Assembly (NCBI RefSeq): GCF_964194025.1
Contig: NC_134474.1
Coordinates: forward strand, 17,732,001 to 17,796,000
Length of the DNA stretch: 64,000 nucleotides
Reading direction: 5' to 3'
Source of the DNA: Convolutriloba macropyga
Taxonomy: Eukaryota
The translations under genes and the position numbers were made by a program. The notes beneath the pieces are model-generated. The model saw only the letters and a program-made list of their open reading frames with translations. It was not told the origin of the DNA and ran no database searches. Below, piece by piece: positions 1 through 64,000 of the stretch. Position 1 is the first letter of the stretch; every line of letters starts with the position of its first letter.

Positions 1-549
1 ATCTCAAGGTATTAAAACACGTCTTTCGCCTCAGGCGTACTTGTGACATATTTTCCATGACAACTTCTTACATGAGCTGCATTTTTGTTTCTAAGAAACA
101 ATTTCGATGAATCTCCGCAATGGACAAAAAAGCCACCTTTTTCAATCATTTAATAACACTTTAGCATATACCATTATAGTCTTAGCATTATCTTTGAACA
201 TAAATTATACATCAGATACATGCATAATTTTTTTCTTGAATGTGTTTATCAGAAGGTATTAAAAATGAGAACAAAATTGAAATGAAAAATGTTCAACTTT
301 AGATTTTTCATATTATTAAATGAAGTTTTGCTCTTCTGTTAATTGAGATTTTTAAAATAAATTAAAAGTATCCCAGAGTTCTACTGAAGAGATAGGTTGT
401 TAACAACACCTCTCTCGAATTCGGAACAAATATTATATATGTCGGAGGATAAGCATGAGCTAAGTAGGGTTTTATGATCAGCTCTATCAGCTTATATAGC
501 CTGGCTTTAATGGACCAACCATTTTTTCTGAAACGCAGCCGCTTATTAA

Positions 550-685
550 ATTTCATGGTAAAAAGTGACATACGAGAGTCTGGGCATGTTAAAAGAAGGT
601 GACCCGCTTTTTCACCCCTTTATTTTCGTCCCTATAGGATCTCATATGTCACTCGTACCTCATATGTCACATTTTACCATGAAAT
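550..685. repeat. MITE-like element with ~25-bp terminal inverted repeats
   Basis: ATTTCATGGTAAAAAGTGACATACGAG at 550 is the near reverse complement of CTCATATGTCACATTTTACCATGAAAT ending at 685; CTCATATGTCAC is duplicated internally. Confidence 0.5.
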
Positions 686-711
686 GTTATATTTATAGAT
701 GGAAATTGTTA

Positions 712-817
712 TAGAAGGATTTAAATTTGGGTGAAATGGTAGAGGAGAGAAATAATTTGGGGTATGCTTCCAATTACTTCTCCCCTCTGCCATTTCACCC
801 AAATTTAAATCCTTCTA
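712..817. repeat. ~106-bp near-perfect palindrome (fold-back hairpin)
   Basis: Left arm TAGAAGGATTTAAATTTGGGTGAAATGGTAGAGGAGAGAA pairs with right arm TTCTCCCCTCTGCCATTTCACCCAAATTTAAATCCTTCTA across a short loop. Confidence 0.85.
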
Positions 818-898
818 AAATGTCAAAATAGGTGTGGTTAGTTGAATCTTGGTGCAATTAATTAAACCATTTAAAATAAACGTTGAATGCCATGATGT

Positions 899-1123
899 CC
901 CGGTCATCGATCATACAACTTTCTTGGATTTCGTACTCGGTCATATATGATTCTTCGTAATTGTACTAGGTCATATATGATTTTTATGATTTCTTGGTAG
1001 TCATACAAGGATCATACAAAAAATAAAACCTACTCTCAAAAGGCTTCAATCGCTATGCTCTAGGTTGCTGATACGGAAATCATATATGGTCCTTGTATGA
1101 AATCAAAGAAATTTCAAACCGGG
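899..1123. mobile_element. Non-autonomous DNA transposon (MITE), CMC/EnSpm-like
   Basis: Termini CCCGGT...ACCGGG, flanked by 2-bp direct repeat GT (897-898, 1124-1125); internal GGTCATATATGA/TCATACAA sub-terminal repeats in both orientations. Confidence 0.55.
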
Positions 1124-1330
1124 GTAAAGCTATAAATATAAAATACCAAGATGCTGTGTTCTCTATGAGATGATGACCTCTGCGTTTTATATCAGATCTC
1201 AGACAATAACAATACAAATATGCTATTAATTTCAATTTAAGTTAACAATGGGGCATGTATTGGAGAAAAACTGACAGAAAATTTCGAAAGAATTTTTTCA
1301 CAAAATATATTTTGAGTTGTGTGTTATTTC

Positions 1331-1582
1331 TCAGCTTTGTCGGTTGATTTGATTTTCACAAATCCATGGCTGTTCTCTGCATATGAAGAAGTTCTTGAAC
1401 CAATCGAATGTTAATTGTTCCTTGAGCATGTCAAGTGTGTAGAATCTGTACAATACAGGGCCTTGAACTAGGAAGTAAGTTGTGAAGATTGTCGGTTGAG
1501 CATCATCTTCAACTATCCGAAGAGGTCCTTGGCCATAACCAACTTCAGAGATGAAGAAACCACAGCCGTTATTGTTTGTCAC
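1331..1582 (-). CDS. Unknown protein, last coding exon (VTNNNGCGFF...QINRQS*)
   Basis: Preceded by acceptor ...tatttcag; phase 0 matches the donor at 10561; open frame to TGA. Confidence 0.8.
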   Translation of the reverse strand: MTNNNGCGFFISEVGYGQGPLRIVEDDAQPTIFTTYFLVQGPVLYRFYTLDMLKEQLTFDWFKNFFICREQPWICENQINRQS

Positions 1583-4500
1583 CTGAAATAGCCGTAACAG
1601 AGGGACTAAGTTAGAAGCTCCCCTTATGCTATATCATCCCCATGATAAGTCTGATTATGTTGGAGAGCAGTCCATATCATAGTACTATTTTATGTCAAAA
1701 CTTATCAACAAATATTATGACAGCTGATAAATTGCAGAACATCAAAGCATTGTATCAACTCAAATTGCGGTAACAACAAACAACCGTTGCATAACTTAAC
1801 GATGAAATAATTTGTTAGCGCTCAATCAATACTACAAAAATTTGAAAGACCGGTAAAGCTTTGCTTTGGGATCAGACTATCGCCTTTTTTTCTAGCCAAG
1901 GTTTCTATAAAGTGAATGGCGAGAAAAGAGTGAAGTGGGGGGGGGGGGGGGTTAAGTGAGTGAAGTGGGGGGGGGGGGTTTAATGGGAAGAGTCAAACTG
2001 CAAGTAACACTCTTCATATCATGAATTTGTATTTCTTAAAGTTGGGCTACTTCGATGAATGGCGTGAGAGACTAATGAGCCCGTAAGCTCTAGGAGAACT
2101 TAATGCATTTCGGACTCTACCTGTTTATCACGTTTCTGATGACGAAAAGTCAAAAGGATCTGATGTAAAAATGGGTCAAGCAAAAATTGAATGAAAATGC
2201 CACAGGACTATAATAAAATTGCTGCGAGCTTTGCTTGAGAGCAATTAAAAACAGAGTACCGTACATATGTTATCGCCCTCTCGAAGTTATTCAACAACTC
2301 GGCTTTGCCTCGAAGTTTGATGGCGATAACAACCATGTGGTAACTTTTATTCAGTTTCCAGAGCTTAAATGTCTTTGTTTCATCTCGAAACTCTTCCGAA
2401 ACTTATCGAGAAGAAAGGGGTATGTTGTTGAAGTACTATGAGGACCTTAATGGAGATGAGGGGAGGAAGATATAGGGTACACAGGAGAATTTTTAGATTT
2501 AACAATCGACATTCCATGAGCCGTCTGATCAGAGGTCAATTCAATAGACTGGATGCATGCTCTGTTTCCTTTTAGGCTGAGAGAATTACCTTGTAGACAT
2601 TATTTTGGAAACCGATCTAATGTTTGGCCTCAAAATCAAACATGAAAAGCAAATTTCTGATTAATTCACTAAGGGAGTCATCGCTCAAATTTAAATAGGT
2701 TTAACCTGTGCGTCTTGCAGAAGTTACAGAAGAGGGGACACTATTTTTTTTTTCAAAGAAATGCGTCGCTCATTAAACTATTTTCTCTGCAAATTTTAAG
2801 GCTGCAAAACAAAACTCAAATTATCGATATATTGAATGATGACATCATTTCGTTCCATGCTATCGTCTTAAAATATAGCCAAAGTTTTTCTTCAATTTTT
2901 AGGCAAAGAAATTTGGTCGAAAATTGTCCCCAAAATTGTAATTTAAATTTTTTCACCAAACATTTCACTAATAGTAAAAACCACCATAGTTGTTCTATAC
3001 TCGTGTTAATTTTCTAACAGCTGTGCACCATGTTTTTTTTGAAAAAATATAGTTATTTTCCAGTTCAAAAAGTGCCCAGTTCAAAAAGTTTTTTGCCATG
3101 CGAGACATACATTGGTAAGATTTTTTTCGTTTTAAAATTTAGGAAAGAGTTTCATACTCAATGGTTTTGTACGCGAAATTTAGAATATCAAACTCTGGTC
3201 ACCTAAAGCAGCGTGTTTTCCAGTGATTGGTTGAAAAAAAAATCTCCAAAATTTAGGAAATTGCATCATTGTTCATTGTAACATTGCAACAAAGTACTTT
3301 AAAACATTACATAATGCTCGTAAACACGAAATCAAGAGCCCATTTTCCTTCTAAGAAAATGGTGGGTATAGACAATCTGGTACTTGCCTCCCAGAAAGCA
3401 AAACTTTGCTTGGTGGAAAGAACAGAAGAAGACGATTCGATTTACAAGTTATTAGAACTCAACACTCAAAGAAATACTTTTCAATAAACGCGTCAATGCC
3501 TATTCCGTTTACAAAAAAATCGAGTTTTGATTTCTTGCATAAAATGCGTTTAAATGTAATTTTTTCGAATGCCTTTATTACTCAGCCGTCGTCACATAGG
3601 CTTAGGATTGCTCCCACTTAATTTTCTGTATTGTTCTGCTTTGCTTCAATTGAAGATGCTAGGAAAAACTGGACACGATTTGCATTATCAATACGTTTCA
3701 AGCTTTCAAAATTATTCCAATCCTTTGCTCCTATAAACTTGTCAGCGCCTATGAGTTCTTATGAGCCTATCAGCGAACGTCAGACCAAAAATATACCAGA
3801 CTTTTAATTAAGGCAAATGGAAAACTAAATTGTATATCAATCCAAAAGCCGAAACGTACGGCTGACGTCAGTAATTTACAAAGTACTGAAGATATGACTT
3901 AGGATATCAAAATCATTTACGCCAGAAGTAAATTTTTACTAAGTTTTTTCTCAGTTGTTGCACACTGGTGTCTTAAATGCACATGGTTTAGCTTGTGTTG
4001 TGCCTGAACACACATATAAAAAAAACCACGTTGAATTTTTTTGAGTTCGGTTTTCAATAGAGGTCTAATTCCATTTTCATTAGAAGCTTGAAAAACTAAT
4101 CCTTTTGCTCTATTGAATCATAATAAGTGCAATAAAACGTATTCTATAGGCTAACCTGTTTATAAGCCATTATAGTGGTTATAACCCACTATACCTGGTT
4201 TTATAATTATAACCAGTATAATTACTGTCCAGAAAAAACTCTTTTTTTCATATTTTGGCTTTGCGAGCCCTTAGAAAACAGGTAGGCTCACAATTTTCAT
4301 ACTAGAACAAAGATTTGGACGTTTTGCTCTCAATGTTACTCATGCTGTTGTCTGGCTTATACTTTTTGTGTTTTTTTCAAAACCACATTTTGACCAATTT
4401 GAGCAAAAGTTTGACGTTTTTCATGACCACCTACTGAAAATTTTTCTTTTCACTTTTTTTAAAAGTGATACGATCTTTTTGTTTGCAGTAAAGCTAAAAG

Positions 4501-4813
4501 AATGTTGATAAAAAAGCTCAGTAAAGTGTCCTCCCATTTTCCCACTGAACATTCGTGTCAGTTTTTGCTTTATTAGTTTTTTAGGAAAAGCATTGTTGTC
4601 TGATCACCGTAGAAAAAAATAACTCTTAGAGAATTTTTGTTTTTAATGGGAAACAAAAACTTTCTGTTGCCCAACCAGAATCATGTGTTTATTGCATAAT
4701 TTCCGGATAAAAAGGTATCCCAATTTTCAACGCCTTTGACAAGTTCCGACAAGGTCTGATGTTTAGCTAAATTTAACCAAGAAAATTTCTAACGGTCATC
4801 GTTGTTTGTAATC

Positions 4814-5440
4814 TGTTGGGTTATGGGTTTTCGCAAGTGGAATAATAGGAGTTTTTAACTAAGTAGAAAATTTATTCTCAGAAAATAAGAGAATAACAAA
4901 AATGATATTTTACAGTAGATTTTATAGATTTACAGGAGAGATCTGATTATAAGATCAATATGATGATTTGATTTTGGGAAGGAAAAAATGCTCAAAAATC
5001 AGCTGTATATATACCCATTATCAGTGCGAGAATTTCCAGATACAAAACTAATCTTAGCACCATGATTTGCAGTTGGGGTCGCAAGGGTTACCCAATATTG
5101 TTTTGCCTCTGCAAATTTCCTAGAATCAGTCACAGGGGATACCATAGATGGTGTGGATTTGGAGTTTTCTAAGAATTCGTTCACAATTCCGGTGGTATCA
5201 TTATCATTCAATACATGCTGGAAAGATTTTATTAGCATGAGAAAACAATCTCACTCTTTGGATAGTTACCTAGATTCACCAATTTGAACCGAATTTTGAT
5301 TCTATGCACCATTTCTTGACGATTCTTTTATATAAACTATGTGACTGAAATCAATTTGCTCTTGTCTTGGTATTCTGGTAAATTAAACTTTCTTTTATTC
5401 TCACTAAGTTCAAAACTATAGATTGATCGATATTCTAACA
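4814..5440 (-). repeat. Copia 3' LTR (TG...CA, 627 bp)
   Basis: TGTT...AACA termini; aligns with 9750-10290; TATATATA (5006-5013) and AATAAA on the minus strand; polypurine tract TGAGTGGAGT at 5441-5450. Confidence 0.9.
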
Positions 5441-5449
5441 ACTCCACTC

Positions 5450-8400
5450 AGATTTGAGTTGATTGCGTCAAGTCAAAACAGTTCTGAATATTTCCCCCTA
5501 GATACAGGTAGAGATTTCGTAAAGATGTCGGCTGCCATTTTGTCAGAAGGAACGTAATGAATTGAATTAGTCCCATCTTCCGTCTTGTCCCGAATGAAGT
5601 GAAATTTTGTTTTAATGTGTTTGATGCTCTTGTGCATGACTGGGTTTTGGCACAATTTGATACAACTCTGGTTGTCCTCTCCAATTGCTATTGAATGTTC
5701 CTGCTGGATGTAGAAATCCTCCAGAAGTTGTTTCAGTTACAATGCTTCTTGAACTGCTGCTGCCAAGCCCTGATATTTTGTTTTTGGTGCAGAAAGAGCA
5801 ACTGCGGCCTGCTTCTTGTCACCCAAGCTGAGTGCTGCGCCACGTCCGTTAAGGTTGAAGTAAGAGCCCGTCGTTGATTTTCTGTCGTTCTAATCACCAT
5901 AACTGTTTGCATCACTTTTCCTCTCTAAATCATAACTAGCTTCTTTTGTTTAAGTAAGTTTTAAATTTTTTGAACAATGGAGATATAGCAGAAGTCGTTT
6001 TGATTGATGATAGTCGTTATGATAGCCAGTGTTGATTGGTAGGTTCGTTCATGTGTCTGGACAGAAAGGTGACTGTGATCATGATTTCTGGCCTCGTCTG
6101 TTTGGCCAGATATAGAAGTGATCCAGCCAAGCATCTGATCCAACCAAGCATCATCGTCTCCGTTCTGTGTTGTCTGAAGTTTCAAATTCAAATGAGCTGG
6201 AGTTCTTGAGGGTTTGCATTGATCCATATGAAAACGCTCAAGCATTGTTTCTATGTAGCGCTCTTGGCAACTCTGACTTTGCCTTCTTCTCGTCTGATTC
6301 TTAGGCTCAGAAACCAGTGTAAGCTCCCTCTGTCTTCCATTTGAAATGTTGCCTCGAGTGCTTTTCTGACATCGGAAACCATTTTCATGCTTCTTGATGC
6401 TACAATGATGTCGTCAACCCAGACCAAGATGACGATTTGACCCTTGTCTTTTCTCTCGCGAACAAGCGATGATCTTTCCTGCTTCTGGTGAACCCCTGTC
6501 TCAGTAGTAAGTTTGCCAGTTCCCTATACCAGATGTTAGCTGTTTCAATTCATAAATTGGTTTATTCAGTGGACATACTAACTTCCCTCCATCTTATCCT
6601 TGTTTAATAAACTCATGTGGCTGATCCAGATACACTTCTCCCTCTATTGGTGAGTGCAGGAAAGCCGTATTGACATCAAACTGCTGCATCACATGGCCCC
6701 TCACCGACGATAGTTGAAGTAGAATCTTGAATGTCTTCGGCTTACAGGTAGGCGCAAAACTCTCAAAGTAGTCCAGTCGTTCCACTTGTTTGAAACCTTT
6801 TGCCACATAGCGTGCTTTGTATTTGTCGACTTGACCATTGGGTCTTAATTTCACTTGAGAGGCCCATTTTCCCGGTACGACGTTCCTCTCTGTGGGTGTT
6901 CTCACTATAGTCCAAGTCTCGTTGTCTTGCGGTGCCCTGAACTTGTCCTTCATTGGCCGGTGCCACTGACCCCAATTGTCACCTTGTCTAGCTTCGTAGA
7001 CTGTTTTGAGTTCTACATAGTCACCCTCAGTCACACCAAAATGGGTCCTGACTTCTCCAAAAAATTGAGGAACACTCCTTGCTAGTGTTCTTGGTCTGGG
7101 CTCTGCCCTTTCCGCTTGCTCCTGTGCCTCATCCAAGAAACCAACTGTCTCTGACTGTGAGAAGTCCCCTGTTTCACTGTCTCCGAGCGGCTCCGAATCC
7201 CTGAGACTCCCTCTTGTTGCAGTAGATTCTTCATCTAGTGCAGCTTCCTCAACATCCGAGGCATCTCGTCTCAGTGTTGTTATTTAAATGTTCACACACT
7301 CTGCATCATGCCACTCCTCTTTTATTGCTGTAAATGTGCCCTGCTCTTTTTTGTTGCCGTCGTCTTAATGACCATCATCTGGTTGCCAAATTCCCAGTTG
7401 TTGTGACCCCTCATCTAGTAGGTCGGGCCTCTCTCTGGTGTTAGGGAATGAGCCCACTTCGTACTCCTTGATGATCAGATCTCAAACGGCCATCTCCTTG
7501 CATGGGTTGGTAACGTACATTAGGTATCCGTTGTCTTCTCCAGTGTAACTTACCAAATTTCCTTCCAGAGCCTTGGTTCCAAATTTGCTTACGTCTCTGT
7601 TCCTCTTCCTCAATCAAAAATTGAACATTTTTTAATTGGAATCTTAGGTTCTATACCTCGCATCACCTCTGCTGGGCATTTTTCTTTTTCTCGTCTCGCT
7701 ACCAAGTTTTTGATCCTTGTTGCGTGGAGAATGGCTGCTCCCCACGTCATCCTAAGAAGTCCTGAGTCAATCAGCAAGCATCTTGCCATCTCCGGCAATG
7801 TTCTGTTGCATCTCTCAGCCAATCCATTTTGTTGTGGCGTGTCCGGTATGGTATTTTCCTTTAGAGTGCCTGCATCTAAACAGTACATCTTGAACTGCTC
7901 TGAGAGAAACTCCTTCGCATTGTCTTGTCTCAGTTTCGTAGGCGTCCCCACACTGAGAAAAAACTTCTTTAGGCTGGCCAGTACTTCACACTTTGCCTTA
8001 ACCAAGTCCACAAACACAAACTTTGGGTACTGGTCTGCAAACACAATGCAGAACCGGAATCCTGACAGTGACTTATTTCTGAAAGGTCCCATCGCGTCTG
8101 TGAAAACCCTCTCCAGCTTCTCCTCTGCTTTGGTCTCTGCCACTCTTATTACCGGAGTCTTTGCGATCTTGGCCAATGCGCACATATTGCATACATTATC
8201 CAGTTCCCCCATTGTGTCTGGTGCATTCCTGGCAACATCCACTTGATTCAAATGAACAAGTCGTCTGCGCCACTTCCTTGCACTGATATGTTTTACGCTG
8301 TTGGGTTTCATCTTGAATTATAGAACGCTGCTGGGTAAGTAAAACAAATTAACTTCTTGTGTTAGTTTTACCCGAGTTCCATTCTGGAATTTAATGCAGC

Positions 8401-9620
8401 TATTTTTCTTTCTCGAAAGTGCAGCTATGTCCCCAGTACGTGCATCTTGAGACTGATAGGTGGTTTGTAGAATAGTCAAGCACTTACAAAACTTTTTTGA
8501 GTTCCAATGGAAATTCCCCTTTGTTTGAGGGTATGATGATCGTCACACAGCCTCTGCGCACCGCTCTGGAAACCTCTCCATTGGGATCTCTAACCACTTA
8601 TTGAATTGGAACAAAGTCCAAGAACGCGTCGGTGTTTGTCGCTATTTGATATATACAGCCACTGTCCTCTAGCATGACTGCTGTTTTCCACTGGGTAAGA
8701 GCTGCCCAGTATTCTTTGTCTGGTGAAGCGAATCTTAGGCTCATTGCCACTGACTCATGTTTTACTCCATCTCTTTGTCTCTTGCATGGCCTGTCTAGGT
8801 GTTCTTTTTCACCACACTTGCTGCATTGTGCTGTCTCATTCCTCCTGCAGTCCTTGGCAATGTGTCCAGGGATCCCACACACAAAGCTGTTTCTTTTCCT
8901 GTGTCTCTTCTTGAAAACGAGCTTCACTGCCATTGCCACTGAGCCACTTTGCCCTTGTGCCTCTTTGCTGTGCTCTCATGGAAGTTCTGTAGCCTTTTCT
9001 TCAACTCTGTGAAGTTCGTTGCCGCGTTAATGTTTTCCTGTATAACAAAACTTTCATAACAAATGGCAGACCGTTGAGGACTAAGGCGTTGGAGAGGGTC
9101 TCTGAGACCACTTCCCCTGCCTGTTGCAGCCTTGTGAGCAACTCCTGTCCTCTGATGAAGAAGCTATCCAAATCCTCAGCATCCTCGAGCGGCAGTCGAA
9201 CCAGCTGTGCCACCAAAGTCGCCACTGCCGTCGTCTCCACACTCTGAAATCTCTCTTGCAAAAGCCTCCAGGCCTGTGCTCCATCTCCTATGCCGTCATC
9301 TTCCACATAGTCATGTCTCATCAGACTAAGAGTTGTTGCATCTAGCTTCAGTGCCATATGGCACCAAACATTGTTCCGCTTCTCCTTGATGTCTGCAACT
9401 TCTTTCTCATATGCATCCTTCAGCACCTTTTGGTTCTTCTTCTCATCATTGCTCGACCCACTGACTTGTGGTGCCGTGATTTTGGGTTTCTCCTCTGTAC
9501 CAGGTAGTGATTTGTAGAGTGCCTTTGTCTGCATCATTGCCACAAATCTTGTGCTCCAGATTGGAAAGTCCTGTGCCTTTCCTGTGTAGATCAGCAGTTT
9601 CACTGTCTGTTGATCCACCT
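5450..9620 (-). pseudogene. Copia gag-pol polyprotein with frameshifts and stops
   Basis: Gag FPIWSTRF; two zinc knuckles (xFVCGIPGHIAKDC, CSKCGEKEHLDRPC); protease LEDSGC; integrase WRRRLVHLN/CNMC, FTDAMGP, RQDNAKEF, NGLAERCNR; RT KARYVAKGFKQ, FDVNTAFL, LVWVDD; RNase H EDNQSCI, AADIFTKSL. Confidence 0.9.
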
Positions 9621-9736
9621 TAGTTTGAGCAGGCAAAATAGTTGTGAAAACAAAATGTAGTAAGCCGAAAAAGATTATGACTGTCAACAAAAAATTAGTT
9701 TTTTTAAGAAATTGGTTTTATGACTTAGAAAATTGT

Positions 9737-9749
9737 TTGGCCCATATCC
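9737..9749 (-). promoter_or_regulatory. Primer binding site complementary to the internal anticodon arm of tRNA-iMet
   Basis: GGATATGGGCCAA immediately after the 5' LTR, 11/13 match to the copia-type PBS GGTTATGGGCCCA. Confidence 0.75.
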
Positions 9750-9936
9750 TGTTGACTTAAGAGTTTTTGCAAGTGGAATAAAAGACGTTTTAAACCAAGT
9801 AGAAAAATCAATTTCTCAAAAAATAGAATAACGAAAATTATATTTTACAGTAGAATTTATAGATTCACTGGAGAGATCTGATTATTAGATCAAGATGGTG
9901 ATTTGATTTTGGGGATGAATAAAGCTCAAAAATCAG

Positions 9937-10006
<70 letters not shown>

Positions 10007-10290
10007 GTATATATACCCATTATCAGTGCGAGAAAGTCAAGATACAAAACTAATCTTAGCACCATGATTTGCAGTTGGGGTCGCAAGGGTTACCCAATTT
10101 TGTTTTGCTTCTGCAAATTTCGTAAAAGTCAGTCACAGGGATACCATAAATGGTGTGGATTTACACATTCCTAAGAATTCGTTCACATTTCCGGTGGTAT
10201 CATAATCATTCAAATACATGCCGAGAAGAGTTTACATCAAATAACCTTACTCTACCTACTAATAGTTATAGTTTGATCGATATTTTAACG
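9750..10290 (-). repeat. Copia 5' LTR (541 bp)
   Basis: TGTT...AACG on the + strand (terminal CA mutated to CG); homologous to 4814-5440 but with a shorter U3 part and a (TA)n expansion. Confidence 0.9.
9938..10015. repeat. (TA)n/(TATG)n microsatellite inside the 5' LTR
   Basis: Read directly from the sequence. Confidence 0.95.
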
Positions 10291-10561
10291 TAATCGTTTC
10301 CGAGTCAAATATTGTAAAACGTCAATTGTCGATTTTTTGCTTAGAATTGTCATCATTCTGTCCTCATTCGTTTTTCTTGAATTGTTATCATACTCTCCAA
10401 ATAAATTTTATGTTGCAGGGCATATATGCCTACGAAATTCAACATACTGTTACTTTCTACTGGAAATTAATTTTTTTTTATCTAGCTTTACGGTAAATTC
10501 ACAGTTGCTTCCTTGATTGGTCACAAATCGAAGAAGCCAATAATCAGTGTGCAAAACTTAC

Positions 10562-10689
10562 CCTCAGATAATTGAGCCGTTTTCCTTGGGATGAGAAATC
10601 GGTGACTCTGGTGAAGTATTCTGCGGGAGATAGACCTTTTTCTTGTCCATTCTCAAAGTACATGTGCTCCTGGAACTCACAACACTTTC
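10562..10689 (-). CDS. Unknown protein, internal exon (G)KCCEFQEHMYF...RLNYLR
   Basis: tttctttctag acceptor, AGG|gtaagt donor, 128 nt, phase 1 in and phase 0 out, no stops. Confidence 0.8.
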
Positions 10690-10975
10690 CTAGAAAGAAA
10701 AAAATAACAGTTTTGGTCCTTAATAAACTGCAGCGCCTTCATGTCTTATCCGGAGTTAGAGAGGAGTGAAATTTTTATTGAGAGATAATTGTTCCCAATT
10801 AAAGAACTGTTTTCAATGCTGATGCTGATAAAAAAGTAACCTAGGCTTCGCATTCGCTATACATAAATCAACTAACTCACCAATAATGAACAAAACCCGG
10901 GCAAAAAATGGGTTCAAAAGAAACGACTAATTTCACAATATCTAAAAAAATATTTAATAAATGTGATTGATGCAC

Positions 10976-11121
10976 CTAACTCTTGAGTCCAGAAAGAGAA
11001 CCAGTTGATTGTTTTGTAGTGCCTGAGGGCGAGGATCTGAAAGACTTGGTTGTATCTGTCGGGCCATCTCACATTCTTCTCGGGTGTGTCAACCAGGTAG
11101 CCATAAGTGCAGAAACTGTTG
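10976..11121 (-). CDS. Unknown protein, internal exon NSFCTYGYLVDTPEK...FWTQEL(G)
   Basis: ttttgcag acceptor, TAG|gtgcat donor, 146 nt, phases compatible with both neighbouring exons. Confidence 0.75.
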
Positions 11122-11187
11122 CTGCAAAAGTCATAAAACAATTAGCATATTTCACCATAGTAATATTCATCAAGTTATTTTTTTTAC

Positions 11188-11228
11188 CACAAGCTACTGA
11201 TCTGCTTTGCCTTCAAACATCGCCCCAT
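11188..11228 (-). CDS. Unknown protein, candidate first coding exon MGRCLKAKQISSL(C)
   Basis: ATG at 11228, donor GTG|gtaaaa at 11187, 66-nt intron, phase 2 joins the next exon as TGC (Cys). The true start could lie further upstream. Confidence 0.5.
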
Positions 11229-11598
11229 GCCCTGTTATTCGTCTTCCATATGCAAAACAATTTCTATGTAAACAAACCAATTTCAGATTTAGCTCTGTTT
11301 TGTTCAGTTTTATCGAAATATGGTTTATATAGTCCTAAAAGAGGTGGGACTAGCCATTACAAACAATTTCTATTAAACACATTTACATTCGTCGGCTATA
11401 TGAGTCGCAAACGTTTTACGCTTCTTCATGTGTCGAGGAAAAGTCTTTTCAGCCTTGATAAGGATCGATCAAGCATAGAACCTGCTGAAAATAAAGGCTC
11501 AATTGAAACAAATAAAACAGCATTGCAGCGTGCTCAAGTTTTTCGATGTACCTTGTTTGTGAAAATGCTTCCCATTTTGAGAAATTAGCGGCTGAATT

Positions 11599-14196
11599 AA
11601 CAAGGAGGCTCGGTAATGTGCGATTGCACATTGGGATCCGACCCTGCTCACCCAAAATTTTGGCGTAATTTTCTACCAAATAAGGAACAGATAGAAAAAA
11701 ACAAAAATTCAAGTCTTTTTCAAAAAAAAGTGTATAAACGAAAAGATAGTCTCCATAGCTAATAACTCAGTGGAGTAAAAAAAAATGATGCACTAGATTG
11801 ATGAGATATGCCGATATTATGAAAGCGAGTTAAGACGAACAGTAAAATCAAACAACAACAACAACAAACATTAATTACATCAAAAACTTTGTCCATTTTA
11901 AAAAACAAAAGTTAATTAAAAAGTCAACATAGCGTCAGATAAAACTGAAACTATACGTAATAAATTTTAATTCATCAGAAAAGGATTGAGACCAGTCTAT
12001 AATAAGCCTTGGTAACAAACAGAGAAAAAAGAACAAAAACAGTAAAGTTAAAAAATTCTCTCATTTTTTCAAAACATTTAATTTAAAAGTAATGAAAGCC
12101 GTTAGAAATCAATAATATATCCCATAGGTTTGCGATTACCTATGCCCTTTTAGAAAGACATTAGGACCTGTCATCATTCAACTTATGCGGTTAAAAAGAA
12201 CAACAAAAGGACAACAAACAAAAATTCAATTCAAACTTGCCAGAAAACGCTGTCGAATCCGTAAAGCCATAATTTGGGCCTCAAAATATGTTCGACTGCG
12301 CCTTTCTTGGAACACAAATAATGTAGTATGTGACCTCTTTTTATTGAGACCAGGTACCAAGCAGACGAAAAAGAAATAAGGTTAAACTAAGTAACACTTT
12401 TGTTTTTTTAAAACAAAATTACTTCCAAAGTCATGAAAGCCATTAATTATAGAAGAAAAAAATTAGATAGTTTATGCTTCACAAAGAAGCCATTGAGACC
12501 TGAAATTATCCAGAATATGTTTTTGTCTGCAAAAAAACGTCAAATATGACAAAAATTAAAAATTAATTTACTTTTTCATAACGAATTCTTGCAAGCATTG
12601 CATTTTGTGACACCAATCCCTTTTGACACATTCCCTTGACATCAATAATGTCATATTTCACCTCTAATTAACGGGTTAACGGGACTAGGTAAAAATAGAC
12701 AGTAAAAGAATAAAATTGCGGTTTTAAAAAGATTTTTTTTTGTTTTGGAAAACAATTGTTTTCAAAGTGATGAAAGCCATCAGCTATCCACTAATACCGG
12801 GAAATTGACTCATCTATTCTTCTATGGAAAACTAATGAACAGTCATTATAGAGGAAATTTCATATGACTAAAACGACAACGCCAAAACAACAGTTAACGA
12901 CAAAATTTAAAAAAGTCAATTCATTTCTTCAAGAAAGTAATGTCGATGCCGTTAAACCATAATCTATATCTTTCAGGATTTTTATATGCTCAATTGTGTT
13001 TTTCTTGATTGCCAATAATGTGATATGTGATCTGTCACCAATGTGACAACGTGACAAAATTAGAAAACGTGAAAAATCGGCAAATATCTGAAAAAAAAAA
13101 TATGTGAAAAGTGGTATCAAAAACAGAAAACCAAAACTTAAGGCGTAAAACCGCAATAGATATTCAATTTCAAATCAGTAGAAAGAAGAAGCATTCTTTC
13201 GTTGATGACACTAAGCTACAAGTTGACCGAATTGAGAAAAAAATTAGAGACAGATTTCATTAAGCCATATATTTAAAAATCAAAAATTTTTGAAATTCAA
13301 AACGACCGTAAGCTTTCAAGTAACAAACTAGATGCATCAACATCAAGCTATTTAGGAAGCCAGTTTGAATTTTCACTACTGCGCTTCGAATTGAATTGTT
13401 CTTTTCTTTAATTATTATAATGAAGTCCCATTTTAAAAAAAACCGACTGATTACAATACGAATTCGATTTTGATTGTAACAGTCCAAGATTGGTCCAAAA
13501 CTAGCCTTGCTATTACTGCTAGTCCGTTAGGAACACTTAATAACTCGAAGGTAATAGATATTGATAATTGTTTAGTTACAATATCAAAAATATGCTGCAT
13601 TTTTAATAATCAACGGGTAAAATTAGCAGAAAACGGCAAATATCATTACAGAGCTCTCTCAACAAAAAGTTGAAATACAAATAGCCCTCTTTTGAGTCTA
13701 AAACGATTGTATTTGTGGTGTATGGCTGTGTACTTCCGGTAAATGTAATGAAAGAGGACTAAAGAAGCTTATTTCGTGCTGTTTTTGATAAAAAGGCTGA
13801 ATTTTGAAATACTTAGCCAGAGTTTTCGACAAAAAATTTAATTGAAAACAGTTGACAATATATTTTTGTTTTTCAAAAAAAACAACAACACTATTTTTCA
13901 AAATTTTAACAATATTTAGCAATATTGACATATTTTTAGACAAAAATTCCGGAAAATGTGAATAAAAACAACGGAATTCACTCTACTTTTTTCAGAAGTT
14001 TAAACCTCGACAACTCCCTGTAGAAAACGAAAATTATAAAAATCTTTTTAATTCCATTTTCTACGCTGGTCGAGCTTTCTAATGATACCAGTCTCATTTC
14101 TCTACGATGAATATATCGATCGGCGAAAATTGACTGAACAAAAAAAACCCATTTGAGTATATAGTTCCTCCCCCCTCAAGAGGGGTTGGAACAATT
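11599..14196 (-). mobile_element. Non-autonomous Helentron (HINE/DINE-1-like), copy A
   Basis: Homologous end to end to 56039-58654; degenerate subTIRs, 3' hairpin followed by AGCCTCCTTGTT terminus; no ORF. Confidence 0.8.
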
Positions 14197-15149
14197 ATTT
14201 CTGCGTTATCAAAGAGGAGCATTTTAAGACCATTTCGCACACGCCCTACCCCGCAACTATTAAACAAATATGGCGATAAGATAAATTATAACATATCTGA
14301 GACACCCAAACTTATTAAAAATATTTTATGTTTTTTGTATAAAACAAAACGACTGCCAGTAACATACAAGCATCAATAATGTTTTCATATCCTTATATTG
14401 GGTTACCTATAGTCGGTTATTTAATTACAAGGGCTACTTCTGCCTCCCATAAACTCCAAGAACTAACAACTATAATAAACACTCCTTGCACTAAGTCGCT
14501 CTTTCTTATGTCTGCATACTGTTCTCGCCGTATTAACCATTTCGTTGCTCAAATTCCCAATAACCCGGGGCTGCCAACTAAATAATCTGTTTGCTTCATA
14601 TAAATTGTCACAGAAAATTACTTGTGGAAGACCTACTCCCCGTCGACTGTTGAATAATGCCTTTTTTGGTAAACTCATCAGCTCAAATGTCACAGAGAGA
14701 GCCATATTACGTAAATAGACTTCAACTATAGTATCCCGCCACGTATATGGAACTCAGCAATTTTGACGGGCGATGGCCAAATTGGGCAAATGAAGATCTA
14801 GTTAGCCGACAACCAAAAAATGTTACTTGAATCCGACTAAAATCCATTGTAATAGTTGGACGATTTAATGACATTTGATATTGACGAATCAGATTTGTCG
14901 ACAAATCAGAATTAAGACGTCCAATTAAATATCTCATTTTTTGTGTCGGCTAAACTCTTCGTCGGTCAGCATCCCTGCAACATTTTGAGGGAGGGGTAAC
15001 GGTAGACAGAGAAAGAGAGAGAAACGAGTCGAAACTAATTATAGAAATGTCAACAGACTAAACAGAACAAGAGTTGACAGGGTCCAATCACCAATTCCCC
15101 TCGCCCTCCAACTCCATTGGGATTTAGCCCACTGTTACAACACATGAAC

Positions 15150-16570
15150 ATTAGAGTATCGGCTCGTCTATTCTTCCGTAACATGTCAGTGAAACCTATC
15201 ACTATACAGGAAACTTCATACAACTGAAATGACAAAGTAAAAAAGACTGTTAATGACAAAATTAAAAAATTCAATTAATTTTTTTAAGAAAGAAGTGTCG
15301 AGGCTGTTAAAACGATAATCTATATCTTTAAGCATTTTAATATGTTCAATTGCGTTTCATTTTGAACGCTAATAATGAGATATGAGAACTGTCAGTAATA
15401 TGATAATGTGACCAGAAAACGTGAAAAAATGGCAGATTTATAAAAACAAAAAAAATCTGAAGTCAAATAGTATCAAAGCCAGAAAACAATAACATCAGGC
15501 TTAAAAACGCAATCGAGACTAAATTTTCAATTAGTAGAATGAAGAAGCATTCTTTCTTCGCTGACACTAAGCTGCAAGTTGACCAAATTAAGAAAAAAAA
15601 GGAGGAAAAGTTCAGTAAGCCATTATTTATTTAAAAATCAATTATTTTTAAAAATCGAAACGATCATAAACTTTCAAATAAAAAACTAAATGCATTAGCT
15701 TGCAATTAATTGCTTAGGAAGCTAATTGGACCTATCACTCCTGAGCTTTCATTTGATATGTTCTGTTCTTTATTATTAAAAAAGGTCTTTTTTCAATCAG
15801 AAAACCGACTGATTGCAATCCGAAATCTTTTTGGATTGTAACAGGCTAACATTGGCCCAAAATTAGCCCTGCTAGTGCTTATTGTCCGTTAGGAACTATT
15901 GAATTTTTCGAATATTGTAGATTTAGATAATTTGTTAGTTGAGAACTCAAAAAAAATTCTGCATTTTTAATAATAAACGCGTAAAGCTAGCAAAAAACGG
16001 CAAAGTTTTAATTACAGAGCACTCACAGCGGAAGCTGATGTAGGAATAGCTCCCTTCTAAGTCTACAAAGATTTTATTAGTGTTGTTTGGGGGTGTAGTG
16101 CCGGCAAATTTTATCAAAGTGGACTAAAGTAGCTTATTTCGTGCTGCTTTTGATGAAAAAGGCTGAATTTTGAAATATTTATCCAGAGTTTTTGAGGAAA
16201 AAAGTTAAATCAAAATAATCAACCAGGATTTTTTGTCCTTAAAAATAAAATCAACGACACTATTTTTAAAAATTTCAACAAATTTTAGCAAAATTGACGA
16301 AAAATTAGGCAAAAATTTCGGAAAATGTGAATAAAACAACGTGAATTCACTCTGCTTTTTTCAGAAGTTTAAACCTCGATAACTCCCTGTAGAAAACGAA
16401 AATTTATAAAAAAACTTTTTAATTCCATATTCTACGCTGGACTGGACGAGCTTTCTAATGATACCAGTCTCATTTCTCTACGATGAATATATCGATCGGC
16501 GAAAATTGACTGAACAAAAAAACCCGTTTGAATATATAGTTCCTCCCCCCTCAAGAGGGGTCGGAACATT
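15150..16570 (-). mobile_element. HINE copy B (5' half only)
   Basis: Aligns with about 12790-14196 and ends in CCTCCCCCCTCAAGAGGGGTCGGAAC like copies A and D. Confidence 0.8.
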
Positions 16571-18286
16571 TATGTACAAAACCTTTGTTCTTTGTGAACC
16601 ATTTACAAAACGAGTTGACTCTCTTCATAGTTTTGTTCTGTGTTGATTTGGACAATAAAAAGATAATCTACACTTTCAAACGCCTGACAGATGAAGTGAC
16701 TCTGAAGAAGTCATTGAGAAAATCTGGCAATATTTGAGAACTGTGAACAAGTAGGAGATGTAAGTCCAATCAGAAATGACTGCAGCAAACATGCGCATTT
16801 TTTCTCGGAACAGTACGAGCAAAGTTCAGAAAAGCAAGGTGTATCCAGTTACAGATTACCGCATTTTTCCAAATAGAGAGAAAACATAAAGTTTTAAAAG
16901 GCAGTGGTTTAGTAAAGTTTATTTCACTTTGCTTACTTAAAAAATTTGACACATGTCAAGCCACTAGGTGGTTTTTGAAATTTATAGTCGCTAGATATTT
17001 TAATCCCATTTCCACAAAGTCAGTCCTGTCTCAAAAAAGGACGCAACGGTATGCAAAAATTATAGGCGAATCTAAGTAATTTAAATCTTTGCAAAACTTT
17101 TTGAACGTCTTGTTTTGAAAAAAGTGAATGACTACTTTATTTAAAAAATACTCAATGATACTGAATTTGGATTTGAAAGGTACGAATTGTCCACAAGATG
17201 CTGTTTTGCAATTTGTTGAAACTTTACAGTATAACTGTGATACAGGAGTATCCATTGTGTAGGAGTCAGTAACCAAGCCTTAAACTGTCTATGTATAAAC
17301 ACTTTATGCATATGTTATTTAAATACTGTCTTTGTAAATAAGTACCATTTGGTGTTAGTTGCTCTTTTGCAGCAACCTGTCTGTTACACAGAAAAAGTGT
17401 TAATAACACATTGATAGAGTGCAGACGAGAAAAGATAGCGTTATGATACGGTCGCCTAGTGGCCAATTAAATGTTACTGCACAATCTGGTTTTCCATTAG
17501 AGAATAGCGAAACTCATAGGAGTCAAGAAATAGACACATCAATTGTACCGTCAACATCATCCTCTAACACAAATACTGATAACCAACTGGTTTGGTCATC
17601 TCGTATTCGAAACAGTTTAAATCCTCAAATTACACAACAGATTACTAAAGTACGCTTCTTAGGAATTTTGGAAGCCCTGTTTTTGTATTGGGATGAAAAT
17701 TTTCGGAATATTTTGAACTCTAAAGCAAGTATTCATAATTTTTTTTATACGGGTTTACAAACAAACATTTTGGCTTAATTATGCTGTTTGTTTTTCAGAA
17801 AGTAATATAACAAGTTTTCTCAATCTCTTTACTACATTAGCGCTGAAAAAAGACAGATACACCGATACAACTGAATTGAAATTTAAATTGCGCGCGCAGT
17901 TCATTTAGGAAGATAACGTATATGAAAAACAATCAAAGATCGATTGCTTTTCATTTTTTGTATATCTTGAGTCAGCTAGAATGTATTTCTGGAAATTTTT
18001 GAGCGACTTGAGTTCAGCCTCAAGCTGGAGCACCCTCCGCTCTTAGCGTTAAATTGATGAGGTTTTCTGGAAATCTACTTAAACTTATACTAAGCCCATT
18101 TATTCAGCCCCTCTAAGAAAATATCAAAGACCAGTCGACCCTATTTCTGATCACGGATCGTAAACTGACCCTTTTCATTTGGCTGCGGTTTTGTCAATGT
18201 TTTTAGTGAATTTAGGCTGATTTCTATAAGTTGGAATTGCATATTTATACAAATTCCGAGTTTTTTCAACATATATTAGAGAATGG

Positions 18287-18566
18287 TCTGATCAGGGGCA
18301 AAATTCAGGAGGATAGTCTGATCAGAAGAAGCGTTGCTCACACCAAAATCGCACGAAAAAATAGGGTCGTTCGAAATTTGCACATAAAACTTGGTTGCGC
18401 AAAAGTCTATTCAGTGGCCTCATCGGTCTGGCGTTGTCTGATCAGAGGGGGCTACGGTCGCACAAAAATTGCACTTTTCCTTGGGTCGCACAAAAATCTG
18501 ATTAGAGGTCATTTCGGTATGGCATGGTCTGATCAGAGATCAAAGTCTGGACATAGTCTGATCAGA
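18287..18566. repeat. Cluster of six TCTGATCAGA-like palindromes interleaved with CGCACAAAAA-like motifs
   Basis: Motif at about 18287, 18317, 18437, 18498, 18527 and 18557; another copy near 2524. Confidence 0.6.
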
Positions 18567-21540
18567 GGAGAGTGGGGTCTGGAACCTTAACCTGGGTCAC
18601 CGTTTTGCTCTTATAGTCAGCGTTTGAAAAATGAAAATTCAGTCATTGACAGTGTAAAAATAGTTATTGAGCAAGTAGTAAGTTCTCGATCGCATTAATG
18701 GAAATTTTAACAGTTTCTTTTTTAATGTTTCCGGGCACTTTTGACCTCAATCGATTCATTTATCAGAATCGTTCATGTCGCTAGTTCAGCCCAAATGGTC
18801 TACTAACCTAAAGTTAGAGCACTCCTTACTTCGTTCGTTTCCATAAGAGTCTGCTACTATAAACACTAAAGACCTCCAATCGGCATCAACAGATGGAATC
18901 AACTCGACAAAGAAAAATACCACAATCAAATTACGCATTTTGAATACAGCAATGATTGTCAAATGAATTAAAATATGTTATTTGTTTTCAGAGCTTGTTG
19001 TCAAAACAATTGAAACGATTGAAAGGTAAGTTTGAGGTGAAATGAACTATTTACATCAGAGCAAATATGAATAATTAAATGAGTATACTTTTCCATTGTT
19101 ACTGATGTATTATTTAATGTATTTTGACCGACTCAGATAAATGGTTCGTTAATGAAGAATTGAAGCAAATGTTTGGAAAACCAAAATATACTGCTCCCAA
19201 AAAAATTTGGAAAAAACAATGACAAAAACAAAATTATAATCCAATCTGCAGAATTCGGATCATTGTCACAAAAAAATAATAATAATGAAACCTTGTCTCA
19301 TCTCAACTTTAAGATGCCAAAAAAATCAAAGCTGGTCAATTAACATTTGAAAATCAGCTAAAACTATTTTTAACCAAAAATGTTTCAAAATTAATTTTGT
19401 ACATAAATATATAAAAAGATTTTTTATGCCATTGAAAAGTATAAATTCTCAGAGAGATAGGCAAGCCAAAAAATTCTACCTAATTTTGAAAAGAAAATGA
19501 AAAACTTCAAAAAAATTTAAAAGTATACTTTCCATTTCTCAACAAAAAACTGCTTTAAACCAACAAAATTACCAGCAATTGGTAATTGTGGTAATTAATT
19601 ATACTTATTAACAGAAAATGTATTAACTGACATTTTTTGAATAAAAAACAACGTAAAAAAAATTGAGCAGGTTTCTTTTAGGTTATTTTATTTGCAGTTC
19701 AAAACAATTGTGGAAATATTCGGCCAAATAAAGTTGAAATTTCTTACAAAGTTATTTCTTCTAGAATATTATTTTTATTATTTTTTTTTAAATTTTATCT
19801 ACAGTAAAATTAAAGCACTATCTTAAATTTATGTATTATGTGACCACGTTTTCTCTCAAATCAAAGTGGCAAGAACCTAATTGATTCTGTTTTGTTTCGA
19901 TAAGCATTTTTCAAGCATAAATCTTGAATGTTTTAAAAAGTCGCAATTCTAAGGTTTTCATCAAAGAAAAACGCAAAAAATGTAGTAAAAGCAACCTTTG
20001 TGAACTTAAGTGTTTTTATTCTGATAGCAAGCATATCTTTTTTGACAGATCATTTCATCTATACAATTATTTCATTGTTAAAACTAGGGCTACTTAATGC
20101 AAAGTATACCTGTTGAGAATTTTTCTGCAGCATTTTCGTTTCAGTTGTCATAATTTTTTGACCCGACAACCAAGACTTGTTGATTAGATTCATGCAACTT
20201 TCAACTGCCAGCAACTGAAGCTACAAGCAACTGACAGCCAATGATACTCTCTGACACATTGGAACTACAAAAATTAAACAGTAAATTGGATTGTTTACGA
20301 ACAGTAACTTTCATGGATTATTTGTCACGAAGCAAAATGTTAGAAGCAAGGTATGAACTGCATGTTTTAATCATTATAACGTGTCATGTTTTATCATTTA
20401 GCGTATAAACAAAATAATTAAGTTAACGACAGACAAAAAAATGCACAAAATTTGACTTCGGGAAAGAAAAACGTTTTATTTATTTTACATCAGTTATATC
20501 AAAAAATTTTAAAGCATCTTTCTCCTAGAAGATATTTTAATCAAAGTCTGTTGTTTGAGTGGTCTAGTTAGAATGCAGTTGAATTCCATCAAATTCAATG
20601 AGATAACATTGTGCAGTATGCACAACCCGTAAACCAAGACGTCTATTTAAACTCAATTGCAGAGACATTTTTTCAACCCTACTTTTTGTTCAGAAACGGG
20701 TGTAATTTTTAAACAGATTACAGTTGAGGAGAATTTTTTTGGCTTCTATTCATTATTGTGATTGTTTCACAACAAAAAAATTAGCGCATTCTTGAAATCA
20801 GCAAGCCAACCATGATAACTGGACTGCTTTTCGCGTGCACTATGTAATTGACTATAATGATCGAAAATCTAATATTAGGAGACCGACTGTTCAGCTTTTG
20901 TTTTTTTTCTAGATTTTTTAGGGGAGCGAATCAACGGAGGTGAAATTATAATGATTCCCTGCTTCTGATGAACTTTAAATGTGCGGAGAATTTATGGACA
21001 ACCTATTTTTCTCTAGTCCAGAACTATTTGAAGATCCGATAATCGTTTGATTCTGGATTTGAAATATATCACTTATCTAAAAGACGCCCCCCCCTCCCAA
21101 AAAAAAATTAAAGGACCACAAAAAATGGATTAAAACAGCTAAACTGCACTTCACCAGCGTATTTAGGATCTCCGCTTTTTTCAATTTGGGCTGAGCGAAA
21201 GTTAAATTTGTGCATCAAATATTTGCGTGCATGTTTTGTCATGGTATTGCATTTTTATGTCCTTTAGGAAATTGACTGTTGAATTCATAAAAATTGAATA
21301 CACTCGTAATTTTTGAGGCGAGCTGGTTTTTGAAAAATTGTTCATTGGTTTGCTAATGAAGGCATTCTAATAAACGCTACTTATCATTAGAAGTTTTTAA
21401 AGGGCATGACGATTCGAAGACCAAAACTTAAAGGTATAGGATTTGATGGTACGGATTTGAGGTGTAGTTCAGTAAATTGTCTGTTGCCTATATGAAGCTC
21501 AACGAAGTCTTTTTTTTTGGAAAAAAACTTTAAATGCCAT

Positions 21541-24000
21541 AATAATAATAAATAATAATTTAGTTCTCGAGTTTATTCCATTGCTTGCATTTATAAATTT
21601 ACAAACAACAAAACAAAACCCGAAAGGACATCAAAAGGTCACTAGACATGTCAAGTGATGCCTTTTAATTCTTCACAAAGTCTACTTATTTGTTAATTCA
21701 AACCCTCTCAAATCACATTTTACCCTGGTAATACCATTTTCCAATCAAACTTAAAAACCCTTAGAAAATGTTTAATAAGAAGACCAATTTTATTTGAAAA
21801 AAAGCAGCTCGCTTTATTCCTTACCAAGAAAGGTTAACAAAAATTCCGTTATCTATAATGAATGAGTCTCTATAACAATGTAAAAAGTTTGCTAATTCCT
21901 GTGCACTAAACGAGCATAGTTTTTGAACCATACTTTCATCCATTTTAGTTAAAACATTATATAAGTGTCTTAATCTTTTTATGAGTGACTTAATTCTTCG
22001 CTTCGTTTGAAAAAATTTTGTTTTCAATGGATGAGTTCTTTCGTTTATTTGGATATTCTCTTCAATTAATTCATGAAATGAGTTATTTAATAATTTGCTT
22101 GGATGTTCATGGCGGAGAACTCTTGACAGTAATTTTATCAGTTCATATATGTGTAACTCTTTAACAGAAAACAACTTGTGTTTCCATCTTAGTTCGTCAA
22201 TGCTTTGGAATCTCTTAGCTGAAAATAACAAACGAAAAATTCTGCTTTGCCGCCACTCTAATTTTTGAAGATCACTTTTATTGGCCACTCCATACAACAA
22301 AACCCCGTACTGTATTACTGGTTGAACGTAAACTTTGTATAATCAGACTAGTATGAGTCTTTTGAAAATTTTTTTATACTGATAGATGGCCGCTGTTAAT
22401 GAAATCATCCGACGAATTATTTTCTCAATGTGTGATTTGAAGCTTAGTTTACTATCTATGTATACTCCCAAGTACTTAATGTGGTCGACAAATTGGATAT
22501 TGTAATCATGAATTTTTATTTCAGGTGTCTCATTAGTGGCACCAAAACTTATAGCCTTGCATTTATCTCTATTTATTGCTAACTTATTTGATTCCATCCA
22601 AACTGACACATTTTCTATTGTATCATTAACTCCATGATCCACATTTCCGTAAATATTTGCATCATCAGCAAACATAGTTACATTACAGTTTGTACAAAAG
22701 CAGGCAGATCGTTTACGTAAATCAAGAACAGAAGTGGCCCTAAAACAGAACACTGTGGTACACCGCAAAAAATGCTTTCAAAGGATGATCGCTGCTTGCT
22801 AACTGAAACACATTGTTGTCTGTTGGTCAAATATGAATTCAGAATGGCATAAATTTTCCCCCTCAAACCATACCCAAAATATTTTTGGAGCAAAATTTCA
22901 TGACTCACAGTATCAAAAGCTTTCGATAAATCAATAAAAACTCCATAGTAACTTTCTTTCGAACACAAAGAAATTCTTATTGTTTCAACAACCTCCGACA
23001 CAGCGTCAATTGTGTTTTTCTTTGCCTGATATCCAATCTGTGCCTTGTTTATTACTGAGTACTTGGACAAAAAGGAAATGAGCCTTTTCTGTAGACATTT
23101 CTCAACAAATTTTGAAACAACTGGGAGCAGTGATATTGGTCTATAAATAGCGAACTTATTTACGTTACCATTTTTATACAGAGGTATAACATTGGCAATT
23201 TTCAGAGTTTAGGGAAATCGCCCTGGTCAAAGCAACGATTAATTAATTTTGCAAATGTTTCACTGGCTTGGATTGATCAACTTAATCAGTTGATTTCAAA
23301 AAAGTTATGTAGATCAGAGTATGTTTTTTTGGGCATTTGAATGATAATGTCGAAAACTTCTTTGGCTGTGACGTTAGATAAGAACATGGAATTTTCTAAC
23401 TTTCTGACCCGGCTTAGATTTGACAGCAGAATACAACTTTCAGATAGTTTCTTTCCTATTTCAACAAATACTTATTGATTTCATCAGCATTCAGATTGTC
23501 AATATTTTTTTATTTTCGTTCCTTTAACAGCGTCTATTATTGGAAATAAATTTTATTTTTGTTTGCCTTTTCTTCAATTTTTTGTTCGTAAAACTCTATT
23601 TTTGCTCTTTTTGTTAGGTTTTTTAAAAGATTACGCAGATTATTATATTTTTCTCTATTTTCGGCAGACTGTTCGTTTTTCAATCTTTGGTAGGCTTCAA
23701 GCTTTTCAAGACTAAGATTTTTGATCTGGTTATTCAACCAGGGCTTTTGAACCTGTTTGATTTTTTCGTTAGTGTGCTTTTTGAACTGATGCAAGGGTAC
23801 ATGACAATCCAACTCCTCGTTTGTCACCCTCGTTAAATCAGTAAAACTGAAATCTAAATCAGAAGATAGATATAGTTTAATTCTCGTTCCCAGTTTTTTT
23901 TGCAATACTGTAATTTAAATCTAACCTGAGTTCCTTTATTTGAAGTTTTTTAGTGGCCTATAAGAAGGTTTTTTGTTTGGTTTTTCCGGATCAATCCTTG
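21541..24000 (-). mobile_element. 5'-truncated CR1/L2-group LINE, degenerate reverse transcriptase
   Basis: KPWLNNQIK, YRPISLLP, VFIDLSKAFDTV, GVPQCSVLGPLLFLIYVNDL, MFADD, KYLGVYIDSKLSF spread over broken ORFs 21821-23905; (TTA)n-like tail near 21541-21560. Confidence 0.9.
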
Positions 24001-24418
24001 TTTCACTGCAGCTCAGTTCTACTCCTCTGTGGTAAGAGGTCATTTTATCCCTCATAAGATAGATGGTATTTTTAACAGCAAAAAAACAATGTTCGTTTAC
24101 AGTCTGTTTTCAGGACAGTAAGATTGAAAAGATTGCCAACTTTTTACTCAACTCTAGTTTGAAAATAGAAAATTGCAAAATTAATAGAGAAAATGGCTAG
24201 TAGACAAACAGTTAGTTCTTGAAAAAAAATCAGCTTAACAAAAAAAGTAACCAAAAATTAACAGCATCTCGCAGTTCCCATTATACGGGATCATGAGTAC
24301 GAAAAACAACTTAAAATGCAGCCGAGGCTTTAAAAGACTCCAAACTTTTGCTATATAATTAGTTTAAAAAATACAAGAAAAGTAGACGTGTTTATGAAGT
24401 GAAGGAACCTTAGAAGGA

Positions 24419-27073
24419 AACAAGGAGGCTTAGTAAAGTGTAGTAAAGTACACTTTTGTAACCAGTAGTGAAAGAGTCACATATGATATTTTGTTACTGC
24501 TAGAGGGCGACTAAGTATGGCCAGAAACATTTTCAAAACTTAACAAAGAGGCTCGGTAATGTGCGATGGCACATAAAGTTCCGACCCCGCTCATCGACAT
24601 TTTTGGCATAAATGTCTACCAAATTAGGAACAGATAGAAAACCCCAAAGATTCAAGTATTTTTCAAAAAAAAGTTTTGTGTGAACAGAGATTGCCTCCAA
24701 CGCAAAAAACTTAATGGGGTAAAAAGGCTGCGTTAGCCTGATGAGATCAGTCATTTTTAAGAAAGCCGAGACGAACAACAAAATCAAACAACAATAACAA
24801 CAAACATTAAATGCATCCAACACTTTATGTCTATTTTATTTAAAAAAACTTAATAACAAGCTCAAAATAGCGTCAACAATTGTAGTTCACCAAAATAAAT
24901 ATGTAAGCCCTCTATGAAAAGGCTCGGTAACAATTAGAGAAAAATGAACAACAAACAGCAAAGTTAAAAAATTGGCTTAATTTTTCAAAAACAGTGAAAT
25001 TTAAAAAAATGAAAACCAAGAAATAGCAAATGAAAACATCCAAAATCTTTATGATCAAATAAGTCTCTATAGGAGGGCATTAATATCTGTCATTATTCAA
25101 TTGATTATGCGGTTACAAAAAGGACAACAAATAGAGACAATAGAAAAACTCATTTTAAAATTGCGAGAAAACGCTGTCGAAGCCGTAAAGCCATATTGGG
25201 CCCCTCAAAATTTGTTCAATTGAGCCTCCGTCAAACGCCAAAATTGTGGTATAGGCCTTCTCATGAACAAGAACAGGTAACAAGCGGGCCAGAAAAGAGA
25301 AAAAGGGCAAAATCTTAAAAAGTTTTGTTTTGTTTTCGAATACAAATCTTTTCCTGTCATGAAAGCCATTGGCTACAAAAACTCAAAAAAAAAATAGGTG
25401 CATCAAGTTATCCAAGGGAAGAACTTGAGACCTGTAATTAGCCGAATGATTCTTACATCTATAAAAAGAACGGTAAATATGGACAAAAACCAAAAATATT
25501 TTTTTTTTGAGCGAAAAACCCGTGTCGAAGCCAGTCAACTCATGAGGAATTCTTAAAGACAACAATAAATTTTGTACACTTGCACGTTTATTTTCTGCGG
25601 ACAACAGACATGACCTATGTGGTCTGTAACTAATGAGACTAGGTAAAAAATAAACAAAAATGAACAAAAAAGCGAAGTTAAACAACGTTAAAAGGAGGTT
25701 TTTTTGTTTTTGAAAATAACTGTTATCATCAGCCATCTACTCAAACCACAAAAAAGGCTCCTTTATTGCTTCATGAAATGCAAAGGAGACCTAACCCTAA
25801 AAAAGTAATTTCATACGACTAAAAAGACAAAGTAAAAACGACAGTTAAAGACAATTGTAAAAAATTCAATTAAAACATCGAGAAAGGGGTGTTGAACCCG
25901 TTAAAACCGGAATCTATTCCTTGGAAGACTTTTATATGTTCAATTATGCCTTTTTCGAAGACCAATAATTTATAAAGTGAACTGTCAAAAATGTGAAAAT
26001 GTGACGAATCAAGAAAAAACGTGAATAATGGGCCAATACCTATAAATAAAAAAAAAAAAACCTTGTGAAATTCTGTAGTAACAAAGCCAGAAAACCCTAA
26101 GTTGACGCGTAAAACTGCAAAAAGGGTTTAAAATTAATTCAATCAAAAGAAGAGGAAAAAAATGTTCTTTCTCTGCTGACATTAAGCAACAAGTTGACCA
26201 AATTAAGAGATAAATAGTGCCAAATTTCAATAAGCCATTGTTTGTTTAAAAAGCAAACATTTTTAAAAGTCAAAACGACCAAGATCTTTTGATTAAAGAA
26301 AACAGATATTTTAAATTGGATCTTTTCAGGAAGCCAGGTGAACCTGTCAACAGTGGGCTTAGATGTTAATTGTTCTGTTCTTTAATCAACATTAAAAAGC
26401 TCACATTCTTTTTTAAAAGTCCGACTGCTCACAATCCGAATTATTTTTTCGATTGTAACAGTCCAAGATTGGACCAACACCAGCCACACTGTTGTTGTTT
26501 CGTCGGTTTAGAACAATCAATTGTTTCGAAAGCTTTAGATATAGATAATTTGTTTGTTAAAGAGCAATAAAAAATGCTGCGTTTTTGATAATCATAGATT
26601 AACGTTAGCAAAAAACGGCAAAATTTTGATTCTAGACAACTCCCAATGGAAATGGAAGTAAAACTTGTTCGCTCTGTAGTGTACAAAAATTGTGTTTGTT
26701 GTCTTCGGGGTATGTAATTCCGGCAAAATTAATCGAAGCAGACTAAACAATCTTATTTCGGGCAATTTTTGATGAAAAAGGCTGAATTTTGAAATAATTA
26801 ACCAAAATTTTAGCCAGGAAAATTTAATTAAAAGGGTCAGCGAAGCCTTTTTTGTCTCCAAAAATCAATTCAACATTGCTATTATTAACAATTGCTCCAT
26901 TTTTAAGCAAAATTGACGAAATTTCAGACAAATTTCAGGAAAAAGTTAATAAAAACAACGGAAATCCGTCTATTATTCACAAAACTTCAAACCCCGATAA
27001 CTCCCTGTGAAATAAAAAATTCACAAAAAAATTTCTATACCATATTCTACGCTATAGGGGCTTTTTAGTGATA
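24419..27073 (-). mobile_element. HINE copy C (diverged, 5' tip missing) plus a 123-bp extension ending in a second Helentron-type 3' terminus
   Basis: 24542-27073 homologous to copies A and D; 24419-24541 ends in hairpin AAAGTGTA/TACACTTT followed by AGCCTCCTTGTT on the minus strand. Confidence 0.75.
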
Positions 27074-27332
27074 GGAATAGGAACAAAAATAAAGCTTTGT
27101 TGTTAAACAATCTTTAGAAGGAAAAAAATTGAGGTCGTATTCTATTGAAAAACAAGACTTTTTAAAAGGAAAAGCCTCCGTTTCCTGTAAGATCCTAAAA
27201 AAACCTTAGAAACAATAAACTCCAGAATGCGACTGTCACTGACGTGAAAACAAATTTTAAAAAAGGTGCAAGCAGAAGCGAAAAGTAGAACAGTTTCCCA
27301 TGCACACAACCGGCGCAAAACAAGAGAGATAG

Positions 27333-27894
27333 NNNNNNNNNNNNNNNNNNNNNNNNNNNNNNNNNNNNNNNNNNNNNNNNNNNNNNNNNNNNNNNNNNNN
27401 NNNNNNNNNNNNNNNNNNNNNNNNNNNNNNNNNNNNNNNNNNNNNNNNNNNNNNNNNNNNNNNNNNNNNNNNNNNNNNNNNNNNNNNNNNNNNNNNNNNN
27501 NNNNNNNNNNNNNNNNNNNNNNNNNNNNNNNNGAGAGATAGAGAGAGAATGAGAGAAAGACGGAAGAGAAACAATGAAAGAAAGACAGAAAGAAAGAAAG
27601 ATAGTATNNNNNNNNNNNNNNNNNNNNNNNNNNNNNNNNNNNNNNNNNNNNNNNNNNNNNNNNNNNNNNNNNNNNNNNNNNNNNNNNNNNNNNNNNNNNN
27701 NNNNNNNNNNNNNNNNNNNNNNNNNNNNNNNNNNNNNNNNNNNNNNNNNNNNNNNNNNNNNNNNNNNNNNNNNNNNNNNNNNNNNNNNNNNNNNNNNNNN
27801 NNNNNNNNNNNNNNNNNNNNNNNNNNNNNNNNNNNNNNNNNNNNNNNNNNNNNNNNNNNNNNNNNNNNNNNNNNNNNNNNNNNNNNNNNNNNNN
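27333..27894. other. Assembly gaps (27333-27532, 27608-27894) flanked by GA-rich low-complexity sequence
   Basis: Runs of N bordered by GAGA/GAAA repeats. Confidence 0.95.
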
Positions 27895-28812
27895 AGAGTT
27901 AAATATTCGTTCTGGAATAGTCCGCTTATTTTTGATAATTCAGTCTGATTAATCGTGTCCTTGGTGCAGAAAAAACTGTTATAAAATATACCTCAAACAA
28001 ATTTGGGAACTTTGAAAAAAACAAGAAAGCCTGCTCGAGTCTTCTTTAGTGGCAAACAGATAAAAGGACGAGAGTTTTGAGGAAAATATAATTTTTTGAA
28101 TGGTTCCTTCTATTAAAATTGCAGAGCGTTTTTGCAAAATTTTTTTGCTGTTGTGGGGGAAAAATCCGAAGAATACTACATTTAGCGACATTTAGAGGAA
28201 AAAAATCAAATCCTCCAAGAGCGATTGCAATTCTATAACAGTAATTTCAAACTGAACAGGTAGAGAAAACTATCTTTGATATCTGCTCCGAACCTACAGT
28301 AGGTGATGTTTGAGGTTGGTGACTGAGCATATGATTTTTTCATGTTATTATCTTTATTTATTTTCACAAACTTAGTTGCTCATTTGTCAATTGTACTTAG
28401 GTTATTTGATCAATCTAAGCGTTACCTTGTTATCCTTTATTTCGATTAACTGAATGAACAGAAAATCATTAAAATTATGTGATTTGGAAATTGATATTGC
28501 CAAAAAATTTGTTACAATTGCAAGGGCAAATCGTAATTTCCGAAATTACTGTCTGCTAAGTAAAATTATTTTCATGACGTTTTTTCCAGCATTAAAACGG
28601 TTCTCGTGAACCAAATTGATCACGAGAAACGTGCACAAAAAGCAACTTTTGATGTAGCTCATGCGTTGCATTGTTTTGAAGTTGGCATTGCTCTCACATT
28701 CACTACGAAACACTCCACTGAAGTACCAATTTTCTCAATGAAATTCAAATTGATCCCTGCCTCCAGATCTCATTAATAGTTTACCACTCCTAATTATCAC
28801 TCTGGATTAGTT

Positions 28813-29341
28813 CCCGGGCCGAGATGTCAACGCTAAAAGACGCAAAATTATGTAAGATTGGCGTTGAATGCGTTGAATTTATGTAAGGTCTACGCTTGAG
28901 CGTAGATCTTACATAAATTCAACGCATTCAACGCCAATTTTACACAATTTGTTGTTGAATTTTGGCGTAGATCTTACATATATAGCGTTGAAATTTAGCG
29001 TAGAACTTAAATATTTAGCGTTGAATTTAGCGTAGATCTTACATAAATTCAACGCCAATCTTACCTATTTTGCGTTGAATTTTGGCGTAAATCTTACATA
29101 TTTAGCGTTTAATTTTGGCGTAGATTTTACATATATAGCGTTGATTTTAAGCGTAGATCTTACATAAATTCAACGCATTCAAAGTCAATCCTACATATTC
29201 TGCGTTGAATTTTTGCTTAGATCTTACAAATTTAGCGTTGAATTTACCGTGGATCTTAAATAAATTCAACGCATTCAACGCCAATCTTACATATTTAGCG
29301 TTGAATTTTTGTGTAGATCTTACATATTTAGCGTTGAATTT
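28813..29341. repeat. Palindromic minisatellite or MITE interior (GCGTTGAATTT / GCGTAGATCTTACATA units in both orientations)
   Basis: About 100-bp palindrome at 28848-28948 followed by many ~31-bp units; begins at a CCCGGG possible terminus. Confidence 0.8.
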
Positions 29342-29348
29342 TTCCATT

Positions 29349-29741
29349 TCATTTCAGACCACTTTACGATTTTTTTCTAAGTAATTTTGTAAGTAATTTT
29401 TTTCTGTTTCGACCCCCTATACTGCGCAGGTGAGAAAAGCGAAGCCAGCAAAAAATCACTTTTTAGTGCTCTTTTATAATGCAAAATCCATTTCAGACCA
29501 TTTAACGATTTCAAAACTTTTCCAAGTTTTTTTCGAAAAATCATTTTTTTTCACTGTTTCGACCCCTATACTGCAAAGGTGAGAAACATGAAGTCAGAAA
29601 AAAATTATTTTTGAGTGCTCTTTTATAGTGCAAATCCAATTCAGACGATTTTATGATTTCAAATTTTTCAAGTTTTTTTTCGAAAAATTATTTTTTTACT
29701 GTTTCGATCCGTATACTGCACAAGTGAGAAAAATGAAGTCA
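29349..29741. repeat. Tandem repeat, about three copies of ~140 bp
   Basis: TTCAGAC...TGTTTCGACCCCTATACTGC...GTGAGAAAA...GAAG repeated near 29350, 29490 and 29638. Confidence 0.85.
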
Positions 29742-30639
29742 CAGCGTAAAACAAAAAACCGCTTTTTTTATAATCAAGGAGGGGTTTTTTGTTTTACGCT
29801 TCGCTGAAACTTTTTTTACCGTTGTTTTGTCTAAGATATGCCAAAAAAGAATACCGGATTTAAATAAATACCATTTTGCCATCAAAAACAGGAACAACTT
29901 CTAGTTGAAGTTGAGAGAAACACCTTCTGATCTTCTGCACTGGGGTATCTAACCAGTCCTCGTGGAGTGCCATACAGAAGTTGAAAACTAAAGTCTGCGA
30001 GACAGAAGAGGTTTTTTAATTTGACGTGATCACACACTTCAGGAAACAACCTACCTGGACGCTTTTGCGTAGCACCATACTCTGCCTACGTACGCTCGAC
30101 CATTGCGCCAGCGTCAGGTTATCGAAGCTTCCAACGGAACTATTATGGAGGAGGGAAAGTCGTTTTCTTAAACCTCTTTATAATTTGTTCAAATTCAACT
30201 CAAAATCATCGTAGGTATCCATTCTCAATCCCACTAACACGCTTTTATGGATTTTATGATGCTTTGTTGTTTGGCTGCTGCCAGAACTCATTCATTTAGC
30301 AAAGAGTTAATTTTTTTGGTATTTTGTGATGTTTGATTTGCTGATTAAAAGCGTGTAACAGAAAACGAAAGCAACCTTTTTGGCAGAGGCAAAACATATT
30401 TTCTGATGTTGAGAGATGTTAATTCACCACGTTGAAACCTTTTGAAAAACAATTTTTGAAACGCTGCTCCCTAAAGTAGTTTAACGTTTAATGTCATATA
30501 TCAGTTTGTATTCTCAAGTCTATCCATAAAAATTGCACACAATCAGCAGGTGATCAAAAGATTTGAAACGACAGAGAGCTCTTGAAAAAAAGGAGTAGTT
30601 GCAGAAATAGAGGATTTAAATTAGCAGCTTCTCTCGTTC

Positions 30640-31340
30640 AGAAACAAAATTAGCAACCTCTCCCGTAAAGAAAGATCTATAAAATTGCGCCATCTAACTG
30701 TTTTAGAGCCCCGAATGCAGATAAACGAGATCTTTAGAAGAGAGAATCTGATTTCTGACCTTATATATGAAGCGATGTCAGCACAGCTAGTTGTTTCATC
30801 GCTTTCAAAGTTTTCGGGCCAGCTCCTACAGTGCAAGCAAGGACAAGAGGACAAAACTTTGCGTTCTAAATATCATTTATTTCTTGTTTGTTTTTGTGCT
30901 TTTGTTAGATTCATTATACTTACATAGTCTCTCTTAATACTTTCAGTGGAATCTTTTGCTAAAAGGTAGATAATTTTTACATCAAAGAATGTTTTGTTGA
31001 ACCTGGATTCATAAAATCAGTGGCCCCGATTTTTATTTTTTTCATTGCCATCAGTTTTCGTTGAATTAAGCGTAAAGTTTTTCTTTTTGCAACGGCTGAA
31101 GATGAGATTTGATCTCGGTATAATGACGATCATAACTTGAAATTTTTTAGAGAGGTCGAAAATTTCTTATGTCTATTTTGGGGGTATCCTCCAATTGGAC
31201 AGTGGAGGGCATTAGCAACAGTGAATTTTTCTTTGCATGTGTATATTGATAGCATCTTTAATGGGTCCCACTCATATTGAGGGCAATGCCATAACGAAAC
31301 TCCAGTTTCGCAATGCAAAATCATTTGGTTTCAGGGTCAT
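30640..31340 (-). mobile_element. CRE-clade (restriction-like endonuclease) non-LTR retrotransposon, 3' fragment
   Basis: YEWDPLKMLSIYTCKEKFTVANALHCPIGGY..RH zinc-finger region and C-terminal YIRSEIRFSLLKISFICIRGS. Confidence 0.7.
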
Positions 31341-32944
31341 ATCGTTCCACTGGCTTGATGCTCTTCTTTCAACGGTTAAGTCAAGTGATCGATTTTTCTT
31401 CTGACTCTATTCGTCTTAATTGTTGTCATTTCTTATTTGAAATCAAGTTCTCTCTCCTTTTTCATTTCATATACAATTTGTTGTTGCTTTTGGTTGGATT
31501 CGGGCCATAGCATTCAAACAGCTTGAGGCTCTTTTCTCAATATCTAAGTCAGGTGAGCGAATCTTGTTCTGTATCAATTCACTCTTAATTGATGACATTT
31601 TTTGTTTGATATCAAGCTATTTCTCTTTTTTGCTTAAAAAATTTATTGTTGCTTTGGTTTGGATTCGGGTCCGAGTGCTTAAACAACTTGATGTTTTGTT
31701 CAATGGCTAATTCAAATGAGCGATCCTTCACTTATTCAAGTTGATCCTGAATATAGTCTGTTTGCATATGATATCAAATCATCAGCTTTTTTCGTTTCAT
31801 ATACGAGTTGTTGTTGCCCTAATTAGGATTTGCGCAAGATAGCAATAAAATGAGAAAAATGAAGTGAAAGTTTGTATTCATTAAATGGGTCTGAAGGTTT
31901 GAGCTGAAACGTTGCCATGAGACGGTAGTTAATTTAACAAAAAATAGTTGCTGTCTTGTTAAATTGATAACAACCTTCTCTTTTTCCATTATTAGAACCT
32001 GTTTTTCTATCCAACATTCTTCAAATGTGAACTATTGCCATTTTGTTCTATTGGAAGTTTGTTTTTTCAAAAAGAATTTGTATGATAATAACCGACACTA
32101 GGACCACGTTTTTCAACGAGATTTTAGCCGACACTAGGACCACGTTTTTTCAACGAGTCAAGAGTTTTTTTCAGCTTATCAAGAGAGCCGACAACTTTAC
32201 CGTTTTCCACTTACTAACTTTTTTTCTACCTTTTAACTGCGAAGAAATTGTCATCAATTTAAATAGAAGAAGCCTTCCAAATCGCTTATCATCATTCCTC
32301 AGATTGAATAGTTGTAATCAGAACGAAACAATATACTCTCTGTGTTTAATAAAAGTAAAGTTCGGGGATATATATATATATATATATAAAATCCAGCAAA
32401 ACTTTTTCTGTCCGGACTTGATCTCGTGTTTAAAAATTTCAAGGCGCATAGTATTTAATTAGCAAAAATTTGATCGCTCTGTTACTGAAACACACTTTCT
32501 TCAACAATGAATATGGAAACATCTCTTTTCCTTGCTGAGGAGAATGTGAGCTTTTAGGTACATCACAACATATGAAAAATTTCTTCAACTCTGGGAACAA
32601 TGGTTTAAGTAATGTGTCCCAACTTCAGTTGTTAGCTAGAACACATGACAAAATTGAAGGCATTATAATTATACTATACTAGTACAGGCAGCACCAGAGT
32701 TTGTCAACGCTGTCGCCAAGAAGAAGAGTCCTACAGAATCACTCAAACCAACTGTTCAGTAGACGGTAAAGAAACAAGTCGGTAGCTCACGAGCATGAAT
32801 TGGAAGTATTCGTGGTAGCAATGGTCATAAAAAACTGAAATGTAGCGGTTTTGTCAAATCCCGCGAAATCACTTAGAGAAAACAACCGTTACTGAGAAGT
32901 TGTCAGATTTTTTTTCCAAAGTGAAAAATGAATACTAATAAAAC

Positions 32945-34183
32945 TTGAAAAGCAGCTTCTCCACAATTTACAACGTTTGTCCATCACATTCAGCGGATGG
33001 TCCAATGCTGGAATTCAAAAATGTTGGCGACAGGAACAACTTTAGTGATTTGCAACAATTTCTACTTGAAAAAAACGCAAAATTGCGAAAACCAATGACG
33101 CTGAATTGAAATCTGGTACTGATGCAGCAAACACAGACTTGTCGTATATTAGTAATAACGCTCTGCACTCTTTGTTTCCAGAGTGTACAGTCTCAGCAAA
33201 TGGTCTTTATTGTCAAACACAAACGAAAACTAAGTACAAAAGGATTTCAAAGAAACAGAGTTTTCATCCATACGAACAGCCGGTTAGCTTTTCAAGGCTT
33301 TTATTATTAAAAAAACGGGTAAGAGTTATGGAAACAAATAGTAGAGCTAGTGATGTTGCTGCACAAAAACTTTTAGTTGCGGACTCTCCGGAATAATTTC
33401 TCCTTTCAAAACCGGTCTGTTATATGTTGGCAAGTGACAAACATATTCTCAGTAGTGTTACCCTACGCATTTGTTCAAATGGTCTTCAAACAATCTTACC
33501 GTCATATCCTAATCAAATAAACATTACAGAGTAAAAATTGTTGAAGCAAGTCTTTACGTGCACTAAATGACCGTGGCTGATCATGTGTTGTCTGCTATTG
33601 AAAAAAAACTTGCTTAAAACACCAGCTGTCTATCGGTAAACAGAGGTGTTTCCCAGACCTTTTCTTGTCACTGCTGGCATCCGCAGTTGGAGTCAAGAAG
33701 ACCTCTTCTCCAAAGAACTGGTTCGAAGAGTGATTTTTGCAATGTCAATAAATCATTCATATTTAGGAAACTAACAGAACAAACCATTTCGATTACCAAA
33801 AGTTCAATTTGTGTGAAAAAGTGGTTTATTGAAATGAACTATCGGTTGTTGCAACCTCAAATCCCATACCTATTTCAACAATCTCAGATCAAGGTGTCTA
33901 CTTCAATACGATTGAAGCTCTAGATTTTCTTGAAAAATGTGGTCATGGCAGTACCCTAGCCGATTTTTCAAATCACTTTACTTTGGCCTTTGGCCTTACT
34001 TCAACACAGGAGGCTTCACACGATTTCATTCATCCTGAATTAACAAATAGTTCAATTTCAGTGGAGCTCATTTTTGGAACACCTTTGAGTGAGAACGTTG
34101 AATATTTATTCATAGGGAGCGATGTTCAACTTCTTAGGTCAACTCTGAACGAAAAATTACTAAAAGTTTACATACCCAGTTGA
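32945..34183 (+). pseudogene. Polinton major capsid protein (double jelly-roll), frameshifted
   Basis: DGPMLEFKNVGDRNNFSDLQ, NNALHSLFPECTVSANG, LTSTQEASHDFIHPELTNSSISVELIFGTPL; span about 1.25 kb. Confidence 0.75.
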
Positions 34184-34570
34184 TGGATAATTTTGAAATA
34201 AGTTATCTAGTAAGTGAATTTTTCATCTGAGGTACAAGTTCTCCGGAGTTGTTGCAGCTGATAATTGTGCAAAACTGCCAGACAATTGCTTTGCTTTGGT
34301 CAATGCCTCAACACTAACATCATCTGGTAATCATTTGCAACTGACTTGTAATAAAAAACAATAGGTTTTGCTGATCCACTAGGAAACGCACTGGATTTCG
34401 ACAAAGATGTTGTTCAATTCCTCAGATTACAACCAATTCAGAACCCAATTTCAAAACATTGTAGACACTTTTGTATTTATATTGCTCATATTATTTCGAC
34501 ATATAGCTAGCCATATATACACTACATGAATGATGACCATTTAATAGGGTTTGTTAAGCATATGATCTAG
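34183..34570 (+). pseudogene. Polinton adenain-like maturation protease, frameshifted
   Basis: YKFSGVVAAD, VNAS..SSGNH(L), FADPLG, PIQ...SKHCRHFCIY match His/Asp/Gln/Cys positions; ATG overlaps an upstream TGA (TGATG at 34181). Confidence 0.75.
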
Positions 34571-35984
34571 GACAAATCAGTTAATTAATTTTTTTCAGTA
34601 ACAATTGTTTTGTAAAGAAGTTATATTTTTTACTTTGAAGCTAAATGGCTCGGTTTTTGATGAAAAAATTGCATTGAGTTTGTCAATCAAATCAAAAATC
34701 AGTTTTTATACAATAATTTTTGACACTCAGGCAGCCATATCCACCAATAATAACATCAGTAATTTTTGAAAGTTCTGCGTACGAACTGTTCTGATAACTA
34801 AAATAAAAAGTATTTAAAAGTACAAGTTGGTAGGAAATCAGCTTGGAAAAGATTTTTCCGTTTGACGGTCTCCAGTTCCAAATAATTTGGAACTTTTTGT
34901 TCAGAGCTATATAAATCAAGCTGGTGTTGATTTATTTAAAGCAGATGTCTGAAGCATGTGTATAGGCAAGGATTCGAAAAGAGGTTTGAAACAACTTTCT
35001 CGAAAGCCTCTGTTACTTAATCAGATGCTGCAATAACATGATAATAATGTTTTTTATACTAAAAAAGTTGCTATTCTCATAAAAACTGTATGCAAAATGG
35101 TTGTTGATCTCTTTAGTGTCCAATATTGGCTCAGTGCTGCAGATAAAATTGTGAAAATTCTTTTGAAACTGCCGAAAGATTTTGGGTGTTTGTTCAAACA
35201 TAGCCCCGACCGTTACTAAAATTGTGTGTCGCTCTCAGATTTTTTCTTTGCTTTCTTTTGATTGATTAACAACCTGAAATGTTTAATTCTATTCGCACTC
35301 GACGACAAATCAAGGCGATAGCGTCGTTTTCTTCACGTTGTCTTATTGCCTTCTTTTGTGATAACTTCCTCTGATTGCCCAGTCTTTATCTTTTCACAGT
35401 CTATATCTTTTCACTGTATTGTAGTTTTGAGTTAATTGTTTAATTTCAGCCAAAGGTAGTGAAAAATTGCGGTTGAAATTTAAACCACTGTTTTCGTTTT
35501 CGCAATTGTTTTTTATTATTGCAACTGTTTTTGTTTATTGCAAATGAACTTTAAACCACAGCTGCATCTCACAAAAGTTGTTTGCCTTGTTTCCAGGCCA
35601 CAAGAGTCATACAATCAGGTCTGTTGTTGTCAGTTTAGTAGAGATGAGCTGGTTCTAAGACAGGGGGAACACAAACAGAGGTTAAAGTTTGTTTAAACAG
35701 GTTGTTTAATTAGCTTCACGTGAGAATATCCCTCCACTCCTTATACAAAAAAGCCCATGCAGATACGAGGCTTGCATTTTTTTTATCACATCCTAATAAT
35801 TAAGGCTCGCAAATTATTGCACACAAGCAAAGCCCTACAGAATTTTTCAACTGTTGATTTGAAAACTTAAGTTTAAGGTTTTTGCAAGGTAATACATATA
35901 GCTAATGTGACGCAAATTTATATTGATAGGGTTTTCACCGTTTCACTCCGTCCTCACCTAACTTAGGCAATAAATGGGTAAGAT

Positions 35985-37165
35985 CCTTTTGATGCATAAC
36001 CTTAAGCCAATTCTTCTGAATTGCGTTATCTGGTGCTTCAAGGGTTCCAATTACTGCTTACCAGTCTTCCAGACCACAATTGAACTCTTTGACTTCGAAT
36101 TCCTCACCAAAGTGCTGTTCCAGTGCTTCACGGGCACATACTGCTGAAGCTAAAAAAGCAGGAAGAGCAAGTAGTTGCGCAGGAGAAACACCTAAACCAC
36201 TCTGTGAGGACGGAAGATCTAACTGATTGAACAGAGTATCAGTGAAACACACATTTGTCACATTGATTAGAGCTTTTTTTCAAATTATCATCATACTGTT
36301 TCAGTAGGTTTTTGGTCTCTTCCAGCAAATCAGGTACCTAATCTCAAAAAATAGAACAATTTGGGCATGCTAAAGCAGTTTTACAGCAGATAAAAACAAT
36401 AGAGTGCGCTCAACAGTGTTTGTTATTTTATCAAGTTCTTCGATTTTAGTTGACAAAACATCGCGCTTAACTGCATCTCCAAGCGGGGCACCTAAAATAA
36501 CATGCTGGTCTTTAGCTGTCACCTTTATACCACGACAAACCTTTTGATATTGTTGCAGATTTGTGTTATGCTGTGTGACAGTAGGTTTTTCCATAAAACA
36601 GCTCACATTTAGCAAAATTTAAACTCAAACCAAGATCTTTTTCAGAGCTCAAAACCCGCTTAAGATCTTTTAACACATTTTTGTAATCATCGGCTAAATT
36701 TCCATGATCTAAGTACCTTTCATATATTTTCGACTGCATATCATTCACAAGTACAGGAATTGTCTCTTCAAAAGGGAAGGGGCTTCAGGATCTCCTGCTG
36801 CGTCCCCTCTTCAGAAGAGATGATTGTATCGCCGTGAATCAGGAAAGTAGGCTTGCTGTGGGCTGAAAAAGCAAAAGGATACACACTGGATCTTATAGCA
36901 TGCACATGTTTTAACATAGTCTCGCAATTCAGGGAATTAAAGGCATTTTCAAAATCCAACTTAAGCAAAACATGCGTTTTAGGAGACGGCTTTTCAAGAA
37001 TGTTTCGGAAGAGATGGACCGCGATCTCTGCTCTTTTGCGAGTGCTACATCCCACTTGGTTTTTTCAAGGTATTCTTTTCGTTCATCCGAGGCTTTGGAT
37101 CCAGCGCACTTTGCAACGACTCTCCACAAGTTGTTGCCTATCGCAATGGGCCGTAGACCACCAAA
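35985..37165 (-). mobile_element. CRE-clade non-LTR retrotransposon RT fragment, copy 1
   Basis: RPIAIG..WRVVAKC, LKLDFENAFNSL, SEEGTQQ, YLDHGNL (degenerate YLDDG), GLSLNFAKCEL, LPSSQSGLG...LPAFLAS. Confidence 0.85.
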
Positions 37166-51423: not shown

Positions 51424-51501
51424 ATATACAGAAAAGCAGTGGACTCCCTTAGCCCAGATGACATAGAGCGAATTTGTTCATATCAGTTAACTGACAACTG
51501 A
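51424..51501 (+). CDS. UBL4A: UBL4A-like, last exon IYRKAVDSLSPDDIERICSYQLTDN*
   Basis: tttcttttcag acceptor, phase 0; matches the UBL4A C-terminal BAG6-binding (TUGS) motif Y...L..L..DDIER. Confidence 0.75.
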   Translation: MYRKAVDSLSPDDIERICSYQLTDN

Positions 51502-51760
51502 ATTGCAAAAAATTCCTTAACGAAGCTGATTCTATAATTATGGTGCAAGTTATAAATTTTGTTATCTAGTTCCCAGATATTTACTTTTAATTTAAGGTTT
51601 TTAGTTTTGAAGTTTTGTTCTCAAATATGGAAGTATGGGCTTATTAGGATTTAAGTTTTCTTTATTTTAGGCGTGTTGCGTGCTTGATTGATAGAATCGC
51701 GCAAGTGTGCGTTAATTCTGCTGGCTAGCTATAAATTTTATTGTTTTCAGATCTGTTGAG

Positions 51761-52614
51761 ATGACAAAAGTGGGTGATTGTCAAAGTAAAACTTTACTGC
51801 GTGTCTGTTGTTTCTGTTTGGAAGAAGTGATTCCAAATATTCCAGCAATCGAATCACTCAATCAAGATCTATTTAGCTTCGAAGTTCTGGATTACCACAA
51901 AGCTCATTTGCAAACTGAAGGTTCTGGGAAAGTTTGTAGCCTTTGTTATGGAATCTTAGACATAGAACCTGCAGTTATTGATAATGTTCTTAACTTAGTT
52001 AGTAGTTACACTGAAGACGCGTGGTTTATAACGGTGCACGTACCCGACGTTATTTACCTCAATTTCTTTCTCCTGCAGGTTTTACTGAAGTTAAGCGTTA
52101 AGAAAGTGGGAATTAATGACAGCTTCGTATCTGATATGAAAGACTTATTGTCCGTCTTTACAATCGATACAAAATTGATAAACATCAAAGAGGTGTTTCG
52201 AAACACGCTGTGCTCCCGTCTCAATCAAGTCGCCAATTCTAAACCCAACTTAGTTGTGGGAAATGAAACCAGTTTACCCCGAAATTCGAGAGATTTCAAG
52301 CATAACTTTTCATGTGAAACACCTTTACAATCATGTCTGAATGTTTTAATTTTACCCCCGAATCCTAATTTGTTCACGGAGCTTTTAGCCGACAGCGCTG
52401 TTAAGCCGAATGCAAAGAAAATGAAGTTCTCGACTGAAAACGGCAACAATTTGGATCGGAATTGTTTTGTACAATCGGTTAATTCGGCGTTAGACGCCTG
52501 CTCCAATTCGCAGAAATTCTCTAAAGAAGAAGTTTATAAGTTGTTGGCCTCGAAATTCGACAAGGTGAAATTTCAGTTCAGTGTAACGGTTCAACCACTG
52601 TTCATAGGGGGAAG
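51761..52614 (+). CDS. PUS10: tRNA pseudouridine synthase Pus10, exon 1 (zinc-binding and THUMP-like N-terminus)
   Basis: CCFC and CSLCYGIL zinc ligands, IKEVFR, ends PLFIGG(R) at donor AG|gtaagg, phase 2. Confidence 0.9.
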
Positions 52615-55004
52615 GTAAGGTGAACTGAAAGTTTTATTAATGTAGAGACGGAAAGCTTTTTAGGCTATTAGGCGACCGTCCGGGCAAATTTGCATGGAAT
52701 ATTTCCATAAATTTTCCATCGATAGTTGGTAAAAGTAAATCAGTCGGAGCTTAAATGTAAACGGCTGTGTACGAAAATGGAGCAACCTTCGGGCGGATTG
52801 TTAAATTCATGCCAATTGTGTAGACACTTCATTGTTTACAGGAAGATCAACTATTTTGTCTGCTTTTCACTTATTTGTTCCTTTGTAACTGCGAATTTTT
52901 ATGCTCTTTTGGTTGTGTTGAAAAGGAAGAAAAAGAATAAGAGGACTTATTTGTTGTCTGGTAGCTATGCCCTTAGGGAAAGACTTCTTTCGATATTCAA
53001 ATTGTCCGATTGTGAATAGTGCAAAGCATGCGTTTGTTAACGCCTGGGCCGTAAGCTTATGTATCTATTGCATGACCAATATGTTATTTTTGTTCGCATT
53101 TTTTAGGGTTTTGTGACTTGAAATTTCAATGATTACCCCATTTTTTCATTCGACCGTTTTGACGTTCCTCATTTTGCTGCATTTTTGCATGAATGCCGTT
53201 CCGGTTTTTGTCTTATGTAAATTGCTTACATTCAAAAGTGCAATAGTTATCCATAGTCATCAGTACTATTTCGCTCGATCTGGATATGTTTAGAAGTCAA
53301 AAGTAAAAAGTAATTTCTATTTTTTTCTCTTGCACGTCTACTGCCTCTGCATGTTACTTCTATAATTTACCTTTCGTTTTTTTTTGTTTTGGAGTTGAAA
53401 TGTTCTGTCATGGTATGACTTGAAAATCGTCAGTTTGGTACTTTTCAACTATTATCTGTGCCCGAACAGTGTTTGGTGCCTTATTCCGCTTTTCTTGCAC
53501 GCGATTTTTCGTTTGATCTTTTTGTTTTGGTTGGCAGTATTCACGTATGACCTCTATTCTATATACAAGAGATTGTTTTATTTTTAGTTGAGAGAGCAGA
53601 GCTGCTCTCATTTAGTATTTTACAAAGTTAAATTTTAGGTAATTTATTTCTGTCTTTTAAAACTGATATATCTTTTGTCTAGTGACTTTATTCATCTTTT
53701 GAAAAACTGAATGCCCTCAGACACTTAAATTTATATACATGGAATGTAGTTAAATGAAACAAAAATCTAAGATTACTCTACCAGTTTAAGCAATTAGACT
53801 GTCGACAGTGTTGGCCTATATCAGGAGTTGCGAGCACTTAGATGCGCGTCTTTTCAAAGATTTTGAGGATTTTAATGTTTCCAATTGCATTATTTAATAA
53901 CACCCGACATCCGTTTAATGGCCTTGTTTGAGTGGAAACGCTGTACAGTTTTCAATGTTATTTTAGCCTGTCTTTTTAATAGCCGCAAAGCGATTGCGGA
54001 GGCTATTATTGGCCTTCACTTGGTTTTTTTGTCGTCAAGATTTTCACTTCAAATCTACTCTTCGTTCATTCATTCATGCAATTTCAACTGAATTGCGTGT
54101 AAGACGTGATTTTTCACTCCTAGTGGATGGAGTTGTCAGTTCATTCGCGTGATAAATTTTTGGTCACACGTGACTTACCTCACTTCCAAAATTGACTTGT
54201 AAAGTTTTGATAGTTCTAAAATTACCCACTGTTATGTTATATAGATTTTTTCTGCCACCTAACTCTTTGTTTCAAACAACGTAAATTTCAAGCAAGTCAA
54301 CTTCATATTTTTTCGGCAGTTTACTGGCTCTATTTTAAGTTTTAACACCACGCTGAGCAATTTGGATTCATTTTTTTGCTTTTTTATTATATTGAATGAT
54401 ATACTACAATGATATACTACAATGATACTTTTTGTTGTTAAAGATTTGTGTCTAATCGGAGCTTCCATTAATGAAATTTAGATGTTTTGAAATGGAATAT
54501 AATATATTTTTCTTTTCTTTGTTAATACTTTGAATCACGATACCTTTGAATAGTATTGAAATACGTCTTTTGAATTTATCTAAATGGATGTATTGAATGT
54601 TTTAGTAATACAGGTTTAATTTTTTTGTATGACTAGAACTGTTATAAGGTCTTCGCTTGTAAATTGCTTAAGTTGAAAATCAAGTCTGAAAACTACAGCT
54701 ACATTTTCATCTCTGAATTGAATTAATGGCTCTCACATTTTAAGAAACAGTTTACAAAAGCTCTAATTTTGTTAAATGGGCTCTCTAGAAAACTAATGTT
54801 TACGAAATGTCCAAATGTTAATTGCTCTCAAAACGAAGTTAGATATTGTTTTAGCCCTATCTCTTTTTTTGTCATTTGTTTTACTACTAATTTTTTGTTT
54901 ATTAATAGCCGCACAGCGATAGCTGGGACTATTATTGGCCTTCTCTTGGTTTTTTTTTACAATTCAAAGAATTTGAATTGTATTGGGGCGCTGTCTTTTT
55001 TTTT

Positions 55005-55745
55005 AAGATCTGTGCACAGATTTTCATGATTTTTTAAGTCAAATTGGAGTAGTGATTTTGGTCACGCCGAAACAGGAAGTGGAGCAAAAAAGCGAGTGGT
55101 TTTGCGGCGTGAGTTTTTTCGCTCTAATTTTAAAGTAGAGTGAGAAAACGGTGTTTGAACAAAAATTCGGTTTCTCGGTATTGGTTTTTTGTTCACATGC
55201 GGCAATTTCACTCTGATTTTTACTTTTTTTTCAATTTTTTGGATCGGATTTTTTTTCTAAATGGTATTTCCAATCCATTTACAGCCCATTCTAGGCCTAT
55301 TTTTTGTTTGAATTAAATTTTCATTTCTCGCTAGTGTCTTTTTTGTTCACATGCGGCATTTTGACATTGATTTTGTTTTTTTTTTCTGATTTTTTATCTA
55401 ATTTTTGTTAAAAATGGTTCTTTCAATTCATTAATAGTCCATTCCAGGTCTAGTTTTTCTGTTTAGTCAATGAAAATTCTTTGAATTGTACGTCAGGACT
55501 TGTCCTGCTATGTTTTTTTATTTCGTCGTCATGATTTTTGTTACGACCATATGACGTCGCAGCCACTTTTTTTTTCATTCGTTCATATAATTTCAACTGA
55601 ATTGCATGTGTGATGTCATTTTTCGCTCTTAGTGGAGCGAGTTTTTTTGTTCATGCGCGTGATTAAATTTTTGGTCACACTTGACTTACCTCACTCTCAA
55701 AAATGACTTCCTCACTTTGAAATTGAATTTTATTTACTTTAATTC
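55005..55745 (+). repeat. Intronic dispersed repeat, copy 2
   Basis: Aligns with 50198-50930. Confidence 0.75.
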
Positions 55746-56038
55746 AAAGAGATAAGGTCAAATGAGTGTGTGTCACTCTAAATGAAGGTTATTTGAGATC
55801 AGCTGATAGAGGCAGCAATAACTTATAAAGACTTTTAATCAAAATATAACAGATCAGCCTTCAATGAAAACACGATTTTTTTGGTCTGTCTTTTTTACTG
55901 TTTTTTTTTGAGACTGCCGATCTACGAATCTGTTGCGGCTATTTTCTTGCAATCTGCCAGCTATGTTTATAGAATATAGGGTAAGAAGTGGTCAGATACT
56001 CAATCTTCGAGATGGCTTTACGTTGTCATTTAATTTGT

Positions 56039-58654
56039 AATTGTTCCGACCCCTCTTGAGGGAGGAGGAACTATATACTCAAACGGTTTTTTTTTTGTTC
56101 AGTCAATCTTCGCCGATCGATATATTCATCGTAGAGAGTTGAGACTGGTATCATTAGAAAGCTCGTCGAGCGTAGAATATGGAATTTAAAAGATTTTTTT
56201 AATTTTCATTTTCCACAGGGAGTTATCGAGGTTTAAACTTCTGAGAAAAGTAGAGGGAATTCACGTTGTTTTTATTCACATTTTTCCGGAATTTTTGCCT
56301 AAATTTTCGTCCATTTTGCTAAAATTTGTTAAAATTTTTAAGAATAGTGTCGTTGATTTTATTTTTAAAGACAACACGCATTATTGATTATTTTGATGGT
56401 ATAAATTTTCTTGGTCATAAATTTGGCTAAATATTTCAAAATTCAATCTTTTTCATCAAAAACAGCACGAATCAAGCTACTTTAGTCCACTTTGATAAAA
56501 TTTTCCGGCAGTACACCACGAAACAACACTAATACAATCTTTGTAGACTCAGAAGACTTTACTCGTTGATTATCAAAAATGCAGAGTTTGTTTTTGAGTT
56601 TTCAACTAACAAATTTTATATATCTACAACATTCGAAAAATCAATTGCTCCTAACGAACAGTAAGCATTAGCCGGGCTAGTTTTGGGCCAATCTTGGACT
56701 GTTACAATACAAAAAGAATTCGGATTGTAATCAGTCGGTCATTTTTTGAATAAAAAAAGACGCTTTTTTTTATTAATAAAGAACAGAACATATCAAATCA
56801 AAACTCAGGAGTAATAGCTCCGATTGGCTTTCTAAGCAGCTCCAAGCTAATGCATTTAGTTTTTTACTTGAAAGTTTATGGTCGTTTCGACTTTTAAAAA
56901 TAATTGATTTTTAAATAAATAATGGCTTAATGATCTTTTCCTCTATTTTTTTTCTTAATTTGGTCAACTTGTAGCTTAGTGTTAGCAAAGAAAGAATGCT
57001 TCTTCATTCTACTGATTTTAGATTTAGTCTCAATTGCGGTTATAAGCCTGAAGTTATTGTTTTCTGGCTTTGATACCACAAGATTTCAGATTTTTGTTTG
57101 TTTAGATATTTGCCAGTTTCTCACGTTTTCTAGTTTTGTCACATTATCACATTGTTGACAGTTCTCATATCACATTATTAGCGTTCAAGATCAGACACAA
57201 ATGAACATATTAAAATCCTGAAAGATATAGAATATCGGTTTAACGGCCTCGACACTTCTTTCTTGAAGAAATTAATTGAAGTTTTTAATTTTGTCTTTAT
57301 TTGTCATTTTTACTTTGTCGTTTCGGTCGTATGAAATTTCCTGTATAGTGATAGGTTTCTTTGGCTTTTCATGGAAGAATAAAAGAGCCGATATTCTGAT
57401 ATTAGTAGATACTTGATGGCTTCCATGACTTTGAAAACAATCGTTTTCCGAAACCAAAAAAAAAACTTTTCAACTTCGCAATTTTGTTCTTTTTGTTTTT
57501 CTTTGTTACCTAATCTCAGTTAATTACAAGTCAAATATGGCATTATCGGTGTCGAGGGAAGATGTCAAAAGAGATTGGTGTCCCAAAATCTATTTTTTTA
57601 AAGAATTCGTTATGACCTTACTGGTTTGACTATGACCGACACCGGTTTTTCACAAAAAAAAAGTAAATTAATTTGATTTTTGTCACATTTGACGTTCTTT
57701 TTGTAGACGCAAAACATATTCTGGATGACTGCAGGTCTCAGGGGCTTCCTTTGGATGAATAAACGACCCTATTTAAATATTTCATTTTGTAGTTAATGTC
57801 TTTCATGACTTTGGATGTATTTTTGTTTCGAAAAATCAAAAGTATTACATGATTTTGCCCCTGTTCTCTTTTTTGTCTACTTGTTACCTAGTCTCACCAA
57901 TGAATGGCCACATAATACATTATTGGTGTTTGAAAAAGGTGCAATCGAATATATTTTGAGGGCCAAAATATGGCCTGACGGTTTTAACAGCGTTTTCTGG
58001 CAAGTTTCAATTGAATTTTTGTTTGGTTTTTTTTGTTCTTTTTAGCCGCTTAAAAAATGAATAAGGACAGGTATTAATGACTTCTATAGAAGCATTGGTA
58101 ATCTTAAACCTTTGGGATTTTTTTACTTGATTTCTAATGGTTTTCATCACTCTGAAGTTAATTGTTTAGAAAAAATAAGCGAACTTTTTAACTTTACTAT
58201 TTATATTCTTTTTTGTCTAATTGTTACCAAACGTTTTTCTGGACTGGTCCCATATCTTTTCCGGTAATTTATTTTGTTTAGTTTTAGGTTTATCTGACGG
58301 TATGTTGAATTTATTAAATTTTGTTTTTTAAAACGGACATAAAGTTTTTGATGTAATTAATGTTTGTTGTTGTTGTTTGATTTTGCTGTTCGTATTGACT
58401 CGCTTCCTTAATTTTGGCATATGACAGCAATCTAATGCATCCATTTTTACTCCATTGAGTTATTTTTTTTTTGGAGGCTATCTTATCGTTCATACACAAT
58501 TTTTTTTAAAAATTACTTGGGTTTTTTGGGATTCCCAAAATATAATTTTTGCGTTTTTCTATCGGTTCCTCATTTGGTAGACAATTATGCCAAAATTGTG
58601 GATGAGCGGGGTCGGAACCTTATGTGCCATCGCACATTACCGAGCCTCTTTGTT
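56039..58654 (+). mobile_element. HINE copy D in the PUS10 intron
   Basis: 5' subTIR GTTCCGACCCC (56043-56053), 3' subTIR GGGGTCGGAAC (58608-58618), hairpin ATGTGC-CATC-GCACAT (58622-58637), terminus CTCTTTGTT; no TSD. Confidence 0.85.
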
Positions 58655-59182
58655 AAGTTTTGAAAATGTTTCTGGCCATACTTAGTCGCCCTCTAGCAGT
58701 AACAAAATATCATATGTGACTCTTGCCCTACTGGTTACAAAAGTGTATAGCACTAAATCTCCCGGGCGACTCTTGTCCGATCTTATGCCCACCAATGAGT
58801 TTGGGAATTGGCGGTTATGCCCTATCTTTTAGCTTCCTTTCTTTCTAACATATACATAGTTTCTCCGCCTGAAGTTTAGACGTTACGTCCTTAAAAGTTT
58901 CTGAAAATGTAAAGCCCTAATGGCATTAAGTTCCTGAGCAGATCGCTTAAAGCTTAACTAGTTTTGAAGTGTAAAGATTACCGAAGCTGCTGTGAAGAGA
59001 AAAACCATCGTGTTTTTTCTACTTTTCCTGCTCTCTAAGTTAAGCTTAAGCTAGCTTCCTTTCATCTACCGATGAAAGCCAATTGCTCGTCTGGGGTTTG
59101 AGAGCAATTAACCAGACATTAGTCGGTTATGTTCATTTTTTAATTATAATGCTTATCAAGTGAAGTAGACTTGCTTGTTTAG

Positions 59183-60170
59183 ATACTTGAAGTTCAACCG
59201 GACCCTGAGCCAAACACCCTGGTTCATTGGAGGGAAGCGGAAAGGTACCAGCTCAATCGAGGAGCTAATATCGGAGCCTTTGAAGCGCTTTTTCAAGTGC
59301 CAAAATTCAATGTTCCGTTCCTCCGGACGGGAAGATATTGATGTTAAAATGCTGGGCAATGGAAGACCATTTGCGATTGAACTTATAAACCCCCGTATTA
59401 CACACGTTACGACCGACCAGTTAGAAGCTATACAGGAAAACATTAATTCGAACGCAAATGGTAATATTTCAGTTTCCCATTTGCATAATGTGAAGAGGGA
59501 AAATTTATCCCAGTTAAGAGATGGGGAATCGGAGAAAACTAAAGAGTATTTAGCCGTGTTATATTCAAAAGGGGCGCCTTTTTCCCGGGAAGATAAAGAG
59601 AAATTGACATTCAGCGCTCCAATTGAAATTACCCAAAGGACGCCACTGCGTGTGTTGCATCGCAGGTCGCTCTTAGACCGCAAAAGGCATATTTTATGGG
59701 CGAAGCCTGAATTAACTCAATATGGGCGTGAACGCGGAAAGTGTTCACCCCCGCAACAGCTAATTATGGAAAATATATTATCGCAAACTGGAGCAGAGAA
59801 TGGTCAAAATGCGGATATAAACGAAAAAGAAACCACCATAAAACCCTTATCTGAAGATCTAAATAGGGTTTCACGTGATAGCGAAATATGTTCACACGTT
59901 CTGTCTGAAAATAATTGTGTTAGTTCTGAAAAACTTGTTCATGGTTTTGAGGATGGTTTCTCGCAATACTTGACATTAAGGTTGCTTACAGATGCGGGTA
60001 CGTACGTGAAAGAATGGGTGCACGGAGATATGGGTAGGTCTAAGCCGTCAGTGTGTGATTTATTAGGCAGATATGACATTGATATTGTTCGCTTAGATGT
60101 GGCGAATGTTCATTTGACATGGCCTATTGATGATAATGATATTTCCACTACTAATGCTATTGTTTCTTGA
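59183..60170 (+). CDS. PUS10: tRNA pseudouridine synthase Pus10, exon 2 (catalytic domain)
   Basis: ttgtttag acceptor in matching phase; YLKFNRTLSQTPW, SSGREDIDV (catalytic Asp), GRPFAIELINP, ITQRTPLRVLHRR, AGTYVKEWVHGD.GR.KP, LDV; spliced CDS 1842 nt = 613 aa. Confidence 0.95.
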
Positions 60171-63100
60171 GCTATAAATTCTATTTTCATATTAGAATGT
60201 TAAATATATTTTGGTTAAAACCTATGCGTTATAAATTGGAGACAAGTTTAATGCGTAGGGAATTTCTCTAATATTTAGAAATCTAAGTTGAGTGAGAAGC
60301 AGCATGGCTTTTTATATAACTATTCGATTTTTTTTTCATTAAATGCTTGGACGAATTTTCTTCGTAATTCACAAAATTGCGCTTGCAGTAAGTATTTGTG
60401 TGCTCATAAGCTTTTATCCAATTTACTTCCTCTAGCCATGCTGGGATAGAAAAAGTTATAAATTTAAGTTATAAAATCAGATCTACTCGTAGGTTGCGTG
60501 GTCTCATAGGACTCAAAAGTGCAGATGTTAATGGCGAAATTTGAAACAATCAGTTGAATGAACTCTATTGGTAACGTCTTGCATGTATTGCTTATTCACC
60601 GATTCGACTTCTTCAAGTGATTATTAGCTGCGATAGCTAGCTTAACAATTCTATTTTACAATTCATAGAAGTTTTGATTGTATTGGTGCGCTGTCTATTT
60701 TATGACTCGAAGAGGCGTTATGCTTTTTTTTGATAAGTCAGCGAGCAATGAAACCGAAGCTCAGGGAGTAAAAGAAATTGGACAAAGTTATTAAGTGAAA
60801 AAAATTGTAAGTGGAAAAAACATAATTGTTATTTTGTTTATCATACGTTCTTTTGAAATCGAGCAAGAAATATGGGTGTTAAAATTTTTCGCTAATCGAG
60901 CCATATGTTGGTACACGTTATCAAACTGTTTTTGGTATTTTTTACGGTAAGCAAATACTGTAAACAATATTTAGGCTATATTGTTTTGATAGCGTTGGGA
61001 GCTTTTTGGTAATTGAAGTGAGTGCTATGCTAATTTTAACTTTTTTTGAGGAATTTTATCCTATTTTTGCGAGATGAAGCAAGAATATTGATGCATAATG
61101 AAGTATATTGAAGCGTAATGCCAGGAAGCAATTTCAATTACAAAATTTTTGCGAAAAAAATGGTGGTTCTAAAGAATTTGGCAAAAAAAATTGGTGATAT
61201 TTTTGCTGTAATTTAAATGTTTTGCGCTTTAATGTTTTGCGTGTATGCTACTATGCGAGGAATTTTGATATCTCGATGGCATGAAGAAAGATTTCATTTT
61301 GAAAGTACTGTACTAAATGAAAAAGTAACGATCGTTTTTTTCCTAATTTGACTGAAGTTTCTTTACTTAGATGCGTCATTCTTATGATACTATGTTTTGA
61401 AGAGCTATTTTTTGATTAATACAACTTCGAGTCGTTTCTGGAATTCTTCCGACTATGTTTTTAAATTTCGTCATCAAAACTTTGTATTTCCACCATATGA
61501 GCTCATATCATACTGTATTGCAATCTGCTTTTTGTTCATTGCTTCCCTCTAATTTTTTGAATTGCTTGTGCACACCATTTTTCAATCTTAGTGGATTGAG
61601 TTTTTTTTGTTGATTTTTATTTTTTTTACAGTTGGTCTTCACTGAGATCTTACATGTTTTAACTTGCTTTTGAAATGAATACTCTTATTAAGCTAAAAAT
61701 TCTTGTAAACTCAGGAAGGCGTTTTTGTTATGCTGTATTATTTGTTTGTTTTTGTGGCTGAATTGCCTCTGCTGATATATGCAATAGATTTTTGTGAGCT
61801 GATGGTCATCAAAATTGATGTTAGATTCAGCAGTGTATTTAGCAGTTTATGCCGTGTAAATCTAATATTATTTGCATTCGGACAAAGTTTGTAGCAATTA
61901 TTTTACAATGACTTGTACTTTTTTCGCAGGACAGATTTTGTTCCCGGCTGGCTAATAAATTTCTCTACTTTTTTGGAAGCCCCTTTCGCGCCTTCCCCTC
62001 ATGTCCATTTACACTGTAAAGATAGGCTCCTTTAGTTAAAGCTGGAGACTATGAAAGCCAACTATTTGCCAATCGCTTGAGCAGCTCGTTGGACGTTAGA
62101 TGGCGATTCTTATGTGAGATATCATGTTTGGTCTCATAATAATTAGTTTTATATGTGAATATTTTGTTGTTGCCATATGATTGCAAAATTCTAAGGTAAG
62201 TAAATTGCCTCAATTAATTTTTTTACAGTAATTGGAAAATTTAGGTTTGCTTCTGGGTCTTACATCCCTGATAATTGTCAGTGGAGAAAAGTTAATTTAA
62301 ACCTGAAGGTTTTTAAATTTCGTTTTTAAACACCAAAATTAACAGTAGTGTTTGAACCATGAAGTATATCAATTTTGTTCAATGAGAAACAAAGCTTTGG
62401 CTGATAATGTTTGCCAATCTACCTGCTAATTTAATCTTTGGATCGGATATTTTGTTTTTAACGTTATGGTGATAGTTTTTTCCTCTGGTATTAAAATGAT
62501 CGCTGTGTTGTAATTTAGAGCGGATTCAACAGTATGAACTTTCAAATGGACGACATCGACATTTTGTATCAAATGGAGGACAAATAATCCTTGTATGCAT
62601 GAGCTGATTTTTTGTCCTAGGTGACGGGCTGGTAGACCTGCTCCGCCGTGATAACCGGCTCGTTTTTTGTGGATTACACACAACAGCGAGCGACATTCAT
62701 ATGGCCATGGATAGTGGGCCAGAATTCTCGGTATAATTTTTGCTTGCTTATTTTTCGTTAGTTGTAGTCGTTATGGATGATTGTCGCTTCATTATGGACA
62801 AAATATCAATGTTCAGCGATGATTAATGTTGAGGTTGCAAGCAGTTGTCGTCCATTTGAATTGTCGTCTTGTTAATCGGTCCCCTTTAGGACTTGTACTA
62901 CGTTGTTTCACCTCTACGTGTTCATTTTATTCATCGATATTCTCTCGACACTGATTGCTCCAAATTAGATTGATCCGGGCACGCGTACTATTAGAAACGT
63001 TGATGATACGAAGAACTGGTCGTTTTCGTTGGACATATTGAAAATCCGATTGGCTCTAGGCATAATTGTTAAACGAGTTTGTAAGCCTTCATTAGACTGC

Positions 63101-64000
63101 CTAATAAAATGTTCTGCCTTTTTGCCCCGATTCATGTAACCCCCTTTTTAAAATAAATTCGGTGTGGAATGATAGGGTTTATTTGATAGGCGCTGAAACT
63201 AATAGGGGTGCAAAACGATAACAGCTGACGATCCTAATAACAGCTGACGTCAGAAAAGTTATACATTTTGACTAAAATTCGTGTGATGCTTTACCCGTAT
63301 TTAATTGCTCTCAAACGAAGTTTGTAGCAATTATATTAGTCATGTCGGTCTCTGTTTTTAATGCGATTATTCGCTTGACCAATTTTTCGTCTGACGCTTT
63401 TGACTTTTCGACATCAAAAACGGTAAAAACAGGTAGCGCCCAGCGGTCATTAAGTGCTCTTAGAGCCTTTCAGCTCACTAGTCTTCACGTATGCGATTCA
63501 CAGAATCTGTAGTCGGTTATGTTTAGCTTGTTTCAACCACACAGACGACAAGTTAATGTGAATTTTGAAAGCATGTTTGACAGAAAGGCGATGCTAATGA
63601 ACTTCTGCAAGTAAAAACTATTTGCTTTCGCAAAGATCAAACTAGTAATTTTCCCATTTGTTAAAACTTTAAAACTGTTGAAACTTTTTCGTGCCTGGAA
63701 GATATTTGGGTACAGATGGTCACAATTGAGCTATTGTTGTCAATTAAACTGAAGCGCAAATTAATCCCTCTAAGTCGGTTTGTCAGTTAGGCAATTAAGG
63801 TTGCTATCTCTGACCGTGTTACAAAAACAACAATCTATTAGTTTATTATCACTGGGAATTATAACCTCAATGGCTCAATAAAGTTTAGAACACTCAAAAT
63901 TTGTCCGTATATTGGCGTTGTTTATTACCATAATACATGTTTTCAGGTCATAATGTCCGGAAATTTTTGGAACAGCTCCCATTTTCGGCAGTGGCTTTTT

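Follow-up and report, generated by a model that had tools for sequence, protein, structure and literature searches.

Introduction

Operons of the spliced-leader (SL) type have been described in nematodes, flatworms, tunicates, chaetognaths and rotifers, and a multiple origin is assumed for them. The operons of C. elegans reportedly consist of co-oriented but unrelated housekeeping genes which lie a few hundred nucleotides or less apart. In this nematode the upstream mRNA obtains its 3' end in a process coupled to the trans-splicing of its downstream neighbour. Nematodes employ a dedicated leader, SL2, for the downstream genes and carry a U-rich element in the spacer of ~100 nt.

In the flatworms Macrostomum lignano and Schistosoma mansoni one leader serves both monocistronic genes and genes in operons, among which pairs predominate (PMC8629364). 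An operon was called in Macrostomum for genes on the same strand, <1 kb apart, whose downstream member is trans-spliced (Ustyantsev & Berezikov 2021, PMC8629364); the intergenic distances in flatworm operons peak near 100 nt, with repeats enlarging them, and trans-splicing may extend to the first gene (PMC8629364). For the chaetognath Paraspadella gotoi operons were called at a spacing of <=250 bp in combination with leader evidence, and these RNA-validated operons are enriched in housekeeping genes and make use of no operon-specific leader (PMC12460157). Acoels are unmentioned among the lineages with operons in that study (PMC12460157). From the acoel Symsagittifera roscoffensis a 32-nt leader was published, by which 30.2% of the genes are trans-spliced (Martinez et al. 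2022, PMC9911081), in a paper where the word "operon" is absent. The searchable literature yielded no account of operons for acoels or any other Xenacoelomorpha. SL trans-splicing in acoels is already published (PMC9911081).

Here we describe the neighbouring genes UBL4A and PUS10 of the acoel Convolutriloba macropyga in a stretch of 64,000 nt of chromosome 7 (NC_134474.1, positions 17,732,001 to 17,796,000), called the window in the following, in which position 51751 corresponds to position 17,783,751 of the chromosome. The underlying assembly txConMacr16.3 comprises 1,175.98 Mb in 4,694 scaffolds with an estimated repeat content of 40%; according to the genome note, a run of stranded poly(A) RNA-seq exists (ERR13669978) and annotation is planned (PMC13650328). 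We propose, with a probability of roughly 45%, that UBL4A and PUS10 form an operon, possibly including cyclin C, which is conserved between Convolutriloba and Symsagittifera and is resolved by the acoel spliced leader.

The layout of the C. macropyga pair is like that of the single-leader operons of flatworms, e.g. Macrostomum. The latter, however, belong to the Platyhelminthes and not to the Xenacoelomorpha, use an unrelated leader and have their SL and poly(A) sites mapped by RNA. The pair also resembles the chaetognath operons, which were validated at the RNA level. In comparison with C. elegans, neither a second leader type nor a conserved spacer element was seen in C. macropyga. S. roscoffensis, finally, shares the leader and possesses an orthologous UBL4A-PUS10-cyclin C cluster with the same arrangement of splice acceptors in front of the start codons.

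If the proposal is correct, Xenacoelomorpha, which figure prominently in the debates on how early bilaterians evolved, would constitute a further animal phylum with operons and an independent case. It would also follow that a large genome rich in transposons (1.18 Gb), and not just a compact one, is able to maintain operons, and that gene annotation in acoels has to separate such units at their leader and poly(A) sites. As a single candidate pair, the locus carries modest weight on its own.

Gene models at the locus

The features of the locus are compiled in Table 1. Splicing of the first-exon unit copy 3 with the third and the last coding exon of UBL4A yields a protein which is residue-identical to XP_075249449.1, ubiquitin-like protein 4A isoform X1. 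PUS10 consists of two exons encoding 613 aa, the first of which is opened by the ATG as an exon of 285 codons, while the second matches Pfam Pus10_C with 9e-54. The exon junction (..FIGGR/YLKF..) is the same as in the RefSeq protein of S. roscoffensis, and the PUS10 orthologues begin at the equivalent methionine. Database proteins related to PUS10 exon 1 were found in genomic contigs only; one cluster among them includes RefSeq proteins of S. roscoffensis, by which three of the loci were assigned to this species. Protein searches with PUS10 exon 1, a UBL4A exon and full-length UBL4A returned no transcript assemblies, the hits being genomic ORFs or RefSeq models throughout. Four sequencing runs of one study, which cover positions 48000-53900, turned out to be genomic DNA, with contigs that cross the introns, a flat depth and exon borders devoid of splice joints.

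Table 1. Features of the UBL4A-PUS10-cyclin C locus, in positions of the window.
Feature	Positions	Strand	Remarks
UBL4A first-exon unit, copy 1	37376..37591	+	exon 1a 37376-37429, 56-nt intron, exon 1b 37486-37591; intact ORF
UBL4A first-exon unit, copy 2	41997..42212	+	used by RefSeq isoform X2, XP_075249450.1
UBL4A first-exon unit, copy 3	44176..44402	+	isoform X1; exon 1a 44187-44240, exon 1b 44297-44402
UBL4A third coding exon	48161..48369	+	spliced CDS equals RefSeq protein
UBL4A last coding exon	51424..51501	+	UBL4A/GET5-type gene; stop TGA 51499-51501
Spacer, UBL4A stop to PUS10 acceptor	51502..51750	+	candidate intercistronic region; must hold UBL4A 3' UTR and poly(A) site
Upstream acceptor-like site tttattttag	51661..51670	+	possible alternative trans-splice site
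Predicted SL trans-splice acceptor ttgttttcag	51741..51750	+	PUS10 mRNA would begin at 51751
PUS10 exon 1	51751..52614	+	10-nt 5' UTR, ATG 51761, coding part 51761-52614; donor AG/GTAAGG at 52615
PUS10 exon 2	59183..60170	+	Pus10_C catalytic domain; stop 60168-60170
Cyclin C start	63937..64000	+	acceptor gttttcag ends 63945, ATG 63953; single-exon CDS to 64846, past the window

The spacer between UBL4A and PUS10

From the stop codon of UBL4A to the ATG of PUS10 the spacer (51502-51760) measures 259 nt, and 249 nt remain up to the acceptor. The introns in its vicinity extend over 3.8, 3.1 and 6.6 kb. With 43% T, compared to 34% across the window, and a GC content of 33% the spacer is U-rich, and the hexamers AATAAA and ATTAAA are missing in it as well as in its S. 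roscoffensis counterpart; no poly(A) signal of UBL4A was identifiable in the spacer. An earlier note on this DNA had described two genes on the same strand, 259 bp apart, with the UBL4A stop at 51501 and the PUS10 ATG at 51761, a U-rich spacer free of AATAAA and nearby introns of many kb, and direct reading together with scripts bore out each of these points. The spacer and the 1.4 kb around it are single-copy in the genome. The last UBL4A intron is packed with extremely high-copy repeats at 48400-51150, where the summed contig word depth reaches ~10^5-10^6 vs ~50 in the flanks.

Besides an operon, the earlier note had considered a dicistron, in which a single mature bicistronic mRNA would keep UBL4A and PUS10 together, with translation of PUS10 via internal entry or re-initiation. 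The short distance and the missing AATAAA are what speaks for it. The spacer RNA, however, is no more stably structured than its shuffles (z +1.27) and gave no match to Rfam families at E <=1, UBL4A is a separate gene model in RefSeq, and the SL system of the organism makes internal initiation unnecessary. We hold a bicistronic mRNA for extremely improbable. The operon part of that note is in accordance with the layout described here as well as with the SL system and the spacing and acceptor in S. roscoffensis described below.

The hexamer TATAAA occurs twice in the spacer, at 51551 and 51730, and again 3' of the PUS10 stop. The decamer GCTATAAATT is located at 51727-51736, just 5' of the PUS10 acceptor, and reappears at 60171-60180 directly 3' of the PUS10 stop. 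Likewise, GTTATAAATT is present after the UBL4A stop (51548-51557) and 60 nt past the PUS10 stop (60230-60239). The repeated elements GCTATAAATT and GTTATAAATT may represent a poly(A)-signal variant of C. macropyga. A GU-rich block at 51663-51691 was also considered as a conserved downstream element of a poly(A) site and was dropped, as its local alignment score of 11 did not surpass the shuffle mean of 12.3.

As TATAAA at 51730 lies 31 nt 5' of the PUS10 ATG and TATAAT is found ~35 nt before the ATG in S. roscoffensis, PUS10 could be expressed from a TATA-type promoter with a very short, unspliced 5' UTR, the acceptor being unused. Yet A/T hexamers are common in a spacer of such low GC content, the decamer GCTATAAATT is also found after the PUS10 stop, where a promoter is not expected, and transcription would start on or past the ATG. 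Moreover, a TATA promoter would leave unexplained the acceptors which are conserved for three genes in two genera (see below), so that we rate this possibility as very unlikely.

The spliced leader of C. macropyga

The operon hypothesis of the earlier note requires SL trans-splicing in this organism, and the genome supports the premise. A search with the S. roscoffensis leader at <=3 mismatches gave 2,612 matches, while the reversed control pattern gave 0. The tail of the leader followed by GT has 1,264 exact matches genome-wide, the majority of which are arrayed in tandem on chromosome 9, between about 23.1 and 23.75 Mb. These SL RNA gene arrays run on both strands with periods of ~1.06-2 kb. 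In the SL RNA unit the leader (31 nt) is directly followed by GTAAGT. The unit folds with -32.9 kcal/mol (z -4.98) into a first stem-loop, which covers the donor, followed by an unpaired U-rich Sm-like site (UUUAUUUGAA) and another stem-loop. C. macropyga thus carries genuine SL RNA genes, and by these arrays the trans-splicing machinery needed for the operon hypothesis is present. The leader sequence is identical to that of S. roscoffensis; the donor in C. macropyga follows nucleotide 31 of the leader, whereas the S. roscoffensis leader was published as 32 nt (PMC9911081).

Among the >2,600 leader copies, the dispersed ones which were inspected are unlike the SL RNA genes in that the leader is fused to varied mRNA-like 5' ends. 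The first ATG follows 2-15 nt past the leader in 17 of 22 dispersed copies examined. In one repeat family the leader occupies the exact place of a "cttcag" retained by the sister copies; trans-splicing at such an acceptor is thereby fossilized in DNA. Many dispersed copies are members of multi-copy repeat families, and different acceptors have been used within one family. Some exhibit a truncated relic leader preceding a full one, recalling the mRNA "recycling" of dinoflagellates; mobile elements seem to propagate via trans-spliced RNA. Within 1.5 kb of sequence no A-tails were observed on the leader-capped fossil copies, and no retrocopies with the leader joined to the predicted 5' ends of PUS10 or UBL4A were found in the genome.

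Splice sites upstream of PUS10

The earlier note had pointed out two acceptors in the spacer, ending at 51670 and 51750, the latter 10 nt before the PUS10 ATG, and the lack of a strong donor. Both acceptors are present as described, and the donor-like sites in the spacer are restricted to the weak GTATGG at 51633 and GTGTGC at 51705. Defining a strong acceptor as a 10-nt tract with >=8 pyrimidines and a subsequent CAG, ending 3-12 nt upstream, such a site is to be expected by chance at ~1% of the window positions. The distances between acceptor and ATG at the locus match the short distance between leader and ATG in the fossil copies. We consider PUS10 to be probably SL trans-spliced at the predicted acceptor ending at 51750.

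A UBL4A-PUS10 fusion protein by cis-splicing, which the note had dismissed, was rejected here too: joining the exon that ends at 48369 to 51671 or 51751 leads to a stop after 6 or 2 codons, respectively, and therefore to no fusion protein.

Cis-splicing could still concern the 5' UTR, if PUS10 were a conventional gene. Its capped transcript would then start within the spacer or the last UBL4A intron, and a 5' UTR exon would be cis-spliced to the acceptor ending at 51750. With the donor-like GTGTGC at 51705 the cis intron ending there would measure 46 nt, S. roscoffensis has the weak donor GTAAAT likewise 46 nt before its PUS10 acceptor, and short introns do exist in the genome, such as the 56-nt intron in UBL4A. 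Both donors are weak, however, compared to the four real ones at the locus (GTGAGA, GTGAGT, GTAGAA and GTAAGG), and an intron of 46 nt would be shorter than any confirmed there. The succession of acceptor and ATG moreover matches the leader-capped fossil copies. A cis-spliced 5' UTR is in our estimation quite unlikely.

Conservation of the locus among acoels

C. macropyga and S. roscoffensis, both Convolutidae, have the gene order UBL4A, PUS10, cyclin C and gene X in common. Cyclin C consists of a single exon with 87% identity to its S. roscoffensis counterpart, and X is a conserved, serine/proline-rich gene on the same strand downstream of cyclin C. In S. roscoffensis the spacer between UBL4A stop and PUS10 ATG amounts to 268 nt in three assemblies. 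The further spacers vary: PUS10 and cyclin C are separated by 3,782 nt in C. macropyga, 425 nt in S. roscoffensis and 180 nt in a third, more distant acoel (ENA ERZ26859043), and cyclin C and gene X by ~1,420, 797 and 567 nt, respectively. The spacer between PUS10 and cyclin C of C. macropyga harbors a SINE- or MITE-like repeat of ~210 nt at 63298-63511, for which >3,300 candidates with ~90-92% identity emerged in a first look at the genome.

Acceptors precede the ATG of UBL4A by 5 nt in C. macropyga (tttcag) and 8 nt in S. roscoffensis, that of PUS10 by 10 and 8 nt, and that of cyclin C by 7 nt in both. For gene X, which serves as an internal control, there is none in either species; because of this the acceptor pattern is gene-specific and conserved and not a by-product of T-richness. 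The third acoel keeps an AG 8 nt 5' of its PUS10 ATG; there, PUS10, which has no intron, cyclin C and X lie together. UBL4A was absent within 10 kb upstream of PUS10 in this species, even at E below 20. Adjacency of UBL4A and PUS10 in relatives, which the earlier note had named as a check, was thus found in S. roscoffensis and not in the third acoel, and the linkage is not acoel-wide.

The UBL4A-PUS10 spacers of C. macropyga and S. roscoffensis do not align above shuffles (score 11 vs a mean of 12.3), so that length and acceptor are what is conserved and not the sequence. While the introns and the next spacer differ by kilobases between the two species, the UBL4A-PUS10 spacer stays at ~260 nt and free of repeats. 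This constancy suggests that insertions are not tolerated there. A length-constrained spacer is expected for an operon, yet it is compatible with a compact promoter too.

Operon or own promoter

Published spacer criteria extend from 250 bp to <1 kb, and the pair, with 259 nt from stop to ATG or 249 nt from stop to acceptor, falls within this range (PMC8629364, PMC12460157). It qualifies as an operon by the genomic criterion applied to Macrostomum if PUS10 is trans-spliced (PMC8629364). The acceptor before the ATG alone is no proof of an operon, since UBL4A has one too and trans-splicing affects ~30% of the genes in S. roscoffensis. As many genes with trans-spliced mRNAs are monocistronic, the acceptor alone is also no argument for an operon.

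Consequently, an alternative has to be weighed in which PUS10 is SL trans-spliced at 51750 and transcribed from a promoter of its own, located in the spacer, where it would overlap the UBL4A 3' UTR, or in the repeat-filled last intron of UBL4A, with the short outron being discarded. Most trans-spliced genes of flatworms are outside operons (PMC8629364), UBL4A shows the same acceptor before its ATG with only transposons upstream, and PUS10 of the third acoel keeps its AG with no UBL4A upstream. On the other hand, a promoter would need to share ~250 nt with a 3' UTR and a poly(A) site, and the spacer length has been kept in two genera (259 and 268 nt) while the surroundings expanded. A shared core promoter might further be visible as a conserved block, and no block of the spacer is conserved above chance. 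Taken together, we consider an own promoter of PUS10 rather unlikely.

The operon, our preferred reading, would operate as follows. RNA polymerase II would start at the UBL4A promoter or promoters and read through the 259-nt spacer, within which the UBL4A mRNA would be cleaved and polyadenylated. The 31-nt leader would be joined at the acceptor ending at 51750, providing PUS10 with a capped 5' end and a 5' UTR of 41 nt. We thereby infer both the addition of the leader to PUS10 and the co-transcription with UBL4A, from a layout, an SL machinery and conserved acceptors and spacing that were directly observed. PUS10 would accordingly be the downstream member of a two-gene operon of the SL type. 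Cyclin C may be a third member, being 3.8 kb away in C. macropyga and 180-425 nt in the two other acoels.

The first exons of UBL4A

Upstream of UBL4A transposons only were found. They include a copia-type LTR retrotransposon, with ORFs for integrase and RT, and a LINE RT, at 6594-9690 (-) and 21821-23070 (-). Runs of N occupy 27333-27532 and 27608-27894 of the window.

The first-exon unit of UBL4A is tripled at 37250-44450, with ATGs at 37376, 41997 and 44187; all three copies are intact and LINE fragments lie between them. Each unit comprises an acceptor, the ATG, exon 1a, the intron of 56 nt and exon 1b. In copy 1 the acceptor tttcag is positioned 5 nt before the ATG, and in copy 3 the acceptor ctttcag ends at 44181, in front of the ATG at 44187. 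RefSeq isoform X2 uses copy 2 and isoform X1 copy 3; alternative leader-acceptor first exons have thus arisen by a recent segmental duplication.
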